A stretch of DNA of 64,000 nucleotides from Phototrophicaceae bacterium. Lineage in GTDB: Bacteria > Chloroflexota > Anaerolineae > Aggregatilineales > Phototrophicaceae. The stretch spans positions 207,096 through 271,095 of the forward strand of contig CBDCQL010000001.1 of assembly GCA_965220615.1 (NCBI GenBank), given 5' to 3'. Position numbers and translations under genes: made by a program. The notes under the pieces were generated by a model. It saw nothing but the letters and a program-made list of their open reading frames with translations, did no database searches and was not told the origin of the DNA. Shown piece after piece: positions 1-64,000 of this stretch. Each line of letters begins with the position of its first letter. The first letter of the stretch is position 1.

Positions 1-36
1 CAAACTCGCCACGCCCATTCATGCGAATCCAAGAAT

Positions 37-1413
37 TCAAACCCGGACGCCTGCGGTGGTCAGGCGCAGCAACTGGCCCACGTCCTCCAGTTCCTCCAGG
101 TGGGCGCAGGCGTCGATGAGGGCGACGACGCCCTCTTCCGGCAGCAGATCGCCGGTCAGCTTGCGGAACTTGCCCTCGAACTCGGCAGCGCTCATCATGT
201 TTTCCGGCTCGCCACGGGCATATTCCACCCGGCCGCGGTACTGCCGGCCATCGTCCATGGTGATCCGCACCTCGCAGCCGTTCCGGCCGGCCTTTTCCAG
301 TTTCTCTTCCAGCCCCACCCTGACGCGGCGCCGCAGACGCCGCACCTGCGGGTCGTCCCAGGCCTGGATGTCCGCCTTGTAGAAGCTGCCGCGCTGCAGC
401 GTAACGGCCACGGTCACCGGCAGGCTGTAACAGGCCTGGTAGGCGTTCTCCGGTTCCGGGTCGACGCGGAAGTGAGGCGTGATCGCGTTCAGGTAGCTGT
501 CCACCTCGATGGCGGCGATGGCGTCCAGGTCGAGGTTGCCGTTGCTGTTGCGCAATGCCTGGGTGGCGTCCACGCAGGAGTGCACGTGGCGGCAACCGGC
601 GTGCGGCTTGAAGCCCGTCTCGGCCAGCGCCTGGCGCGTCCCCAGCGACTCCAGGATGGCCGGATCATATCCCGGGCCATAGGCGTGGAAGTAACCGTAG
701 GGGCCATCCAGCGCCCCGGGCGGCCCCCTGAAACCGAAGGCCGCCATGCGCGCCGCTTCAATGCCGTTGCGGGCCCCGATGCCGGAGAGCAGCGTGTCGC
801 AAACGAAGCCGTCGTAGACGTACTGCTCGGTGCCGCTGGCCATGTCCGTCGCCAGCGCCAGCGCGTTGCCGATCTGCTCCTGATCCAGGCCCATGGCAAC
901 CGCGGCCGTCACTGCGCTGGCCATCGAGCCCACGTGACTCTTGTGGTCCAGCCCGCGCTCGCGTTGCCAGTCCTTCACCGTCGGCTGTATGGCTTCGAAC
1001 ACGTCGTAGCCGACCGCCAGGGCCGTGATCAACTCGCGTCCGCTGAGTCGCAATTGTTCGCCCAGCACCAGCAGCAGGGGCACCAGCTCCGCCGCCACGT
1101 GCCCTGCCAGCCGGCTGGTGTCGTCCATGCCCAAGGCGTGGGCCATGACGCCATTGGCCAGGGCGGCGCCCTCAAGCGTGCAGGCGCGGCCGTCCGCGAT
1201 CAGCGTCGCCTCATCGCCCGGGTAATGGCGCGCGGCGAAGTCCGCCATCATCCGGCCCCGGCGCGTCCGGTAACCGCCCAGGGAGGTGCCCAAGGTGTCC
1301 AAAATCACCTGGCGGGCGCGCAGGATCGTCTTTTCGCCCAGGTCTTCGTAGCGCAGCGTCGCGGCGTGCGCAGCGATGACGTCCACAGCATTTTTCTTCG
1401 TGGCCACAGTCAT
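37..1413 (-). CDS. MmgE/PrpD family protein, paralog 1 (type B, no KDL insertion)
   Basis: ORF 37..1455. Family-typical blocks AVDVIAAHAA.LRYEDL, RARQVILDTLGTSLGG, GLDHKSHVGSMASAVTAAVAMGL, DMASGTEQYVYD, GFKPHAGCRHVHSCVDAT. Start trimmed to ATG 1413 (MTVATKK) with GAAAGG upstream. Confidence 0.85.
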   Translation of the reverse strand: MTVATKKNAVDVIAAHAATLRYEDLGEKTILRARQVILDTLGTSLGGYRTRRGRMMADFAARHYPGDEATLIADGRACTLEGAALANGVMAHALGMDDTSRLAGHVAAELVPLLLVLGEQLRLSGRELITALAVGYDVFEAIQPTVKDWQRERGLDHKSHVGSMASAVTAAVAMGLDQEQIGNALALATDMASGTEQYVYDGFVCDTLLSGIGARNGIEAARMAAFGFRGPPGALDGPYGYFHAYGPGYDPAILESLGTRQALAETGFKPHAGCRHVHSCVDATQALRNSNGNLDLDAIAAIEVDSYLNAITPHFRVDPEPENAYQACYSLPVTVAVTLQRGSFYKADIQAWDDPQVRRLRRRVRVGLEEKLEKAGRNGCEVRITMDDGRQYRGRVEYARGEPENMMSAAEFEGKFRKLTGDLLPEEGVVALIDACAHLEELEDVGQLLRLTTAGVRV

Positions 1414-1493
1414 GAGAGAGCCTTTCTGCCTCAAGCCACCTTGCGGCGGCGTCACGGGAGAGCGGCGGCGCGCCTGGCTTTCGTTGCCGCGCT

Positions 1494-2876
1494 TCAGACC
1501 CGGACCGGGGCCAGGGTCAGGCGCAGCAGGTCGCCGACGTCTTCAAGCTGTTCCAGACGCGCGCAGGCCTCCAGCAGCGCCATGATGCGCGCTTCCGGCA
1601 ACAGGTCGGCCACCAGATAGCGGAACTTGCCTTCGAATTCCTCGTCCGTCAGCATGTTTTCGGGCTCACCGCGGGCGTATTCCACGCGACCCCGGTAGCT
1701 GCCGCCGTCGCGCGTGGTGATGCGCACCTCGCAGCCGTTCCTGCCGGCGTCCTCGATATCCTGCGCCAGACCGACCTTCACCAGCTGGCGCAACTGCCGG
1801 GTCTTCGGGTCGTCCCAGGTCTCGATGTCTTCGCGGTACCAACTGCCGCGCTGCAGCACGACGGCGACCGTCACCGGCAGGCTGAAGCCCGCCTGGCCGT
1901 AGGTCGCCGGGTCCGGGTTGACGCGAAAGTCGGGCGTCACGGCGCGCAGGTAACTGTCGACCTCAATGGAGGCGATGGCGTCCAGTTCCAGACCGCCGTT
2001 TTTGCTCATCAGGTCCTGCGTGGCGTCGACGCAGGCGTGCACGTGACGGCAGCCGGCGTGCGGCTTGAAGCCCGTGCCCGCCAGACCCGCGCCCGGAGAC
2101 AAGTCCGCCAGGAAGGCCGGATCGTAGCCGGGACCGAAGGCGTGGAAGTAGCCATAGGGGCCGTCCAGCGCGCCGGGCGGGCCCTGAAAGCCGAACTCCG
2201 CCAGGCGCGCGGCGAAGATGCCGTTGCGCGCGCCGTAACCGGCCAGCAGGTCTTTCGTATCGCAGTGCCCGGCGTCGTAAACGTACTGTTCGGTGCCGCT
2301 GGCCATGTCCATCGACAGCGCCAGGGCGTTGCCGATCTGCTCCTGATTCAGACCCATGGCAACCGCCGCCGTGACGGCGCTGGCCATCGAGCCCACCTGA
2401 CTCTTGTGGTCGAGGCCGCGCTCGCGCTGCCAGTTGCGCACCGCCGGTTGCATGGCATCGAAGACGTCGTAACCGGCGGCCAGGGCCGTGATCATCTGCC
2501 GCCCGTCCAGCTGCAGTTGCTCGCCCAAGGCCAGCACGACGGGCACCAGCTCCGCGGCCACGTGGCTGGCGCGGCGGCTCGAATCGTCCATGCCGAGGAT
2601 CTTGCCCATGGTGCCGTTGGCCCAGGCGGCGCCCTCGGCCGTGCTGCCGCGGCCGTCGGCGACCAGCGTGGCCTCCTCACCCGGATAGCGTTGGGCGGCG
2701 TAGTCCGCCGTCAGGCGGCCCAAGGGCGTCTGGTAGCCGCCCAGGGTGGTGCCGATGGTATCCAGCAGCACCTGGCGGGCGCGCAGTACCGCGGTGGCGC
2801 CCAGGTCTTCATAACGCAGCTTCGCGGCGTGCGCCGCGACGATTTCAACGGCGCTGCGGCCATTGTTCGCGCTCAT
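1494..2876 (-). CDS. MmgE/PrpD family protein, paralog 2 (type A, CDTKDLLAG insertion)
   Basis: ORF 1494..2942. Same family blocks as paralog 1 (GLDHKSQVGSMASAVTAAVAMGL, MASGTEQYVYD, FKPHAGCRHVHACVDAT). Start trimmed to ATG 2876 (MSANNGRSAVEIVAAHAAK) with GAAAGG upstream. Confidence 0.85.
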   Translation of the reverse strand: MSANNGRSAVEIVAAHAAKLRYEDLGATAVLRARQVLLDTIGTTLGGYQTPLGRLTADYAAQRYPGEEATLVADGRGSTAEGAAWANGTMGKILGMDDSSRRASHVAAELVPVVLALGEQLQLDGRQMITALAAGYDVFDAMQPAVRNWQRERGLDHKSQVGSMASAVTAAVAMGLNQEQIGNALALSMDMASGTEQYVYDAGHCDTKDLLAGYGARNGIFAARLAEFGFQGPPGALDGPYGYFHAFGPGYDPAFLADLSPGAGLAGTGFKPHAGCRHVHACVDATQDLMSKNGGLELDAIASIEVDSYLRAVTPDFRVNPDPATYGQAGFSLPVTVAVVLQRGSWYREDIETWDDPKTRQLRQLVKVGLAQDIEDAGRNGCEVRITTRDGGSYRGRVEYARGEPENMLTDEEFEGKFRYLVADLLPEARIMALLEACARLEQLEDVGDLLRLTLAPVRV

Positions 2877-2999
2877 TGCCCAACCTTTCTGTCTTCGCTC
2901 GCCGTCAGGCAAGCGCATGCCTGGGGAGTGTGCGGGCGACATGATATGTCGCCCCTACATCATCAAACTCGCCACTCCCATTCCTGCGAAACGAAGAAT

Positions 3000-4370
3000 T
3001 CAAACCCTGACGGCGACGGCGCTCAGGCGCAACAGTTCGCCGACGTCGTCCAGTTCCTCAAGGCGATTGCAGGCATCGATGAGAGCGCTGACGCGGGCTT
3101 CCGGCAGCAGGTCGCCGTTGAGGTAACGCAACTTGCCTTCAAACTGTGCGGCGCTCATCATGTTTTCCGGTTCGCCGAGGGCGTATTCCACCCTGCCGCT
3201 GAACTGGCGACCGTCCGTCGTGGTGACCCGCACCTCGCAGCCATTGCTGTCGGCGGTCACCAGTTTCTCGTCCAGGCCGATCTTCACCAGACGCCGCAGA
3301 CGGCGCGTCTCGGCCTCGTCCCAGGTGTCGATGTCGTCGTTGTACCAGGTGCCACGCTGCAAAACGACGGCGACCGTGGTGGGCATGCTGAACTGGGCCT
3401 GCTCGGCAGACTCCGGCTCCGGATTGATGCGAAAGTCGGGCGTCATCGCCGAGGGATAGCTGCCGATTTCGATGGCGCTGATGGCTTCCAGTTGCAGACC
3501 CCCGTTGCTGTTACGCAGGGCCTGGGTGGCATCCACACAGGAGTGGACGTGACGGCAGCCGGCGTGCGGTTTGAAGCCCGTATCCGCCAGCCCCTGGCGC
3601 CGGCCCAGCCCTTCCAGTGCGGCCGCGTCGTAGCCCGGGCCAAAGGCGTGGAAGTAGCCGTAGGGCCCGTCCAGCGCCCCCGGCGGCCCCTGAAAGCCGA
3701 ACTCCGCCAGGCGCGCCGCAAAGATGCCGTTGCGCGCGCCGATGCCGGCCAAGGTCGTGTCGCAATCCGCGCCGTCGTAGACGTACTGCTCGGTGCCGCT
3801 GGCCATGTCCATCGCCAGCGCCAGGGCGTTGCCGATCTGCCCCTCGTCGAGGCCCATCGCCACGGCCGCCGTCACGGCGGTGGCCATGGAACCCACGTGG
3901 CTCTTGTGGTCGAGGCCGCGCTCGCGCTGCCAGTCCCGAACCACGGGTTGAATGGCGTCGAAGACATCGTAACCGACGGCCAGCGCCGTGATCAGTTCCC
4001 GACCGCTGAGCTGCAGATGCTCACCCAGCGCCAGCACGGCCGGCACCAGCTGCGAGGCCACGTGCCCGGAAAGGCGGCTGGTGTCGTCCATCTCAAGCAG
4101 ATGGCAGAGGACGCCGTTGGCCCAGGCCGCGCCCTCGACGCTGCTGCTACGGCCGTCGACGGCGATCGTCGCCTCCTCGCCCGGCATCCGCAGCGCGGCG
4201 TAGTCCGCCGTCATCCGACCCAGGTCCGTCTGGTAGCCGCCCAGCGAGGTGCCCAGGGTATCCAGAATCACCTGACGCGCGCGCGTGACGGTCGTCTCGC
4301 TGAGGTCCTCGTAGCGCAGCTTCGCGGCGTGCGCGGCAATAATCTCCACGGCATTTTTGTTTTTGCTCAT
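3000..4370 (-). CDS. MmgE/PrpD family protein, paralog 3 (type B)
   Basis: ORF 3000..4370, MSKNKNAVEIIAAHAAKLRYEDL. Shares HKSHVGSM, ALRNSNG and PENMMSAA states with paralog 1. GAGAGGG lies upstream of the ATG. Confidence 0.85.
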   Translation of the reverse strand: MSKNKNAVEIIAAHAAKLRYEDLSETTVTRARQVILDTLGTSLGGYQTDLGRMTADYAALRMPGEEATIAVDGRSSSVEGAAWANGVLCHLLEMDDTSRLSGHVASQLVPAVLALGEHLQLSGRELITALAVGYDVFDAIQPVVRDWQRERGLDHKSHVGSMATAVTAAVAMGLDEGQIGNALALAMDMASGTEQYVYDGADCDTTLAGIGARNGIFAARLAEFGFQGPPGALDGPYGYFHAFGPGYDAAALEGLGRRQGLADTGFKPHAGCRHVHSCVDATQALRNSNGGLQLEAISAIEIGSYPSAMTPDFRINPEPESAEQAQFSMPTTVAVVLQRGTWYNDDIDTWDEAETRRLRRLVKIGLDEKLVTADSNGCEVRVTTTDGRQFSGRVEYALGEPENMMSAAQFEGKLRYLNGDLLPEARVSALIDACNRLEELDDVGELLRLSAVAVRV

Positions 4371-4465
4371 CAGTCAATGACCCTCTCTGCCTGAATTTAG
4401 CTGGCAGGGCGCGCCGCCGCGGACAGCCCGCGACGGACGCGCTCTTTTGTCTCAAATGACCCTTC

Positions 4466-5848
4466 TCAAGCCCTGATCCTGGCGGAGGCCAGACTCAGCA
4501 ACTCGCCGACGTCGTCCAGTTCCTCAAGGCGGGCACAGGAATCGAGCAGGCCGACGATTTGCTCCTCGGGCAGCAGGTCCCCGACGAGATAGCGGAACTT
4601 GCCCTCGAACTCCGCGTCGCTCAACATGTTTTCCGGCTCGCCGAGGGCGTAAGCCACCTCGCTGCTGTACTGTTTGCCATCGCGCGTGTTGATGCGCAGC
4701 TTGCAGCCGTTTCCGCCGGAGTTCTCCAGTTCCTCGTCCAGCTCAACCTTGACCAGACGCCGCAGATGGCGCGTCATGGGCTCGTCCCAGGTCTCGATAT
4801 CCGTGCGGTACCAGGCGCCGCGCTGCAGGACGACGGCGACGGTCACCGGCAGGCTGAAACCCGCCTGGCCGGTTGTCTCCGGTTCGGGATCGATGCGGAA
4901 GAAGGGGTTGATCGCCTCGTAATAGCTGCCGATCTCGATCGAGGTGATGGCCTCAAGGTCCAGACCGCCGTTGCTGCGCACCAGCGCCTGGGTCGCATCG
5001 ACGCAGGAGTGCACGTGGCGGCAACCGGCGTGCGGCTTGAAGCCCGTCTCCGCCAGGCCGCCGCGCTTCCCCAGGACCTCCAGGTAGGCCGGGTCGTAAC
5101 CCGGGCCAAAGGCGTGGAAGTAACCATACTCACCGTCCAGGGCGCCGGGCGGGCCCTGGAAGCCGAATTCGGCCATGCGCGCCGCCATGATGCCGTTGCG
5201 CGCGCCCAGCCCGGCCAGCAGGTCCTTGGTGTCGCAGTAACCGGCGTCCCAGACGTACTGTTCGGTGCCGCTGGCCATGTCCATCGCAAGGGCCAGCGCC
5301 TGGCCGATCAGCTCCTCACTCAGCCCCATGGCGACCGCCGCCGTGACGGCGCTGGCCATCGAGCCCACCTGACTCTTGTGGTCCAGGCCGCGCTCGCGCT
5401 GCCAGTCCCGCACCCAGGGCTGAATGGCGTCGAAGACGTCGTAGCCCACGGCCATCGCAGTGATCAGGTCGCGACCGGCCAGATTCAGATGCTCGCCGAG
5501 GGCCAGCACGACCGGCGCCAGTTCCGAGGCCACGTGCCCCGAAAGACGGCTGGTGTCGTCCATGCCCAGGAACTTGCACATGGTGCCGTTGGCCCAGGCC
5601 GCGCCCTCGGCGTTGCTGCTGCGCCCGTCGGCGATGATCGTCGATTCCTCACCCGGCATGCGGTGCGCGGCGTATTCCGCCGCCAGCCGGCCCAGACGCG
5701 TCTGGTAGCCGCCCAGGGCGGTGCCGATCGTGTCCAGAATCACCTGACGGGCGCGGATGATCGCCGTCTCGCTCAGGTCCTCATAGCGCAGGTTGGCGGC
5801 GTGCGCGGCGATGACGTCCACGGCATTGCGACCATTACTCGTGCTCAT
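4466..5848 (-). CDS. MmgE/PrpD family protein, paralog 4 (type A)
   Basis: ORF 4466..5854. Shares HKSQVGSM, CDTKDLLAG and PENMLSDAE states with paralog 2. ATG 5848 (MSTSNGRNAVDV) with GAGAGG 8 nt upstream is preferred over TTG 5854. Confidence 0.85.
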   Translation of the reverse strand: MSTSNGRNAVDVIAAHAANLRYEDLSETAIIRARQVILDTIGTALGGYQTRLGRLAAEYAAHRMPGEESTIIADGRSSNAEGAAWANGTMCKFLGMDDTSRLSGHVASELAPVVLALGEHLNLAGRDLITAMAVGYDVFDAIQPWVRDWQRERGLDHKSQVGSMASAVTAAVAMGLSEELIGQALALAMDMASGTEQYVWDAGYCDTKDLLAGLGARNGIMAARMAEFGFQGPPGALDGEYGYFHAFGPGYDPAYLEVLGKRGGLAETGFKPHAGCRHVHSCVDATQALVRSNGGLDLEAITSIEIGSYYEAINPFFRIDPEPETTGQAGFSLPVTVAVVLQRGAWYRTDIETWDEPMTRHLRRLVKVELDEELENSGGNGCKLRINTRDGKQYSSEVAYALGEPENMLSDAEFEGKFRYLVGDLLPEEQIVGLLDSCARLEELDDVGELLSLASARIRA

Positions 5849-5878
5849 AATCAAAACCTCTCTACTCTCGGCCCGCTG

Positions 5879-7060
5879 TCACTGGCGCAGCAGGGCACGT
5901 AACTCCCGGGTGACGTGATCGATATCCTCACGCGTAAATTCCTGCGTCACGGGCAGGGTCAACAAGCGGTCGGCCAGGCAGTCGGTGACCGGCAGCCTGG
6001 CGGCGTTGGGCAGGCCGTGGCGATAGACCTCGTAGTGGTGCACCGGGGGCGTGTAGTGCAGCGCCGCCTCGACGCCGGCGGCGCGCAAGCCATGGTAACA
6101 CTCCTGCTGGTTGTCGACGCCGATAGTGAAGGAACGAAAAGTGGGTTCGGATTCGGGACGGAAGGTCGGCAAGGTCGCCGGGATGCCGGCCAGGCCCTCG
6201 CGGTACCACTGGACGATCTCCCGTCGCTGCTGCGTCCAATGGCGCAGATACGGCAACTTGACGTGCAAAACGGCGGCCTGCAGGCCATCCAGCGAGAGAT
6301 TGTAGCCCTCGTCGATGGCGTACTGCCGGCCCGGAATCTCCGCTTCCCAGTCCTCGCTGCGGCCGGCGCCGTAGGCGGTCAGCAGGCGCAACTTCTCGTG
6401 CACCTGCGGCTCGCTGGTCGCCACCGCCGCGCCACTGCCGACGCCGCCGAAGGGCTTGTAGGGCGCGAAACTGAAGACGACGGCATCGGCGAACACGCCG
6501 ACGCTGCGGCCATAATCGCGCGCGCCGGTGGCGAGGCAGGCATCCTCGACGATCATCAGGCCATGGCGGTCGGCGATCTCGCGCAGGCGCTTCACGTCGG
6601 CGGGGTGGCCGTGCATGTCGACCGGCAGCAGGGCGCGGCTGCGATCGCTGATCAGGGGCTCCACGAGGTCCGGGTCCATGTTGTAGTCGCTGGCGCGCAG
6701 GTCGCAGAGGACGGGCGTGGCGCCGCAGTTGCTGATCGCCGCCGTGGTGGAAATATCGGAATTGGCGACCGTGATGACCTCGTCGCCGGGGCCCACGCCG
6801 CAGGCGCGCAGGGCCAGAAAGAGGCCGCAGGTGCCGGAGTGCACGCCCACCGCCCAAGTCTGCTCCACTTCGGCAGCGAAGGCTTCCTCGAAGTCCTTGC
6901 GGGCGCGATAGCTGCTGTCGTTGGCGCTGAAGAGCATCGGTTCCAGCGCGGCCAGGATCTCCTCGCGCAGGGCCTGATGGGTGAGGTAGTTGCGCGAGCG
7001 CGGGATGGCGAAGCGGCCCTGTTCGGCGTAAATCCGTTCTTCCTGTGAAAGTGTGACCAT
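5879..7060 (-). CDS. DegT/DnrJ/EryC1/StrS-family PLP-dependent aminotransferase
   Basis: ORF 5879..7129. Motifs AVGVHSGTCGLFLALRA, DEVITVANSDISTTAAI, MIVEDACLATGA and VVFSFAPYKPFG (Lys-bearing PLP motif). Start trimmed to ATG 7060 (MVTLSQ) behind AGGAGG; the longer ORF would overlap the upstream permease stop at 7080. Confidence 0.8.
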   Translation of the reverse strand: MVTLSQEERIYAEQGRFAIPRSRNYLTHQALREEILAALEPMLFSANDSSYRARKDFEEAFAAEVEQTWAVGVHSGTCGLFLALRACGVGPGDEVITVANSDISTTAAISNCGATPVLCDLRASDYNMDPDLVEPLISDRSRALLPVDMHGHPADVKRLREIADRHGLMIVEDACLATGARDYGRSVGVFADAVVFSFAPYKPFGGVGSGAAVATSEPQVHEKLRLLTAYGAGRSEDWEAEIPGRQYAIDEGYNLSLDGLQAAVLHVKLPYLRHWTQQRREIVQWYREGLAGIPATLPTFRPESEPTFRSFTIGVDNQQECYHGLRAAGVEAALHYTPPVHHYEVYRHGLPNAARLPVTDCLADRLLTLPVTQEFTREDIDHVTRELRALLRQ

Positions 7061-7079
7061 GGGCGCCTCCTGTACCCGC

Positions 7080-8015
7080 TCAGTCGCGGCCACGCACGTT
7101 GGGGTCGAGCGAATCGCGCAGCCAGTCACCGAGGAAGACCACGCCCAGCACGGTGATGGTGATGGCGATGCCCGGGTAGGCCGTCATCCACCAGGCGCTG
7201 TTGATCACCGACTTGCCGTCCGCCAGCTGGATTCCCCAGGTCACCGTGGGCGGCTTGACGCCCAGGCCCAGGAAACTGAGTGAGGACTCGGCGAGCATGG
7301 TGATGCCGACCTGCAGCGCGGCCAGCACGATGGCCGAGGCGATCACGTTCGGCAGGATGTGATGCAGCACGACCCAAAGCGGCCGCTGGCCGATGGACCA
7401 GGCCGCCAGGACGTAATCGTTTTCGCGCGCCTTGAGCACCTCGCCACGGATCACGCGCGCGTAGGTCACCCAGCCCGAGAGGCCGAGAATCAGAATCAGC
7501 GTGACGAGGCCCGGCCCGACGATGCCCGAGATCGCCACGACGCGGATCACGAAGGGAATGCTGAGCATGGCGTCGCAGATGCGCATCATGAAGCCGTCGA
7601 CGCGCCCGCCAAGAAAGCCGCTGGTCAGGCCATACAATACGCCGATGGTGCCGGCGATCATGACCGCCACCACGCCTACCAGCACCGACACGCGACTGCC
7701 GACCAGAATGCGGCTGAAGATATCGCGCCCCAGCTGGTCTGTGCCCAGCAGATGAGTCGCCCCGTCGTCGCCCGTGAAGCCGGGCGGTTTGTAGCGGGTG
7801 CGCAGGTTGCCGCGGATCGGATCGTGGGGAACGATGTAGGGACTGATCAGCGCCAACACAATGACCAGGGAAATGATGCCCGTCCCGATCAGTCCGATGG
7901 GACTGCGCCGCAGCAGCGACAGCAGCGAAGGCTGGCGCGAATGACCGGTGACCAGAGTCGCCACCTCGCCTTCGGACTGTGCGGAAGCGGCAGGCTCGCC
8001 GGGCCCTGTGCTCAT
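7080..8015 (-). CDS. ABC transporter permease, DppC/OppC-like (peptide/nickel type)
   Basis: ORF 7080..8057. Polytopic membrane protein with LLGTDQLGRDIFSRIL and a BPD-transport signature region (AWSIGQRPLWVVLHHILPN). ATG 8015 is preceded by GGAGGC and follows the upstream stop at 8032. Confidence 0.8.
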   Translation of the reverse strand: MSTGPGEPAASAQSEGEVATLVTGHSRQPSLLSLLRRSPIGLIGTGIISLVIVLALISPYIVPHDPIRGNLRTRYKPPGFTGDDGATHLLGTDQLGRDIFSRILVGSRVSVLVGVVAVMIAGTIGVLYGLTSGFLGGRVDGFMMRICDAMLSIPFVIRVVAISGIVGPGLVTLILILGLSGWVTYARVIRGEVLKARENDYVLAAWSIGQRPLWVVLHHILPNVIASAIVLAALQVGITMLAESSLSFLGLGVKPPTVTWGIQLADGKSVINSAWWMTAYPGIAITITVLGVVFLGDWLRDSLDPNVRGRD

Positions 8016-8031
8016 ATTGTCTGCCTCCACG

Positions 8032-8949
8032 TCAGTCGAAGCGAATGCGCGGATCAATCACCGCGTAAAGGATGTCAATAATGATGTTGATGGTGATGAA
8101 GGAGAGCGAGAAGAAGAGCAAGGCGGCCTGCACGACCGTGTTGTCGCGCACGCCGATCGAATCGATCATCAGGCGCCCCAGGCCAGGCCAGGAGAAGACG
8201 CTCTCGACCACCACCGAACCGCCCAGCAACCAGCCCAGTTGCAGGCCGAAGACGGTCATGATGGGAATGAGCGCGTTCTTCATCGCGTGGCGGAAGACCA
8301 CGGTACGGGTGATCAGGCCCTTGCTGTAGGCCGTGCGGACGTAGTCCTCGTTGAGCACTTCCAGCATGGCCGATCGCGTCAGGCGGGAGAGATAGGCGGC
8401 CATGCCGACGCCCATGGTCAGCGAGGGCATGATGATCGCCGACGGGTCCCGGGCGCCAAAGGCCGGCAGGAGCCGTAATCGCACCGAAAAGAAAATGATC
8501 ATCATGAGCCCCAGCCAGAACGACGGCATGGCCGTCCCGATTGAGGCCAGCATGGTACTGCCCAGATCAAAGTAACTGTTGCGGTTCAGTGAAGAGATAA
8601 TGCCCAGTGGCAGGGCCACCGACAGACCGATCAGCGAGGCCACGCCGGCCAGCAACCAGGTGGCTCCCAGGCGCTCGATCACCAGTTCCATGGCCGGGCG
8701 CTTCGAGAGGTAGGCGATGCCGAAGTCGCCGGTCACCGCCCGGGTGATGAAGATGACGTACTGCTCGGCCAGCGGTTTGTCGAAGCCCCACAACTCCCGC
8801 AGGCGTTGTTTCTGGTCTTCGTTAAAGGTTGGCGGCGCAGTGATGTCCACCGGGTCGCCCTTGAGGCGCACCAGGAAAAAGGCGAGGAAGGACACGATGA
8901 TGAGTGTGATGATTCCCTGGACAATTCGCGTCGCAATGAACTGTTGCAT
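8032..8949 (-). CDS. ABC transporter permease, DppB/OppB-like
   Basis: ORF 8032..8949. N-terminus MQQFIATRIVQGIITLIIVSFLAFFLVRL, then EDYVRTAYSKGL and KNALIPIMTV, typical of DppB/OppB permeases. Confidence 0.8.
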   Translation of the reverse strand: MQQFIATRIVQGIITLIIVSFLAFFLVRLKGDPVDITAPPTFNEDQKQRLRELWGFDKPLAEQYVIFITRAVTGDFGIAYLSKRPAMELVIERLGATWLLAGVASLIGLSVALPLGIISSLNRNSYFDLGSTMLASIGTAMPSFWLGLMMIIFFSVRLRLLPAFGARDPSAIIMPSLTMGVGMAAYLSRLTRSAMLEVLNEDYVRTAYSKGLITRTVVFRHAMKNALIPIMTVFGLQLGWLLGGSVVVESVFSWPGLGRLMIDSIGVRDNTVVQAALLFFSLSFITINIIIDILYAVIDPRIRFD

Positions 8950-8981
8950 GGATTTCGCCGCCCTCGTTCGGGGAAAAGGTG

Positions 8982-9016
8982 CTGACGGGGACGGGCCGCA
9001 GCCGCGCCCCCGTCAG
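8982..9016 (-). promoter_or_regulatory. Intercistronic GC-rich stem-loop after binding-protein gene 1 (partial terminator / mRNA stabiliser)
   Basis: CTGACGGGG (8982-8990) is the perfect reverse complement of CCCCGTCAG (9008-9016). In minus sense it sits just after the stop at 9027 and is followed by CACCUUUUCC before the permease ATG. Confidence 0.45.
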
Positions 9017-9026
9017 GGTGAATCAC

Positions 9027-10619
9027 TTACATACCGTCGCCGGCTGGTTTCAGATTGTCACGGAAGGTGTACCAGCCGTCCTTGCGTGGCGTGAAGTCAA
9101 AGTCCGCGGAGTAGGCGATGTTGGCCTGCACCTCGTAGAGCGTCACGTTCTGCAGGACGCCGAACCAGTAGTCCCACCACTGGCCCCAGAGCTCCAGACG
9201 CCTGTCGGAGTCCATCTCGGACAGGATAGCGTTGGAAACTTCATCCCATTCCTCGACGCAGACGTCGTGGTGTGCGGCGGGCCAGACGCAGCGATAGAAG
9301 AGCGGCACCAGCGGCACCGAGCAGCCCAGCGTCACCATCATCATGTCGCGGTTGTTGCCTGGCGAGTTGACCTGTTCGCCGAAGGCCGCGGGATCGAGGA
9401 CGTTGAGTTCAACGTTAAACCCGACTTCCTCCAGCATGGCAGCCACGACCTCGGCAACTTCCTTCTCGTTGCCGCCGCGGCTGACGGTCGGCGTATCGAA
9501 GTACACCGTCGGGCCGCCATCCGCATAGCCGGCATCGGCCAGCAATGAACGGGCGAGATCCTGGTCGTAGTGAGCGGTCACCGTCTCCGGGTTGTTGAAG
9601 CTGTCAGCGCCGCCCTCAGGGAAGTGCGGACAGATTCGACCGAGACGCGGGACGGCCGCACCGTGCACCTCGGCCAGCAGATCGCGGTCGATGGCGTGCG
9701 AGATGGCCTGACGCACGTTCAGGTCCAGCGTCGCCGGCTCAAAGTCCGGATAGGTCTCGGCCATGTTGCCAGCGGTGGTATCCACCCTCAGGTAGATATG
9801 CTGCATGACGGCCGCGGTCTCCTTCGTCAGCACGATGTCCTCGGCAGCTTCCAGTCCTGGCAATTCAACCGCCGGAACGTTGCTGACCATGTCCACCTGG
9901 CCCGCCAGCAGCGCGGCCACCTGGGCCGACTGCTCGGGGATCACCTGGTAGATGACGCGGTCCGGTGAGGGTCGTCCGCCCCAGTAGTCGTCCCAGGCCT
10001 CGAAGACGTAGCGGTCGCTCTCGGTGAACTCGCTGAGGACGTAGGGGCCGGAGCCGACCGGAGCGCGGGCGAACTCTTCCTCACCCACTTCCTCTATGTA
10101 GCCAGGCGGCAGCAGTTCACAGCCGTTGAAGCTGACGATGAACTCGAAGTAGGGGGTGGGACCGACCGTCACGATGTCGACGGTGGTCTCGTCCACCACG
10201 ATCACCTCGGCCACGTCCACCCACTGCGGCTGCACCATGAAGTCCTCACGGGTGCGCACACGGTCGATGTTCCACTTGACGGCATTCGCGTCCAGCGGTT
10301 CGCCGTTGTGGAAGGTGATGCCGGGGCGCAGGTTGAAGCGCCAGGTGGTGGGGTCCACGTTCTCCCAGGATTCCGCCGCCTGGCCCACGTAACCGCTGCC
10401 ATCGACAGTTCGCCAGATCAGACAGTCATAGAGCAGGTTGGCCAGCCAGTGAGTCGAAATAAACCAGGTGACCGGCGCGTCCAGGGTGCGAATCGGGCCC
10501 GGATGGGCAAAAACGAATTCCGTTTCTTCCATGTCCTGTGCCGCCAGCGGCACAGCCAGCAGGGCCAGTGCAGCAACCAGCACCAGCACCAGTATTCCCT
10601 TGCGTCTGAAACCAGACAT
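9027..10619 (-). CDS. ABC transporter substrate-binding protein, family 5 (peptide/nickel), paralog 1
   Basis: ORF 9027..10694. Start trimmed to ATG 10619 (MSGFRRKGILVLVLVAALALLAVPLAAQ, signal peptide) behind AAGGAG. Contains WRFNLRPGITFHNGEPLDANAVKWNIDR, typical of SBP family 5. Confidence 0.85.
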   Translation of the reverse strand: MSGFRRKGILVLVLVAALALLAVPLAAQDMEETEFVFAHPGPIRTLDAPVTWFISTHWLANLLYDCLIWRTVDGSGYVGQAAESWENVDPTTWRFNLRPGITFHNGEPLDANAVKWNIDRVRTREDFMVQPQWVDVAEVIVVDETTVDIVTVGPTPYFEFIVSFNGCELLPPGYIEEVGEEEFARAPVGSGPYVLSEFTESDRYVFEAWDDYWGGRPSPDRVIYQVIPEQSAQVAALLAGQVDMVSNVPAVELPGLEAAEDIVLTKETAAVMQHIYLRVDTTAGNMAETYPDFEPATLDLNVRQAISHAIDRDLLAEVHGAAVPRLGRICPHFPEGGADSFNNPETVTAHYDQDLARSLLADAGYADGGPTVYFDTPTVSRGGNEKEVAEVVAAMLEEVGFNVELNVLDPAAFGEQVNSPGNNRDMMMVTLGCSVPLVPLFYRCVWPAAHHDVCVEEWDEVSNAILSEMDSDRRLELWGQWWDYWFGVLQNVTLYEVQANIAYSADFDFTPRKDGWYTFRDNLKPAGDGM

Positions 10620-10719
10620 TGCTTGCTCCTTGTTAAAGGCTTCCTTCATCGGGAATGGCTTTGGCGGTTGGCTATCTCTCCTTCTCCGTCTCATCGCTCA
10701 CCTGCCCGTTGGCGGGGAC

Positions 10720-10749
10720 GGGCCAGGGCCCGTCCCCGCCAGTTCGTAC
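10720..10749 (-). promoter_or_regulatory. Intercistronic perfect 14-bp stem-loop after binding-protein gene 2
   Basis: GGCGGGGACGGGCC (10720-10733), AG loop, GGCCCGTCCCCGCC (10736-10749). It lies between the stop at 10755 and the next start at 10619 and shares the GGGGACGGGCC core with the 8982-9016 hairpin. Confidence 0.5.
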
Positions 10750-10754
10750 CTGCG

Positions 10755-12350
10755 CTAGCCGTCGGCCAGCCCGACGTTGCCGCGGAAGGTCATCCAGCCA
10801 TCCTTGCGCGGGGTGAAGGTGAAGTTCTCCGAGTCATAGGCGTACACCGCCTGGATCTCGTAGAGCGTGATCGTCTGGGCCGTCTCGAACATGTACTCCC
10901 ACCACTGGGCCCACAGGGCCATGCGGGAGTCGAAGTCGATCGTGCTCAGAATATCGTTGGAGACCACGTCCCAGTCTTCATTGCAGATTTTGGCGATGTT
11001 CGAAGGCCAGTTGCACTGGTAGAAGAGCGGCACCAGCGGGGCCGAGCAGCCCAGGTTGACCATCATCAGGTCGCGATGGCCGCCGGTGGTCTGCACCTGT
11101 TCGCGGTAGGCCGAAGGGTCGAGGACGTTCAGCTCGACGTCGAAGCCGACCTCTTCCAGCATGACCGATATCACTTCGGCGACTTCCTTCTCGCTGCCGC
11201 CGCGGGCGTCGGCCGTGGGCGAGTCGAGGTAGATCGTCACGCCGCCGTCAGCGTAGCCGGCCTCGGCCAGCAACTCACGGGCGCGGTCCGGGTCATAGTG
11301 CGCCGCCACGTTGTCCGGATGGTTGAAGCTGTCGGCGCCGCCCTCCGGGAAGTGGGCGCAGACGCGCCCCAGCCTCGCGATGGCCGCGCCATGCACCTCG
11401 GCCAGCAACTCGCGATCAAGGGCGTGGGAGACGGCGTAACGCACGCGCGGATCAAGCGTGACCGGCTGGTAGTCCGGATAGTTCTCCGGCATGATGCCGA
11501 CCTCGGTGTCGATGCGCGCATAGAGGTGCTGCATACGGCCACCGGTGTCCGACACCAGGGAGATGCCCTCGGCCGCTTCAAGTTGATCGCGGTCCGCCGG
11601 CGGCACACCGCTGATCAGGTCCACCTGACCGGCCAGCAGCGCGGCCACCTGGGCGGCCGGCTCGGGGATCACCTGGTAGATGATGCGGTCGACTTCCGGC
11701 CGCCCACCCCAGTAGTCATCCCAGGCGTCGAAGGTGTAGCGGTCGCTCTCGCTGAACTCGGTCAGCATGTAGGGGCCGGAGCCGACCGGGTTGCGGGCGA
11801 ATTCCTCTTCGCCGACCTCGGCCATGTAGTCCGGCGGCAGCAACTGGCAGCCATTGAAGCTGACCAGGTACTCGAAATAGGGATCGGGAGCGTGCGTCGT
11901 GATGTCCAGCGTCACGTCATCGACGATGATCACGTCCTTAACGAAGAGCCACTGCGGGTGCACCATGAAGTCCTCACGGGTGCGCACGCGGTCGATGTTC
12001 CACTTGACGGCCTCGGCGTCGAGCGGCTCACCATTGTGGAAGGTGATGCCCGGGCGCAGGTTGAAGCGCCAGGTGGTGTCGTCGGTGGCTTCCCAGGACG
12101 AGGCCGCCTGACCCACGTAGCCGGAGCCATCCAGCGTGCGCCAGATCAGGCACTCGTAGAGCAGGTTGGTCAGCCAGTGGGTGGAGCCGAACCAGGTGAC
12201 CGGCGCGTCCATCGTGCGGATCGGGCCGGTATGGGCGAACACGAATTCGGTCATCCCGTCGTCCTGCGCCGTGGCGGGCACGCTGACCAGGGCCAGCACG
12301 ACCATCAGCGCCAGGGTGACCAGGACCCCTCTGCGGGTGTTTCTCATCAT
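10755..12350 (-). CDS. ABC transporter substrate-binding protein, family 5, paralog 2
   Basis: ORF 10755..12773. The credible start is ATG 12350 (MMRNTRRGVLVTLALMVVLALVSVPATAQ). Roughly 70 percent identical by eye to paralog 1. The long N-terminal extension overlaps the M24 gene and is Arg/Gly/Pro junk. Confidence 0.85.
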   Translation of the reverse strand: MMRNTRRGVLVTLALMVVLALVSVPATAQDDGMTEFVFAHTGPIRTMDAPVTWFGSTHWLTNLLYECLIWRTLDGSGYVGQAASSWEATDDTTWRFNLRPGITFHNGEPLDAEAVKWNIDRVRTREDFMVHPQWLFVKDVIIVDDVTLDITTHAPDPYFEYLVSFNGCQLLPPDYMAEVGEEEFARNPVGSGPYMLTEFSESDRYTFDAWDDYWGGRPEVDRIIYQVIPEPAAQVAALLAGQVDLISGVPPADRDQLEAAEGISLVSDTGGRMQHLYARIDTEVGIMPENYPDYQPVTLDPRVRYAVSHALDRELLAEVHGAAIARLGRVCAHFPEGGADSFNHPDNVAAHYDPDRARELLAEAGYADGGVTIYLDSPTADARGGSEKEVAEVISVMLEEVGFDVELNVLDPSAYREQVQTTGGHRDLMMVNLGCSAPLVPLFYQCNWPSNIAKICNEDWDVVSNDILSTIDFDSRMALWAQWWEYMFETAQTITLYEIQAVYAYDSENFTFTPRKDGWMTFRGNVGLADG

Positions 12351-12439
12351 CGTTTGCTCCTTGCCTCCAGTGTTAAACGAAAGTGGTCTGGTGTTTCGCC
12401 GGACAGCTCCTTGCCGGGAGCCGTCACCCGCGAAACCCG

Positions 12440-13597
12440 TCAGGCGTCCTCCAGGTCCATATGATAGCGACTGGCGTTGTGCGGAGAAAGCCGCACGCCG
12501 CCCTCCGGCGTCACCAGGAAATTGTCCGAGATCAGGAAGCCGCGATTGTTCGGCGTGATGCTGCCGGGGTGGAAGGACAGGGTCATGTTGGTCTTCAACT
12601 CGAAGTCCGGCGCCGCCTGGTCGCTGGGGCCGTCGCTGCCGTCGAGGCCGGTACTGTGGCAGTCCGGCGTGTGCTTGCCCACCACCTCGAAACCGAGGCT
12701 GCGAATGGCCTCGTCGTTGGCGTCGGCGATCATACCCAGGGTGTTGCCGGTCTTCGCCACGGCGGAAGAGCACTCGGCCGCATAGAGATAGGCATCCAGC
12801 AGGGCCTGCACGTCATCCGGCAGCGGCCCGAAGGAGCAGACGGTCGTCATCTCCAGCCAGTAGCCCCAGGGCGATTCGTAGACGATCTCGAAGTTGATGA
12901 TGTCCTCGGCGCTGATGCGCTGGTCCTTGTCGGTGGGCACCGTCTCGGGCGAAAGGTCCGTCGACAGTTTGGTGCGACCCCAGAAAGCGCCAAAGGACTT
13001 GATGTAGCGTTCCACCTCGGCGCAGACGTCCCAGTAGCGCACGCCGGGCGCGGCGTACTCCGCGAAGACGTCCATCGCGGCGTCCAGAATGGCGCCATTC
13101 TGCTGCATGGCTTCCAGTTCGAAAGGCGTCTTGATCTGGCGAATGGCGTTGAAGTCATTGGTGACCTCGACCAGTTCGCAACCGGGCAGGGCCGCCTCGA
13201 ACTGCCGCGCGGTCCCCAGGGACATCATCTTGTCCATGTTGACCATGCCGATGCGACCGCTGCCGCCAACGTACTCCATGGCCAGTTCCGCCGTGCGCCC
13301 CACGACGTCGGCGGGGCACTCCACGCGCTCCTTCAGGGTCGTGGTCTCGTTGCGGCTCCAGACCGCCTGGTAGGAACTCCAGATCTCCAGCCAGGGGTGT
13401 GGGTCGTCCACGCCGAGGATGACGTAGCCGACTCCGCCCCAGAGATGGGCGTGGCTGATATAGCGGATGGCGCCCATGCCGGAAGGCGAGGCCTGTCCGG
13501 CGATGATCAACGCGCCCACGTCGCGCTTGCGCATCATGTCTTGCAGGCGCGTGATGCGACGCGCCACGTCCCGTTTCAGTCCATCATGCGTCAGCAT
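12440..13597 (-). CDS. M24-family (creatinase/Xaa-Pro aminopeptidase-like) peptidase
   Basis: ORF 12440..13651. Start ATG 13597 (MLTHDGLKRDV) behind GGAGGA. IRQIKTPFELEAMQQNGAILDAAM marks the junction to the pita-bread domain, which is about 230 aa. Confidence 0.7.
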   Translation of the reverse strand: MLTHDGLKRDVARRITRLQDMMRKRDVGALIIAGQASPSGMGAIRYISHAHLWGGVGYVILGVDDPHPWLEIWSSYQAVWSRNETTTLKERVECPADVVGRTAELAMEYVGGSGRIGMVNMDKMMSLGTARQFEAALPGCELVEVTNDFNAIRQIKTPFELEAMQQNGAILDAAMDVFAEYAAPGVRYWDVCAEVERYIKSFGAFWGRTKLSTDLSPETVPTDKDQRISAEDIINFEIVYESPWGYWLEMTTVCSFGPLPDDVQALLDAYLYAAECSSAVAKTGNTLGMIADANDEAIRSLGFEVVGKHTPDCHSTGLDGSDGPSDQAAPDFELKTNMTLSFHPGSITPNNRGFLISDNFLVTPEGGVRLSPHNASRYHMDLEDA

Positions 13598-13657
13598 GCT
13601 TCCTCCTCTCGCTTGTGTACCGCACACTTGCCCGCTTCGCGCGGGTCTCAATCCGCT

Positions 13658-14632
13658 TCATGCGCTCGCCACCTGATCGCCCAGAATCACCAGCACGGTG
13701 TCCTCCGGCGGGACCGGCCAGGACAGACCGCCGTGCAGCATGATGCCGGCGCGCGGTGCGCGGATCGTTTCCAGGCGCTCGCCGGTGAAGGGGTGACGCA
13801 CGTAGCCGACCTCCTCGCCCTCGGCGATCATCTGGCCGCGCTTGCCGGTATCGATGAAGGTGAAGCCGCGCTCACCGGTGGGCATCAGGGTCGTGTGCCC
13901 CTCGATCACGGCGACCTCGTCGCACTCACGTGTCACGTCGCCGTCCGTCATTCCCAAATGGGCCATGGCGTTCAAAATCGCGTTGCGGATGCGCGCCATG
14001 TCGTCCTCGCGATAGTCGCGCAGGCCCGGCCCGCCACCGATGTAGGCGGCCACCGACGCGACGCCGTCCTCGGCCGCGGCCTCCGCCATCGAGTCGTCGG
14101 AGGGCATGTTGTTCAGCACGTGCGGCAGCCCGAGGGACACCGCCAAAGCCTGGGACTTGCCGGCGTTGCCGGACTGCCAGCAACCCGCGTAGCGATGATA
14201 GCTGAACTGCGAACCGGTGCGAATGTCGATCAGCGCGTCCGCGCCGGCGATGGCGCCCTGGTACCAGGCGTGAATCATCTGCTCGCTGACGCTGCCGACG
14301 GCGGAACCGCGTCCGAGCCGGTTGAGGTGCTTCTCGTCCCAGGCGCTGGTGATTTGCTCAAAATCGAAACCGGAGGTGTTCATCAAGGGCACGATGACCA
14401 CCGTCCCGCGGATGTTGGCCGGGTCCAGTTCCTGCGCGACCTTCGGCAAAATCAGCGCGGGCTCGATCTCCATGCCGCTGGTGCCCGACTGCACGATGAG
14501 CCGGGGACCGGGTTGCGCGCCATTAATGATGTGCAGCGGGATGTGCACCGGAAAGCGTCCGTGCGTCTCCCCTGTCTTGAAAAAGCCAAAGGTCTTTTCG
14601 CCCTGGCCGGCTTCCACTGTTCCAAGTTTCAT
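13658..14632 (-). CDS. AstE/AspA (succinylglutamate desuccinylase/aspartoacylase, M14-like) family protein, degenerate metal site
   Basis: ORF 13658..14632. Family N-terminus MKLGTVEAGQGEKTFGFFKTGETHGRFPVHIPLHIINGAQPGPRLIVQSG. The HxxE zinc motif reads SGMEIE and the downstream His position reads IDIRTG (compare DFHAG and NIHSG in the paralogs). Confidence 0.75.
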   Translation of the reverse strand: MKLGTVEAGQGEKTFGFFKTGETHGRFPVHIPLHIINGAQPGPRLIVQSGTSGMEIEPALILPKVAQELDPANIRGTVVIVPLMNTSGFDFEQITSAWDEKHLNRLGRGSAVGSVSEQMIHAWYQGAIAGADALIDIRTGSQFSYHRYAGCWQSGNAGKSQALAVSLGLPHVLNNMPSDDSMAEAAAEDGVASVAAYIGGGPGLRDYREDDMARIRNAILNAMAHLGMTDGDVTRECDEVAVIEGHTTLMPTGERGFTFIDTGKRGQMIAEGEEVGYVRHPFTGERLETIRAPRAGIMLHGGLSWPVPPEDTVLVILGDQVASA

Positions 14633-14671
14633 GTTCAGGCCTCCTGCATCTGCCCCTGACGGGAGAAGTGA

Positions 14672-15706
14672 CTAAAAGGAAACGTACATATCCATCGTGC
14701 GACGGTCCTCGACACGATCGATCGTGCCCAGGATGCCGATGGACGTTGACCCGACGGTTGGCCACTCCTGACCGCTGGGGATTACGATGCCGTCCTGCGG
14801 CGACTTCAGTTCGGCCACCAGTTCGCCCGTCCAGGGGCTCACCAGTTCGCCGTAAACGTCGCCGGCCTTCAGCTCTTCACGGAACTTGCGCTTGCGGATG
14901 AACAGGCCATCGGCGTTGGGCTTCCAGATGACCACGCCCGCGTTGTAGACCGTGCAGAGCGGGCCGTCGGTCTCGAACTCGCCCTCGATGATGCGCATGG
15001 CCTTCAACAGGTTCCAGATGCCGCGCTCGGCATCGCGCACGTTGGCCGCGCCGTTCTTGTGCCAGCCGGTGCCGCCGCCGAATTCCAGCGTGATCTGCAC
15101 CACGCCCTGGTCCTCGACGGAGCGCTTGGTCTCGGTGCCGCCGAAGGTGCCGCGCGGGAAGTAGGCCGCCTGGTCGAGGCCAAAAGCGACCACGATCTTG
15201 CGCCGCCTCATCTGGACTTCCGTCAGGTTCTTCGGCGTATCTTCTTCCATGAAGAGCACGTAACGCTCGTAGGCCGTGCGCGCGCCGGCATGGAAGTCGA
15301 CCATCACGTTGGCCTGACTGATGACTTCCTGAAAATAGATGTGGGCGATCTGGTCGCAGGCGCTGCCGTTGGGGTCGCCCGGGATCTGGCGGGTGATGTC
15401 CTTGCCGTCAATGCGCGAGCCGCGTTCGCCCAGCTCGAAGCCGGCGCGATTGGCCACCGGCACGGCGATGACGTTGCCGCTCATGGTTTCCGGATCGATC
15501 TTCTCAAGAAAGTTCAGAATGGCAATGGACCCGATGATTTCCGCGCCATGCATGGCGCCCTGCACCAGCAGCGTCGGCCCCGGTGACGCCCCCGCGACCA
15601 GATGCACCGGAATATCCGGCGCCATCCCGGCGCGGGTGTACATCGTTTCCAGATAGCCAAAGGCCCGCTCACCTGGTCTTGCCTTGATGTTGCCAACTTT
15701 CAACAT
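14672..15706 (-). CDS. AstE/AspA family deacylase-like zinc hydrolase
   Basis: ORF 14672..15736. Start ATG 15706 (MLKVGNIKARPGERAFGY) behind GGGAGG. Contains QGAMHGAEIIG and VMVDFHAG. Confidence 0.8.
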   Translation of the reverse strand: MLKVGNIKARPGERAFGYLETMYTRAGMAPDIPVHLVAGASPGPTLLVQGAMHGAEIIGSIAILNFLEKIDPETMSGNVIAVPVANRAGFELGERGSRIDGKDITRQIPGDPNGSACDQIAHIYFQEVISQANVMVDFHAGARTAYERYVLFMEEDTPKNLTEVQMRRRKIVVAFGLDQAAYFPRGTFGGTETKRSVEDQGVVQITLEFGGGTGWHKNGAANVRDAERGIWNLLKAMRIIEGEFETDGPLCTVYNAGVVIWKPNADGLFIRKRKFREELKAGDVYGELVSPWTGELVAELKSPQDGIVIPSGQEWPTVGSTSIGILGTIDRVEDRRTMDMYVSF

Positions 15707-15762
15707 GTCTTGCCTCCCTGCCTGAATCCGGCGCAAGAGGGGCGCCGTCTGCCCATGTTACC

Positions 15763-17688
15763 CTATGGAACCGGTGCCAGATACCTCAGAAACCAGTCCC
15801 GAATGCGGTGCAGGCGCTCGATGCGATTGCCCGGTCGCCCGCTGGTGGATAGCCCGTGGTTTTCTCCTTCAAAGATGACCAGTTCGACCGGCCGGCGGCG
15901 CCAGCGCAGCGCCCCGTAGAGCTGCTCGGCCTGTTCCAGACTGGTGCGATGGTCCTGGTCGCTGTGGATGATCAGCAGCGGCGTGTGGCAGTCGTCCATG
16001 TAGGCGATGGGCGACTGGCGCCAGTCGTCCTCCGGCGTCGTCCAGCGCTCCGGCCCGATGTCGGAGGTGCCGAAGTGGCTGAGGTTGTTGGTGATCGAGC
16101 GCTGGGCGACGGCCGCGGCGAAACGGTCCGTGTGGCCCACGATCCAGTTGGTCATGAAGCCGCCGCAGCTGCCGCCGGTCACGCCCATGCGCTCGCCGTC
16201 GATCCAGGGATGGCGCCGCAGCAGGTCGTCCACGCCCAGCATGGTCTCGCGGTAGTCCGCGCCGCCCTGGTCACCCTGGCTGGCCCAGGTCCACTCCTGA
16301 CCGTAGCCGGCGGTCGTGCCACGCTGGTTGAAGTAGGCCACGGCGAAACCCGAGTTGGCGTAGATCTGGTGCTCGTGGTTGAAGTCCTGGCAGAACATCG
16401 AGCAGTGCACGTAGAGCACCAGGGGATAGCGGCGCTGAGGGTCGAAATCCAGCGGCCGAATCAACCAAGAATGAATCGGCACGCCATCCAGGCCTTCGTA
16501 TTCGTAGCTTTCCGGCTGTGACAGCCGCAGGTCGCGCAGCCAGGGGTTGAGGTCGGTCAGACACTCGCTGCGGCCGGCGCGCCAGAGGACCAGTTCGCCC
16601 GGGCTGGACGGGCTGGCCACTCCGCAGGCGACGAGGTCGCCGACGGCCGGGCTGTACTGAAAGACCGTGCTCTCGCCACGGATCAGGCGCTCGCTGCGGC
16701 CGTCGACGTCACCGCGCCAGAGGTTGGCCGCGCCGCGCTCGGTCAACTGGAAGTAGAACCAGCGATCGCCGTGCGCCCATTTGACGGATACGTTGGCCAG
16801 CCCCGGCCGCTGGTCGGAGACACCGTAGTTGCCGACTTCCGCGTCGAGCGCCTCGTCCAGTTCGGCGGCGGTGCCGGCCTCCACATCGGCGACGCAGGGA
16901 TGCCAGTGATTGCGACGGTTCACCGGCGGCGCATGGTTGTGGCCGGCGAAAGCGATGTGGCGGTCGTCGTTGCCCCAGGCCGGGCTGACGGCCGAGCCCT
17001 GCCAACCCGGCAGCAGGGGGCGCGGCGCCGGGCCGGGCGGCCAGTCGCAGAGGTAGATCTGGCCCTGACCCGCCGGGATGTCCTGCTCGCGCGCAGTGGC
17101 GACGAAGGCCAGACGCGTGCCGTCCAGGCTCCAGGCCGGTTCCGAGTAATCGCACTCGCTGTGCGTGACTTGCTGCAAGTCGCCCGTGACCGCGTTAATC
17201 ACGACGATCTGCTGGTAGCGATCGTGCACCCAGCCGAGGCCGTCGCGCTTGTAACGCAGGCGCCGGATCACCTTGATGGTCGGCGCGGGCACGCCTGGTT
17301 GCGGACCGCGGCGTTCCAGCGGGTGCCGCATCGGGGTCCAGCGCGCCGCCGCCAGATGGATGCCATCCGGCGCCCAGTCCAACCCGCCGACCGGCTCGTC
17401 GCCCAGCGGAATGTTCCGCTCCGTTCCATCTGCGAGGCGCAGGATGCGCAGGGAGTTGCCATCGGCGTCCTGCTGATTCCAGGCGAGTTGCGCGCCGTCG
17501 CGGCTCCAGGCCAGGGAAGAGGCGCGGCTGGCGCCGGCCGTCAAACGTTGTGCGGCGCTATCCTCCAGGTGACGCAAATACAGGTGAATGCGGTAGCCGT
17601 TGGTCTCGCCGTCCGGCGCGCGCAGGCTGTAGGCGACGCGGCTGCCATCCGGCGCGAGGGCAATCTCCTCCAGCCAGCGGAAGTTCAT
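15763..17688 (-). CDS. S9-family serine peptidase (acylaminoacyl-peptidase / dipeptidyl-peptidase type) with N-terminal beta-propeller, paralog 1
   Basis: ORF 15763..17688. Catalytic-triad context GVTGGSCGGFMTNW, IIHSDQDHRT, FEGENHGL. The N-terminal half has WD/TolB-like propeller repeats (LAWSRDG, LDWAPDG, PAWSLDG, PAWGNDD). Confidence 0.85.
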   Translation of the reverse strand: MNFRWLEEIALAPDGSRVAYSLRAPDGETNGYRIHLYLRHLEDSAAQRLTAGASRASSLAWSRDGAQLAWNQQDADGNSLRILRLADGTERNIPLGDEPVGGLDWAPDGIHLAAARWTPMRHPLERRGPQPGVPAPTIKVIRRLRYKRDGLGWVHDRYQQIVVINAVTGDLQQVTHSECDYSEPAWSLDGTRLAFVATAREQDIPAGQGQIYLCDWPPGPAPRPLLPGWQGSAVSPAWGNDDRHIAFAGHNHAPPVNRRNHWHPCVADVEAGTAAELDEALDAEVGNYGVSDQRPGLANVSVKWAHGDRWFYFQLTERGAANLWRGDVDGRSERLIRGESTVFQYSPAVGDLVACGVASPSSPGELVLWRAGRSECLTDLNPWLRDLRLSQPESYEYEGLDGVPIHSWLIRPLDFDPQRRYPLVLYVHCSMFCQDFNHEHQIYANSGFAVAYFNQRGTTAGYGQEWTWASQGDQGGADYRETMLGVDDLLRRHPWIDGERMGVTGGSCGGFMTNWIVGHTDRFAAAVAQRSITNNLSHFGTSDIGPERWTTPEDDWRQSPIAYMDDCHTPLLIIHSDQDHRTSLEQAEQLYGALRWRRRPVELVIFEGENHGLSTSGRPGNRIERLHRIRDWFLRYLAPVP

Positions 17689-17764
17689 CAGGTCTTCGGG
17701 GATGAGACCGCGTTGTCGTTCCGCCCCGCCTGCGATGTAAACCTCCCCCCTGCCTGGCCTGCAG

Positions 17765-19753
17765 TTACAGGTACTTCAGAAACCAGTCCTGAATGCGATG
17801 GATGCGCTCGATGCGGTTGCCCGGCCGGCCGCCGCGCGAAAGGCCGTGGTCCTCGCCCTCAAAGATGACCATCTCCACCGTCTTGCCGTACCAGCGCAGG
17901 GCGGCGAAGAGTTGCTCGGCCTGCTCCAGGTCGGTGCGATGGTCGGCGTCACTGTGGATGATCAGCATGGGCGCGTTGAAGTCCTTCGCGTAGGCCACGG
18001 GCGACTGGCGCCAGACCTCCATCAGGTCTTCCCAGGGTTCCGCGCCGGTCTCGCCGCTGCTGCACTCCGGGCCGATATCCGAGGTGCCGAACATGCTGAT
18101 GTTGTTGACGATGGAGCGCTGGGCCACGGTAGCGGCGAAGCGCTCCGAATGGCCGGCGATCCAGTTGGTCAGGTAACCGCCGCAGCTGCCGCCGGTGGCG
18201 CCCATGCGTTCCCCGTCGATCCAGGGATGTTTGCGCAGCAGGTCGTCGACGCCCAACATGATTTCCTCGTAGTCCGCGCCGCCCTGGTCGCCCTCGGTGG
18301 CCTTCGTCCAGGCTTGGCCGTAACCGGCGGTGGTGCCGCGCTGGTTGAAGTAGGCCACGGCAAAGCCCGAGTTGGCGTAGACCTGGAACTCGTGGTTGAA
18401 GTCCCAGCAGAACATGGAGCAGTGCAGGTAGAGAATGAGGGGGTAACTGCCCTGCGGGTCGTAATCCAGCGGGCGAATGAGCCAGGCGTGCACCGGCACG
18501 CCGTCCACGCCCTCGAACTCGTAACTCTCCGGCAGCGAAAGACTGACGTCGCGCAGCCAGGGGTTGAGGTCGGTCAGGCGCTCGCTGTCGCCGTCGCGCC
18601 AAATATACAGGTCGCCCGGGCTGGAGGGATCGGCCATGCCGTAGGCTGCCAGGTCGCCGCAGGCGGGGCTGTATTCGAAATGCGTGCACTCGCCCCGCAG
18701 CAGCCGTTCGGACGCGCCTTGCGCGTCGATGCGCCAGAGGTTGGCCGCGCCGCGCTCGGTCAGCAGGAAGTAGATCCACCTGTCGCCCGGCGCCCACTTG
18801 ACCGTGACGTTGGTCAGACTGACGCGCTGGTCGGCGACGCCGTAGTTGCCGACCTCCTCGTCGATGTCCTCGTCCAGCTTGACCGCCGTACCGGCGGCCA
18901 CGTCGGCGAGGTGCGGCTGCCAGAAGTTGCGGCGATTGGTCGGCGGCGGATGGTTGTGGCCGGCGAAGGCGATGTAGCGATCATCGGCGCCCCAGGCCGG
19001 ACTGACGGCCGTGCCCTGCCAGTCGGGCAGGAGCGGGCGCGGCCCTTCCCCGCCCGGCCAGTCACAGAGGTAGATGTGTCCCTGGCCCTCGGGGATGTTC
19101 TGTTCGCGCGCCGTGCCGACGAAGGCCAGGCGCGAGCCGTCTCCGCTCCATTTCGGCGTCTCGTAGTCGCTCTCGCTGTGGGTCACCTGGTCGAGGTCGC
19201 CGGTGACGGTATCCAGCACGAAAATCTGGGAATAACGATCGTGCACCCAGCCGATGCCGTCCCGCTTGTAACGCAGGCGCCGCACCACCTTGATGTGCGG
19301 CTGCGGCATGTCCGGCAGAGGTCCGCGGTCTTCATGCGGATGTCGCAACACGGTCCAGCGCGCGCCCGCCAGATGGACTCCGTCCGGCGACCAGTCGAGG
19401 CCGCCGAGGGGCTCGGCGCCCAGGGGGATGACGTGGCGTCGGGCCTCCGCCACCTGCCAGATGCACACAGAACAACCATCGGCCGTGCTGTGGCTCCAGG
19501 CCAGTTGCGCACTGTCGCGGCTCCAGGCCAGCGACGAGACGCGGCAGGCGCCACTGGTCAGGCGGCGCGCGCTGCCACCATCCAGGCGGCGCAGATAGAG
19601 GTGCGCGCGGTAGCCATCAGCCTCGCCGTCCGGTTCGCGCACGCTGTAGGCCACCATGTTGCCATCCGGCGCGAGGACAATTTCCTCCAGCCAGCGGAAG
19701 TTCATCAGATCTTCGGGGATGAGGCCGCGACGTCTTTCTGCCGTGTTTTCCAT
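17765..19753 (-). CDS. S9-family serine peptidase, paralog 2
   Basis: ORF 17765..19831. Start taken at ATG 19753 (MENTAERRRGLIPEDLMNFRWLEE); ATG 19765 is also possible. Contains GATGGSCGGYLTNW, IIHSDADHRT, FEGEDHGL. About 70 percent identical by eye to paralog 1. Confidence 0.85.
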   Translation of the reverse strand: MENTAERRRGLIPEDLMNFRWLEEIVLAPDGNMVAYSVREPDGEADGYRAHLYLRRLDGGSARRLTSGACRVSSLAWSRDSAQLAWSHSTADGCSVCIWQVAEARRHVIPLGAEPLGGLDWSPDGVHLAGARWTVLRHPHEDRGPLPDMPQPHIKVVRRLRYKRDGIGWVHDRYSQIFVLDTVTGDLDQVTHSESDYETPKWSGDGSRLAFVGTAREQNIPEGQGHIYLCDWPGGEGPRPLLPDWQGTAVSPAWGADDRYIAFAGHNHPPPTNRRNFWQPHLADVAAGTAVKLDEDIDEEVGNYGVADQRVSLTNVTVKWAPGDRWIYFLLTERGAANLWRIDAQGASERLLRGECTHFEYSPACGDLAAYGMADPSSPGDLYIWRDGDSERLTDLNPWLRDVSLSLPESYEFEGVDGVPVHAWLIRPLDYDPQGSYPLILYLHCSMFCWDFNHEFQVYANSGFAVAYFNQRGTTAGYGQAWTKATEGDQGGADYEEIMLGVDDLLRKHPWIDGERMGATGGSCGGYLTNWIAGHSERFAATVAQRSIVNNISMFGTSDIGPECSSGETGAEPWEDLMEVWRQSPVAYAKDFNAPMLIIHSDADHRTDLEQAEQLFAALRWYGKTVEMVIFEGEDHGLSRGGRPGNRIERIHRIQDWFLKYL

Positions 19754-19782
19754 GTCAACCCCCATAGCCGATTGTTCCGCGC

Positions 19783-20778
19783 TCAGGTCAGGCTGGTGAC
19801 TGTCTCCTCCACCACGCCGAAGAAACAACACCAGTGTCCTTCCAGCACCGAAGGACGTGAGCGCATGCCAAAGATGAGGCCATCCTGCGGCGCGTTGACT
19901 GTGGCGATGACATCGCCGTAGAGATCGTAGATCGAGCCAATGAGCGTCCCGGCGGGGACGAGGGTCTCAAAGGGCAGTTCCGGGTTGCCGACGTACATGC
20001 CGGTGGCCGGCGCCAGCAGGGGAATCTGGTAGCCCGTATGCCAGCGCTCCTCGTAGCTCGCTTCACCGTCGATCATGTCGTAGTGACGCAGGACGTTCAG
20101 GTAGCCCTCCGCCAGATCATTGGCGATGCCGTGGAAATCCGCGCCCAGCGTGCGGCAGTTGCCGCCCAGCTCGACGGTGATACCGGCGCGGCCGTCCGCC
20201 GCGATCTGCGAGGAGGGGTTGGCGCCGCCCGTGCCGCTGCGGAAGACCAGCGGCCAGCCGGAGCCCATGGCCGCCGCCAGTTCCATGCTGGCCGGGTTGT
20301 CCGAAGCGAAGATCATGTGCGCCAGGTAGGAATGCTCACCACCGGAATGGATGTTGATCTGCAGGTCGCAGCAATCCTTCATCGCCAGCCAGTGGGCGTA
20401 AGCGCCGCGCTCGGTCGGGTAGCCGTCGGGCTTGCCGGGATAGAGCCGATTCATGTCGTAGGCGAAGCCGTCCAGGGGATCGCCGCGGGTGCCGGCCGTG
20501 AAGGCCGGTACGTTCATCACCGGCACGGCGACAATCGTGCCGCGCAATTGCTGTGCGTCCACCTGCTCCAGCGTTCGAAAGATGGAGAAGGGGCCTTCGG
20601 GCTCGTCGCCGTGCGTCGCCCCGTTCAGCCAGAGCACCGGGCCGTCGCCGGCGCCGCGCATCACAATCAGGGGGATCTCCCGCTCGCGCGGGAACATGTC
20701 CGGGTTGACGGGAATGCCGCCACGCGCGGTCTCGCCCGGCATCACACTCACGTTGCCAAATTTCATTGCCTGTGTCAC
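19783..20778 (-). CDS. AstE/AspA family deacylase-like zinc hydrolase
   Basis: ORF 19783..20778. MKFGNVSVMPGETARGGIPV..., canonical NGATHGDEPEG and LQINIHSGGEHSY. Confidence 0.8.
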   Translation of the reverse strand: MTQAMKFGNVSVMPGETARGGIPVNPDMFPREREIPLIVMRGAGDGPVLWLNGATHGDEPEGPFSIFRTLEQVDAQQLRGTIVAVPVMNVPAFTAGTRGDPLDGFAYDMNRLYPGKPDGYPTERGAYAHWLAMKDCCDLQINIHSGGEHSYLAHMIFASDNPASMELAAAMGSGWPLVFRSGTGGANPSSQIAADGRAGITVELGGNCRTLGADFHGIANDLAEGYLNVLRHYDMIDGEASYEERWHTGYQIPLLAPATGMYVGNPELPFETLVPAGTLIGSIYDLYGDVIATVNAPQDGLIFGMRSRPSVLEGHWCCFFGVVEETVTSLT

Positions 20779-20805
20779 GAAGCTACTCCTGTTCGCATCC
20801 TGCTG

Positions 20806-21873
20806 CTAAAGCGGGAAATCCACGTCCAGTATTTGCGCCAGTTCACGCAATCCCTCGACGGTCTCGCGCGCGACCGGTACGCCGTCGCGCCGGCGTTCTT
20901 CCATCCGTTTGAACTCGATTTCGCCCGGCAGCAGGATCGGCCGTGCCGGGTCGATCGCCGGTGCCCCCTTGACCTCGGCGACCAGCTCCTCAAGCCGACC
21001 CTGAAACTCCGCCTCGCCCATGAAGGCCTGCGGTTCAATGGCGACCATGACGTGACCGACGTCGTAGTTTTGCTCATCCTGAAAGACGTTCATGCCGAAG
21101 AGCGCACCGGTCATCACGCCGGCCAGCACGTCGCTGACGAAACTGAGGCCGTAGCCCTTGTATTCGCCGATGGGCAGCATCGGGCCGTCCATGGCCGCGC
21201 CGGGGTCGGTGGTCTCGCGGCCGTCGGCGGTCAGGGCCCAGTTGGCGGGCATCGGCCGTCCCTCCTGCAGGTACCAGCGCATCATGCCCTTGCCGGACAT
21301 CGTCAGGGCCATGTCCAGCACGATGGCGTGGGTGGCCGTGCGCGGGATGGCGAAGCCCCAGGGGTTGGTGCCCAGCACCGGCAGCGCCGAGCCCCAGGGC
21401 GCCATTTCGGCGGCGGCGTTGGTGAAGGCCCAGCCGACGAGGCCGGCCTTCGCCGCCTGCAAGGCGTGGTAGCCGGCGATGCCGAAGTGGTTGCTGTGGC
21501 GCACGCCGACGATGGCGATGCCGGTCTCGCGGGCCTTTTCGATGGCGCGTTTCATGGCGCGATGCGCGGCGACGTAGCCGAAACCCTTCGCCGCATCCAG
21601 CAGGGCGAAGGAGGGCCCCTCGCGCAGCCAGGTCATCTCCACGCCGGGCAGGATGCCGCCCTCGTGCACCCGTCGCCGGTAACGAAAGAACTTCTCCAGG
21701 CCCTGGCCCTGCCCCGGGTGCCACCACTGCGCCGCCGTCAGCACGCCATCGCTGACGCTGGCGGCTTCATCTGCCGTGGCCCCCAGCGCCTGCAGAAAGT
21801 CGAGCGCGAATCCCTGCAGCGTCTCCAGCGGGTAGTGGTTGACAAGGTCGCGATTGCGGATTTCGTAGGCCAT
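20806..21873 (-). CDS. Ldh_2 family (malate/L-lactate dehydrogenase type 2; Pyr2C/Pip2C-reductase-like) oxidoreductase
   Basis: ORF 20806..21873. Contains VGVRHSNHFGIAGYHA, LGTNPWGFAIP, GEYKGYGLSFVSDVLAG. Confidence 0.85.
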   Translation of the reverse strand: MAYEIRNRDLVNHYPLETLQGFALDFLQALGATADEAASVSDGVLTAAQWWHPGQGQGLEKFFRYRRRVHEGGILPGVEMTWLREGPSFALLDAAKGFGYVAAHRAMKRAIEKARETGIAIVGVRHSNHFGIAGYHALQAAKAGLVGWAFTNAAAEMAPWGSALPVLGTNPWGFAIPRTATHAIVLDMALTMSGKGMMRWYLQEGRPMPANWALTADGRETTDPGAAMDGPMLPIGEYKGYGLSFVSDVLAGVMTGALFGMNVFQDEQNYDVGHVMVAIEPQAFMGEAEFQGRLEELVAEVKGAPAIDPARPILLPGEIEFKRMEERRRDGVPVARETVEGLRELAQILDVDFPL

Positions 21874-21875
21874 GC

Positions 21876-23051
21876 TCAGTTGGCCGATCCGTTGCCGAGT
21901 TCCGCCCGGATGCCTTCCATGGCGATCTTCATGCGTTCCAGGCCCTCGCGCAGTTTGTCCTCCGGCTGCAGGAAGGTCATGCGAATGTATTGCTTGCGGG
22001 CTTCGGAGAAGGCCGAACCGGGATAGACCAGCACGTGTTGCTCGGTCAGCACGCGCTGGGCGAACTGCATGCTGTCCATGCCGGTGAAGCCGATGTCGGC
22101 AAAGATGAACTGGCCGCCTTCGGGCACGCCGTACTCAATGCCCATGTCGTCCAGCGCCTCCAGCACGGCGCGACGACGCCGCACGTAGGTATCGGCCATC
22201 ATCTGGACGGGCTCCTGCGGCCCGGTCAGGGCGGCGATGCCGGCGTACTGCGAGATGATGGAGGTGGCGCCGGTGATGGCCGCCTTCAGTTCACGCAATC
22301 TTTCCATCAATGGCGCCGGCCCGGTCACCCAGCCGACGCGCCAGCCGGTCATGGAATAAGCCTTGGAAAGCGCGTTGAGGGTCAGCGTGCGCTCGCGTGC
22401 GCCCGGCATGGCGGCTGCGCTGGTATGCACGACGTCGTCGTAGACGAAGAGGTCGTAGATCTCGTCGGAGATGATGAAGAGGTCACGGTCGCAGGCGATT
22501 TGCACCAGGTCCCGCATGTCCTGCGGGGAGATGACGCTGGCGGCCGGGTTGTTGGGCGAAACCAGCAAGAGCGCTTTCGTCCGCTCGTTCACGGTGCGGC
22601 GCACGTCGGCGGGGTCGGCGCGGAAATTTTGCTGTGGAAAGGTGTCAACCTCGATCTGGCGTCCGCCGGCGAAGCGGGTGGAATCCAGATAGGTGTTGTA
22701 GTTCGGTTCCGGCACGACCATTTCGTCGCCGGGGCCGATGAGGGTAAGCACCATGAGGAACAGCGCTTCCTGCCCGCCGTTGGTCACCACGACTTCAGTG
22801 GCGGGATCGTAGGCTACGCCGCTGACGCGCTCGACGCGCGCCGCGATCGCCTCGCGCAGCACCGGCAAGCCTTCCGGCGGGGAGGTGTCGCTGTGGTTCT
22901 GCACCATGGCCTCTTTCGCGGCGGCGATGATGTGTTCGGGCGTGTCAAAGTCCGGGTCGCCACGTCCCATGATGACGGCGTCGTCATAACTGGCCGCCTC
23001 GGCCATCATGGAGTAGAGCAGGTTGGTACCGCTTTTCTTCCGTTCGGGCAT
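21876..23051 (-). CDS. Class I/II PLP-dependent aminotransferase (aspartate-aminotransferase-like)
   Basis: ORF 21876..23051. Contains VSPNNPAA, ISDEIYDLFVYD, LNALSKAYSMTGWRVGW (Schiff-base Lys present). GAGGAGGAAGG lies upstream of the ATG. Confidence 0.85.
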   Translation of the reverse strand: MPERKKSGTNLLYSMMAEAASYDDAVIMGRGDPDFDTPEHIIAAAKEAMVQNHSDTSPPEGLPVLREAIAARVERVSGVAYDPATEVVVTNGGQEALFLMVLTLIGPGDEMVVPEPNYNTYLDSTRFAGGRQIEVDTFPQQNFRADPADVRRTVNERTKALLLVSPNNPAASVISPQDMRDLVQIACDRDLFIISDEIYDLFVYDDVVHTSAAAMPGARERTLTLNALSKAYSMTGWRVGWVTGPAPLMERLRELKAAITGATSIISQYAGIAALTGPQEPVQMMADTYVRRRRAVLEALDDMGIEYGVPEGGQFIFADIGFTGMDSMQFAQRVLTEQHVLVYPGSAFSEARKQYIRMTFLQPEDKLREGLERMKIAMEGIRAELGNGSAN

Positions 23052-23068
23052 GGCGCCTTCCTCCTCGT

Positions 23069-24166
23069 TCAGGCGTCGGCAAGCAGGTCAAGGGCGGCGC
23101 AAGCCGCATCGCAAACCGTCAGGCGCAACACGTCCGGCGCGCCGAAATCGCTGCCGTCCGCCACCTGATAGCCCGCTGCGGCCAGGCGAGACAGACCCTG
23201 CGCCTTCTGTGCATTGGGCAGGCGCAGCGCCAGCAAGCTGGCCGCCGCGCCCGCCAGCACGTCGAGGCCGGCGGCGCGGGCGCGTTCCTGCAGCCCTGTG
23301 CGCAGGGCCTGCATGTGCTCCAGACGCGCGGGCTGCTCCTCCTCGTAGAGGCTGCCCGCCTCCAGCGCGCCAAACTGCGCGGGCGTGGCCGTGCAGATGG
23401 CCATGATCTGTTTCTGCGACTGAATCGGCGGCAGCCAGTCTTCCGGCACGGCGATGTAACCGGCCAGCCAGCTGGCGATGCCAGCGCCGGGGAAGGCCTC
23501 GCCGATCAGCGCGACGTGCTCCGTCGGCGCAGGGACATTCCCCGCCGCCCAGGGCGCCAGGCCCCGGTCGATGATCACGCTGGCGTCATGGTCGGCCAGC
23601 AGGGCGGCGATGGCCGCCATCTCGTCCCCGTCCAGGGTCGCGCCGCTGAGACGCGAGGGCGATTCCACATATAGCAGGCGACTGCCGCCTTCCAGCGCTG
23701 CGCGAATGGCCTCCAGCCGCGGCAGACTACGTTCCGCATCAACCGCCAGCGAGACCGTCTCGCGCGGGCGGGCGCCGAGGGCCTTGCGCACACCGGGATG
23801 CACGACCTCCGGCAGGGCGATCGCCCCGTCGCCGGCGTCGATGAGTTGCAGGGTGAGGAAACGGGATTCCTGCATGCCGGCCGTGACCAGCAGGTTGGCC
23901 GCGCTCCAGTCCGCGCCAGTGGCCTCGCTGAGGTGCTGCGCCAGAGCCGCGCGCAGGTCGTCGATGCCCGGCACGGGTTCGTAATGGGTGTGGCCGGCGT
24001 CGAGCGCGGCGCCGGTGGCTTCGATGATGCGCTCGTCCAGGGGGCCGACGACGGCATCCGCGGCCAGGTCCAGCGCGTTGCGGGCGGCGGCGGGGATGAC
24101 GGCGGCGTTCAGGTCTTCGTTGACGCGATGCCGCTGCAACAGGGCAGCGACGGAATCAGGGGGCAT
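23069..24166 (-). CDS. Aminotransferase class I/II-fold protein lacking the catalytic lysine (probable pseudoenzyme); first gene of the cluster
   Basis: ORF 23069..24166. Collinear with class-I aminotransferases (THYEPVPGIDDLRAALAQHL, LLVTAGMQES). The NPxNPTG position reads ESPSRLSG, DEIY reads DRGL, and the SxSK..G.R.GY position reads GEAFPGAGIASWLAGY, with no Lys. Confidence 0.65.
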   Translation of the reverse strand: MPPDSVAALLQRHRVNEDLNAAVIPAAARNALDLAADAVVGPLDERIIEATGAALDAGHTHYEPVPGIDDLRAALAQHLSEATGADWSAANLLVTAGMQESRFLTLQLIDAGDGAIALPEVVHPGVRKALGARPRETVSLAVDAERSLPRLEAIRAALEGGSRLLYVESPSRLSGATLDGDEMAAIAALLADHDASVIIDRGLAPWAAGNVPAPTEHVALIGEAFPGAGIASWLAGYIAVPEDWLPPIQSQKQIMAICTATPAQFGALEAGSLYEEEQPARLEHMQALRTGLQERARAAGLDVLAGAAASLLALRLPNAQKAQGLSRLAAAGYQVADGSDFGAPDVLRLTVCDAACAALDLLADA

Positions 24167-24221
24167 GGACAGGGTCCTCGCTTCACGCCATTAACAGCGT
24201 CACAGACTGCGCGGGACTGTC

Positions 24222-24235
24222 GATTGTCGACAATC
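24222..24235. promoter_or_regulatory. Perfect 14-bp palindrome GATTGTCGACAATC, candidate operator in the divergent intergenic region
   Basis: Read directly. It lies 56 bp upstream of the cluster's first start (24166, minus) and 122 bp upstream of the XRE-family gene start (24357, plus). Confidence 0.4.
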
Positions 24236-24356
24236 ACGGCAGGTGTGAATCCTAGCCAGTGCGCCCCTGCCTGTCAAAAAGTGGTCATGGCCAGCAAACA
24301 GGTAGAAATGTAGAATTGGGAAAGGTCCTTTGGTTCGGCATGGTGGAGGTGTGAAG

Positions 24357-25532
24357 ATGATCGGCGCACGCATCCGTCAGGCGCGCCTGTTGGCGGGAAT
24401 GTCACAACAGGACGTTGCCGATGCGCTTAATCGGGCAGACATTGCCGTACAGAAGGCTCTTGTTTCCGAGTTCGAACGAGGCAAGACAGTACCTGACACT
24501 TCTGTGTTGCTGGCCTTGTCTCGTTTCTTCGACGTGCCTCTCGTCTGGCTGTCACATGAACCGAATCTTGAGATGGAGTGGTTGGGTTACAGAAAACGCA
24601 AAGCGCTTCCAGCCAAAACACGTGAAGCCATCGAAAGTTACGCACGAGACGTAGCGGAACTGCATCTTAAACTTCGCGAGCTACTTTCACTCGAAACAGA
24701 AGTGAACTTTCCGGAACGTATAAATGTCACCAGTTTCGACGACGCAGAAAATGCAGCTGGAGCATTGCGCAGCGAATGGGAGTTGGGCGATGAGCCTATT
24801 CCCAGCCTGACGCAAATGGCAGAAGCAAATGGTGTGATCGTCATTGAATGGGATCGCCCCACAGCAAGGTTCGATGGTTTGTCCGGGTGGTGCGGAGACA
24901 ATATTCCTGTCATTGTGACCAAGGCAGACGTTGACCTGGATCGGAAACGCTTTAATTTGGCTCACGAACTCGGCCACCTGATAATGAATGTGCCTGATGA
25001 CATGCCTGATGAACAGGTTGAAAGACTTGCCAATCGATTCGCCGGCGCACTGTTAGTCCCGCAAGACGCTGCCAGGAGGGAACTGGGACAACGGCGAACT
25101 TCAGTATCCTTCGCTGAGTTTGGTGTTCTCAAGCGTCGCTACGGACTGAGCATGCAAGGATGGATGTATCGAGCCAGGGATCTCGCAATCGTCACACCAG
25201 CATTGGCTCATCTTTTTTGGCTTGAGGTGAGCAGACGTGGATGGAGGAAAAGCGAGCCTTACCCTATCTCCTGTGATGAAGAGTTAACTCAGCTTGATGA
25301 AATGATCCTTCAGGCTTCGAAGACTGAATTGGTGTCGGACGATCGCGTCCTGCAAGCGTTACCACATTACGAGTTTGCTGAACCCGTCGTTGAGACCGAT
25401 GAATACCCAACTACTACAGAGTTCCTGGACATGTCAGAAGAGGAACAAGATTACTGGATGGAGCGATCATACGATCTGGCCGAAGACCTGGACATTGAGG
25501 AGTTTGAAGCGTTTGGCGAGGAAGAGTTCTAG
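24357..25532 (+). CDS. XRE-family HTH domain fused to ImmA/IrrE-type (HEXXH) metallopeptidase domain; putative antitoxin/regulator of the downstream MazF
   Basis: ORF 24330..25532. ATG 24357 sits behind GGTGGAGGTG. N-terminal HTH: IGARIRQARLLAGMSQQDVADAL. Central motif: NLAHELGHLIM. Very acidic C-terminal tail: EEEQDYWMERSYDLAEDLDIEEFEAFGEEEF. The stop TAG overlaps the next start (TAGTG). Confidence 0.8.
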   Translation: MIGARIRQARLLAGMSQQDVADALNRADIAVQKALVSEFERGKTVPDTSVLLALSRFFDVPLVWLSHEPNLEMEWLGYRKRKALPAKTREAIESYARDVAELHLKLRELLSLETEVNFPERINVTSFDDAENAAGALRSEWELGDEPIPSLTQMAEANGVIVIEWDRPTARFDGLSGWCGDNIPVIVTKADVDLDRKRFNLAHELGHLIMNVPDDMPDEQVERLANRFAGALLVPQDAARRELGQRRTSVSFAEFGVLKRRYGLSMQGWMYRARDLAIVTPALAHLFWLEVSRRGWRKSEPYPISCDEELTQLDEMILQASKTELVSDDRVLQALPHYEFAEPVVETDEYPTTTEFLDMSEEEQDYWMERSYDLAEDLDIEEFEAFGEEEF

Positions 25533-25921
25533 TGCCAGTGAGTCGAGGGGAGATTTACTGGGTCAATTTTGGACCGCTCTATCCAGATGAAGATGAGAAA
25601 GGTCTGGTCGGAGAAGAAATAAGGAAAACAAGGCCGGCAGTTGTAGTTAGCCAAAGAGGTGTTGGACGACCAAAGCTTTTCGTAGTCGTGCCTCTCACGA
25701 CAAAGAGTGAAAGCTACAGAAATGCACAATGGGTTGTTCCTGTTACCAGAACTGAGAGGAATGGTCTACGTGAGACCTCATGGGCGGACGCCTCGCAGGT
25801 AAAATCTGTTTCAGAAAAACGATTTGGTAACAGACTTGGTAAATTGGAAAGAAAGGCACTCGAAGAGATCGCGGAAATGATCGGTTATTGCGTAGGTCTT
25901 AGATCACGTCGCCAAGCCTAG
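25532..25921 (+). CDS. mazF: MazF/PemK-family type II toxin (endoribonuclease)
   Basis: ORF 25532..25921 with a GTG start overlapping the upstream stop. RGEIYWVNFGP...TRPAVVVS...VVVPLTT...SWADASQVKSVSEKRF..LGKL matches the PemK/MazF SH3-like barrel pattern, with an insertion LYPDEDEKGLVGEEI. Confidence 0.8.
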   Translation: MPVSRGEIYWVNFGPLYPDEDEKGLVGEEIRKTRPAVVVSQRGVGRPKLFVVVPLTTKSESYRNAQWVVPVTRTERNGLRETSWADASQVKSVSEKRFGNRLGKLERKALEEIAEMIGYCVGLRSRRQA

Positions 25922-25928
25922 TTTTTTC

Positions 25929-26669
25929 TCATTCCACATACGGCCGGTTCAACTGCAGCGGCGGCTTCTGCACCTTGCGCAGGCGCAGGTTGAGCATCTC
26001 CACGAAGATCGAGAAGGCGATGGCGAAGTAGATGTAGCCCTTGGGGATGTGCTGATCCAGGCCCTCGGCCACCAGCGTCAGGCCGATCAGCAGCAGGAAG
26101 CTCAGCGCCAGCATCTTGACCGTCGGGTGGCGGTTGACAAAGTCGCTGATGTGCGCGGCGGAGAGCAGCATGATGATCATGGCGACGGTGACGGCGATCA
26201 CCATGATGCCGACCTCGCTCACCATGCCCACGGCCGTGATGACCGAATCGAGCGAAAAGACCGCGTCCAGCAGCACGATTTGCAGGATGACCGCGCCGAA
26301 GGAGGGCGGAATCCGCGCGCTGGCGTGGCCGCTGTCGCCTTCCAGCTTGTCGTGAATCTCGTGCGTGGCCTTGGCCAGCAGGAAAAGTCCGCCGACGATC
26401 AAAATCAGGTCGCGCCCGGAAATCTCCTGGCCCAGCAACATGAAGAGCGGCGCCGTCAGGCGAATGACCCAGGAGATGGCGAAGAGCATCAGGATGCGCA
26501 TGACCAGCGCCAGGCCGAGACCGACCTGACGCGCGCGCGCCTGCTGTGCCTGCGGCAGCTTGCCGGCCAGAATCGATATGAAGACGACGTTGTCGATGCC
26601 CAGAATGATTTCCAGCACGACCAGGGTCAGCAGACCCGCCAGGGCGTCCGGGCTCGTGATCCAGTCCAT
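25929..26669 (-). CDS. terC: TerC-family integral membrane protein
   Basis: ORF 25929..26669. LEIILGIDNVVFISILAGKL and a second LLDAVFSLDSVITAVGM repeat are the paired TerC motifs. Polytopic. Confidence 0.85.
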   Translation of the reverse strand: MDWITSPDALAGLLTLVVLEIILGIDNVVFISILAGKLPQAQQARARQVGLGLALVMRILMLFAISWVIRLTAPLFMLLGQEISGRDLILIVGGLFLLAKATHEIHDKLEGDSGHASARIPPSFGAVILQIVLLDAVFSLDSVITAVGMVSEVGIMVIAVTVAMIIMLLSAAHISDFVNRHPTVKMLALSFLLLIGLTLVAEGLDQHIPKGYIYFAIAFSIFVEMLNLRLRKVQKPPLQLNRPYVE

Positions 26670-26754
26670 CGTCGCGTCCTCCCCCGCTCAGCGCCGCGGC
26701 GATTGTGGCACGGGCGGGCCAAGACGTGCAAGGGAGGAAGAGCGTTGCGGGAAG

Positions 26755-27231
26755 TCAGTTGGCGCTGGTCAGCGGCGAAAGAATCGCGATGCGCTCACGG
26801 TAGCGCTGGAAGCCGGCGTCCAGGGTGCAGACGGCTTCAATGTCATGCGCCAGCATGGTAGCCACAATGTTGGCGTCATGGACCGCGATACCACGGACGT
26901 CGTACGCCTGAACGAGGGCCAACAAATGTTCGCGCACGGCCGGGGTCTCGTCGGCCACCTGCATGGCAGCCACTGCCCTATGGAGGGTCTGCGTTATTTC
27001 TTGTGAGGCCAACAGTCTCCCCTTCATTTTCAACAGGGAAGCGGACCTCCAAAATTCCCGGATCACCTGTCCGTTTATCCAGAGGCGTTTGTTTTCCTCC
27101 CTAAACCGGGAGAGTTGTTTCTTGCAGGCATCATGCTTTACACGTTTGATATCCAGAGGATCGCTTCCGACCTCCTGGTAACTGTAATGCAGCAGAACAT
27201 TGGAATCCACGAAAACACTGCCATTTGCCAT
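26755..27231 (-). CDS. vapC: PIN-domain protein (VapC-like toxin)
   Basis: ORF 26755..27231. VFVDSNVLL (first acidic residue), IREFWRSA, VHDANIVATMLAH, CTLDAGFQRY. The start overlaps the upstream stop (TAATG). Confidence 0.75.
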   Translation of the reverse strand: MANGSVFVDSNVLLHYSYQEVGSDPLDIKRVKHDACKKQLSRFREENKRLWINGQVIREFWRSASLLKMKGRLLASQEITQTLHRAVAAMQVADETPAVREHLLALVQAYDVRGIAVHDANIVATMLAHDIEAVCTLDAGFQRYRERIAILSPLTSAN

Positions 27232-27902
27232 TATGTGTACCAGTCAGAGCGATGGGTGGATGGAGAATCACTGTACCAGTCAGCACGACGAGTGGAAACA
27301 GGATTGTCTACGGGTCTGGAATCCGGAATGGTCTGCAGCAGGCGCCATTTTTCATCGCTGCTCAACTCGCGCTGTTTGGCGACCTGGACCAGCAGGTTGC
27401 CTATCAGGTCTTCCACATCCAGCATGGCCAACGCCTGGATGCGTCCGACCAGCGCTTTCTGACGCCGCAACAACTGACCTGCCACGAGGGTCAGAGCGTC
27501 ATCGCCGGCGCCAAGATCTTCCAGTCGATCCTGCAGTTTTGCCAACTGGTCTTCCCGCGCTTCCGTCACCTTCGCGGCCCAGGCGAAGAGTTCCTCCGTT
27601 ACCTTGATCACGTTGGCGATGACTTCCTCGTCCGGCTGCGGCCCCCGATCCGGGACCAGTTCCAGTTGCGCCAGACCAGCGGCATATTGCTCCAGTTCCT
27701 GCGTATCTTGCTCAAGCGAGCCAAGTGCAACCATCGCCTCGTCAAGCACTCTCTTGCGCCCTTGAACGGAGGAAGGTGTGGCACATACCAGGCCGGCGAC
27801 ACCTTCCGGCAAACGCGGCGGCGGCTCCATCAATTGCGGCAAGGCGGCCATCATGCCCCTCCTGCTTTTCTTCCTGCCTGTCGCGTGTTCCTCATTATAC
27901 AC
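27231..27902 (-). CDS. Hypothetical helical/coiled-coil protein, positional partner (putative antitoxin) of the PIN toxin
   Basis: ORF 27231..27902 (223 aa; internal Met candidates at codons 17, 25 and 57). Its stop is translationally coupled to the PIN start. No recognisable RHH/AbrB/Phd motif. The C-terminus carries a repeated DWY[ST] (ADWYSDSPSTHRSDWYT). Start uncertain. Confidence 0.45.
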   Translation of the reverse strand: MYNEEHATGRKKSRRGMMAALPQLMEPPPRLPEGVAGLVCATPSSVQGRKRVLDEAMVALGSLEQDTQELEQYAAGLAQLELVPDRGPQPDEEVIANVIKVTEELFAWAAKVTEAREDQLAKLQDRLEDLGAGDDALTLVAGQLLRRQKALVGRIQALAMLDVEDLIGNLLVQVAKQRELSSDEKWRLLQTIPDSRPVDNPVSTRRADWYSDSPSTHRSDWYT

Positions 27903-28007
27903 CCGCGCGCTATCCCCCCGGGATGCTCCGGCCCTGCGTCCCCGCTATACTCCCCGGCATCGAGCAGGCGGACGGGGGCCGTGGACCGCATCGTCAGGGG
28001 CTTTGAC

Positions 28008-28502
28008 GTGGGCACCTACACCGACGCGCCGCTGCGCGCCGATTGCCTCGCCTTGCTGGAAGCGCCGCCGGCCCGCATCTTCGAGGTCATCAGCGACCAC
28101 ACGAAGCTCTTTCTGTGGCTGCCGCTGGTGTCGGACAGCACGGTCAGCCGGCGCCACGCCCTGCAGCGCGACGGCGTCAGCACGGTGCGCTGGCTGCACC
28201 TCGGCGCCTTCACCGTGCAGGAGTACATCGTCGCCTCGCATCCGCCGCATCTGCTGGCCAGCAGCATTGAGGAGAGCGAGTTCATCGTCGATCACGTGGC
28301 GCTGCAGTCCCTGTCAGCGGAGCGTCACGGCGGCACCTGGCTGCGCTGGCGCGCCTGGTTCCGCACGACGACGCTCGCGCCGCTCAGCGCCCCGCTGGCC
28401 GGCCTGGCGATGACGCTGCTCTTTCGCAGCGCCCTGAACAATCTGATTCGTGAATTCGGTGGCCGCCCCGTCGGTCACGGCGAGAAAGGACTGGAAACGT
28501 GA
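28008..28502 (+). CDS. SRPBCC (START/polyketide-cyclase-like) superfamily protein
   Basis: This is the C-terminal part of ORF 27225..28502. LEAPPARIFEVISDHTKLFLWLP resembles the SRPBCC N-terminal strand-helix. GTG 28008 sits behind AGGGG (GTG 27981 is an alternative). The stop overlaps the next start (GTGA), supporting a real gene. Confidence 0.5.
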   Translation: MGTYTDAPLRADCLALLEAPPARIFEVISDHTKLFLWLPLVSDSTVSRRHALQRDGVSTVRWLHLGAFTVQEYIVASHPPHLLASSIEESEFIVDHVALQSLSAERHGGTWLRWRAWFRTTTLAPLSAPLAGLAMTLLFRSALNNLIREFGGRPVGHGEKGLET

Positions 28503-29473
28503 GCGACAGAAAGATCCGCTGGGGCATTCTCAGCACGGCCAACATCGGCACCGGACGCGTCATCCCGGCCATGCAACAAAGCCGCAACGGCGTGGTGCAG
28601 GCCATCGCCAGCCGCACGGCGGAGCGCGCGCAGCAAACCGCCGACGCGCTGGGCATCCCGCGCGCGCACGGCAGCTACGAGGCCCTGCTGGCCGACCCCG
28701 ACGTCGACGCCATCTACAACCCCCTGCCCAACAGCATGCACGCCGAATGGAGCATCCGCTGCGCCGAAGCCGGTCTGCCGGTGCTCTGCGAAAAACCGCT
28801 GGCCGTCAACGCCGCCGAGGCCGAGGAGATGGTGGTGGCCTTCGCCAAACACGATCTGCCGCTGGCCGAAGGCTTCATGTACCGCTTCCACCCGCAGACG
28901 CAAAAGGTGCTGGACCTGCTGCGCGGCGGCGCCATCGGCGACCTGGTTATGGTCAACGCCAGCTTCAACTTCCCCATCGACCTGTCGGACCTGGGCAACA
29001 TCCGCCTCAGTCGCGAACTGGAAGGCGGCGCGCTGATGGACATCGGCTGCTACTGCATCAGCGCCGCCCGTCTGATGACCGGCGAGGAGCCCCTGCAGGC
29101 CCGGGGCGTGGGTCGCAGCGGCGCGGTCAGCGAAGTCAACGAGGTGCTCGGCGCCGTGCTGGACTTCCCCTCGGGCGCCGTCGCCGTCATCGATTGCAGC
29201 CTGCGCAACCAGCGCGTGCAAAGCTACGACCTGCGCGGTACGCAGGGCCGCATCCGCGTGGAGACGGCCTACGTGACGCAACCTGACGAGGCGACGCTTG
29301 TCGAGACCTGGGGCACGAGCGGCGAATACAGCCGCATCACCATCCCGCCCGCCAACAGCTACACGCTGATGGCCGAGGACTTCGCTGACGCCCTGCTGCA
29401 GGGGCGTCCGCCGAAATACCCGCCCGGCGACGGCGTGGCCAACATGCGCGTGATCGACATGCTGCGCGGTTGA
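28499..29473 (+). CDS. Gfo/Idh/MocA-family NAD(P)-dependent oxidoreductase
   Basis: ORF 28499..29473. IRWGILSTANIGTGRVIPAM, DAIYNPLPNSMHAEW, VLCEKPLA. Confidence 0.85.
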   Translation: MSDRKIRWGILSTANIGTGRVIPAMQQSRNGVVQAIASRTAERAQQTADALGIPRAHGSYEALLADPDVDAIYNPLPNSMHAEWSIRCAEAGLPVLCEKPLAVNAAEAEEMVVAFAKHDLPLAEGFMYRFHPQTQKVLDLLRGGAIGDLVMVNASFNFPIDLSDLGNIRLSRELEGGALMDIGCYCISAARLMTGEEPLQARGVGRSGAVSEVNEVLGAVLDFPSGAVAVIDCSLRNQRVQSYDLRGTQGRIRVETAYVTQPDEATLVETWGTSGEYSRITIPPANSYTLMAEDFADALLQGRPPKYPPGDGVANMRVIDMLRG

Positions 29474-29597
29474 CAGCGGCACAGGAAGGAGCCTGCCCTG
29501 ACACACGCTCTCCTGTTGGGCAGCGACTGGCTTTGAACCACCCGTCAAACCTGCAATAATACTGCAAGGGAAGTTCTTTTTTTGTAGAGGTGTGATC

Positions 29598-31169
29598 ATG
29601 CGCGCTCACCTGTTTTTGCTGTGTTTTCTTATTTTGATCGTGGCGGTTCCAGCCAGTCAGGCGCAGGAGGACCTGTGTCCGGCCGGCCTGCCGAAGCGTC
29701 CCGCGCTTTCAGGACATATTGAGCAAGCCGATATTCTGGACGGCACGCTGAGCTTCGATGAAGTTCTCGCTCATGGTGAAGAGTTGTTCACCGTCCTTTT
29801 CAACGTCTGCGACGGTCAGGGCCGCCCGGCGACCACCGGGGGCGTGGTCGCGCGGGAAGCGGACGAACCGGCCTTCAGCCGCGTCTCCGCGCCCGATTCC
29901 AACTCCTGCGCCGGTTGCCACATTCAGCCGCGCATCGGCGGTGGCGGCGAATTTGGTCTGAACGTGTTTGTGATCGCCCAGCACGCGGACCCCGTGCTAG
30001 AAACAACGTCCATGTCGATGAGCAATCATCGCAATCCCCTGGGAATGTTCGGCGCCGGCCCGATCGAGATGCTGGCGCGCGAAATGAGTACGGACCTGCA
30101 GGCCCTGCGAGCAGAAGCCGGGGCCAGGGCCAGGGAACAGGGCCAGGCCGTGACGGTGGAACTGGTGACCAAGGGCGTGAACTTCGGCCTGTTGACGATG
30201 CGGGCCGATGGCACGCAGGATTCCAGCGGCGTTGAAGGCATCGACCATGACCTGGTGGTCAAGCCATTCCACCAGGCCGGGACGAAGATTTCATTGCGCC
30301 AGTTTTCCGCCAGCGCCATGAACCATCACCACGGCATGCAGGCCGAGGAACGCTTCGATCTCAACCCCGACATCATGGACCCCGACTTCGACCGGGACGG
30401 CGTGCAGCGCGAACTGACCATCGGCGACATCACCGCCATCACGCTCTTCCAGGCGGCCCTGGCGACACCCGGGCGCGTCCTGCCGCAAGACCCGGACCTG
30501 CGGGCCGCCGCCATCCGCGGCGAGCAGGTCTTCGAAAGCATCGGCTGCACAGGTTGTCACATCCCTGAACTGCCTCTCGAGTCGCGCTTCTTTTCCGACC
30601 CGAACCCCTTCAATCCGACCAACACCATGACGGACATGTCACAGACCGTCCGTTTTGACATGACCGTGCAGGGCCGGCAGCCGCGACTGGAACGCAGCGG
30701 CGAAGGCGCCATCGTGCGCGCTTTCACCGACCTCAAACGTCACAGCCTCTGCGACCCGCCGGAGCAGCCGGACGCCATCCGCTTCTTCTGCAACGAGGTG
30801 CTGCTGGACAGTCGGCCGGACCAGAACGGCAGATCAGGCTCGGAGTTCTTCCTGACGCGCAAGCTGTGGGATGCCGGCAGTTCGGCACCCTACGGACATC
30901 GCGGCGACCTGACCACCCTGTCCGAGGCCATTCTAATGCACGGCGGTGAGGCGCGCGCGACGCGCGATGCCTTCACTGAACTTCCCTTCGCCGAGCAACG
31001 CGCGGTCGTGGAGTTCCTGCTGTCGCTGCAGATCCTGCCGGAGGGCCAAACCGGCGGGCCCGGCCTGACGGCCTCACAGGCGGTGATCGCCTTGCCTGGC
31101 GGATTGCTGCTGCTCGGCCTGCTGGGCGGCGTCCTGGCCCGGCGGCGACGCGGTGAAAACGGCGGGTAA
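29598..31169 (+). CDS. Di-haem oxidoreductase (DUF1111 / putative peroxidase family) with signal peptide and C-terminal sorting-like anchor
   Basis: ORF 29592..31169. ATG 29598 sits behind AGAGG. Signal peptide HLFLLCFLILIVAVPASQA. Two CxxCH haem motifs (CAGCH, CTGCH). GHRGDLTTLSEAILMHGGEA is typical of DUF1111. Tail is PGGLLLLGLLGGVLARRRRG. Confidence 0.8.
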   Translation: MRAHLFLLCFLILIVAVPASQAQEDLCPAGLPKRPALSGHIEQADILDGTLSFDEVLAHGEELFTVLFNVCDGQGRPATTGGVVAREADEPAFSRVSAPDSNSCAGCHIQPRIGGGGEFGLNVFVIAQHADPVLETTSMSMSNHRNPLGMFGAGPIEMLAREMSTDLQALRAEAGARAREQGQAVTVELVTKGVNFGLLTMRADGTQDSSGVEGIDHDLVVKPFHQAGTKISLRQFSASAMNHHHGMQAEERFDLNPDIMDPDFDRDGVQRELTIGDITAITLFQAALATPGRVLPQDPDLRAAAIRGEQVFESIGCTGCHIPELPLESRFFSDPNPFNPTNTMTDMSQTVRFDMTVQGRQPRLERSGEGAIVRAFTDLKRHSLCDPPEQPDAIRFFCNEVLLDSRPDQNGRSGSEFFLTRKLWDAGSSAPYGHRGDLTTLSEAILMHGGEARATRDAFTELPFAEQRAVVEFLLSLQILPEGQTGGPGLTASQAVIALPGGLLLLGLLGGVLARRRRGENGG

Positions 31170-31269
31170 CGGCACGCCGGTTGTCGATCTGGCGGAGGCA
31201 GATCTGGCGCAGACGCCTGCGGTATGCAATTGACTGCGGATTGCCGCCGCGGCATGGCATCGCCGGCCA

Positions 31270-31791
31270 TCAGTGCCAGTCATGGGCGGGCGGCATCGGC
31301 ATGGCGGCCTCCAGGGCCTGCACCTCCGAGACGATGACGTTGGCGGTGCCGTCCCAGCGGTCCGCCACGCCCCGCAGCAGAATCAGGTCATTGGCCATTT
31401 CCCTGCGGTAACGCTCATAGACCCGCGGCCAGAGGATGAGTTGGACGTCCCCCTCTTCATCCTCGACGGTGACGAATACCGTGCCGTCCCTGCCCTTCGG
31501 GTGCTGCCGGGCGATGGCCCAGCCGGCGACGAGGACTTCCGCGCCTTCTTTCGCCCCCTCCACGGCCGTGATGGACAGCACGTCGGGGCCCAGCGTGGGC
31601 CGCAGGGTGAGCCCGGCAGCCCACAGGGCCTGGCGGCGGTTGTCCATGATCGCATCCAGCGAGCCGGCACGGACCAAGGGGGAGCGCGGGGAGCGGTCGA
31701 TGATGACGACAGGTTGGTCTTTCAGTGCGGGCTGGCGCTGCAACTCGATTTCGGCCCTCAGGTGAAGGATGAGCAGGCAGGCGATCCTCAA
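31270..31791 (-). pseudogene. Relic in-frame fusion of an ImuB/Y-family-polymerase N-terminus with the C-terminal OB-fold region of DnaE2 (error-prone Pol III alpha)
   Basis: ORF 31270..31812. The probable start is TTG 31791 behind GGGGAG, giving (M)RIACLLILHLRAEIELQRQPALKDQPVVII (ImuB/DinB-like start). It continues ...RRQALW...VLVAGWAIARQHPKGRDGTVFVTVEDEEGDVQLILWPRVYERYRR...LLLRGV, which is the DnaE2 C-terminal pattern. Only 173-180 aa remain, against more than 1500 aa for the two intact genes. Confidence 0.55.
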
Positions 31792-31832
31792 GACGACTCC
31801 CCGGTCCGGCAATCCGAACAGTGCATGAGGCC

Positions 31833-31861
31833 AGCATATAGAATATATGTTCGGTTATCAA
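31833..31861 (-). promoter_or_regulatory. Candidate SOS-regulated promoter: TTGATA-N17-TATGCT with a CGAAC-N4-ATTC (Gram-positive-type LexA box, one mismatch) in the spacer
   Basis: Minus-sense read: TTGATAaCCGAACATATATTCTaTATGCT. The box occupies 31840-31853, about 40-50 nt upstream of the relic ORF start. Confidence 0.45.
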
Positions 31862-32024
31862 CGGTTTGGCGGGAAACAGGGGACGGTGGCGGGTTGACAC
31901 CAGGGAATGCGCCCAACGAGCGTCCGCCTGGAAAGTCCTGCTGTTCAAGCGAGCGCCGGTTCGTCAGCCCGTCAGGTCGCGACTGATGCTCAGCGGGGCT
32001 GGCACATCTGCGACCGACCGGCCT

Positions 32025-33215
32025 TCAGTCGCCGCCGGCCTCCGCCTCGATGCGCGCGATGGCCGCGCGGACCGCGGCGCGACGCTCCTCCGTCAGGGAC
32101 GCCGCCAGCTGCTCCAGTGAGTCGCGCAGCACCTGCGGCACCTGGCTGGCCTCCTCCGGAATCGTGCGAAAGAAGGAGGTCAGGGCCTCCTCCGCCTGCC
32201 CCTTTTCCCCCAGCGCCAGGCTGGTCGTCACTAGGTCGGCGTAGCCCCAGTAGTTGTCGACGTCGGCGCGGGTTTCGGCGGCGGCCAGTTGCTGCGCCTG
32301 GCGCCATGTGTCGCGCATGGCGTCGGCGCCATCCTGCTGCATGCCCAGCAGCGCCAGGTTGACGTATGCGTAGGACGAGGCGGGGGTGACGCGCGCCGCC
32401 TCGCGGTAGGCGTGGACGGCTTCCTGCGTCTGGCCGCGACGACGGTAAAGGCCGCCCAGCGAGCCCCACCAGGACTCGCCGTCGTCGTCCACCAGGTTGG
32501 GCAACAGCGCCAGGGCCTGCGTCAGGTGACGCTCGGCCTCGTTGATGGCGCGCGCGCGTTCCACGCCCTGCGGCAACTGCTCGGCGCGGCGGCGATACAC
32601 GTAGCCGAGGCTGGCCAGCGCGGGCGCGAAGTCGGGTTCGCTGGCCAGGGCCTGGCGCAGGAAGGACTCGGCCTCGTCGAGGGCGCCGGTCTGCGAGCAA
32701 GCGTAGCCCATGCGGTAGTTGATGACCGGGTTGCGCGGGTCCAGTTGCAGCGCGCGTTCGTAGATGGCGCGGGCGCCGCGCAGGTCGCCGGAGCGGTACT
32801 GCCGTTCGCCGAGGGGCAGGAAGGACAGGGCGCGGGTGGCGTCGCCGGTCGATTTCTCCAGCGCGCCTTGCAGACTGGCGAAGGCTTCTTCGCGCTGGCG
32901 CGTCTCTTCCTGCAGTAGACGGCGCGAACTCGCGATCTCTTCCTCGAATTTCTGCCGCGATTCGCGCAGCTGGTTCTGGGCGGCGATGAAGCGCGTGACG
33001 CCGAAAATCGCCGCCGCGCCGCCGACCACCGTCACCACGAAGCCGAAGGATTCCAGCAGACCCAACAGATTGAAGGCCTGGTCGAGGGCGCGGTCGGCGT
33101 CGGCCAGATCGCGCGCCACCTGGGTCGCCAGGGCGGGCACGTCGCCGGCCTCCGCCTGGGCCTGGAGGGCCAGGGGCGTGAGCAGCAGGAGGAAAAGGGG
33201 CGTAAGAACGCGCAT
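32025..33215 (-). CDS. Secreted/membrane-anchored TPR-repeat protein
   Basis: ORF 32025..33368. Credible start ATG 33215 (MRVLTPLFLLLLTPLALQAQA signal peptide), then a hydrophobic segment FGFVVTVVGGAAAIFGV, a coiled coil, and TPR-like repeats (ARAIYERALQLDPRNPVINYRMGYACSQTGALDEAESFLRQALASEP...). Confidence 0.7.
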   Translation of the reverse strand: MRVLTPLFLLLLTPLALQAQAEAGDVPALATQVARDLADADRALDQAFNLLGLLESFGFVVTVVGGAAAIFGVTRFIAAQNQLRESRQKFEEEIASSRRLLQEETRQREEAFASLQGALEKSTGDATRALSFLPLGERQYRSGDLRGARAIYERALQLDPRNPVINYRMGYACSQTGALDEAESFLRQALASEPDFAPALASLGYVYRRRAEQLPQGVERARAINEAERHLTQALALLPNLVDDDGESWWGSLGGLYRRRGQTQEAVHAYREAARVTPASSYAYVNLALLGMQQDGADAMRDTWRQAQQLAAAETRADVDNYWGYADLVTTSLALGEKGQAEEALTSFFRTIPEEASQVPQVLRDSLEQLAASLTEERRAAVRAAIARIEAEAGGD

Positions 33216-33234
33216 GGGCGGTATTGTACACGCT

Positions 33235-34350
33235 ATGAAACCCGCCACCGCCACTCCCGTCGACGCGCGACCCGACGGCCGCCTGCTGGATTGGTACGAG
33301 CGCGAGGCCGCCGACCTGCCCTGGCGCCGGACCAGCGACCCCTGGGCCATCTGGCTGGCCGAGATCATGCTTCAGCAGACGCAGGTCAGGACGGTCATCC
33401 CCTACTACGAACGCTTCCTGCGGCGCTTCCCGGATATCGCCTCGCTCGCCGCCGCCGACCTGGATGAAGTGCTCAAACTCTGGGAGGGGCTGGGTTACTA
33501 CAGCCGCGCGCGCAACCTGCAGCGCGCCGCGCGCCAGGTCATGAGGGAGCACGATGGCTGCCTGCCGCGCAGCGCGGCCGGGCTGCAAAAACTGCCCGGC
33601 ATCGGCCGCTACAGCGCCGGCGCCATCGCCAGCATCGCCTTCGGTGAGGCGGCGCCCGTGCTGGATGGCAACGTCATGCGCGTCTTCGCCCGCCTGACCG
33701 ACCTTGACGAAGACATCACGCGTTCGGCGACGCAGCGGCGCCTGTGGGCGCTGGCGCAGGACTGGCTGCACCCCACGCGGCCCGGCGCCTGGAACCAGGC
33801 CCTGATGGAACTGGGGCGTCGCGTCTGCCGGCCCCGTCAGCCGGACTGTCCGCGCTGTCCGCTGCAGGCATCCTGCCTGGCCCAGGCCCGCGGCACCCAG
33901 GCGCAACGCCCGCGCCGACGTCCCCGCCCCGACAGGCCGCATCACGACCTAGTCGTCGCCCTGCTGCGCAACGCGCGGGGCGAGGTCCTGATTCAGCGGC
34001 GACCGGAGGAAGGGCTGCTGGGCGGCCTGTGGACCTTCCCCGGCGGTCGCGTGATGGCGGAGGACGCCAGCCTGGAGGCGGCGCTGCAACGCTGTCTGCG
34101 CGAGACCCTGGCGCTGGAGGTGCGGCCAGGGGCGACCCTGGCGCCGGTGCAACACGGCTTCACCCATTTTCGCATCACCTTGCACGCCCGGGAGTGCGCC
34201 CTGGTCCGCGGACCGGAGCTGTCACAGACGTCGGAGACCGCCTGGGTGCGGCCGGAGGAACTGGGCAGTTACAGCTTTGGCGGGGCCGAGCGCGCGCTCA
34301 TCGCCAACTGGCTCAGAGCGGCGCATCGAGGAAGCGCGACTCCGCAATAA
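33235..34350 (+). CDS. mutY: A/G-specific adenine DNA glycosylase MutY
   Basis: Real gene inside ORF 32764..34350. LLDWYEREAADLPWRRTSDPWAIWLAEIMLQQTQV, GLGYYSRARNL, the 4Fe-4S cluster loop CRPRQPDCPRCPLQASC, and a C-terminal NUDIX-like domain (GLLGGLWTFPGG). Start ATG 33235 (ATG 33214 is an alternative). Confidence 0.9.
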   Translation: MKPATATPVDARPDGRLLDWYEREAADLPWRRTSDPWAIWLAEIMLQQTQVRTVIPYYERFLRRFPDIASLAAADLDEVLKLWEGLGYYSRARNLQRAARQVMREHDGCLPRSAAGLQKLPGIGRYSAGAIASIAFGEAAPVLDGNVMRVFARLTDLDEDITRSATQRRLWALAQDWLHPTRPGAWNQALMELGRRVCRPRQPDCPRCPLQASCLAQARGTQAQRPRRRPRPDRPHHDLVVALLRNARGEVLIQRRPEEGLLGGLWTFPGGRVMAEDASLEAALQRCLRETLALEVRPGATLAPVQHGFTHFRITLHARECALVRGPELSQTSETAWVRPEELGSYSFGGAERALIANWLRAAHRGSATPQ

Positions 34351-35395
34351 TCCGCGCCGACGGCGCGCGCAGGGCATCGGCCAGGGTCGCGCCCGTCCGT
34401 GTCAGCCAGGTCTCGACGAGGCGGTTGCCGACCTCGAAGCCGGCCCAGGCGGGCATGCCGGCCGGCGGATGCCCGTTGAGCGCCAGCAATTCATCGCCGT
34501 AGAGCGCCCTGGCGTGGGTCAGCGGCCGGTCGTCTTCCAGCATGTCGGCGAGGATGGCGCTGCACAGCGCGAGGGTATCCGCATCCAGCGGGCGGGGCGG
34601 CGGCGGGCGGTCCCGGCCCATGACGACCCTGGCGCCGTAAACGTTGGTGACCAGATCGCTGTAGTCCGGGCAGTCGTACCAGCGGCGCGCGATGCGCGTC
34701 AGTTCCTTGTCCCAGTCAACGGGTCTGCGAAGGGTCGCCAGCCAGGGGTGCGGCAGGTCCGGTTGCAGACGGTGGGTCAGGGCCGCGGCGATGCCCTCCA
34801 TCACCAGGAAGTCGGCCAGATTGCGCAGCGTCCCGCGGCCATGGACGAGGTGCCGCAGGGTCTGGGCCCAGGCGCGAGCCAGCGCCGCCGACAGACGCTC
34901 CAGGTTACCGCCGCCTGGCCAAAGCCGCAGCAGGACCAGGCCGGGCACGGCGCCGTACACGCTGAGCCCGTGACCGAAGAGCATCAGGGAGCGGTTGGCC
35001 GAATCGCAGGGCAGCAGCAGGCAGTCGACCTGCGCGTCAGGCAGGGCCAGCAGGCCTTGAAGCTGCCCGAGGACGGCCGTCACCTGAGCGCGACAGTCGA
35101 GCGTTTCATATTGAGCGAATTCCCAGGCGGAGGCCTCCAGGCTGCGCGCCGGATTGAACAGCCCCCAACCCTGGGTGCCCAGGCAGGCCTCCAGGCCGTC
35201 GCAACCCGCCAGTTCCATTACCTCCAGCGCCGGCCAGCGATTACCATGGACGCTGCGGGCGCGGTACAGGGGTTCGATGGCCGTGCCGGGATTGAGGAGG
35301 AGCGGGCCGGCGCGGCGGAAGGTCTCCCGCGGATGGCGCGACTCTGTGAAGAGTTCGCGCAGAATATCGAGCGTGGCGTGAACATTGACGCGCAT
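34313..35395 (-). CDS. Hypothetical protein (possibly DUF2268-like predicted metalloprotease fold, motif degenerate)
   Basis: ORF 34313..35395 with coherent codon usage. The C-terminal region AGFEVGNRLVETWL...TLADAL resembles DUF2268. No clean HExxH. The 3' end overlaps mutY by 38 bp (convergent). Confidence 0.4.
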   Translation of the reverse strand: MRVNVHATLDILRELFTESRHPRETFRRAGPLLLNPGTAIEPLYRARSVHGNRWPALEVMELAGCDGLEACLGTQGWGLFNPARSLEASAWEFAQYETLDCRAQVTAVLGQLQGLLALPDAQVDCLLLPCDSANRSLMLFGHGLSVYGAVPGLVLLRLWPGGGNLERLSAALARAWAQTLRHLVHGRGTLRNLADFLVMEGIAAALTHRLQPDLPHPWLATLRRPVDWDKELTRIARRWYDCPDYSDLVTNVYGARVVMGRDRPPPPRPLDADTLALCSAILADMLEDDRPLTHARALYGDELLALNGHPPAGMPAWAGFEVGNRLVETWLTRTGATLADALRAPSARIIAESRFLDAPL

Positions 35396-35535
35396 GATGG
35401 TTGCATCATGCCGCCGGCCGCGGCGGTCGGCAAGGGGCGGGACCCAGGCGGCGCGATGGGCTGTTGTCGCCGGACTGCCGGTCAGTTATGATGGGACTGT
35501 TGTTCGCCAGTGAGGCCAACGAGGAGCGAAATTCC

Positions 35536-36402
35536 ATGAGCCAGAATATCGAGGATCGGGGTTACGTCCACCCCGAGAAGCTCGTTTCCACAGAATGGGT
35601 CGCGGAGCACCTGGATGATCCGCAAGTCCGCATCGTTGAATCCAACGAGGACCCGCTGCTCTATCCCTCCAGCCACTTGCCCGGCGCCGTCCAGATCGAC
35701 TGGACGGTGGACCTGAACGATCACCTCCGCCGCGACTACCTCGACCAGTCCGGTTTTGAGTCCCTGATGTCGCGCAACGGCATCACGCGGGATACGACCG
35801 TGGTGTTTTACGGCGACCGCAGCAACTGGTGGGCCTGCTACGCCCTGTGGGTCTTCCAGCTCTTCGGCCATGAAAACGCGCGCGTGATGGACGGCGGCCG
35901 CAAGAAGTGGGAACTGGAAGGCCGCCAGCTGGTGCGCGAGGTGCCCGTGTATCCCCACACCGATTACCGCGCGCCCGCTCGTGACGACCAGACCGAGCGC
36001 GCCTTCCGCGACGACGTACTGGCCCACGTCGAGGCCGGCAAGCACATGGTGGACGTGCGCAGCCCGGAGGAATTCAGCGGCGAACTGCTGCACATGCCCG
36101 GCTCGCCGCAGGAAGGCGCCCTGCGCGGCGGTCACATCCCGGGCGCGAGCAGCGTCCCCTGGAGCCGCGCCACCAATCCCGAGGATGGCACCTTCCTCAA
36201 CGCGGCCGACCTGCGCGCGATCTATGAGGAGGAAAAGGGCCTGAGCCCGGACGACGACGTCATCACCTACTGCCGGATCGGCGAGCGCAGCAGCCACACC
36301 TGGTTCGCGCTGAAGTACCTGATGGGCTATGACCAGGTGCGCAACTACGACGGCAGCTGGACGGAATGGGGCAACCTGGTCAACGTTCCGATCGAGCGCT
36401 GA
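35536..36402 (+). CDS. Thiosulfate/3-mercaptopyruvate sulfurtransferase (tandem rhodanese domains)
   Basis: ORF 35401..36402. ATG 35536 sits behind GAGGAG. Contains [10 protein letters not shown], and the active-site loop [13 protein letters not shown] (CRxGxR). Confidence 0.85.
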
Positions 36403-36412
36403 GCGCCAGACC

Positions 36413-36868
36413 ATGATTCCGGCCAGGCTGGACGAACTGCTGGAGGACTTCTCCTTCATCAGCGACCGCAACGAACGCGCCGCGTGGCTGATTGACGCGG
36501 CCGATCGCTTCGACGAGGTGCGGGTGCCGCCGGAGGTGGCGGCACCCCCCTACGACGAGGCGCATCGTGTGCCGGCCTGTGAATCCGATGCCTTCGTCTG
36601 GGCCCTGCCAAAGGACGGGGGCAACCTGGATTTCCGCTTCGACGTACTTAATCCGCAGGGCCTCTCGGCCATGGCCCTGGCCGTCATCCTTAACGACTGT
36701 TGCTCCGGCGCGCCCCTGCAACAGGTGGCGGCAATCCCGCAGGACATCGTGCTGAAGATCTTCGGTCGTGAGGTCTCGATGGGCAAGGGTCAGGGGCTGA
36801 TGGGGCTCGTGACCATGGTGACCCACGCGGCGCGCGAGGAACTCGGCTCGCAAGCGGCCGGCGCGTAA
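36413..36868 (+). CDS. SufE-family sulfur acceptor protein
   Basis: ORF 36329..36868. ATG 36413 (MIPARLDELLEDFSFISDRNERAAWLID). Conserved Cys context VPACESDAFVW, then SAMALAVIL and GLMGLVTMV. Confidence 0.75.
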   Translation: MIPARLDELLEDFSFISDRNERAAWLIDAADRFDEVRVPPEVAAPPYDEAHRVPACESDAFVWALPKDGGNLDFRFDVLNPQGLSAMALAVILNDCCSGAPLQQVAAIPQDIVLKIFGREVSMGKGQGLMGLVTMVTHAAREELGSQAAGA

Positions 36869-36893
36869 AAAAGGCCCGCCAGGAGTGGCGGGC
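36867..36893 (-). terminator. Rho-independent terminator downstream of tRNA-Cys
   Basis: Stem GCCCGCC (36874-36880) pairs with GGCGGGC (36887-36893) around a 6-nt loop. In minus sense the hairpin is followed by CUUUUUU (the A-run 36867-36872 on the plus strand). Confidence 0.6.
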
Positions 36894-36908
36894 GCGGGCG
36901 CGCAGAAA

Positions 36909-36979
36909 AGGCGACGACCGGAATCGAACCGGTGATAAAGGTTTTGCAGACCTCTGCCTTGCCACTTGGCTACGTCGCC
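36909..36979 (-). tRNA. tRNA-Cys (anticodon GCA)
   Basis: Reverse complement is GGCGACGTAGCCAAGTGGCAAGGCAGAGGTCTGCAAAACCTTTATCACCGGTTCGATTCCGGTCGTCGCCT. It has a 7-bp acceptor stem (GGCGACG/CGTCGCC), a T-arm ACCGG-TTCGATT-CCGGT, and an anticodon loop CUGCAAA. CCA is not encoded. Confidence 0.9.
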
Positions 36980-37063
36980 GATGCCTCAGTATAGCGATTT
37001 GGGCACGCAGCGACAAGCGTCAGCGCCGACCGTCCGCGGCCCGCGGCAGCCGGGTCGCTGAGC

Positions 37064-38149
37064 ATGCGCGTCGCCATCGACGCCAGCCGCGCCACCGTCG
37101 CGCGCGCCACCGGGACCGAACATTACAGCCGGGAACTCATTCGCGCCCTGCTGCAGGTTGGCGCGGAGCACGAGTACCACCTCTTCTTCCGCGACGAGCC
37201 ACCCGCGGGGCTGTTCAGCGGGCGCAACGTCGTACAACACGTCATTCCCCTGCCGCGCCTGTGGACGCATCTGCGTCTGGCGGGGGCGCTTTGCGCGCTG
37301 CGCCCGGACGTCAGCTTCGTGCCGGCGCACAGCCTGCCGCTGTTCTTCCCCGGGCCGGCGCTGGTCACCGTGCACGACCTCGGCTTTCACCACTACCCCG
37401 CCGCGCACCCGCCGCGCGCGCGCCGCTACCTGGAGTGGTCGACGCGGCACAGCGCGCAGCGCGCCAGCCTGGTGCTGGCCGACAGCCACGCGACGGCGGA
37501 CGATTTGCGTGGTTTCTGCCAGGTCGCGCCGGAGAAAATCCGCGTGGTCTATCCCGGCCTGACCCCGCTCCCGATCGGCGACGCGACCGCCCTGCGCCGC
37601 AAGTACGGCCTGCCGCCACACTACTATCTCTTTCTGGGCACGCTGCAGCCGCGCAAGAACCTGCCGACCATCGTCGCCGCCTGGCAGCGCTGGCGCGCGA
37701 CCAACCCCGACGACAACGCGGCGCTGGTGCTGGCGGGCGGCCGCGGCTGGCTCTTTGACGGTGGAGATTACGCGGCGCTGGAAGACCTGTACCTGCCCGG
37801 TTACATCGACGATGAAGACCGCGGCGCGCTCTACGCCGGCGCGCGGGCGCTGCTCTTTCCCTCGCTGCACGAAGGCTTCGGCTTTCCGGTGCTGGAGGCC
37901 ATGTACTGCGGCACGCCGGTCATCACCAGCGTGACTTCCAGTCTGCCGGAACTGGCCGGGGACGCCGCCCTGCTGGTGGAGCCGAGGGACGTGAAGGCAA
38001 TCGCGCGGCAGATGACGCGCCTGCAGAAAGACAGGGCCCTGCGCAATCGCCTGGTCCGTTCCGGGCAGGCCCGGGCCGCCCGCTTCAGCTGGGAGCGGGC
38101 GGCGCGCGCGACGCTGCGGGCCCTGCAGGACGCGGCGGGCGTGGTCTGA
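37064..38149 (+). CDS. Glycosyltransferase family 4 (GT-B, Glycos_transf_1)
   Basis: ORF 37064..38149. MRVAIDAS...TGTEHYSRELI and the C-terminal signature LLFPSLHEGFGFPVLEAMYCGTPVITS. Confidence 0.85.
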   Translation: MRVAIDASRATVARATGTEHYSRELIRALLQVGAEHEYHLFFRDEPPAGLFSGRNVVQHVIPLPRLWTHLRLAGALCALRPDVSFVPAHSLPLFFPGPALVTVHDLGFHHYPAAHPPRARRYLEWSTRHSAQRASLVLADSHATADDLRGFCQVAPEKIRVVYPGLTPLPIGDATALRRKYGLPPHYYLFLGTLQPRKNLPTIVAAWQRWRATNPDDNAALVLAGGRGWLFDGGDYAALEDLYLPGYIDDEDRGALYAGARALLFPSLHEGFGFPVLEAMYCGTPVITSVTSSLPELAGDAALLVEPRDVKAIARQMTRLQKDRALRNRLVRSGQARAARFSWERAARATLRALQDAAGVV

Positions 38150-39957
38150 TGCGCATTCTGGTGGTGCAGCTGGCCGATGTGGGCGACCTGGTGCTGGCCA
38201 CGCCGGCGCTGGCGGCCCTGCGCGCCGCCCGGCCCGACGCGCGTCTGACCCTCCTGACCAGCGCCCACGCCGCGCCGCTGCTGGCCGGCAGCGGCCTCGT
38301 GGATGACATCGTCACGCTGGAGCGCGCCAGCGGGAGCCACCCCTTTGGCTTTCTGCGACCGGAAAACCTGCGGCGCATGCTGGCGGCCGGCCCGCAGGAC
38401 CTCGTGATTTTTTTGCACCATTTCACGCTGTGGCGCGGCACGCTCAAGTTCGCGCTGATCGCCCTGGCGGCCCGCGCGGGACGGCGCATCGGCCTCGACA
38501 ATGGCAACGCCTGGTTCCTCACGGAAAAGGTGCAGGATGAGGGCTTCGGCGCCATGCATCAGGCGGAATACTGGCTGCAACTGGCCGCCCGGGCCGGCGC
38601 CGACCCTCGTCCTCGACCGGCGGTGGTGGCGCGAGGGGCCCTGCCGCAGCCCCTGCCACCGGGCCGTTACATCGCCCTGCACGCCGGCGGCGGCGCGTCC
38701 AACCCGGCCCGCCGCTGGGCGCCGGAGCGCTTCGCGCAGGTGGCGGACCGCCTGCGCGAGGAAAGCGGCGCGCAACTGATGCTGGTCGGGGGCCCCGGCG
38801 ACGACAACCAGGCCCTGCGCGCGGCCCTGCGCAGCGCGGTCATCGACCTGACGGACCAGACGACCCTGCCCCAACTGGCGCAGGTGCTCGCCGGGGCGGC
38901 GCTGTTCATCGGCGCGGAGAGCGGCGTGATGCATTTGGCTGCGGCCGCCGGCGCGCCGGTGCTGGCCATCATGGGGCCGGGCAATGCCTCCGCCTGGGGG
39001 CCCTGGACGCCTGGCGGCCGCAGCGTCGTGTTGCGCAGCGCGCCGGTCTGCAGCCCATGCGGCTACGTCGGCCACAGCCTGGGCCTGCCGCGCGGCTGCG
39101 AAGCGCGCACCTGCATGCGCATGGTCACCGTGCCGCAGGCGCTGGAGGCGGCGCGCGCCCTGCTGCGCGGCGACTCGCCGGCGGCGGCGGCGGATGACCC
39201 TGATCCGCCTCCGCCAGGCCGCATCCACATTCTCGGCCTGCCGGTGGACGGGTTGGGTACGGCGCAATGGCTGGCGCTGGTCGAAGCCTGGATGACGGCG
39301 CGGCCACGGCGCGCGCGCCAGGTCTGCACCATGAATCCCGAATTCATGATGGCCGCACGCGGCGACGCGAATTTTCGTCACATCCTGCAGCGGGCGGACC
39401 TCTGCGTGGCGGACGGCGCGGGCCTGCTGTGGGCCGCGCGTCGCCAGGGAAGGACCCTGCCGGGTCGCATCACCGGCGCGGACGGCGTGCCCCTGCTGGC
39501 GCAGCGCGCCGCCTCGCGCGGCTGGCGCCTTTTTCTGCTGGGCGGGGCGCCGGGCGTGGCGGAACGGGCGGCCCAGGCCCTGCAGACCCGCTTCCCCGGC
39601 CTGCAAATTGCCGGCACCTTCAGCGGCAGCCCGGCGGCGGACGAGGAAGACGACATTGTGGCGCGCGTCAACGCCAGCCAGGCGGACCTGCTCTTCGTGG
39701 CCTGGGGCGCGCCGCGTCAGGACAAATGGATCGCGCGTAACCTGCCGCGCCTGCAGGTCGGCATGGCGATGGGCGTGGGGGGCACGCTCGATTATCTGGC
39801 CGGCGACGTGCGCCGCGCGCCACAGTGGCTGCGCCGGCGCGGGCTGGAGTGGCTCTTCCGTCTGGCGCTGCAGCCCTGGCGCCTGCGCCGCATGCTGCGC
39901 CTGCCGCGCTTTGTGCTGGCCGTGCTCATGGAGCGGCGTGTGCGGGCGCAGGCTTGA
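38149..39957 (+). CDS. Bifunctional fusion: GT9 (heptosyltransferase-like) N-domain + WecG/TagA/CpsF (GT26) C-domain
   Basis: ORF 38149..39957, with ATG overlapping the upstream stop (TGATG). N-terminus MRILVVQLADVGDLVLATPALAALR...GAESGVMHLAAAAGAPVL matches GT9. The C-terminal part, IHILGLPVDG...VCTMNPEFMM...ADLCVADGAGLLWAAR...LFLLGGAPGVAERA...LLFVAWGAPRQDKW, matches GT26. Confidence 0.75.
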   Translation: MRILVVQLADVGDLVLATPALAALRAARPDARLTLLTSAHAAPLLAGSGLVDDIVTLERASGSHPFGFLRPENLRRMLAAGPQDLVIFLHHFTLWRGTLKFALIALAARAGRRIGLDNGNAWFLTEKVQDEGFGAMHQAEYWLQLAARAGADPRPRPAVVARGALPQPLPPGRYIALHAGGGASNPARRWAPERFAQVADRLREESGAQLMLVGGPGDDNQALRAALRSAVIDLTDQTTLPQLAQVLAGAALFIGAESGVMHLAAAAGAPVLAIMGPGNASAWGPWTPGGRSVVLRSAPVCSPCGYVGHSLGLPRGCEARTCMRMVTVPQALEAARALLRGDSPAAAADDPDPPPPGRIHILGLPVDGLGTAQWLALVEAWMTARPRRARQVCTMNPEFMMAARGDANFRHILQRADLCVADGAGLLWAARRQGRTLPGRITGADGVPLLAQRAASRGWRLFLLGGAPGVAERAAQALQTRFPGLQIAGTFSGSPAADEEDDIVARVNASQADLLFVAWGAPRQDKWIARNLPRLQVGMAMGVGGTLDYLAGDVRRAPQWLRRRGLEWLFRLALQPWRLRRMLRLPRFVLAVLMERRVRAQA

Positions 39958-40011
39958 TTCGCGCGCAATTTGTGCCAGACTCGAAACAAACGGGAACCAG
40001 AGGAGAATTTC

Positions 40012-40491
40012 ATGATTGCAGCGACTGACATGACGACCATGCTGGCCCAAAACCTGTGGGTTGTGGGACTGCAGACCGAGGGCCTGACGCATGCCGACAG
40101 CATGCTGCAGTTGCCCTTCCGCGGCAATTGCCTCAACTGGGTGCTGGGCCACATGCTGGTCAGCCGCGACTACATGCTGCACATCGCCGGCGCGGAGACC
40201 CTTTGGGACGCCGACAAGTCCGCGCCCTACATGTTTGGCAGCGAGGCGATGACGGCGGATGCTGACTCCGTGCCGATGGAGAGCATCCTGGCCGATTTGC
40301 AAAGCTCGCAGGAACGCCTGGCGGAAGTCATGGCGTCGCTGGATGACGAAACGCTGGATTCGCCTTTTGACAACGAACGCGACGACACCCTGCGCAAGCG
40401 CCTGGCATTCATGACCTGGCACGACAGCTACCACACCGGCCAGACCGAGTATCTGCGTCAGTTGAGCGGCGTCAACGACAAGGTGATCTGA
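40012..40491 (+). CDS. DinB-superfamily (DinB_2-like) protein, paralog 1
   Basis: ORF 39970..40491. ATG 40012 sits behind GAGGAG. Contains NCLNWVLGHM and WHDSYHTGQTEYLRQL (His triad context). Confidence 0.75.
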   Translation: MIAATDMTTMLAQNLWVVGLQTEGLTHADSMLQLPFRGNCLNWVLGHMLVSRDYMLHIAGAETLWDADKSAPYMFGSEAMTADADSVPMESILADLQSSQERLAEVMASLDDETLDSPFDNERDDTLRKRLAFMTWHDSYHTGQTEYLRQLSGVNDKVI

Positions 40492-40533
40492 GCGACGCAG
40501 TCCTGCCCGAAGCAGAAAGAGGGGGTAGCGCCC

Positions 40534-41016
40534 GTGATTTCAACCGGGGAAATGATCCACCTGCTGGCGCGCAACCTGGAGGTCATTGAGGCCCAGACCG
40601 AAGGCCTGACGCATGCGGACAGCATGCTGCAACTGCCCTTCCGCGGCAACTGCCTCAACTGGGTGCTTGGCCACATTCTGGCCTACCGCGACGTCGCCCT
40701 GAAACTGGCGGGTGCGGAGCCGCTCGGGGACCAGCAGCGCGCCCGACGCTATACGTATGGCAGCGCGGCGATGCAGGCCGATGACGATGCCGTGCCCCTG
40801 ACAACCCTCCTGGCCGACCTGCGCTGTTCACAGGAAAGGCTGGCTGAGGCGCTGGCTGCGCTCAGCGAGGAGCAGTTGAACGCCGAAGGTTGCGACTATG
40901 GTGACAACTTGCGTGAGTGCCTGCTCGAGTTGGTCTGGCATGACGGTTACCACGCCGGCCAGACGGAATATCTGCGGCAGTTGACCGGCGTCAACGACCA
41001 GGTGATGGTGATCTGA
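40534..41016 (+). CDS. DinB-superfamily protein, paralog 2
   Basis: ORF 40534..41016 with a GTG start behind GAGGGGG. Same motifs as paralog 1 (NCLNWVLGHI, WHDGYHAGQTEYLRQL). Confidence 0.75.
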   Translation: MISTGEMIHLLARNLEVIEAQTEGLTHADSMLQLPFRGNCLNWVLGHILAYRDVALKLAGAEPLGDQQRARRYTYGSAAMQADDDAVPLTTLLADLRCSQERLAEALAALSEEQLNAEGCDYGDNLRECLLELVWHDGYHAGQTEYLRQLTGVNDQVMVI

Positions 41017-42042
41017 TTGTCCCTGCATGGATGGGTCTCGCGCCTGGCGGGCCGGCGGGTGCTGGTCGTCGGCGACGTACTGCTGGACGAGTACCTCAGC
41101 GGCCGCCCGACGCGCATGAGCCGCGAAGCGCCGGTACCGGTGCTGGAGTTCGAGAGTCGGCGTCACATCCCTGGCGGCGCGGCCAACCCGGCGGTCACCA
41201 TCGCGCGCCTTGGCAGCCAGGCGCTGCTGGCCGGCGTCACCGGCGATGACGACCAGGGGCGGCAACTGCGAGACCTGTTGCAGGCGCAGGACATCGACTG
41301 TGCGGGGCTGATTCGCGAGGCCGGGCGCGCCACCACGCTCAAGCTGCGCATCATGGCGCAGACGGGCCTGCGCTATCCGCAGCAAATGGCGCGCATCGAC
41401 ACGCTCTCACGGGCAGCCCCGTCGGAGAAGAGTCAGGACCGGCTGCTGGCCCAGGTGAAAGCGCTGGCCGACACGGTGAATGCCCTGCTGGTCTCCGACT
41501 ATTGCATCGGTCTGCTGACGCCGGACCTGGTGGACGAGTTGCGCGCTGCGGGCGTATCCCTGCTGGCGGTTGACGCCCAGGGCGAGCTGGGCAAGTACCA
41601 TGACTTCGGCCTGGTCAAGTGCAATGCGGAGGAGGCTGCCGCGTGGCTGGGAAGGCCGCTGGCGTGCGACGCGGACTTCACAGCCGCCGCGCGCGACCTC
41701 TGCCGGCGACTGCGCGTGACCGGCGCTGCGGTCATCACACGCGGGCCGCAGGGCGCCACGCTCGCCACGGCGACGGGTGAGGTCGAGCATTGCCCGGCGC
41801 CGGTCGTCAGCGACGTGTTCGACGTCACCGGCGCTGGCGACACGGCCATCGCGGTGATGACCCTGGCGCGAGCGGCCGGAGCAGACTGGCCGACAGCCGT
41901 CGCCCTGGCCAACGTCGCCAGCGGCCTGGTCGTGCAGCGGGTGGGGAATTACGCGCCGACGGCGGAGGAACTGCGCGCTTCCCTGCGGGCAGTGGCCAAG
42001 ACGCCTTCCGGGCCTGACACGCCCTCGCCCCGTATGCCCTAA
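41017..42042 (+). CDS. PfkB-family sugar kinase, RfaE domain-I type (D-glycero-beta-D-manno-heptose-7-phosphate kinase-like)
   Basis: ORF 41017..42042 (TTG start directly after the upstream stop). VLVVGDVLLDEYLSGRPTRMSREAPVPVLE and GGAANPAVTIARLG, with C-terminal DVTGAGDTAIAV. Confidence 0.75.
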   Translation: MSLHGWVSRLAGRRVLVVGDVLLDEYLSGRPTRMSREAPVPVLEFESRRHIPGGAANPAVTIARLGSQALLAGVTGDDDQGRQLRDLLQAQDIDCAGLIREAGRATTLKLRIMAQTGLRYPQQMARIDTLSRAAPSEKSQDRLLAQVKALADTVNALLVSDYCIGLLTPDLVDELRAAGVSLLAVDAQGELGKYHDFGLVKCNAEEAAAWLGRPLACDADFTAAARDLCRRLRVTGAAVITRGPQGATLATATGEVEHCPAPVVSDVFDVTGAGDTAIAVMTLARAAGADWPTAVALANVASGLVVQRVGNYAPTAEELRASLRAVAKTPSGPDTPSPRMP

Positions 42043-42207
42043 CTGTCGCGGTCAACTCCGCCAGGGAGCCGCCCGCATCAATGGAATCAGGTTGTGCCTG
42101 GGGAACTGGCCGCGTTTCGCATCCGCCAGGCCGCGCATGGGGATGGCGGCCAGCCCCGTCGTCACGCTTGCCTGGCCGCTATCGTCGAGTCTTCGCTCCC
42201 AGGCGGG

Positions 42208-42552
42208 TCAATCGGCCTCGCTCCCGGCCGTCAGCCGCTCCTGGCGGCCTTCAAGGCGGCCTTCGATGCGCGCCAGGCGCTGGTTGCCATCATCGACTTT
42301 CGTTTCGACATCGTCGATTTTTGTCTCCAGACGATCGATTCTCGTTTCCAGGCGCTGGATGTCGCCCTTGAGTCCCGCGCGCGATTTAGCGATCTCGCCC
42401 CTGAGTTCAGCGCGCGACTCAAGGATCTTGTCCTTGAGTTCCCTGCTCATTTCGGCGATTCTGCTGTCCAGACGCCAGACGGCGTTCAATACCACCATTG
42501 TCGCCACAAACCCTGCGACGACTGCCAGCGACAGCGTTGCGTCCAGGTTCAT
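42208..42552 (-). CDS. Small membrane-anchored coiled-coil protein (hypothetical)
   Basis: This is the 3' 345 nt of ORF 42208..43224, starting at ATG 42552. N-terminal TM segment LSLAVVAGFVATMVVLNAVW, followed by about 80 aa of periodic charged repeats (ESRAELRGEIAKSRAGLKGDIQRLETRIDRLETKIDDVETKVDD). The upstream part of the long ORF overlaps the sulfite-oxidase-like gene in another frame. Confidence 0.5.
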   Translation of the reverse strand: MNLDATLSLAVVAGFVATMVVLNAVWRLDSRIAEMSRELKDKILESRAELRGEIAKSRAGLKGDIQRLETRIDRLETKIDDVETKVDDGNQRLARIEGRLEGRQERLTAGSEAD

Positions 42553-42752
42553 CGGAATCGTCTTCTTGCCCTGCGTAAAGTCTAGCGACGTATTGCCCGT
42601 TTGCCAATGTCCCCAACCGGGCGGGAGCGGCACGTCGCCGGTGTGGATGATCAATGTCGGCGCCACTGTCGGCCTGGCAATTTCCTGCCGCTGAGTGGCC
42701 AGTTGGCGCCGTCCAGGTGTCGGCGGAGGAGCTTGAGCGCGCTGAAAAGGCC

Positions 42753-43955
42753 TCAGACCACGCGGATGCTGCGACGCTGCCAGTGGTTGGTCATGTAACC
42801 CTTGAAATTCCAGATTTCCTCGACCGTGGAGGGTTGTGTGTTGCCCGCCTGGTCGCGCGCACGCACGACCAGTTCGTAGTCGCCGGGCGTCAACTCCGTC
42901 TCCAGTTCCCAGAAGCACCAGCTCCAGCGGCCCGCTCCGGTGAGACCGGCCTCCTGCCAGCTCGCCCCGCCATCCAGCGAGAGCTCGACCACGGCAAGCG
43001 GCTGGCTGGCAATGGCGATGCCACGAAGCAGGAGCGGCCCGGCCGGTAATTCGGCGTCCGCCTCCGGCGTGATAAAGACCGAGTTGACATACAAATCGCC
43101 CAGAGGCCGCGCCGCGCCCCAGTCGGCCGTGTCGCTGCGGACGTCGGGCGGGAAGAGCTTGTAGGCGCGCTGCTGGTAATGATTGTCGGACTGGCCGGCC
43201 TGCAAGGTGAGGCGTCCCAGCCACTTGACGCTGCGCGCGCCGATATAACCCGGCACCACCAGACGCAGGGGGCGGCCATGGGCGGCCGGCAGCGGCGCGC
43301 CGTTCAGTTCGTCAGCCAGCAATACTTCCTCGGCAAGCGCCTTGTCAAGGGGGATCGAGCCGCCAAAGCCGATGGTCGCGCCGCCCTTCTCGATCTCGTC
43401 GAGGCCCAGCGCCGCCACGTGTTGCGCCTCCGCCTGGATGCCGGCGGCCTCCAGCACGTCGCCGAGGCGCACACCGCCCCAGCGCCCGTTACTGATGGCA
43501 TCGCTGCACCACAAAAGCGCGCCGTCGGCATTCTCTTCGTTGAGCATCTCCTGGCGGCGAAAACCGGCGCATTGCAGGGTGGCCTCCTGCTCATGGCGCG
43601 GAAAGTCGCGTTGCAGTTCCGCCAGGCCCAGCGACAGCGGCCGCTGCACCAGGCCATCGACCTCAAGGCGCCAACTGTCGGCATCCGGCGCGGGCACGGG
43701 AGCGTGGTTGCGCAGGTAGAAGATGTCCGACGGCGTCTCGTGGGTGGCGCGCAGCGGCTCCAGCGGCGAGCCGGCGTTCAGGGGACTGGCGCGATAGACC
43801 GTCATGTCCTCATGCTTGCCAAGTTCGCGCAGGAGCGCCAGCAGCTCCTCGTCCTTCCCAACTTGCGCGACTGTGGCCGGCAAACCCGGCAGTTGGGACA
43901 GGGCCGCCAGCGCCACCAGGCGGCGCAGGAATTCACGTCGATCGATGGAGTCCAT
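42753..43955 (-). CDS. Tat-exported molybdopterin oxidoreductase, sulfite-oxidase (SUOX) family
   Basis: ORF 42753..43955. Twin-arginine signal MDSIDRREFLRRLVALAAL, then FYLRNHAPVP and TLQCAGFRRQEM (Mo-ligand Cys context), with a C-terminal Ig-like dimerisation domain. Confidence 0.85.
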   Translation of the reverse strand: MDSIDRREFLRRLVALAALSQLPGLPATVAQVGKDEELLALLRELGKHEDMTVYRASPLNAGSPLEPLRATHETPSDIFYLRNHAPVPAPDADSWRLEVDGLVQRPLSLGLAELQRDFPRHEQEATLQCAGFRRQEMLNEENADGALLWCSDAISNGRWGGVRLGDVLEAAGIQAEAQHVAALGLDEIEKGGATIGFGGSIPLDKALAEEVLLADELNGAPLPAAHGRPLRLVVPGYIGARSVKWLGRLTLQAGQSDNHYQQRAYKLFPPDVRSDTADWGAARPLGDLYVNSVFITPEADAELPAGPLLLRGIAIASQPLAVVELSLDGGASWQEAGLTGAGRWSWCFWELETELTPGDYELVVRARDQAGNTQPSTVEEIWNFKGYMTNHWQRRSIRVV

Positions 43956-44032
43956 GCCATTCTTCCCGAATGCATGCCAGGAGCCGGTACAGCAAGAGCT
44001 TTTCTGCGCGCATGCCGGCCAGGGCTCGCATG

Positions 44033-45112
44033 CTAGAGTTGCACATAGCTGTTCTCGGCCAGAATCAGCCGATGGGCGGCGGGTACGTGCTCGGCCGAGG
44101 TGACCTGCGAATAGTCCGCCAGCAGACTGGAATCGATGCGGCCCGGCATGTTACGGATGACGCAGTCCTTCATGACGATGCTGTCCTCAATCTCGCTGCC
44201 CTCGACGACCACGTTGTTGCCGATCGCCGTGTAGGGGCCGACGTAGCTGTTGCGAATGCATACGTTGTCGCCGATGATGACCGGCCCGCGAACCACGCTG
44301 TTGATGATCTGGCTGTCACGGCCGATGAGTACGCGGTGCGAGACCTCGGAGTCGCCACAGACCTGGTCGCGGTTGGTCGGCGGCGGTGTGTAGGGCAGTT
44401 CGCCCAGCAGCACCTGGTTGGCGAGGATGATGGACTCAGGCTTGCCGGCGTCGATCCACCAGCCCTGAAGGATGTAGGGCTGGACCTGCCGGCCCTGGCT
44501 GATGAGCCACCCGATGGCGTCGGTGATCTCCAGTTCGTTGCGCCAGGAAGGCTGGATGTTGCCGATGGCCTCGTAGATCGAAGGGCGGAAAAGATAGACG
44601 CCGGAGATGGCGAGGTTGGAAACCGGGTTTTGCGGCTTTTCCACCACGCGCCGGATCTGGCTGCAATTGCTGTCCAGCTCGGCAATGCCGAAGCGTTCAG
44701 GGTCCGGCACCTCGGTCAGGGCCACGGCGGCCTCGGCCCCGGAGTCGGGGAAGTTGGCCAGCAGGTCGGTGAGGCGGTCCTTGAAGACGTTATCGCCGAG
44801 GAACATGCAGAAGGGCTCGTCGCCGGTGAAGGGCTGCGCCAGGCTGGCGGCATGGGCCAGACCCCGTTGCACTTCCTGCACGATGTATTCCAGGCGTACG
44901 CCCAGCTGGCGGCCATCGCCCAGTTGCTTCGGAATGGGCGAGCCCAGACTGTTGACGACGATGCCGATGTCGACCAGGCCGGCCTCGCGCAGCAGGTCGA
45001 TGGCGTATTCGATGAGGGCCTTGTTGGCGACCGGCACCAGCGGTTTGGGCATGGTGAGGGTGACCGGGCGCAGGCGGGTCCCCTGACCCGCCGCGAGGAT
45101 GACCGCCTTCAT
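44033..45112 (-). CDS. Sugar-1-phosphate nucleotidyltransferase, long form with C-terminal left-handed beta-helix (glucose-1-P thymidylyl/uridylyltransferase-like)
   Basis: ORF 44033..45112. MKAVILAAGQGTRLRPVTLTMPKPLVPV. The C-terminal third shows hexapeptide repeats (IGDNVCIRNSYVGPYTAIGNNVVVEGSEIEDSIVM). Confidence 0.85.
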   Translation of the reverse strand: MKAVILAAGQGTRLRPVTLTMPKPLVPVANKALIEYAIDLLREAGLVDIGIVVNSLGSPIPKQLGDGRQLGVRLEYIVQEVQRGLAHAASLAQPFTGDEPFCMFLGDNVFKDRLTDLLANFPDSGAEAAVALTEVPDPERFGIAELDSNCSQIRRVVEKPQNPVSNLAISGVYLFRPSIYEAIGNIQPSWRNELEITDAIGWLISQGRQVQPYILQGWWIDAGKPESIILANQVLLGELPYTPPPTNRDQVCGDSEVSHRVLIGRDSQIINSVVRGPVIIGDNVCIRNSYVGPYTAIGNNVVVEGSEIEDSIVMKDCVIRNMPGRIDSSLLADYSQVTSAEHVPAAHRLILAENSYVQL

Positions 45113-45183
45113 GCGTCAGCGCCTCCCGAAAAGATGGCAGGACGGGAAATGGTACACGGGAACCATGCGGGCTGCAATCAGGT
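45087..45183 (-). repeat. Leader/5'-CDS repeat, copy 1 (functional copy feeding into the nucleotidyltransferase gene)
   Basis: The 42-nt block 45087-45128 matches 45529-45570 at 41 of 42 positions. The 26-nt block 45158-45183 is identical to 45607-45632. The sequence between the blocks is divergent. Confidence 0.85.
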
Positions 45184-45248
45184 TGCGCGCGCTGCAAGGC
45201 CAATGCGGTCCTGTCAGATTTGTGTCCGGGGACTGGTGAAGCGGCCGG

Positions 45249-45446
45249 TCAGGCCTGCTGGTCCTGATCCGTCCTTTTGCGAACCAGCGGTGGATACGGC
45301 TGGCTTACCCGTTCGCCCGGCACAAAGGGGGCGGACCGGGAGTAATTTTTGTCAGTGATGACTACAGATGAAACCGGGACGCCAGTGAACCTCACCTTGC
45401 CTACCGGGGGGTACTGCCGCACGTCAATTAACTCAGGCCCACTCAT
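45249..45446 (-). CDS. Small hypothetical protein A (65 aa), member of a duplicated pair
   Basis: ORF 45249..45446 with GGAGGA 5 nt upstream of the ATG. About 28 of 59 positions are identical to ORF B: MS.P......YPP.GKVR...VPVSSV.......Y....FVPG.ERVSQ..PP. Confidence 0.6.
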   Translation of the reverse strand: MSGPELIDVRQYPPVGKVRFTGVPVSSVVITDKNYSRSAPFVPGERVSQPYPPLVRKRTDQDQQA

Positions 45447-45528
45447 TCGTATCCTCCGGGATCCGGAATTCCGGCCTGCTTATCCACTGGAATCCCACTT
45501 CTTCTGATACTACAGCAACAAGGAATGC

Positions 45529-45632
45529 CCCGCCGCGAGGATGACCGCCTTCATACGTCAGCGCCTCCCGCGATGATGAACGATGCCTGCTCATGGCATG
45601 GAACGTGGGAACCATGCGGGCTGCAATCAGGT
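45529..45632 (-). repeat. Leader/5'-CDS repeat, copy 2 (stub: SD + MKAVILAAGHSLLL-stop)
   Basis: See copy 1. The nucleotidyltransferase start codon and first 26 nt of its CDS are duplicated here, but the frame terminates after 14 codons. Confidence 0.85.
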
Positions 45633-45715
45633 CGGGCGCGGTGCAACTTTCCTGAACAGCATGGCGATGAATGTGTCCGGAAGTGGTGATTTGGATTGAG
45701 CCAGGTCGTCTGCAA

Positions 45716-45895
45716 TCAGTCCTTGTTTCTGCGTGGCGGCCATGTTTGGCTCACCCGCTCCTTGCCAGGAACGAAGGATGAGGGTTTTGGGTAATCCCCC
45801 ATTTTGACCTTTACGGATGAGACCGGCACGGCGCCTGGTCTGACTTTGCCGGCCGGGGGATATGTCCAAAATTCAGGTTGCCTAGGCTCACTCAT
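45716..45895 (-). CDS. Small hypothetical protein B (59 aa), paralog of protein A
   Basis: This is the inner part of ORF 45716..45961. ATG 45895 (MSEPRQPEF) has GGAGGG 5 nt upstream, at the same position as in unit A. Confidence 0.6.
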   Translation of the reverse strand: MSEPRQPEFWTYPPAGKVRPGAVPVSSVKVKMGDYPKPSSFVPGKERVSQTWPPRRNKD

Positions 45896-46032
45896 TCGCT
45901 TCCCTCCGGTAGATTGATCGCAAGGCAATAACCACGGCTCTTGAAATTCAAAAATGTGCAATTCACTTGGAATCTTTCAACTCACCTTCTTCTAAAATAC
46001 TGTCAATATCTTGGATGAAACCAGCAAACATT

Positions 46033-46557
46033 TCATGATATTTCAGATCCGTTTCTATCGTTTCCGACATTCTTGCGGACTTCCAAAAGAAATTCTCCCA
46101 TCACTTTGAGTGATTCAATTGACTTGCCCGTCTTTTGCAGGTCGCCGACATCTTTGTTCTTCGCGGCAAATTGAACAAAACTATTGAAGGCCCGCACGAC
46201 ACTGTCAGAGCCAAACAAGGCCAACCTAAAACCAGCCTCTCTGTACTCAACTGAGGTAACGATCTCATGTGCAAACGCGTCCTTGGACATGTTTCTGATT
46301 CTGTTTCTTATGGGCCTGTATCGCTGTGCCTCATAGAACTTCTCATCTTTAGATAGGGCCAAGATATATGGTTCTATTATTTTCCTGTAAATCTCAAGGC
46401 GATCCTCACGCAATTTTGCTTCCAGGTCTCGAGTGCGTTTTGCACGACGTTGAGATTGTTCCAGATTTCTATTGATGAAATAGCCTGCTACCGCAACAAC
46501 AATTGGAGTGGCATAAGGAGCAAAGACATCAAGAGTCTCCCGAACAATTGGATCCAT
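46033..46557 (-). CDS. Orphan hypothetical protein with one N-terminal TM helix, strongly low-GC
   Basis: ORF 46033..46557. YATPIVVAVAGYFI is a TM helix, followed by a helical, Lys/Arg/Glu-rich domain. No family recognised. GC is visibly about 40 percent against about 65 percent in the flanks. Confidence 0.6.
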   Translation of the reverse strand: MDPIVRETLDVFAPYATPIVVAVAGYFINRNLEQSQRRAKRTRDLEAKLREDRLEIYRKIIEPYILALSKDEKFYEAQRYRPIRNRIRNMSKDAFAHEIVTSVEYREAGFRLALFGSDSVVRAFNSFVQFAAKNKDVGDLQKTGKSIESLKVMGEFLLEVRKNVGNDRNGSEIS

Positions 46558-46598
46558 GCTGTTCTCCCAATTGAATTAATGCTTGAAAGAAGCGGGTT

Positions 46599-47828
46599 TT
46601 AGTCCCGCGCGCGGCGCAGGGTGGCCGCGGCCAGGTCCTCAATGCCGTGGCGCAGGGGTTTGCCGCGCGTGGCCTGCGGCCCCTGCTGCGCCTGGTGCCA
46701 GATGTCGGCGGCAATCTCGAAGACGGCGTTGGGACGGGCCTGGGCGCGCGCGCGCTGCGAGCGTCGCTGCAGGCCTTCCGGCCCCTCCGCCAGCCAGGCG
46801 AGCAGCGTGTCGCCGATCTCGCGCGGGTCGGGCGTGAAGACGCCGACGCCGTGCTCGATGACCCAGTCGACGTTGCCGCTCTCCTGACCCGGGATGGCAT
46901 CGTAGAGCATGAGCGGGACGCCGGCGATACAGGCCTCGCTGATGGTGGCCGGCCCCGCCTTGGTGACGATGATGTCGGTCGCCGCCAGCACCACCGGTAT
47001 GTCGCGGCGGAAGCCATAGATGCGGGTCGGCTGGTTCCAGACGACCGACTGCAGCCGCTGGCGCAGGGTCGCGTTGCGGCCGGTGATGACCAGCAACTGG
47101 CACTGCGGCCGCCGTTCGTTGATGGCCAGCGCCGTGCGGTAGACCGGACCCATGCCGTCCACGCCACCGACGAGCAGCACGACGGGTTGATGCGGATCGA
47201 GCCCCAGCCGCTCCCGCGCGCTGGCCCGGTCGGTCAGGCCGTCGATGAAGTTCGGATGCACCGGCAGGCCCGTGAGGCGCAACTGGTCCGGCGTCATGCC
47301 GTTTTCCAGGCCGCGGGCATAGGCCGCCGCGGTGGGCACCAGCGTGCGCTCGGCGCGGCGCTCGTACCACATGTGGTGGGTGGAGACGAGGTCCGTCACG
47401 ACCACCACAAAGGAGGCGCGGCCCGGCAGGCTCTGCATGGCCTTCATGGTGGGGCGCGCCAAAGCCGAGTGCACGCAGACGATAACGTCCGCGGGGTGCT
47501 CCCGCAGCAGGCGCTTGAGGCCCAGTTCAAGGGTGTGAAAGATGGTGGTGGAGAGGATGCGGGCGCGCTGGCGGGTGTTGGAGAGCTTGTATCCGGCGCC
47601 CCAGGACTGCTTGCTGTTGTTCACCCACCAGGGGTAAATCTCCGGCAGGTACTTGAAGGGCGCCGGCGAGTAGTCGCGGAAGACGTCCACCAACTCGACA
47701 GCGACAGCTTCCGGCCCGGGCCGGCGATAAAGCGCGTCGCGGATGGCCTCGGCCGCGGCGCGGTGTCCGCCGCCGGTATCGGACATCAGGATCAGGATGC
47801 GTCTATTTTTGTCCGTCTGGAGCAACAT
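46599..47828 (-). CDS. MGDG-synthase-like / GT28 glycosyltransferase (diacylglycerol glycosyltransferase type)
   Basis: ORF 46599..47879. ATG 47828 gives MLLQTDKNRRILILMSDTGGGHRAAAEAIRDAL, the hallmark MGDG_synth N-terminus. The C-terminal part has VTKAGPATISEACIAGVPLML. Confidence 0.8.
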   Translation of the reverse strand: MLLQTDKNRRILILMSDTGGGHRAAAEAIRDALYRRPGPEAVAVELVDVFRDYSPAPFKYLPEIYPWWVNNSKQSWGAGYKLSNTRQRARILSTTIFHTLELGLKRLLREHPADVIVCVHSALARPTMKAMQSLPGRASFVVVVTDLVSTHHMWYERRAERTLVPTAAAYARGLENGMTPDQLRLTGLPVHPNFIDGLTDRASARERLGLDPHQPVVLLVGGVDGMGPVYRTALAINERRPQCQLLVITGRNATLRQRLQSVVWNQPTRIYGFRRDIPVVLAATDIIVTKAGPATISEACIAGVPLMLYDAIPGQESGNVDWVIEHGVGVFTPDPREIGDTLLAWLAEGPEGLQRRSQRARAQARPNAVFEIAADIWHQAQQGPQATRGKPLRHGIEDLAAATLRRARD

Positions 47829-47865
47829 GCCTCGTGTTTCCGCGCGTTTGCATCCCGGGCCGGGA

Positions 47866-48063
47866 TCACAGCGGCCCACGCAGGAGCCGTTTCGCGCGTT
47901 TGCCGAACTCCCTGCGCGTCAGCAAAACCCTTCGCTGGCAACCGCTGCAACGCAGACCGATATCCGCCCCGATGCGGTAGACGACCCAGATGTCGCTGCC
48001 ACAGGGATGTGGCTTGCGAAGCTGCACGCGGTCGTCGACCTGAACCTCCTGCACGTCGGCCAT
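47866..48063 (-). CDS. DUF951-family small protein
   Basis: ORF 47866..48063. VQLRKPHPCGSDIWVVYRIGADIGLRCSGCQRRVLLTRREF matches the DUF951 pattern (hPCG..W.v.R.GaDi.l.C..C). Confidence 0.75.
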   Translation of the reverse strand: MADVQEVQVDDRVQLRKPHPCGSDIWVVYRIGADIGLRCSGCQRRVLLTRREFGKRAKRLLRGPL

Positions 48064-48165
48064 GGCTGCCTCCGCCCGCCAAAAAAGTATAGCGCAGTCA
48101 TGCCGGACTGCACAGGGAGCATGCTATACTGCCTGGGTTGGCCAACCTGAAGCAGGGAGCATCCC

Positions 48166-48825
48166 GTGCTGTTGCTCGGCAACCTTTCGCTGGAAGGGAT
48201 TCTGGGCGCCATCGTGGCCGTCGGCCTAGGCATGACGGTGCACGAATTCGCCCACAACTACGTCGCGCACCGGATGGGCGACCCGGTGCCGGCGCAACAG
48301 GGTCGTCTCACGCTGAACCCGCTGGTGCACATCAACTGGCTGGGCTGGCTGATGTTCGCGCTGCTTGGCTTCGGCATCCTCGGCTCCGCGCCAATCTCCC
48401 CGCAGCGCATGCGCAACCCGCGCTACGGCTTTCTGGCGGCGGTGGCGGCCGGCCCCCTGGCCAACCTGCTGCTGGCCCTGCTCTTCGGCCTGCTGTACCA
48501 GATGATGGAGCCGCTGCTACGCTCGGGCGCCTTGCCGCTTGTGCTGGTGCGGCCGGTGGCCACCATGATCTGGACCATCGTCTTCATCAACGTGCTGCTC
48601 TGCCTCTTCAACCTGCTGCCGCTCTTTCCGCTGGATGGCTGGCACGTGGTCTACGCCCTGCTGCCCGCTCAACAGGCCTGGACCTGGGGCAGCGCGCAAT
48701 GGCGCCAGTACAGTCAGTACGCCTTCTTCGCCCTGATCCTGCTCAGTTTCAGCGGCATTTTCAATCTCTTCGGCATGTTGGTCAGCGGGCCGGCCTTCCG
48801 CTTCACGCGCCTGTTGCTGGGTTAA
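48166..48825 (+). CDS. M50-family (site-2 protease-like) membrane metalloprotease
   Basis: ORF 48166..48825 with a GTG start behind AGGGAG. Contains HEFAHNYVAH (HExxH) and NLLPLFPLDGWHV (the second metal-ligand Asp motif). Confidence 0.8.
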   Translation: MLLLGNLSLEGILGAIVAVGLGMTVHEFAHNYVAHRMGDPVPAQQGRLTLNPLVHINWLGWLMFALLGFGILGSAPISPQRMRNPRYGFLAAVAAGPLANLLLALLFGLLYQMMEPLLRSGALPLVLVRPVATMIWTIVFINVLLCLFNLLPLFPLDGWHVVYALLPAQQAWTWGSAQWRQYSQYAFFALILLSFSGIFNLFGMLVSGPAFRFTRLLLG

Positions 48826-48826
48826 G

Positions 48827-49330
48827 GTGGGCGCCGGGCGTCGTCTGCGCCAGGGGCTGAACGCCCTGCTGGCCTTCGCGCAGCCGGTGGACAGGGCCCA
48901 GGCGGCGCGGCACCTTACGCCGGCGTTGCAGCAGTGCTTCACTCGCTTGCGACGCAGCGAACAACTGCACAGTTTGCGCGTGCTGCGCGCGTTGCAGGCC
49001 GAAAGCGCGGTAGGTCCGGACCTGGCGGTGGCCGCCCTGCTGCATGACGTGGGCAAGACGCGCTGGCCCTTCCCCCTGTGGCAACGGGTGCTGGTGGTGG
49101 TGGTGCCCGCGCTGGCGCCGACTCTGGCAAAACGGCTGGCCCGTGGTCGCGAAACCGACCTGCTGGCGCGGCCCTTTTTACTCTGTGAACAGCACCCCGC
49201 CTGGGGCGCGCGGATGGCGCGCGCGGCGGGCGCCAGCGAGCGCGCCGCCTGGCTGATCGAGAACCACGTGGGGGCAACGGGCGACGACGACGACCTGGCG
49301 CGGCTGCGCGCGGCGGACGAGCGCAGTTGA
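48827..49330 (+). CDS. HD-domain protein
   Basis: ORF 48827..49330. AALLHDVGK in the HD motif context. GTG start 2 nt after the upstream stop. Confidence 0.6.
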   Translation: MGAGRRLRQGLNALLAFAQPVDRAQAARHLTPALQQCFTRLRRSEQLHSLRVLRALQAESAVGPDLAVAALLHDVGKTRWPFPLWQRVLVVVVPALAPTLAKRLARGRETDLLARPFLLCEQHPAWGARMARAAGASERAAWLIENHVGATGDDDDLARLRAADERS

Positions 49331-49384
49331 CCGGGCGCAGCCAGCCAGTCGCTATAATGGAGCGCAGCAGGCAGGAGCAACCGC

Positions 49385-50416
49385 ATGGCCAAAACCATCA
49401 CCGTGACGATCATTGGTCTGGACCGCACGGGCAGTTCGGTCGCGTTGGCGCTGCGGCGCTGCAACTGCAACAACCGGGCGCCGCAGCATTTTGACGTCCG
49501 CGGCGCCGACCCGCGCCCGGGCATCCTTGAAACGGCGAAACGCGCCGGCATCTGCGACAAAACCGAGCGCAACCTGGCCGGCGCCGCGCGCGACCGCGAT
49601 ATCGTCGTGCTGGCCCTGCCACTGCCGGAGCAACTCCAGGCCTGGCAGGCCCTGGCGGACAGCCTGCAGCCAGGCGCGGTCGTACTCGACATGGCGCAAC
49701 TGAAGGCACCTGCTTCGCGGCTGGCGCAGGAACACCTGCCCGAGGACGCGCATCTGGTGCAGGTGACGCCCGTCGTCAACGCCCGTTACCTCTTTGACGG
49801 CGTCGATGATGCCGACCACGCTGCGGAAGACCTCTTCGATGACGGCAACATGCTGCTGATGCCGGCGCCGGACTGCTCGCGCGCGGCCGTGGAACTGGCC
49901 AGCGACTTCAGCACCTTGCTGGGCGCGACGCCGCACTTCATGGACGCCCTGGAGCACGACATCCTGAGCGCCGCCACGGTCGATCTGCCCGCGCTGCTGG
50001 GCGTGGCCAGTTTTCACTGTCTGTCGCACAGCCCGGGCTGGAACGACCTGCAGCGCCTGACCAACCCGCCCTTCGGTCGCCTGACCCACCAGCTCTTCGA
50101 CCGGCATCCGGACGACCTGCGCGACCAGTGGCTGCACAACCGCGTGCCCCTGCTGCGCTGGCTCGATGACCTGCTGGTCACCCTGCAACAGGCCCGTACG
50201 GCGCTGGACGACGGAGACCGCGATGCCCTGGAAGCCCTCCTGACCGGCGCCGAAGAGGAATACAGCGCCTGGATCAACCGTCGCGGCAACAACCGCTGGG
50301 ACGCCGATGAACGCAAGTCCGACCTGCCCTCACCCTCCAGTATGCTGATGTCCGGTCTGATGGGCGACTTTCTCTCGCGCCGCATGCGCGGCAACAGCAA
50401 CGAGGAAGAACGCTGA
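49385..50416 (+). CDS. Prephenate/arogenate dehydrogenase (TyrA)-like protein with degenerate dinucleotide-binding motif
   Basis: ORF 49385..50416. The N-terminal TIIGLDRTGSSVALAL sits where GxGxxG is expected, and DIVVLALP and VVLDMAQLK follow the TyrA layout. Assignment is tentative. Confidence 0.45.
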   Translation: MAKTITVTIIGLDRTGSSVALALRRCNCNNRAPQHFDVRGADPRPGILETAKRAGICDKTERNLAGAARDRDIVVLALPLPEQLQAWQALADSLQPGAVVLDMAQLKAPASRLAQEHLPEDAHLVQVTPVVNARYLFDGVDDADHAAEDLFDDGNMLLMPAPDCSRAAVELASDFSTLLGATPHFMDALEHDILSAATVDLPALLGVASFHCLSHSPGWNDLQRLTNPPFGRLTHQLFDRHPDDLRDQWLHNRVPLLRWLDDLLVTLQQARTALDDGDRDALEALLTGAEEEYSAWINRRGNNRWDADERKSDLPSPSSMLMSGLMGDFLSRRMRGNSNEEER

Positions 50417-50509
50417 CTCTCACCGGACGTTAAGCCGACGTTTACACAGTTCACAGGCTCCGCAGCCATGCTCGGCGACTGTAAGCATAGTTGCATCCGG
50501 AGGACAATC

Positions 50510-51700
50510 ATGCGCATTCTTCATGTCCTGCTGGCCCTGACCCTGCTGACGGGCGGCGCAGTCATGGCCCAGGAGACGAACGAAAGACCCTTCCTTGGCA
50601 TCGCCTTTTCGGTGGAAGACGGTGGCGCCCACGTGCGCGAGGTGCAGGCCGGGTCGCCGGCGGAAGACGCCGGGCTGCTGGTGGATGACCTCATCATTGG
50701 GGTCAACGGCGCTGACGTGGCGCCGGAGGAACTGGCGGCAAGCATCCAGGCGCTGGCCATCGGCGAGCAAATCTCCCTGACTGTGTTGCGTGACGGGGAA
50801 GAACTGGAACTCGACGCTACGCTGGGGAGCGCGACGACGCCGGTCATCCGCTGGCAGGCCTTCCGCGACAGCGCCTTCCTGGGCGTCAGCCTGGTGAGCG
50901 ACGAGGCGGGCGTGCTGGTGCAGGACGTGGTGCCGGAATCGCCGGCGGCCCTCTCCGGGCTGCAGGCAGGTGACCTGTTGCGCAGCATCAACGGCGAAGA
51001 TGTCGACACGCCCCGTAAGGCCGCCAACCTGATCCGCGCGCTGGAGCCGGGCGCCGACGTCACCCTGGGCGTCGAACGCGATGGTGAGACGCTGACGCTC
51101 GCAGCCACCATGGGCAGCCGCGAGCGCATCGCGCCGCGCGAGGGCATGCCGGCCCTGCCGGAAGACTTCGACTTCCGTATGGCAGCCGGGCGGCCCCTGC
51201 TGGGCGTTGAATACCTGGACCTGAACGCGGAAGTCGCCGCGGAACGCGAACTGACGCAGCAGGAGGGCGCCCTGATCCTGCGCGTGCTGCCGGAATCGCC
51301 GGCGGAGGTCGCCGGTCTGCTGGCGGAGGACATCGTCGTGGCGGTGGAAGGCGACCCGGTCGATGCCCGCCGCACCCTGCGTGAGCGGCTGCTGGCCTAC
51401 GATCCGGGCGAGACCCTGCAGCTGGCATTGTTACGGGCCGGCGAGAGCATGGAACTCGACGTGACTCTCGGCGAGGGCAGCGCCATGCCGCGCTTTGGCT
51501 TTCGCGGGCGCATGCTGCCCCATGGCGGCATGATGGACCTGGAAGCCCTCCAGGAACGCCTTGGCGAGGACGTTGACGTCGAGGCCCTGATGGAAGCCAT
51601 GATGGAACGCTTCCACGGCGACTTCGACATGGAGGCCTGGCTGGAGCAGTTCGGCCGGCAACTGCCGGAGGAGGCGCTGGCGCCCGCGCCCGACGTCTAG
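50510..51700 (+). CDS. Secreted protein with three PDZ domains and a Met/His/acidic C-terminal tail
   Basis: ORF 50468..51700. ATG 50510 sits behind GGAGGA. Signal peptide MRILHVLLALTLLTGGAVMAQ. Three PDZ cores: VQAGSPAEDAGLLVDDLIIGVNG, VVPESPAALSGLQAGDLLRSING, VLPESPAEVAGLLAEDIVVAVEG. No protease domain. Confidence 0.75.
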   Translation: MRILHVLLALTLLTGGAVMAQETNERPFLGIAFSVEDGGAHVREVQAGSPAEDAGLLVDDLIIGVNGADVAPEELAASIQALAIGEQISLTVLRDGEELELDATLGSATTPVIRWQAFRDSAFLGVSLVSDEAGVLVQDVVPESPAALSGLQAGDLLRSINGEDVDTPRKAANLIRALEPGADVTLGVERDGETLTLAATMGSRERIAPREGMPALPEDFDFRMAAGRPLLGVEYLDLNAEVAAERELTQQEGALILRVLPESPAEVAGLLAEDIVVAVEGDPVDARRTLRERLLAYDPGETLQLALLRAGESMELDVTLGEGSAMPRFGFRGRMLPHGGMMDLEALQERLGEDVDVEALMEAMMERFHGDFDMEAWLEQFGRQLPEEALAPAPDV

Positions 51701-51766
51701 GGCGCCCCGGGCCCTGGCCGCCGCATTTCGTGTATACTGCGCGCGCGGCGGTCAGGGAATGACAAC

Positions 51767-53080
51767 GTGAATCATCGCGAAGAGTTGCTGCAAAAACTCC
51801 AAGCCCGCAGCGCCCGAGTCGGCATTGTGGGCCTGGGCTATGTCGGGCTGCCGCTGGCGCTTGAGTTCGCCCGCGCCGGCTTTCGGGTCACCGGCCTGGA
51901 CCTGGACGCGGACAAGGTGGCCCAACTCAATGACGGCCGCAGCTACATCCCTGGCGTCAGCGATGAAGCGGTCGCGCCGCTGGTCGCCGATGGCCTGCTT
52001 TGCGCCACAGACGACTACCAGGCGCTGTCCGCCGCCGACGCCATCAGCATCTGCGTGCCCACACCCTTGCGCAAGACGCGCGACCCCGACATGTCCTACA
52101 TCCTGCACGCCCTGGACGCGCTCGTGGAGGTCTGCCGCGCCGGCCAGTTGATCGTGCTGGAGAGCACCACCTGGCCCGGCACAACGAGTGAGATCATCCT
52201 GCCGCGTTTGCAGGAACACGGTTTTACAGCCGGCGAGAGCATCTTCGTGGCCTTCTCACCCGAGCGCATCGACCCGGCCAATGCGGAGTTTGGCGTGCGC
52301 AACACGCCGCGCATCGTCGGCGGCATCACGGCGGCCTGCACCGAGGTCGCCGTCGCGCTCTACTCCACCGCCGTCGACCAGGTCCTGCCGGTCAGTTCGC
52401 CCACCGTGGCCGAGATGACCAAGCTGCTGGAAAACACCTTCCGCGCAGTCAACATCGGTCTCGTCAACGAGATGGCGCTGATGTGCAACCGCCTGAACAT
52501 CGACGTGTGGGAGGTGATCGAGGCGGCGGCCAGCAAGCCCTTCGGTTTCATGCCCTTCTTCCCCGGGCCAGGCCTGGGCGGCCATTGCATCCCGGTCGAC
52601 CCGCATTACCTCAGCTGGAAACTGAAGACCCTCAACTACAACGCCCGCTTCATCGAGGTGGCCAGCGAAATCAACACCGCCATGCCCCTGCACGTCGCGC
52701 AACGCATCAGCGACGCGCTCAACGACGAGGGCAAGGCCGTGCGCGGCGCGCGCGTCCTCGTGCTTGGCGTGGCCTTCAAGCGCGACGTGGACGACATCCG
52801 CGAAAGCCCCGCGCTGGACGTGCTGGCCCTGCTGATGGAGAAGGGCGCCGCCGTCCGCTACCACGACCCGCAGGTGCCGCAACTGCGCCTGCCGGATGGA
52901 CAACGCCTGCACAGCCAGACCCTGGACGTAGCGGAGCTGGCTGCGGCGGATTGCGTAGTCGTCATCACCGACCACAGCGCCATTGACTGGCAGCAAGTGG
53001 CGGACCACAGCGCGTTGGTGGTGGATACGCGCCACGTGGTCGTCCCCCTGCCCGGTGCGGCGCGTGTGTTGTCGCTTTAG
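51767..53080 (+). CDS. Nucleotide-sugar dehydrogenase (UDP-N-acetyl-D-hexosamine 6-dehydrogenase, WecC/TviB-like)
   Basis: ORF 51767..53080 with a GTG start. Contains VGIVGLGYVGLPLALEFA and GLGGHCIPVDP (catalytic Cys context). Confidence 0.85.
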   Translation: MNHREELLQKLQARSARVGIVGLGYVGLPLALEFARAGFRVTGLDLDADKVAQLNDGRSYIPGVSDEAVAPLVADGLLCATDDYQALSAADAISICVPTPLRKTRDPDMSYILHALDALVEVCRAGQLIVLESTTWPGTTSEIILPRLQEHGFTAGESIFVAFSPERIDPANAEFGVRNTPRIVGGITAACTEVAVALYSTAVDQVLPVSSPTVAEMTKLLENTFRAVNIGLVNEMALMCNRLNIDVWEVIEAAASKPFGFMPFFPGPGLGGHCIPVDPHYLSWKLKTLNYNARFIEVASEINTAMPLHVAQRISDALNDEGKAVRGARVLVLGVAFKRDVDDIRESPALDVLALLMEKGAAVRYHDPQVPQLRLPDGQRLHSQTLDVAELAAADCVVVITDHSAIDWQQVADHSALVVDTRHVVVPLPGAARVLSL

Positions 53081-53131
53081 GGACTGGCCTGATCACCCGC
53101 TATTCTGCGGCGTCCGGCCCCGGCGGGGAAC

Positions 53132-54238
53132 ATGAGCGGGGAAAATGTCTACACCATCCCTTATCCGCGCCGGGTGCTGCTGCGCCGCGCGCTGCGGCCC
53201 CTGGGGCGACTCGCCCTGCGATTGCTGACTCGCACCCGCGTACACGGGCGCGCCAACCTGCCGGCCCGCGGCCCGCTGATTCTGGTGGGCAACCACGTGG
53301 CGCTGATGGAAGTGGTGCTGATGGTGCTGATGGCGCCCTGGGAGATCGAGATCATCGGCACCGGCGACATCCCCATGGACCGGCGCTACGCCTGGATCGT
53401 CAGACTCTGGGGTTTTCTGCCGGTGGACCGCGGCAACGCCCGGCGCCAGGAAATGCAGTTGCCGCTGGACATCCTGCGCCAGAACGGCGTGGTCGGCATT
53501 TTCCCGGAAGGCGGCATCTGGTCGCCGGTGCTGAAACGCGCCCACACCGGCGTTGCCTGGCTGAGCTATCACAGTGGCGCGCCGGTGCTGCCGATCGGAT
53601 TCGGCGGGATGGAGGGTGCGCTGGGCGCCGTCCTCGCGCTGAAGCGGCCGCAACTTTCCATGAACATCGGTCAACCCCTGCCGCCCGTGCGCGTGGACCT
53701 GCCCGGTTTATCACGCAAACAGGCGCTGGGCGCGGCCGCAGGGCACATCATGGACCAGATCGCCGCTCTCATCCCCGAGGCGGAGCGCCGCGCCAGCCAG
53801 CGCATACAGGAAGAGCACTTCGATTGCGCGCTGGAGCTGGGCGCCGAAGAGGCCTCGTTGCAGACGGCCGGGCTGGAGCACGCCGCCGGATTGGGCCGCT
53901 TTTTTCATACGCCCGTGCTGCTGGACGTGATGGTGCGCAACATGCGCCTGCCGGTCCAGCCCCTGCTACAGGTCGGCCGGCCCCAGGCGACGGCAGAATT
54001 GCGGGCAGCCCTGGAGCATGCCCTCGCCTTTCTCGACGATCACCCGCATTTCCTGTCCTATCGCTTTGGCTATGCCGATGCGGCGGAGATGGATGCCGGC
54101 CTGCGCGAACTGCAGCTGCGGCTCAACCAGGCGGCGGGACACGAGCGTATGGTCCGACTTCGCCCCCTGCGACGTTACCGACCGGGTGAGACCGGTGAGT
54201 GGCGCGTGGAGGAGCCGGGAGACCGGCACCGACTGTAG
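53132..54238 (+). CDS. Lysophospholipid acyltransferase (PlsC/LPLAT) domain protein with about 170-aa C-terminal extension
   Basis: ORF 53132..54238. Motif I reads VGNHVALME (HX4E rather than HX4D) and motif III is GIFPEGG. The C-terminal half has no recognised family. Confidence 0.65.
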   Translation: MSGENVYTIPYPRRVLLRRALRPLGRLALRLLTRTRVHGRANLPARGPLILVGNHVALMEVVLMVLMAPWEIEIIGTGDIPMDRRYAWIVRLWGFLPVDRGNARRQEMQLPLDILRQNGVVGIFPEGGIWSPVLKRAHTGVAWLSYHSGAPVLPIGFGGMEGALGAVLALKRPQLSMNIGQPLPPVRVDLPGLSRKQALGAAAGHIMDQIAALIPEAERRASQRIQEEHFDCALELGAEEASLQTAGLEHAAGLGRFFHTPVLLDVMVRNMRLPVQPLLQVGRPQATAELRAALEHALAFLDDHPHFLSYRFGYADAAEMDAGLRELQLRLNQAAGHERMVRLRPLRRYRPGETGEWRVEEPGDRHRL

Positions 54239-54243
54239 CGGCT

Positions 54244-55020
54244 TCAGGCATCGGAAGCCGGCGGCAGCCAGCCAAAGGGGACGTCTTCCTCATCGTGCTC
54301 CGCCTCCGCTTCGGGCAGCGTTGGCGGCGCGTAATGTCGGGCTTCGCGATTGCTGTTGCGGCGGCGCAGGTCCCGGCGCCAGTACAGTTGCTGGCCGGGT
54401 TTCGGGCGCAGGGCGACGCGCGCCACACCCCGGGCGAAGATATCGAATTGCAGCGGCGCGCTGCGGCCGAAACCGAGCCAGGAGGTGGGTGGCACACTGC
54501 CGAGCAGGGTCATCAACCAGAAGATGGGTTGACGTCGCTGGCCGCGAATCCAGGTCAGCGGCGCGCGAATGATCAGGGTCTCCAGACCGACCCGCAGACA
54601 GTAGTCCTCGGCGGCGCGCTTGGCGCGCACATAGCCACGGTTGATCCATGGGGCGCGGGCGCAACTGAGCAACACAAGACGCGGACAGCCGTCGCTGACG
54701 CACATGTTGGCCACGTTGCGCGCGGAAACGAAGTTGAGCCAGTGGTGATTGAGGCCGCGCGCCGGGTCGGCGACCATGCTGCCAACGGTATGTATCGTCA
54801 GGTGATGGCCGCGGGCCCGCCCGCTCAGGCTGGCGGGGTTCCAGACGTCGGCGACGAGCGTGCTGACGTTGCTCGCCAGGGGTTCGGGCAGGGGGTAGTC
54901 GGCGTCCCGTCGCAGGAGGGAGACGCGGGCGCCTTCCGCCAACAGGGCTGCGGCGACGCCGGCGCCGGGGAAGCTGCTGCCGGTGACGAGCACGCGCGGG
55001 GCCTGCGGTACTTCAGCCAT
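54244..55020 (-). CDS. NAD(P)-binding Rossmann-fold protein (atypical SDR / NmrA-like)
   Basis: ORF 54244..55098. ATG 55020 (MAEVPQAPRVLVTGSSFPGAGVAAALLAEG), with RGYVRAKRAAE (YxxxK-like) later. The C-terminal tail is acidic. Confidence 0.5.
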   Translation of the reverse strand: MAEVPQAPRVLVTGSSFPGAGVAAALLAEGARVSLLRRDADYPLPEPLASNVSTLVADVWNPASLSGRARGHHLTIHTVGSMVADPARGLNHHWLNFVSARNVANMCVSDGCPRLVLLSCARAPWINRGYVRAKRAAEDYCLRVGLETLIIRAPLTWIRGQRRQPIFWLMTLLGSVPPTSWLGFGRSAPLQFDIFARGVARVALRPKPGQQLYWRRDLRRRNSNREARHYAPPTLPEAEAEHDEEDVPFGWLPPASDA

Positions 55021-55378
55021 CGATTTCCCTAACCTGCAAGCGCCGGGAGCGAGAGCGGCCCGTCCATAGAATACCAATCGCCTGGCGAGCCACGGCATGT
55101 CGTGTTAATCTGAATAACAGTAACATAACAACGCGAGTTGTGGTCCTAACGTGAACGCAAGCCATCCGGCGTGCGTGAGGTGAAAGTTGTAAGCGGTCAA
55201 GGGAAACTGGCTGTCTGACAGAGAGGCCCATTCAGGCAGGCTTCCCCGAACGGACCGTAGCTACCAGCAACAACGAATCGCCCGACGCAACATTTCGCAA
55301 CGTATTTTCAGGGACTGGTGCAGGCCACAACCGTGATGATTCCGGCCACGGCATTGTGCGTTCCCGGGCAACAGATTC

Positions 55379-56053
55379 ATGGCGACAATCACCGCCTTGC
55401 AAGCCGACAAACGCAAACGCGATCGGGTTGATGTCTTTCTGGATGGCGACCGCGCCTTCAGTCTGCCGTTGACCCTGGCAGCCGGTCTGGGAGTCGGTCA
55501 GCCACTGGACGACAGGGCGATAGCCCGTCTGCGGCAGGAGGACGAGGTCGCGCGCGCTGTCGACCGGGCGGCCCGCTTCCTTGCTTACCGTCCGCGCAGC
55601 GCGGCGGAGGTGCGGCAATATCTGCGGCGCAAGGGCTTCGCGGACGGGGCCATCGCTGCCGCGCTGGAACGCATGACGCAACAGGGATGGCTCGATGACC
55701 TCGCCTTTGCCCGCTTTTGGGTGGAAGACCGGCTGCGATTTCGGCCCATGGGTCGCCGCGCCCTGACGTATGAGTTGAGTCAAAAGGGCGTGGCGGCGGA
55801 GACCATCGAAACAGCACTGGTCGACGTGGACAGTCTGGACGCGGCCCGGCGCGCGGCGCGCAAGAGTCTGCGTCGCTGGCGCAACGAGACCCCGGAGCAG
55901 CTGCGGCGCAAATTGTGGGACAGCCTGCAGCGGCGCGGCTTCGAAGCCGACCTGTGCCGCGAGGTTGTAGAAGAACTATTGACAGAAAACGGGGAGGGCG
56001 AAGCCGCCGTCCCCGTCAGCACCCATGAGGAGTATCCAACATGGAGGCCCTGA
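55379..56053 (+). CDS. recX: RecX-family regulatory protein
   Basis: ORF 55379..56053. LAYRPRSAAEVRQYLRRKGF and three-helix repeats (LERMTQQGWLDDLAFARFWVEDR; YELSQKGV). Confidence 0.8.
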   Translation: MATITALQADKRKRDRVDVFLDGDRAFSLPLTLAAGLGVGQPLDDRAIARLRQEDEVARAVDRAARFLAYRPRSAAEVRQYLRRKGFADGAIAAALERMTQQGWLDDLAFARFWVEDRLRFRPMGRRALTYELSQKGVAAETIETALVDVDSLDAARRAARKSLRRWRNETPEQLRRKLWDSLQRRGFEADLCREVVEELLTENGEGEAAVPVSTHEEYPTWRP

Positions 56054-57582
56054 TTGCCCTGGTGATGCTGGTCGTCGGCGTGGCCCTGGGCGCCATCGTC
56101 TCTCTTCTGCTGCTGCGACGGCACCAGAACGCCCAGGTGGAAAACTGGCGCACGCTGGCCGAAGCGCAAAACCAGGCCACACGCGATGAAGCCGCGCGCG
56201 ACGCCGCGGCCAGCATCGCCGAGGCCACCGAAAAGGCCCGCGTCCTGCTGGAGGAATCCGAGCAGACGGCCAACCGGCGCCGGCGCGAACTGGACCGCGA
56301 GGCGGACCGTTTGCAGCAGCGCAGAACGCAACAGGACGCGCGCCTGGACCGACTGGAGCAGCGCGACCAGAATCTGAACAAGCGCCAGAGCCGGCTGGAC
56401 AAGCGTGAAAACAGGTTGGGCAAACTGGAAGAAGAGCGGAAGACCGAACTTGAGCGAATCGCGCGCATGACGCAAGACGAAGCGCGCGAGGAACTGATGG
56501 CGGTCGTCGAAAACGATTCCCGCAACGACATGGCGCGCATCATCCGCCAGGTCGAGGCCAGCGCGCGCGAGGAAGCCGACACACGGGCGCGCAACATCAT
56601 CTCGCTTGCGGTGCAACGCCTAGCCAGCGAGCACGTGAGCGAGATTTCGGTCAGTGTGGTGCCGCTGCCCTCGGACGACATGAAGGGGCGCATCATCGGG
56701 CGCAACGGACGCAACATTCGCGCCTTCGAGCTGGCCACCGGCGTTGACGTGGTGGTCGACGACACGCCCGAGGCCGTCACCATCAGCAGCTTCAACCCCG
56801 TGCGGCGCGAGGTGGCGCGGCAGGCGATGGGCAAACTGGTGACGGACGGACGCATCCATCCCGCCCGCATCGAGAAGCTGGTCGAGGACGCCACCGAGGA
56901 AGTGAACCAGACCATCCGTGAGGAAGGCGAGCGCGCCGCCTTCGAGGCCGGCGTCCCCGGCCTGCATCCGGAGATTATCAAACTGCTGGGCCGGCTGAAA
57001 TTCCGCACCAGTTATGGGCAGAACATGCATGCCCACGCCATTGAGACCGCGCACATCGCCGGCATGATCGCCGGAGAACTGGGAGCGGACGTCGACGTGG
57101 CGCGCGCCGGCGGCCTGCTGCACGATATCGGCAAGGCCATCGACCACGAGGTGGAAGGCACGCACGCCCTGCTGGGCGCGGACTTCATCAAGCGTCATGG
57201 CGTGCGCGAAAACGTGGTCAACTGCGTCGCCAGCCACCATCACGAGGTCGAACCGGCCTACGTGGAGGCCTACATCGTCGAGGCCGCCGACGCCATTTCC
57301 GGCGCCCGGCCCGGCGCCCGGCGCGAGAGCCTCGAGTCCTACATCAAGCGCGTGAAGACCCTGGAGGAAATCGCCGCCAGCTTCGACGGCGTGGACCAGA
57401 GCTACGCCCTTCAGGCCGGTCGCGAAGTGCGCATCATCATCCGGCCGGACGACGTCGATGACCTGCAGGCCCTCCAACTCTCGCGTGACGTGGCGCGCAA
57501 GATCGAGGAGACCATGCAGTATCCCGGCCAGATCAAGGTGCAGGTCATTCGCGAGACACGGGCGGTCGATTTCGCCCGTTGA
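56041..57582 (+). CDS. rny: Ribonuclease Y
   Basis: ORF 56041..57582. N-terminal TM helix, a long coiled coil, a KH domain (MKGRIIGRNGRNIRAFELATGVDVVVDDTPEAV) and an HD domain (HAHAIETAHIAG...GLLHDIGKA). It overlaps recX by 13 nt. Confidence 0.9.
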   Translation: MEALIALVMLVVGVALGAIVSLLLLRRHQNAQVENWRTLAEAQNQATRDEAARDAAASIAEATEKARVLLEESEQTANRRRRELDREADRLQQRRTQQDARLDRLEQRDQNLNKRQSRLDKRENRLGKLEEERKTELERIARMTQDEAREELMAVVENDSRNDMARIIRQVEASAREEADTRARNIISLAVQRLASEHVSEISVSVVPLPSDDMKGRIIGRNGRNIRAFELATGVDVVVDDTPEAVTISSFNPVRREVARQAMGKLVTDGRIHPARIEKLVEDATEEVNQTIREEGERAAFEAGVPGLHPEIIKLLGRLKFRTSYGQNMHAHAIETAHIAGMIAGELGADVDVARAGGLLHDIGKAIDHEVEGTHALLGADFIKRHGVRENVVNCVASHHHEVEPAYVEAYIVEAADAISGARPGARRESLESYIKRVKTLEEIAASFDGVDQSYALQAGREVRIIIRPDDVDDLQALQLSRDVARKIEETMQYPGQIKVQVIRETRAVDFAR

Positions 57583-57594
57583 GGCGCACGCGCT

Positions 57595-58815
57595 TCAGGT
57601 GACGCGGCTGTGATCCGGCCCCTGCGCGTTATGGCTCCGCCAGCTGCCATCCGCGAGAATGTCGTCGACAGCCTGCATGACCCCGCGCACTTCTTCGTCA
57701 CCGGTATAGAAGTGGGGTGCGATGCGGATGCCGGCGCCCTCGCGGAAGTCAATGACGTAACCGCGCGCCAGCAACTCCCGCGAGACTTCCCAGGCGTGGG
57801 CCGGCGTGACCGTGACCGTGCCGGCGCGGCGTTCCGCTTCCAGAGGCGAGCCGAGGGCATGTCCTGCGCGTCGGGCCAGGTCGACCAGCAGCGCCGTCTG
57901 GCGCCGCGACTTTTCGCGGATGGCCGCCACCCCCACCTCGCGGACAATGTCAATGCCCGGCCGAATGGCGTGGAGCGAGGCGATGCCGGGCGTGCCGTTC
58001 TGCAGCCGCCCGACGTCCTCGCGCAGCGGGAAGTGCTCACTGTCAAAGGCGAAGGGCTGTTGCAGGGCCAACCAGCCGCTGACTTTCGGCTGCAGCCCGG
58101 CCAGCAGGTCCGGCCGCACGTAGAGGAAGACCCCTCCCGACCCGCCACAGAGCCACTTGAGCGTGCCGCCGACGTAGAAATCCACTTCAAGCGCAGCCAC
58201 GTCAACCGGGATGACGCCCACGCTGTGGTATCCATTGAACAGCACCTGAGCGCCGACCGTATGCGCCCTGGTGACGATCTCGCGCGCCGGCAGGATGCAG
58301 CCGGAGCGGAACAGGACGTGCGACAGGCTGACGAGGCGGGTGCGTTCGTCGATGGCGGCCAGCAACTCATCGATATCGAGGCCGATGCCGTCCGGCGAGC
58401 GAAGCATGCAGATTTCCGCGCCCGGCGGCAACCACTGCCGCAACGCGAAGCTGTCCGACGGGAAGTCCATGTCGCTGATGACGACGCGATTGCGCCGCGG
58501 ATCGCTGAAATCGAGGGCGGAGAAGAGGATGCTGTTGGCGATGCTGGCGTTCTGTTGCAGCACGAGGCTGCCGGCCGGCGCGTTCAGCAGCGGCGCGATG
58601 CTGTCCGCCACCTCGCGCCCCAGCGACCACCAGGACTCGTTCCATGCCCGCACGCCGTGCCGGTCCCAGCTGTCGGCGTAGGCCGCCAGACTGGCGCGCA
58701 CGCCGCGCGGCATGGCGCCCAGCGAATGGCTGACCAGATAGTGGCATCGCTCCAGGACGGGAAACTCAGGCCGCCAGGCCAGCAGGGGATCGTTCACCGG
58801 GGTCGCGGGGGCCAC
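57595..58815 (-). CDS. Class V aminotransferase-fold PLP enzyme, kynureninase-like
   Basis: ORF 57595..58815. YLVSHSLGAMP and DFYVGGTLKWLCGGSGG (Lys-bearing motif analogous to the kynureninase SYKYLNGGPG). Confidence 0.65.
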   Translation of the reverse strand: MAPATPVNDPLLAWRPEFPVLERCHYLVSHSLGAMPRGVRASLAAYADSWDRHGVRAWNESWWSLGREVADSIAPLLNAPAGSLVLQQNASIANSILFSALDFSDPRRNRVVISDMDFPSDSFALRQWLPPGAEICMLRSPDGIGLDIDELLAAIDERTRLVSLSHVLFRSGCILPAREIVTRAHTVGAQVLFNGYHSVGVIPVDVAALEVDFYVGGTLKWLCGGSGGVFLYVRPDLLAGLQPKVSGWLALQQPFAFDSEHFPLREDVGRLQNGTPGIASLHAIRPGIDIVREVGVAAIREKSRRQTALLVDLARRAGHALGSPLEAERRAGTVTVTPAHAWEVSRELLARGYVIDFREGAGIRIAPHFYTGDEEVRGVMQAVDDILADGSWRSHNAQGPDHSRVT

Positions 58816-58824
58816 AGCCCGGGT

Positions 58825-59157
58825 TTACCCGGCGGTTTCGCGCCGCACGAAGACCACGGCCTCGACCAGCAACGGCCCGGCGGCCTCGAATCTCTCCGTC
58901 AGCAGCACCCATTCGCGCCATGCCCGGCCGGGCATGGGCTCGAAGGACTGCGCGGCGCCAGACTCGATCAGGGCGCGGCTTCGGGCTTCGCCCAGCTTGA
59001 GCACGATGCCGTCGCCAAAGACGCCCAGCGCCATCTTGCCGTTCACCTTGTAGCAGGGCGAACCGAACATCTTTCCGGGCTGCGCCGCCTGATCCGCCAT
59101 GAGGGCGTGCATACGGGCGGCGACTTCCGCGTTGGGCCGGACCATGTTTGCCGCCAT
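58825..59157 (-). CDS. TfoX N-terminal-domain-like small protein
   Basis: ORF 58825..59244. ATG 59157 (MAANMVRPNAEV...). KMFGSPCYKVNGKMALGVFGDGIVLKL resembles the TfoX_N fold signature. Confidence 0.5.
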   Translation of the reverse strand: MAANMVRPNAEVAARMHALMADQAAQPGKMFGSPCYKVNGKMALGVFGDGIVLKLGEARSRALIESGAAQSFEPMPGRAWREWVLLTERFEAAGPLLVEAVVFVRRETAG

Positions 59158-59249
59158 GAAAGGGCCTTCCTCACTGCTTCCCGTTCCGGCGCAAGCCTGC
59201 ACCGGAAGAGACCCGCTGTCAACCGGCGCGGCGCTGACGGGCACGAGCC

Positions 59250-60734
59250 GTGCGTCTGAATGACAGGGCCGCCCTCACCTTCCTGCTGGCCACATACCTG
59301 CTGCTGGCCGCGCTCTTCGCTGCGCGGACGCCCGCCTGGCAAGCGCCCGACGAACCGGCGCACTACAACGTGCTCCGTCAGCTGCACGAGGCCCCGGCGC
59401 CCCGCTGCTGCCCCGTCATCGAGCCGGGCGACTGGGACCAGGCGCTGCTGGCCCGGCTGACGGGCGAGCGCTTCGCCGGCGCCACGCCGGAGACTCTCGC
59501 ACCCCTGCAATACGAGGACCACCAGCCCCCGCTCTACTACCTGCTGGCGACCCTGGTCTACGAGTGGAGCGCCGGAAACCTGCTGGCGCTGCGCCTCTTT
59601 TCGGCGCTGCTGGGCGCGGGCGTGGTGTGGTGCGCCCACGCGCTGGCGCGGGCGGCCCTGCCCGGTCGACCCTGGCTGGCCTTGACGACGGCGGCCTTCG
59701 TCGCCTTTCTGCCGCAACACCTGGCGATGATGAGCGCCGTCAACAACGACAGTCTCAACGAAGCGCTGATCGGCCTGGCGCTGGTGGCGCTGGCGCGCTG
59801 GCTGCGCGGCGACCGCGCCGGCCTGCAGCGCCTGGCGCGCGCGCTGCTGGCGCCAGCCCTGCTGCTCTGCGTCCTGCTGACGCTGTACGGGCTCATCAGC
59901 GTCGCGGCGGCGCTGCTCTTCCTGGCGCTGACGGGCGTCGGGCTGTGGCTGTGGCGCAGCGGCCGACAGGCCCTCTGGCCGCTGTGGTTCATGGGGCTGC
60001 TGGCCGGGCTGCTGCTGGTCACCAAACCGGGCGGTTACTTTGTCGCCGGGCTCCTGCCCCTGGTCCTGCTGCTGCGCCTGCGGCCGGCAGGACTGCGGCG
60101 ACGGCGGGCGGCGCGGCAACTGCTGGTCGGCGGGCTGGCCTGTCTGCTCGTGCCGGCGCTGTTGACCGGCGGGCTGTGGTGGGCGCGCAATCTGGCCGTT
60201 TATGGCTGGCCGGACCTGCTGGGCCTGGCCGCGCACGACCGGGTGGTGCTGGACCAGTTGCGCAGCGCCGACCTCGTCGCCGAACTGGGTGTCGCCGCCT
60301 GGGCGCAGCGCGCCCTGCGCGACACCTTCACCAGTTTCTGGGGTCAGTTTGGCTGGATGGCGCTGCCCCTGCAAGAACGCCTGCTGCTGCCCCCGCTGGC
60401 CCTGAGCCTGGCTGCCGTCAGCGGGTTACTGCTGTCCGGGCGGCCCTGCTCGCGGCGCGGGCTGCGCCTGTTGCAGGTCGCGCTGTGGCTGGTCATCGGC
60501 CTGACGGGGCTGGCCTACCTCTACTACAACCTCGAGTTCGTGCAACTGCAGGGCCGTTATCTGTATCCGGCCCTGTTGCCGCTGGCGCTGCTGCTGGCGC
60601 GAGGTCTGGATGCCTGGCGCGCGCGTCTGCTGGCCGATCGGCTGCCCTGGCTGACGCTGGCGCCGGTCACCCTGCTGGCGCCCTTCAGTCTCTGGCTGCT
60701 GTTGAGCGTCATCGAGCCACTCTTGTCCGCCTGA
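59250..60734 (+). CDS. GT-C-fold polyprenyl-phosphate-dependent membrane glycosyltransferase (GT39/ArnT-like)
   Basis: ORF 59250..60734 with a GTG start. At least 10 hydrophobic segments, and the first-loop motif WQAPDEPAHYN (acidic DE motif). Confidence 0.7.
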   Translation: MRLNDRAALTFLLATYLLLAALFAARTPAWQAPDEPAHYNVLRQLHEAPAPRCCPVIEPGDWDQALLARLTGERFAGATPETLAPLQYEDHQPPLYYLLATLVYEWSAGNLLALRLFSALLGAGVVWCAHALARAALPGRPWLALTTAAFVAFLPQHLAMMSAVNNDSLNEALIGLALVALARWLRGDRAGLQRLARALLAPALLLCVLLTLYGLISVAAALLFLALTGVGLWLWRSGRQALWPLWFMGLLAGLLLVTKPGGYFVAGLLPLVLLLRLRPAGLRRRRAARQLLVGGLACLLVPALLTGGLWWARNLAVYGWPDLLGLAAHDRVVLDQLRSADLVAELGVAAWAQRALRDTFTSFWGQFGWMALPLQERLLLPPLALSLAAVSGLLLSGRPCSRRGLRLLQVALWLVIGLTGLAYLYYNLEFVQLQGRYLYPALLPLALLLARGLDAWRARLLADRLPWLTLAPVTLLAPFSLWLLLSVIEPLLSA

Positions 60735-61776
60735 TCACCGGCTGCAGGTCCGAAACGCTTTCGACGCGGCGGATGGATTCGGGCGGCCCGATGACGATGA
60801 TGGTCTCGCCGTTGCGCAGCACGCGTTGCGGGCTGGGAATCAGGGTGATTTCGCCGTCCTCGTGACGGACGCCAAGCACGGTCACGGCGCTGGACTGGTA
60901 GAGACCGGCCTCGGCGACGCTGTGCCCGGCCAGTTGCGAATCTTCTTCGATCGGGATCTGCCCCAGTTCCCAGCCCGGTTGAAAGCCGGGTTCGAGCAGC
61001 AGATCCATAAACTCGTGTACGACCGGTCTGAGCAGGGCCATGGTCAGGCGGTGGCCGCCAGTCTGCCAGGGGCTGATGACGTGGTCCGCGCCGGCGCGTT
61101 GCAATTTGCTTTCGGCCTCCACGCTGGTTGCGCGCGTCACGATGTGCAGGCCAGGATTGAGGCCGCGGGCCGTCAGCACGGCCATCATGTTGTCGGGGTC
61201 GTTATCCAGCGCCGCCACCAGGCCCGCCGCCCTTTCGATACCGGCGTCGATCAGCACGTTGTCGTCCGTGGCGTCGCCGATGACGTGCAGGATGTTGTTT
61301 TCCAGAAACTGGTGATGGATCTCGCTGTCCATGTCGACCACCACGAAATCGTGACCGCGTTCCCCCAGTTCACGAACGACCTGGTCGCCCATGCGACCGA
61401 AACCGCAAATGATGTAGTGATTGCGCAAGGTTTCCAGTTCGGTGTTCATGCGACGCTCCCGTAAGGACTGCCAGAGGTGCTGGCCCAGCAGGATGCTGGC
61501 CATGTTGCCGAGGGCGTTGGTGGCGGTGACGATGCCGGTCAGGATCAACAGCGAGGTGAAGGCCCGTCCGGGCACGCTGAGAGGCGTGACCTCGCCAAAA
61601 CCCACTGTCGTGACGGTGATGATGGTCATGTAGAGCGCGTCAATCGGCGTCATGCGCTCGATGATCATGTAACCGAAAGCGCCAAAAATGATCAGCAGCG
61701 CGATCATCAGGAGCGAGATCTGCAGACCCCGCACCGGGTCGTTCAGCATGCTGTGGAGATAACTTCTGAGGCCCAT
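60709..61776 (-). CDS. Potassium channel with RCK/TrkA (N and C) gating domains
   Basis: ORF 60709..61776. Selectivity filter TVTTVGFGE, Rossmann-like RCK domain HYIICGFGRMGDQV, and a C-terminal TrkA_C domain. The 3' end overlaps the convergent GT-C gene by 26 nt. Confidence 0.85.
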   Translation of the reverse strand: MGLRSYLHSMLNDPVRGLQISLLMIALLIIFGAFGYMIIERMTPIDALYMTIITVTTVGFGEVTPLSVPGRAFTSLLILTGIVTATNALGNMASILLGQHLWQSLRERRMNTELETLRNHYIICGFGRMGDQVVRELGERGHDFVVVDMDSEIHHQFLENNILHVIGDATDDNVLIDAGIERAAGLVAALDNDPDNMMAVLTARGLNPGLHIVTRATSVEAESKLQRAGADHVISPWQTGGHRLTMALLRPVVHEFMDLLLEPGFQPGWELGQIPIEEDSQLAGHSVAEAGLYQSSAVTVLGVRHEDGEITLIPSPQRVLRNGETIIVIGPPESIRRVESVSDLQPVIRRTRVAR

Positions 61777-61883
61777 TGATTACGCCAGGGGCAATGTTTC
61801 GGCCGTTTATACCAGATGATCAACCAGGCGGGACCCTTGCGGGCACGCCTGGACTCAACGCTGTTCCCCGTTGTATGCCGGTT

Positions 61884-62237
61884 TCAGGAGGAAGACTGAG
61901 CCGCCTGCCAGGCCTGCCAGTCCTCGCGTTCGACGAAGCTGCCGCCGTGGGCCTCGCGGCGCTCGAGACGGCGACGGCGGTCGAAGTCCAGTTCCAGTTC
62001 GACCTGGTTACAGCGATAGTTGGCGCTGCTGGCCAGCTTGCGCACGTGGTAGCCGTCGCCGTCGTCGCGCTGGCTCAGATCATTCATCATGTCGATGCGC
62101 ACCCGCAGAACATCGTCACAGCGCTGCGGCCGCACGTAGACCCAGAGAGCGCGTCCGTCGCGGTCCACACCGGGCTGGCCGCCCCCGCCGAACAGCGCGC
62201 GCAGGGAGTCGCCGAGCATGCGGATGACTGCGGTCAT
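61884..62237 (-). CDS. Conserved-looking hypothetical protein
   Basis: ORF 61884..62237 with clean codon usage and no family name recalled. Pattern: LFGGG...LWVYVRPQRC..VLRVRID..NDLS...YHVRK....RC.QVELELDFD.RRRL..RE..GG.FV. Confidence 0.45.
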   Translation of the reverse strand: MTAVIRMLGDSLRALFGGGGQPGVDRDGRALWVYVRPQRCDDVLRVRIDMMNDLSQRDDGDGYHVRKLASSANYRCNQVELELDFDRRRRLERREAHGGSFVEREDWQAWQAAQSSS

Positions 62238-62361
62238 GAGAGGAACTCCATCGCCGTCGATAACGGCGATTATGACCGCGGGGGCCGGTCAGTCGCAAGT
62301 TGTCCTTGCCGCCCCCGCCCCGCCACGCTATGCTGCGTGCCAGCCTGTAAGGAGTGGACGG

Positions 62362-62649
62362 ATGGATCGGCTCAATTCCCTGCAGACCCGCATTGAGGCC
62401 TGGCCCGTGACGCAACTGGCATTGCGTTACCCGCGGCTTTCGGCCTGGATCGTACTGGCCGGCGGGATGGACGCCATGCTCGCCTGGGAAGCGCGCGACG
62501 TCGGTCTGCTGCCGGGTCAGTGGATCGCCCTGATGACGGCATCCACCCTGGTGGCCGGCGCCTGCGTCTGGATCATTAGCTGGGAAGACCGGGACAAAGA
62601 CGAAGAAAACGTCGAGGATGCCGCTACGGCCAGCGACCAGGGCGCCTGA
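62362..62649 (+). CDS. Small membrane protein (two predicted TM segments), hypothetical
   Basis: This is the inner part of ORF 62218..62649. ATG 62362 sits behind AAGGAG. TM segments LSAWIVLAGGMDAMLAW and WIALMTASTLVAGACVWIISW, with an acidic tail. Confidence 0.5.
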   Translation: MDRLNSLQTRIEAWPVTQLALRYPRLSAWIVLAGGMDAMLAWEARDVGLLPGQWIALMTASTLVAGACVWIISWEDRDKDEENVEDAATASDQGA

Positions 62650-62663
62650 CGGGAGGGCATCCC

Positions 62664-63005
62664 GTGAGCAGCGAAATCTTCGAAATCCGCGAGTACATGG
62701 TCGTCCTGCGCCAACTGGAACGGATGGACGTCGACGGCCAGGAGATCCTGTTGCGCGGTATCGTGCGCTGCCTCGGCGGCGACGCCATGCTGGACGTCTA
62801 CTTCCTCGAGGAAGGTTCGCCCTTCCCGCAGCCGCTGGTCGATCTGGAGGAACGCAAGGGCACCATTTATTTACCCTTCCGCGATATCTCCGTCCTGGTG
62901 GACCTGCTGCGCAACGAGAAGCCAGTCTACGCCCACCTGCGCAGCGACCGCCTCGCCTGGACCAGCATCACCACCAATCGCGAACCGGTCGGCGAAGGCG
63001 AGTAG
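62664..63005 (+). CDS. Hypothetical protein
   Basis: ORF 62664..63005 with a GTG start. Coherent composition, no recognisable family. Confidence 0.4.
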   Translation: MSSEIFEIREYMVVLRQLERMDVDGQEILLRGIVRCLGGDAMLDVYFLEEGSPFPQPLVDLEERKGTIYLPFRDISVLVDLLRNEKPVYAHLRSDRLAWTSITTNREPVGEGE

Positions 63006-63011
63006 CCGCAC

Positions 63012-64000
63012 TCAGCCGGGGCGCAGGGCCCGCAACAGGCGACTCAGGCGCCCCTCCTGCAGCAAGCCACGCGCGCGGTACCAGTCGGTCGTATCCTGCA
63101 GACTCTGCAACATGTCAATTTGTGGCGGGCCCAGGTCGGCGTGCGCCTTGTCGTAGACGAAATGCAGGCGCCGCCCGCCCATGCGGATCTGCGAGGGGTC
63201 GGCGGGCGGCTGCATGCCCAGGTGCCGCGCCAGGGCCACCAGGCCGGCCAGCAGGGGCAGGGCCGCATCCGGCAGTTGCAGCAGCGGCGGCGCCACGCCG
63301 ACGGCCTGCGCGCAAAGCGCGTACCACTCGCGCAGGCTGTAGTTGGCGTTGCCGAGGATGTAGCGCTCGCCGCTGCGGCCGCGCTCCGCCGCCGCCAGGT
63401 GCCAGCGCGCCACGTCGCGCACGTCGACCACGCCCACGCCGCCCGAACTGACCGGTATCAGCCATTGCAGGCGCTGCATCTCGGTGACGAAACGGCCGGA
63501 GATGAGGTTCAGGTCACCCGGGCCCATCACGATGACCGGGTTGACGATGACGACGTCCTGGCCCTGCTCCCTGACGGCGTGCTGCGCGCAGCGCTCGGCC
63601 AGGTATTTGCTGTGACCGTAGGGAAAGCGGTGCGGCAACAGGTTGAAGCGCGCCGATTCGTCGACGGGGCGGCCGTCGCGGCGCAGGCCGAGGGAGGCGG
63701 CGCTGCTGGTGACGACCACGCGGCGCACGCCGGCAGCGCGCGCGGAGGCCAGCACCCGCCGCGTGCCCTCAACGTTGATGGCGTACATCTGCGACCGTTC
63801 CGTGCGCCAGTAGGCCGCCACCGCCGCCACGTGGAAGACCAGTTCGCAGCCCCGACAGGCTTGCGCCAGGGCGTCGCTCTCCAGCACATCGCCGACGACC
63901 GTCTCACAGTCCAGGCCCTGCAGGGCGTCCAGGCGCGAATTGCGGCGGTGCAGCACGCGGACGTCATGGCCGGCCCCGACCAGGGCGCGCGCCACATGCG
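63012..64000 (-). CDS. NAD-dependent epimerase/dehydratase (extended SDR, dihydroflavonol-reductase/HpnA-like), 5' end outside window
   Basis: ORF 63012..63995. It begins mid-domain (ARALVGAGHDVRVL, so the GxxGxxG lies beyond 64000). Contains YGHSKYLAE (the YxxxK catalytic motif) and VIVNPVIVMGPGD. Confidence 0.8.
   Translation of the reverse strand, partial: HVARALVGAGHDVRVLHRRNSRLDALQGLDCETVVGDVLESDALAQACRGCELVFHVAAVAAYWRTERSQMYAINVEGTRRVLASARAAGVRRVVVTSSAASLGLRRDGRPVDESARFNLLPHRFPYGHSKYLAERCAQHAVREQGQDVVIVNPVIVMGPGDLNLISGRFVTEMQRLQWLIPVSSGGVGVVDVRDVARWHLAAAERGRSGERYILGNANYSLREWYALCAQAVGVAPPLLQLPDAALPLLAGLVALARHLGMQPPADPSQIRMGGRRLHFVYDKAHADLGPPQIDMLQSLQDTTDWYRARGLLQEGRLSRLLRALRPG

Follow-up and report, generated by a model that had tools for sequence, protein, structure and literature searches.

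What is a minus-strand open reading frame that sets out like the Y-family polymerase homologue ImuB and finishes like the error-prone polymerase DnaE2? The frame lies near the middle of a 64,000-nucleotide stretch of the genome of a Phototrophicaceae bacterium (Chloroflexota, class Anaerolineae), hereafter the window, to which positions refer unless another contig is named. An earlier note, made from the letters of this DNA, described an in-frame relic of 173–180 aa under an SOS promoter, attributed it to a collapsed mutagenesis cassette and left two options: a decaying pseudogene or a small SOS-induced OB-fold protein. We find the frame as described (Table 1) and arrive at the first option as the favoured one, for the reasons set out below.

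The frame can be counted from either of two TTG codons. The downstream one is in frame, and its alignment partner is the ATG of the orthologous stub in the related genome G004. It is also the start used in the public record of this genome's 687-kb contig, where the product is a 173-aa CDS. An antisense open frame of 237 aa (31273..31986, plus strand) overlaps the relic; we regard it as a shadow ORF of GC-rich DNA.

Table 1. Positions of the fused frame, its segments and its promoter elements in the window
Feature	Position	Strand	Remark
Fused ORF	31270..31812	-	180 aa counted from TTG at 31812, uninterrupted
Probable true start, TTG	31791	-	gives 173 aa
Shine-Dalgarno-like GGGGAG	31797..31802	-	5 nt upstream of TTG 31791
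-35 hexamer TTGATA	31856..31861	-	TTGACA in G004, G007 and G009
-10 hexamer TATGCT	31833..31838	-	17 nt from the -35 hexamer
Cheo-type LexA box remnant CGAACATATATTCT	31840..31853	-	in the promoter spacer; core GAAC-ATAT-ATTC
imuB-derived segment, codons 1-47	31672..31812	-	91% nt and 86% aa identity to the G009 imuB start
Junction 1, TGGT(C/G) microhomology	31672..31676	-	3,941 nt missing
Short dnaE2 middle piece	31607..31671	-	~residues 878-901 of the 1060-aa G009 protein; HhH end and RRQALW stretch
Junction 2, 20-nt stretch	31587..31606	-	matches both copies of an imperfect direct repeat
dnaE2 C-terminal tail	31270..31586	-	~residues 956-1060: linker, complete OB fold, C-terminal tail, stop codon
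OB fold, PF01336	31318..31536	-	within the dnaE2 tail

The larger, C-terminal part of the frame is the extreme C-terminus of DnaE2, as had been read from the sequence. In a profile search, residues 77-179 align with positions 941-1046 of the 1047 positions of NCBIfam model NF004225, 'error-prone DNA polymerase' (E 2.6e-19, 68.8 bits), whereas DnaE1 models score at most 25 bits; the best profile family is the error-prone polymerase rather than DnaE1. The Pfam OB domain (PF01336) matches residues 93-165 (E 2.8e-8). As in the C-terminal OB domain of the C-family polymerases DnaE1 and DnaE2, the full length of the PF01336 model is covered, but in the relic this domain is detached from a polymerase and the conserved helical segment that should precede it has been deleted. 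Searched against PDB sequences, the 173-aa protein gave no match at E <= 0.01.

The N-terminal half is not settled by profile searches alone, since the first 45 residues on their own give only a faint match to the Y-family model Pfam IMS (E 0.21). Residues 1-51, on the other hand, share 86% identity with the beginning of an ImuB-like frame in the related genome G009 (E 4.5e-21), and the switch from ImuB to DnaE2, placed after about 45 residues by eye, falls at residue 47. The comparison indicates that codons 1-47 descend from imuB.

The relatives provide the intact counterpart. Searching 40 related genomes (this genome being G000) with the 180-aa protein, we found in four members of the same genus (G007, G009, G010 and G011) that residues 1-51 match the start of a ~500-aa open frame with up to 86% identity, while residues 45-83 and 70-180 match the end of a ~1074-codon frame with 80-90% identity. 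The second frame, dnaE2, begins 43 nt before the end of the imuB frame. In G009, the ImuB-like frame measures 510 codons from stop to stop (495 aa from the first start) and the dnaE2 frame 1074 codons (1060 aa from the first start); relic residues 70-180 are 89% identical to the dnaE2 end, 4.6 kb beyond the imuB start match. The G009 DnaE2 matches NF004225 from end to end, with 779 bits vs 571 for DnaE1, and comprises PHP, Pol3, finger, HhH and OB domains, PHP through HhH occupying residues 20-894. Its 495-aa partner is a Y-family homolog (Pfam IMS, 9.7e-13; BLASTP against the DinB of this genome, E 9e-8), with L, P, G and R at the positions where this DinB carries its catalytic D12, D14, D107 and E108. 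Loss of the Y-family catalytic carboxylates is a hallmark of ImuB. Judged by these features, the relatives' imuB and dnaE2 genes are genuine.

In G007, G009 and G011 the intact cassette occupies the same syntenic position. The gene order in G007 and in the metagenomic locus L039 is MutY, TPR protein, imuB, dnaE2 and GFO/IDH/MocA oxidoreductase, with the same flanks as in the window. Neither imuA nor imuA' was found at the cassette locus of the relatives, and the cassette of this lineage thus consists of two genes. The ancestry proposed for the two halves is upheld by imuB and dnaE2, which sit intact at this very position in relatives, with no imuA' beside them. In G010 the intact cassette (G010:C1:1569329-1574013, L020) lies ~200 kb away from the TPR/oxidoreductase locus of that genome (1365825-1369364); the cassette has moved, or was independently acquired, within the genus.

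LexA-regulated imuA/imuA'-imuB-dnaE2 (imuABC) mutagenesis cassettes are established (PMC3919608; PMC3901139, which cites Abella 2004 and Erill 2006). Many configurations, including some with missing members, have been described (PMC3901139), and so has the architecture of DnaE2, which ends at the OB domain (PMC3901139, PMC3919608). The intact orthologs of the congeners resemble these systems in having imuB followed by dnaE2, a catalytically dead ImuB, a LexA operator in the promoter and a DnaE2 that ends at the OB domain with no C-terminal domain. The relic, in contrast, has been reduced to one fused frame that lacks any catalytic or interaction domain, in a lineage without imuA or imuA' at the locus.

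Aligning the relic with the G009 cassette at the nucleotide level resolves the fusion into two junctions. At the first, imuB beyond ~codon 47 and dnaE2 before ~residue 878 are both absent. The two genes are in different frames and the missing length equals 3 x 1,313 + 2, which is why this junction joins imuB and dnaE2 in one frame. At the second, the two repeat copies stand 144 nt apart in each of the four intact dnaE2 genes (147 nt in G010), and the loss amounts to 144 nt or 48 codons. Part of what these codons encoded is a conserved element of DnaE2 tails, situated directly before the OB fold (consensus GEY..MGIYP.GH.MEF). Altogether, 3,941 + 144 = 4,085 nt have been lost and ~13% of the cassette coding DNA survives in a single fused frame. 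The earlier idea of one deletion of more than 4 kb that fused the genes in frame was thus correct in size and in outcome, but two deletions were involved instead of one. By a naive estimate, both deletions would leave the frame open with a probability of about one in nine, rising to one in three if dnaE2 was still under selection when the 144-nt deletion occurred.

Measured against its intact counterparts, the fused ORF retains ~47 of 495 ImuB residues and lacks the complete Y-family body of palm, finger and little finger together with the C-terminal partner-binding region. From DnaE2, it lacks the PHP, Pol3 catalytic, finger and (HhH)2 domains, all of which lie inside the 3,941-nt deletion. 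It is shorter than its intact syntenic orthologs and its essential domains are gone, as in a pseudogene. This genome (3.2 Mb, two contigs, 98.7% complete) carries one DnaE1-like gene, one dinB-like gene and one lexA, and no second imuB or dnaE2 was found in it. With the catalytic and partner-binding parts gone and no second copy of either gene, the product cannot act in a mutasome, and the organism should be without DnaE2-dependent induced mutagenesis.

Other members of the clade have lost the cassette from this position as well. A flank tree built on the MutY-TPR region groups G000 with G004, G007, G008, G009 and G011, and this clade of six holds three intact copies (G007, G009, G011) and three different deletion alleles (G000, G004, G008). 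The G004 allele consists of the promoter, a perfect box, the ATG and ~24 imuB codons, and then runs straight into the 3' flank of the convergent neighbour gene; no dnaE2 sequence is left at its locus. Its stub is found at L015 1440-1640 (G004:C1, ~1176830-1177030), with the promoter TTGACA-N17-TATCAT and the box GAACATATGTTC. In G008, a 4.7-kb deletion relative to its sister G007, at a 4-nt microhomology, has taken away the promoter and imuB together with almost the whole of dnaE2. The scar (L055 200-270; G008:C44, ~35550-35620) holds the last 11 dnaE2 codons only, reading ...MAMPAAHDWH to the stop. As G004 and G008 carry different deletions, the OB tail is dispensable in close relatives and the cassette has been lost repeatedly.

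These alleles also bear on the trivial explanation that the cassette is intact in the organism and was collapsed by mis-assembly across internal repeats. One junction does lie at a 20-nt imperfect repeat. The microhomology of 4-5 nt at the large junction, however, is far too short to mislead an assembler, the genome is assembled into two large contigs with the completeness given above, lineage-specific substitutions run all through the relic, and G004 and G008 have comparable yet different natural deletions at the same locus. We consider an assembly artefact highly improbable.

Remnants that arise by microhomology- or repeat-mediated deletion offer the closest comparison for the decayed cassette. 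Like them, the relic has short homology at its junctions, has lost essential domains and has sister alleles that differ from it. It departs from them in that it stays an uninterrupted chimeric ORF with a promoter, and for this reason annotation pipelines call it as an ordinary CDS. Such a pipeline CDS should be flagged as a remnant here, not as an OB-fold or error-prone polymerase protein.

The promoter of the relic is still recognisable. In a consensus scan of 1 kb, TTGATA-N17-TATGCT was the sole sigma-70-like site, with 0.1 expected from shuffled sequences, and its spacer carries a box with one mismatch from GAAC-N4-GTTC; both elements had been pointed out beforehand. In G004, G007 and G009 the corresponding promoter has the form TTGACA-N17-TATC(A/C)T, its spacer holding a perfect GAACAT(A/T)TGTTC, and by alignment the relic promoter is orthologous to this cassette promoter of the relatives. 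G000 alone has TTGATA and GAACATATATTC in this alignment. Derived in G000 are thus the change from TTGACA to TTGATA and, in the box, from GTTC to ATTC (G to A), both away from consensus.

Gram-positive bacteria and Chloroflexi use the Cheo-type LexA box, GAAC-N4-GTTC. No paper on the LexA box of Chloroflexi turned up in a literature search; the genome's own boxes are in keeping with this type. The relic has the same palindrome within its promoter spacer, except that in one half-site a core G has become A. Searching the genome for lexA and for further boxes, as had been suggested, gave the single lexA and four perfect AT-centred boxes, vs ~0.6 expected from base composition. Perfect copies precede the dinB/recF pair and a LexA-like HTH gene. 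The lexA promoter itself, TTGACA-N17-TATACT, carries GAACAAGTGTAC in its spacer, which also has one mismatch. Taken together, the sites identify the GAAC-N4-GTTC palindrome as the SOS operator of this organism.

Two of these sites deserve a description of their own. A perfect GAACATATGTTC box at G000:C2:319788 (L003 ~1421) lies between divergent dinB-type polymerase and recF genes and may regulate both. A perfect GAACAAATGTTC box stands upstream of an ORF of ~91-106 aa outside the window (G000:C1:329928-330206, L005), of which only a LexA N-terminal HTH was matched (TIGR00498 positions 9-75, E 6.9e-9); its product may be a LexA-like DNA-binding protein without the cleavage domain.

One-mismatch AT-centred boxes occur genome-wide at chance level (21 observed, ~18 expected), and the relic box is therefore recognisable as a former operator only via orthology. 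Since the box mismatch and the -35 change are both derived in G000 only, continued damage inducibility of the relic is plausible rather than proven.

We then turn to the distribution of the fused protein. An exact look-up of the 173-aa protein returned one contig only, that of this genome; no match spanned both halves among 5.8 billion protein clusters, and an exact search of metagenome contigs for the 28-mer across junction 1 did not find it. The fused architecture is a singleton and is not conserved in other lineages. The cluster search also returned more than 100 proteins of 103-307 aa that correspond to the DnaE2 tail only, several of them on megabase contigs, with a length of 114 aa recurring.

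Such tail-only proteins could be taken to mean that the relic belongs to a conserved family of stand-alone DnaE2-tail OB proteins without cassette ancestry. We inspected seven short-tail contexts, among them L036, L037, L039 and L040-L043, and added tblastn searches. In L037 and L039 the imuB-dnaE2 cassette is complete but broken by a frameshift, on long-read contigs of low coverage; L036 and L040 are lone 5'-truncated dnaE2 tails amid mobile-element genes. More dnaE2 similarity lies upstream in another frame in L036, L040, L041 and L042, and L043 has an in-frame interruption. The recurrent length of 114 aa is explained by gene callers that pick a conserved internal Met (M-E/Q-F/Y-V/L-R-P) of intact DnaE2. 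We therefore reject a conserved OB-only family, the seven contexts and tblastn having yielded frameshifted cassettes or 5'-truncated remnants. At the window locus this reading is contradicted by the cassette ancestry, which can be followed base by base, and we give it next to no credence. Of the things that would have spoken against a cassette origin, a conserved stand-alone protein in related genomes was thus not encountered, the tail-only proteins inspected being fragments. Judging by the seven contexts, the short DnaE2-tail 'proteins' so abundant in metagenome catalogues appear to be pieces of broken genes.

In three of these contexts (L041, L042 and L043, at ~5280-7300 in each) the dnaE2 tail is cut at ~residue 760 and abuts a 79-aa rve transposase fragment, followed by a SRAP gene. 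SRAP denotes the SOS-response-associated peptidase. The intact cassette of L037 likewise has SRAP downstream, and the arrangement suggests that in the relatives represented by L041-L043 an imuB-dnaE2-SRAP unit was truncated by an IS element.

A more serious competitor is that the fused ORF has been kept as a damage-inducible, stand-alone OB-fold protein, possibly binding ssDNA, that is beneficial without a polymerase. Its frame has stayed open after two deletions, and the geometry of the promoter and the ribosome-binding site are good. AlphaFold predicts a five-stranded OB fold with confidence (pLDDT >90 for most of residues 70-160), in agreement with a complete domain, and the operator of lexA, with its own single mismatch, implies that a one-mismatch box can function in this genome. 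Against this, the architecture occurs in one genome only, the sisters G004 and G008 have discarded the OB part wholly, the promoter and operator have moved off consensus, and the conserved segment in front of the OB fold has been deleted. Nor does any downstream gene rely on translation of the relic, since its neighbour on that side is transcribed convergently. For the ImuB stub, disorder is predicted (pLDDT <50 at residues 1-43), and a fold search gave generic OB-fold matches only, the best being OB domains of PF01336 type.

The substitution record is divided on this point. In the dnaE2-derived codons, we counted 10 nonsynonymous to 3 synonymous changes on the G000 branch and 3:11 on those of G009 and G011 combined (Fisher p = 0.007); eight of the ten nonsynonymous changes in G000 fall at positions invariant among G007, G009, G010 and G011. 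Clear relaxation is not claimed from these simple counts, as the branch models gave borderline support only. Branch-model likelihoods were computed under GY94/MG94 with three topologies, four frequency models and two data sets of 133-173 codons. Omega on the G000 branch was 0.22-0.64 vs 0.10-0.23 in the background, a two- to threefold rise in all eight model/data combinations that, like the eight amino-acid changes at otherwise agreed positions, tells against a maintained protein. The likelihood ratio test for relaxed constraint was borderline (p = 0.03-0.22), this number of codons being too few to decide. In several models the branch omega is below 1, as a maintained protein would have it, and omega = 1 across the whole G000 terminal branch was rejected in some of them (p = 0.005, F3x4). 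These figures fit equally well with residual constraint and with a deletion that took place long after the lineage parted from G009 and G011. On balance, we regard a retained SOS protein as unlikely, although it is the alternative that we take most seriously.

A variant would see in the chimeric 173-aa ORF a very young gene of de novo style, in which the deletion has united an SOS promoter, a ribosome-binding site and a free DnaE2 OB fold into a protein that is expressed upon damage, binds ssDNA or titrates a partner, and on which selection is just beginning. This, too, seems improbable to us.

We conclude that the 173-codon ORF is most probably a recent, non-functional pseudogene of a LexA-regulated, two-gene imuB-dnaE2 translesion/mutagenesis cassette. 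Decay is favoured by ancestry and synteny, the base-level junctions, recurrent loss, the singleton architecture, the promoter changes, the branch counts and the predicted disorder of the stub. Weighing against it are the frame that is open over 173-180 codons, the good hexamers, spacing and ribosome-binding site, the complete OB fold and the borderline likelihood ratio test. Between the two options of the earlier note, the decaying pseudogene is favoured over the small SOS-induced OB-fold protein.

The decay can be sketched as follows. The ancestor carried both genes intact, flanked by the TPR gene on one side and the oxidoreductase gene on the other, as the syntenic copies indicate. A 3,941-nt deletion at a microhomology of 4-5 nt joined imuB codon 47 to dnaE2 ~residue 878, and a 144-nt deletion between imperfect 20-nt direct repeats took 48 more codons upstream of the OB fold; the two events may have happened in either order. 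The SOS promoter survives, its operator weakened, as does the ribosome-binding site; of the coding part there remain 47 residues of ImuB, a linker and the OB fold of DnaE2. The body and C-terminal region of ImuB have been lost, as have the PHP, polymerase, finger and most of the HhH parts of DnaE2. The promoter may still fire, perhaps partly derepressed, and give a short transcript and possibly the 173-aa protein. Neither would be kept by selection, and the locus would be heading for the complete loss seen in sister genomes. The remnant is most likely young and decaying, and perhaps still transcribed.

The locus is a well-resolved case of cassette collapse, not a new biological system. It offers a base-resolved snapshot of the loss of an SOS mutagenesis cassette, with three independent alleles beside three intact copies, and these deletion alleles fit the patchy occurrence already known for imuB-dnaE2.

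Indels cluster in the interval from the TPR gene to the oxidoreductase gene, a hotspot for such events. Within window positions 29474-31264, a gene of 525 aa at 29592..31169 is variably present in the genus and is found at this locus only in G000, G004 and G002 (73% identical). In G001, G009 and G010, fragments of 90-100 nt occur.

Follow-up and report, generated by a model that had tools for sequence, protein, structure and literature searches.

How did two small open reading frames (ORFs), lying in what look like tandem repeat units, come to differ far more than the non-coding sequence around them? The question is raised by a locus within a 64,000-nucleotide stretch of a Phototrophicaceae bacterium genome assembly (hereafter the window), where two minus-strand units precede a gene for a sugar-1-phosphate nucleotidyltransferase (NT) of the rmlA_long type. 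A first-pass annotation of the bare sequence had read this arrangement as a tandem duplication whose coding parts had outrun their flanks. The analysis reported here removes that apparent paradox. We consider it probable that alpha and gamma, two far-diverged members of a small-protein family specific to the clade, were stacked by recombination in a hypervariable low-GC island, and not duplicated in place.

Extent and origin of the repeat units

The repeat is real in the window sequence. Direct repeats at 45084-45136/45526-45578 (91% identity) and 45130-45197/45579-45646 (78%), stretches of 22-26 identical nt included, place two units on the minus strand directly upstream of NT. Alignment of the units recovered most of the anatomy that had been described for them, that is, a block identical at 26 of 26 positions (ACCTGATTGCAGCCCGCATGGTTCCC), a second one identical at 41 of 42 (CGGGAGGCGCTGACG(C/T)ATGAAGGCGGTCATCCTCGCGGCGGG), a divergent spacer of 29-36 nt between these two, small ORFs of 59-65 codons behind GGAGGA or GGAGGG, and a stub of NT at the end of the distal unit (Table 1). 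The SD had been placed exactly 5 nt before the ATG in each unit; for the distal ORF the distance is 6 nt, and the window carries a 1-nt insertion in this region relative to L008 and L003 (L numbers denote loci of related genomes). An AT-richer block supposedly shared still further upstream (AGAAGAAG...GATTCCA) did not survive scrutiny. The best local alignment between the two upstream segments scores 16, a value equalled in 25% of dinucleotide shuffles. The proximal segment derives from the 3' tail of a proteasome-beta-like (Ntn) gene that has been displaced (a tblastn comparison with the 268-aa protein of L007 covers residues 233-268 at 67% identity, E 9e-11), and the distal one from the frameshifted 3' end of a 174-aa gene. 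Because the likeness of these segments is a matter of chance and their origins differ, the homologous unit proper is limited to the stretch from the small-ORF SD through NT nucleotide 26.

Table 1. Features of the two-unit locus and its flanking genes, in window coordinates
Feature	Position	Strand	Remarks
NT, intact sugar-1-phosphate nucleotidyltransferase, 359 aa, rmlA_long type	44033..45112	-	TIGR01208 E 8e-121; PF00483 E 1.5e-51
Proximal (functional) SD GGGAGG with NT CDS nt 1-26; the 41/42 block in its original form	45087..45128	-	
Proximal 26-nt block ACCTGATTGCAGCCCGCATGGTTCCC	45158..45183	-	-35-like TTGCAG, 17-nt spacer, then conserved TACCAT
Proximal small ORF, 65 aa, alpha subfamily	45249..45446	-	SD GGAGGA; identical to database protein P0001
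Ntn 3'-end remnant, ~33 codons (...GGAFLVAVVSEEVGFQWISRPEFRIPEDTNEWA*)	45433..45534	-	stop codon overlaps start of proximal small ORF (ATGAGTGGGCCTGA)
Distal copy of NT SD and 26-nt 5' stub	45510..45570	-	stub ORF MKAVILAAGHSLLL* at 45510-45554
Junction microhomology GCGGCGG, 7 nt	45529..45535	-	NT codons 7-9 (CTCGCGGCGGG) = Ntn CGG codons (TGCGGCGGCCAA)
Distal copy of the 26-nt upstream block	45607..45632	-	-10-like box after the block TTCCAT vs TACCAT
Distal small ORF, 59 aa, gamma subfamily	45716..45895	-	SD GGAGGG; HMM score 93.7, E 1e-27
Gene X, low-GC (44%) orphan, one predicted N-terminal hydrophobic helix	45963..46557	-	annotated ORF 174 aa (46033-46557)
MGDG-synthase-like glycosyltransferase	46599..47879	-	PF06925 E 3.5e-21; 98.2% nt identity to L005

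As judged by comparison with related loci, the repeated blocks are NT's own upstream block, SD and 5' coding sequence, backbone DNA that is conserved upstream of this gene in all relatives. NT, whose match to TIGR01208 exceeds the curated cut-off, is the conserved backbone gene at the right of the island and is syntenic across all related loci. The block formed by its SD and 5' coding sequence is nearly invariant in L001, L004, L005, L007, L008, L009, L018, and L019. Further upstream, GATTGC and GTACCAT are invariant in nine loci with fixed spacing, and the arrangement TTGC(A/G/C)G-17 nt-TACCAT, a candidate sigma-70-type promoter uncalled by the promoter scan, is kept in at least nine loci and agrees with the E. 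coli consensus at only ~7 of 12 positions. Such conservation suggests that the proximal 26-nt block is probably the promoter or operator region of NT. The distal SD and stub are probably the scar of a donor's NT gene. The distal 5'UTR is of the type found in L001, L009, and L019 (...GTTCATCATCGCGGGAGG...GACGTATG) and differs from that preceding the window's real NT, and the copy corresponding to the distal 26-nt block is partly deleted in L008 and L007. The repeated blocks are thus nearly identical because the regulatory and start region of NT hardly varies among relatives, while the small ORFs belong to old alleles of the island.

A clade-restricted family of small proteins

The two small proteins share 29 invariant columns and 50% identity, consistently with their earlier description as paralogs of low identity. 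Each has much closer relatives at the same locus of other Anaerolineae genomes: the proximal alpha copy in L001 (80%) and unit 3 of L007 (85%), with omega values of 0.3-0.4, and the distal gamma copy in the second units of L007 (88%), L018 (82%), and L019 (81%), with omega of 0.18-0.38. Compared with each other, the window's two small ORFs give dS ~1.9, dN 0.46 and omega 0.25; they are ancient paralogues or alleles. A simple tandem duplication diverging in place was rejected on these grounds, since a dS of 1.9 is at odds with flanking blocks identical at 26/26 and 41/42 positions and the orthologues found elsewhere (80-88% aa identity) are nearer than the neighbour (50%). The notion of duplicated ORFs outrunning their own flanks falls with it.

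Over small-ORF pairs in general omega ranged from 0.1 to 0.4, with a bootstrap fraction at omega>=1 mostly below 0.01. The proximal ORF is an orphan copy, its upstream partner gene having been displaced, and pairs made up of orphans only yielded omega of 0.11-0.14 and bootstrap fractions of at most 0.002. At least 19 copies of the small ORF were found, all of them intact and with GGAGG upstream. Intact frames, SDs and omega significantly below 1 argue that these are real protein-coding genes, and their products are under purifying selection, orphans included. Even as orphans, the small proteins may be translated and kept by selection.

No family had been recognised for these proteins from the sequence alone, and we found no meaningful match for them in Pfam, NCBIfam, PHROG or PADLOC; the family has 16 database members, all within this clade. 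When 1.84 billion representatives were searched exhaustively with an HMM for remote homologues, only three real matches and one spurious repeat protein came back, and a metagenome scan retrieved no locus beyond those already in the set. The AF2 model is of low confidence (pLDDT 58) and without secondary structure, and the small protein is accordingly predicted to be disordered. Variation is much greater in its N-terminal two thirds than in the FVPGERVSQPWPP motif towards the C-terminus, and the C-termini themselves vary (QQA, KKQS, NKD, GKG).

A hypervariable island between conserved genes

Small ORFs recur upstream of NT at the same locus in at least 12 related genomes, with one to three copies in each. 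The island of the relatives lies between an MGDG-synthase-like gene and NT, and contains a low-GC Ntn gene that overlaps the small ORF by its last codons. The GC content of the island is 40-59%, as against 64-70% in the flanking genes. Backbone dS to the window amounts to 0.02-0.58, whereas the alleles of Ntn have reached saturation (dS >1.6, dN 0.2-0.36) even where the species compared are close. L005 shares its backbone with the window (NT dS 0.023) and has an island of entirely different content. In order, the arrays read Ntn-beta-gamma-alpha in L007, Ntn-epsilon-gamma-alpha in L019, Ntn-beta'-gamma in L018, Ntn-delta-beta' in L005, X-gamma'-beta' in L008, and X-gamma-alpha in the window. 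The island's allelic lineages, small ORFs included, are far older than the species that carry them. The MGDG-synthase-like gene, the conserved backbone gene on the left, likely serves as a homologous anchor for recombination.

The proximal unit runs colinearly with L001 at 92% nt identity, starting at Ntn codon ~235 and continuing through NT, and full-length Ntn homologues with the same ending as the window's remnant occur in L001, L004, L005, L007, L009, L011, L018, and L019. Structure prediction (AF2, pLDDT 89) followed by a Foldseek search of the PDB retrieved Anbu and 20S beta subunits (E ~3e-8, probability 1.0); an N-terminal Met-Thr is nearly invariant and the C-terminus is conserved. 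The parent gene of the remnant is hence predicted to encode a proteasome beta/Anbu-like Ntn-hydrolase fold in which the N-terminal Thr is present, a putative hydrolase. This placement comes from the fold search because a profile search of PDB sequences gave only N-terminal matches to beta subunits with E ~0.6; Pfam, NCBIfam, PHROGs and PADLOC gave no meaningful match to the Ntn-like proteins.

Every orphan small ORF (window, L005, L007, L008, L017, L018, and L019) is preceded by an Ntn 3' remnant of 19-75 codons. No adjoining small ORF was found beside the distant Ntn homologues L013-L015, so the pairing of Ntn and small ORF is taken as clade-specific. In the window, the position of the Ntn gene is occupied by gene X, which is truncated by a 1-nt insertion at ~46057, its remnant frame running on to a TGA at 45965-45963. 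The orthologue of X in L008 has 220 aa and that in L003 has 202 aa; the family comprises only five database proteins, and the 174-aa protein has no meaningful match in Pfam, NCBIfam, PADLOC or PHROGs. The same small-ORF subfamilies are paired with unrelated upstream genes (Ntn or X), and divergence of Ntn is uncorrelated with that of the adjacent small ORF (Mantel r -0.01, p 0.5, a small sample of n=8 loci). Both this interchange and the lack of co-variation disfavour a cognate effector-immunity relation.

Junctions and a proposed history

Direct reading of the window places the fusion of the NT stub to the 33-codon Ntn tail ahead of the proximal small ORF at GCGGCGG, which by its sequence is an illegitimate recombination breakpoint. 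The same junction, ATCCTCGCGGCGG(A/G)GCATTCCTT(A/G)TTGCTGTA, is present in L008, another species. A variant in L019, a third species, joins NT nt 17 to a longer Ntn tail, and further types occur in L007 (units 1 to 2, between CAACCTG and CGGCGG, and units 2 to 3) and in L005. With at least four junction types overall, we regard the joins as illegitimate, not site-specific.

The module seen in relatives, and probably ancestral, consists of an Ntn gene whose end overlaps a small ORF (ATGAGTGGGCCTGA) 59-69 codons long, with the upstream region of NT and NT itself behind them. An L001-like locus of the order Ntn-alpha-P-NT, P standing for the NT upstream block, would have received DNA carrying ...gamma-P-NT (5' end). 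One end of the incoming DNA would have recombined in conserved flanking sequence, and the other may have joined illegitimately at GCGGCGG, linking incoming NT nt ~26 to resident Ntn codon ~233. Most of Ntn would have been lost in this exchange; the 33-codon tail bearing the SD of alpha would have stayed, and a copy of the NT upstream block would have been trapped as a scar, together with the 5'UTR, the SD and 26 nt of coding sequence. Upstream of gamma there now stands an unrelated low-GC 174-aa gene, itself frameshifted. By analogy with orphan immunity-gene arrays, the mechanism is probably sequential displacement, for which homology-facilitated illegitimate recombination (HFIR) offers the simplest route. 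The locus would then be a mosaic of ancient island alleles set in a conserved backbone, in which the 5' end of a housekeeping gene was trapped at a clean microhomology junction.

Comparison with known systems

Sequential displacement with HFIR has been described as a model for T6SS immunity arrays in Vibrio (V. cholerae effector-immunity modules; PMC5361080), and that paper also cites orphan arrays built by displacement in Rhs loci (C-terminal displacement) and in CDI loci (orphan cdiA-CT/cdiI modules). As in these polymorphic toxin systems, behind a large gene comes a small one that overlaps or adjoins it and, further downstream, a stack in which displaced 3' fragments of the large gene precede small genes that are kept intact as orphans. 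The stacked small genes are nearer to genes of other strains than to their neighbours, and the island, lying between conserved genes, differs greatly in content among close strains. Unlike toxin orphan arrays, however, the tails retained here are the conserved and not the variable part of the large gene, large and small genes show no co-variation (Mantel r ~0), an unrelated gene can take the place of the large one with the small-ORF family unchanged, and at one junction the 5' end of the downstream housekeeping gene was captured. Identification as a polymorphic toxin-immunity system was rejected, given a proteasome-beta-like large gene with a conserved C-terminus, the lack of any toxin, delivery or secretion match in Pfam, PADLOC or PHROG, and that missing co-variation across eight loci. 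Array formation of the displacement type would be documented here outside secretion-linked toxin systems, in uncultivated Anaerolineae.

HFIR itself combines one homologous anchor with one microhomology join and is reported from Acinetobacter, Streptococcus pneumoniae, and Pseudomonas stutzeri (PMC3240628 and works cited in PMC5361080). The present locus resembles it in that one side of the novel segment lies in the highly conserved backbone (the MGDG-synthase-like gene or NT), the other is a 7-nt microhomology join, and insertion would have been accompanied by partial deletion of resident DNA. The parallel is drawn here from sequence only, and intrachromosomal unequal exchange is also possible.

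A further parallel is offered by Pup, a small disordered protein of ~64 aa that is encoded beside proteasome subunit genes in Actinobacteria. Here, too, a predicted-disordered protein of 59-69 aa adjoins and overlaps a gene of the proteasome-beta fold. Unlike in the Pup-proteasome system, the small gene lies downstream rather than upstream, and its family persists where the proteasome-like gene has been deleted. A Pup-like modifier was rejected, as the variable C-termini hold no conserved GGQ/GGE and no Dop/PafA or alpha-subunit genes occur in the neighbourhoods. Among uncharacterised proteasome homologues, Fuchs, Alva and Lupas (2021; PMC8665760) described 22 novel families without informative genomic context. 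The displaced gene, perhaps a member of one of these, resembles them in its proteasome-beta/Anbu-like fold, its N-terminal Met-Thr and the lack of a Pfam model. It differs, at least in this clade, in its conserved partner small ORF and hypervariable-island setting. A new clade-restricted small-protein family is defined and linked to an uncharacterised proteasome-beta-like family previously devoid of informative context.

The small proteins would most likely act on or with the products of the variable upstream genes, as partners that serve as antidote, inhibitor or substrate. A more specific proposal, which we regard as doubtful, is that the Ntn gene or its low-GC replacement forms with the overlapping disordered small protein an undescribed two-gene conflict module (toxin-antidote, protease-inhibitor or defence), made hyperdivergent by balancing or frequency-dependent selection, the orphans being a retained repertoire of antidotes or inhibitors. 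If true, one of the many orphan families of proteasome homologues would for the first time be given a functional context, and if the pair turns out to be a module for conflict or regulation, its arrays would amount to natural "swap" experiments on partner specificity.

Alternative explanations

The first-pass annotation had put forward three explanations, namely repeated insertion of small-ORF cassettes at one target, functional conserved blocks, and diversifying selection on the ORFs. Units have indeed been stacked repeatedly at this locus; it is the specific target site that finds no support, since the junctions are heterogeneous and illegitimate. Insertion of an integron-like or att-mediated kind, with the repeated block and stub as recombination site, would account for arrays of small, mostly promoterless ORFs that accumulate at one chromosomal position in many genomes and vary among strains, much as integron cassettes do. 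Yet there are at least four junction positions, the block is missing from the junctions of L005, L018, and L007 (units 1 to 2), no integrase or recombinase was seen among the called neighbours within ~5 kb at any locus, and no inverted-repeat, attC-like element marks the unit boundaries in the window. Nor does an attI accompany the arrays, whose cassettes, unlike those of integrons, all belong to one protein family; an integron cassette array was rejected, and we hold site-specific insertion in general to be extremely unlikely. Just as improbable is a metagenome assembly chimera of two strain haplotypes. A strain-variable locus, as this one is between the window and L005, is prone to such artefacts, but the 7 nt of homology at the junction are too short for a k-mer graph join, the junction recurs in L008, which is a different species and was assembled independently, and as a variant in L019, and multi-unit arrays were found in six independent assemblies. 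Positive selection would explain why the ORFs diverge faster than their flanks, why the N-terminal two thirds vary far more than the C-terminal motif, and why, in the X-gamma haplotype common to the window and L008, the small ORF retains 58% aa identity between flanks at ~85-90%. All pairwise omega values (0.1-0.4, significantly below 1) contradict it, albeit from few sequences and with dS saturated between subfamilies, and the pattern matches old allelic lineages shuffled by recombination; diversifying selection is therefore highly improbable. The functional reading of the blocks deserves hardly more credit where it invokes a cis-acting RNA (riboswitch, leader or attenuator) maintained in both copies to regulate NT and, distally, the proximal small ORF. 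In its favour, conservation of the blocks across species is strong, an invariant hairpin can form between the SD and codons 5-8, and dS of the first 40 NT codons (0.03-0.10) is under the gene-wide value. Against this, an Rfam scan of the window at the gathering threshold returned one tRNA only and no family at the blocks, RNAalifold scored zero compensatory pairs and a positive covariation term, and the 5'UTR between the blocks is the most variable part. Regulatory function fits the blocks only as NT's own nearly invariant 5' region; nothing speaks for a functional distal copy, with its mutated -10-like box in the window and the deletions in L008 and L007. A maintained RNA element is very unlikely overall.

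Duplication in situ has a stronger, though still weak, claim if it is combined with later events: an unequal exchange of sister chromosomes at GCGGCGG that duplicated the stretch between the Ntn tail and NT nt 26, subsequent allelic replacement of one small ORF, and homogenisation of the blocks by gene conversion. The topology of the junction is exactly what such an exchange yields. In L019, the distal and proximal copies of the upstream block, 5'UTR and stub differ at two positions in ~92 nt, a hint of conversion that would also suit a recent event. This scheme has to contend with the saturated small-ORF dS and with the much closer orthologues of each copy elsewhere. Moreover, the window's distal 5'UTR is the haplotype of another lineage and no copy of the proximal one, and gamma adjoins P-NT in L018 (gamma' in L004), as the donor arrangement demands. 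Since allelic replacement would be needed in any case, the scheme is also less parsimonious, and we deem it unlikely. Stacking of two island alleles by recombination remains our preferred account, with the direction of the event and its donor only tentatively assigned; unequal sister-chromatid exchange at GCGGCGG would produce the same junction. If the junction is shared with L008 by descent (backbone dS ~0.35), the distal blocks have changed less than expected under neutral decay, and gene conversion, a recent haplotype transfer or some function would be required.

Repeat units and small ORFs ahead of the nucleotidyltransferase gene

A repeat search combined with MAFFT alignment recovered most of the duplication reported by the first-pass annotation upstream of the sugar-1-phosphate nucleotidyltransferase gene (NT). 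The 26-nt block is identical at all 26 positions between the two units, the block comprising the NT SD and the first 26 nt of its coding sequence matches at 41 of 42, and a divergent spacer of 29-36 nt separates the two blocks. The AT-rich upstream block described as common to both units did not reach significance, as its local alignment score of 16 was equalled by 25% of shuffles. The repeat is real, with the exception of that block. In the distal unit the trapped NT 5' end (stub) translates as the 14-aa peptide MKAVILAAGHSLLL*. The two small proteins share 50% identity, and a low-GC island stands out in a window of 66% GC.

Features of the locus in window coordinates
Feature	Position	Strand	Detail
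NT	44033-45112	minus	359 aa; TIGR01208 rmlA_long, E 8e-121
Two repeat units upstream of NT	45087-45972	minus
SD + 26-nt CDS block	45087-45128; 45529-45570
NT SD hairpin	45087-45130	minus	SD pairs with codons 5-8
26-nt block	45158-45183; 45607-45632
Palindrome GTTGC-N7-GCAAC	~45184-45205	minus
Proximal small ORF	45249-45446	minus	65 aa; subfamily alpha
Low-GC island	~45250-46600
Ntn tail	45433-45534	minus	...GGAFLVAVVSEEVGFQWISRPEFRIPEDTNEWA*; tblastn E 9e-11
Chimeric ORF	45433-45615	minus	60 aa
Distal small ORF	45716-45895	minus	59 aa; subfamily gamma
X	45963-46557	minus	174-aa low-GC ORF; 1-nt insertion at ~46057

A profile search revealed 16 unnamed family proteins, 61-69 aa long and all encoded in Anaerolineae or Anaerolineaceae MAGs, and exhaustive HMM screening across 1.84 billion representatives returned nothing beyond the already-known small-protein family. 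The proteins share the core GKVR-TG-PVS-V...Y...FVPG(K)ERVSQPWPP, and AF2 yielded no predicted structure for the small protein (pLDDT 58). Every copy keeps an intact reading frame with GGAGG ahead of it; dN/dS ranges from 0.1 to 0.4 across pairs, orphan-orphan pairs lie at 0.11-0.14, and omega<1 is backed by bootstrap. Judged by these sequence features, the small ORFs are genuine genes, and their family is confined to this clade. The substitution pattern between alpha and gamma in the window (dN 0.46, dS 1.9, omega 0.25) marks them as long-separated paralogues or alleles kept under purifying selection, rather than a recent duplicate pair or genes evolving fast through positive selection.

Neighbours of the small ORF in related genomes

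We compared fifteen related loci from other Anaerolineae genomes (handles within L001-L019). In all of them, the small ORF sits between an MGDG-synthase-like glycosyltransferase gene (MGDG) and NT, with a PhyH-family gene additionally ahead of NT in Phototrophicaceae loci. This phytanoyl-CoA dioxygenase-like gene interrupts the interval from small ORF to NT at L003 6496-7332 and at equivalent positions in L010-L012; in L003, remnants of the GATTGC...ATGGTA block flank it on both sides.

The usual upstream neighbour is a proteasome-beta-like gene (Ntn) encoding 262-269 aa with the N-terminus MTICVSVKTRDGIVLGTDS. Its final codons (...FRIPEDTNEWA*) overlap the small-ORF start (ATGAGTGGGCCTGA) and the small-ORF SD is located inside its coding sequence, an arrangement that suggests translational coupling. 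The search collected 148 Ntn family members, all hypothetical, and no Pfam model matched the family. Structure comparison placed the AF2 model (pLDDT 89) with Anbu and 20S beta subunits (E ~3e-8, probability 1.0). No small ORF adjoins the distant members (45-48% identity). In the window, L003, L008 and L017, Ntn is replaced by X, an unrelated gene of 40-44% GC with a single predicted N-terminal hydrophobic helix and a family of five members. A 1-nt insertion in the window X introduces a premature stop, compared with orthologues of 202 aa (L003) and 220 aa (L008), and abolishes the stop/start overlap with the next small ORF that L008 retains (CAATGA); the window X may be a pseudogene, or the insertion may stem from a sequencing error. 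At L010 3842-4011, Ntn is internally deleted to ~29 N-terminal and 36 C-terminal codons next to an intact overlapping small ORF, another sign that small ORFs are maintained independently of their neighbour.

The small ORFs are conserved, predicted to be disordered and maintained as orphans. Divergence of Ntn and of the adjacent small ORF is uncorrelated (Mantel r -0.01, p 0.5, n=8) and the same small-ORF subfamilies pair with both Ntn-type and X-type upstream genes, which counters strict effector-immunity pairing; a Pup-like role failed the C-terminal motif test. As a working guess, held with low confidence, the small proteins may act as partners of the variable proteins encoded upstream, whether as inhibitor, antidote or substrate.

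Stacked modules, junctions and mode of recombination

Multiple loci hold two or three small ORFs, assigned to subfamilies alpha to epsilon. Gene orders ahead of NT are Ntn-beta-gamma-alpha (L007), Ntn-epsilon-gamma-alpha (L019), Ntn-beta'-gamma (L018), Ntn-delta-beta' (L005), X-gamma'-beta' (L008) and X-gamma-alpha (window), and a 3'-end fragment of Ntn, 19-75 codons long, precedes every non-first small ORF. The tblastn match of such a tail in the window identifies the sequence from the stub to the proximal small ORF, previously read as an AT-rich leader, as the remnant of a displaced gene. Together with alpha, the NT upstream block and NT, this tail forms a stretch colinear with its counterpart in L001 (Ntn-alpha-NT), with nucleotide identity of 92%.

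At the window junction, the NT-derived part stops at ...ATCCTCGCGGCGGG and the Ntn tail starts at CGG codons, whose counterpart in L007 is TGCGGCGGCCAA; GCGGCGG is common to both ends. L008, from a different species (backbone dS ~0.35-0.40), has the same join (ATCCTCGCGGCGGAGCATTCCTTATTGCTGTA), but ~60 nt are missing there from the trapped 5'UTR and the beginning of NT. In L019, NT nucleotide 17 leads into a longer, 51-codon Ntn tail, and the L007 and L005 junctions are of further kinds, one of them at CAACCTG, a sequence found in the Ntn tail as well as in the NT upstream block. These heterogeneous microhomology junctions, with no recombinase found near the locus and no attC-like repeats found at it, argue for joining of the units via illegitimate recombination and counter site-specific insertion.

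Sequential displacement accounts for V. cholerae T6SS immunity arrays and Rhs/CDI loci (PMC5361080). Like those arrays, the present locus combines a large gene and an overlapping small gene with stacked modules of 3' fragment plus small gene, each module has relatives in other strains, and the island lies between conserved genes. A resident Ntn-alpha-P-NT arrangement, where P is the promoter-like NT upstream block, would have received incoming DNA carrying ...gamma-P-NT(5'), with one crossover inside conserved flanking sequence and another at GCGGCGG; X would have come to lie upstream of gamma through a second replacement. The main rival, an unequal exchange between sister chromatids with subsequent allelic replacement, yields an identical topology, and we rate it as improbable. 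We infer a recombination-built stack with a trapped promoter-like and 5'-CDS scar, which supersedes the paradoxical tandem duplication proposed initially, given the dS of 1.9 and omega of 0.25 between copies. Such a stack would exemplify a known type of locus dynamics, that of displacement arrays, here with two uncharacterised protein families.

Two further observations concern the Ntn tails. A 19-nt segment, GCTGTAATATCAGAAGAAG, is identical in L001, L007 and L009-L012 (e.g. L001 5931-5949), and synonymous sites in the rest of Ntn are saturated across these loci. The segment may act as a recombination hotspot, be a homogenised patch or carry a small-ORF signal. The chimeric ORF starts at an ATG within the distal 26-nt block (ATGGTTCCC), spans the trapped 5'UTR and stub in a different frame and finishes as the Ntn tail. 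This ORF lacks an SD and is unlikely to be expressed.

A conserved NT 5' region beside a hyperdivergent island

Alignment of the NT upstream region from nine loci showed as invariant or near-invariant the GATTGC-N-...-GTACCAT element (-35-like TTGCNG, 17 nt, TACCAT), the NT SD GGGAGGCGCTGAC and NT codons 1-9. Two haplotypes occur for the short 5'UTR that separates the conserved blocks, the window distal copy being of the L001/L009/L019 type and the real NT 5'UTR of the L005/L018 type. The distal copy shows signs of decay, namely TACCAT to TTCCAT in the window and deletions in L008 and L007. The conserved blocks had no Rfam match and no covariation was found in them. Between the window and the nearer relatives (L001, L005, L007-L009), dS is 0.03-0.10 in the first 40 NT codons versus 0.17-0.34 gene-wide. 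The SD (GGGAGG) can form an invariant hairpin with codons 5-8 (GGTCATCCTCGCG), in the window and in the corresponding region of L001, L004, L007-L009, L018 and L019. The hairpin and the low dS together suggest a translation-initiation structure or other constraint at the NT 5' end.

In contrast, Ntn alleles are saturated at synonymous sites, with dN of 0.2-0.36 and omega of ~0.1, even where the backbone dS of the species is ~0.2, a balanced-looking, extreme polymorphism of an uncharacterised proteasome homologue. L005 and the window have nearly the same backbone (NT dS 0.023, MGDG 98.2% nucleotide identity) and a wholly different island. The contrast is thus one of backbone versus hyperdivergent island, replacing the notion of selection acting oddly on a duplication. 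Ntn alleles of L001, L004, L005, L007, L009, L011, L018 and L019 have 46-52% GC in genomes of 64-70%.

The GTTGC-N7-GCAAC palindrome lies just upstream of the -35-like box in the window and relatives, and a perfect one, ATTGC-CGCGCGC-GCAAT, occurs at L003 7345-7365. These GC-rich palindromes flank or overlap the box and may constitute an operator for a regulator of NT.
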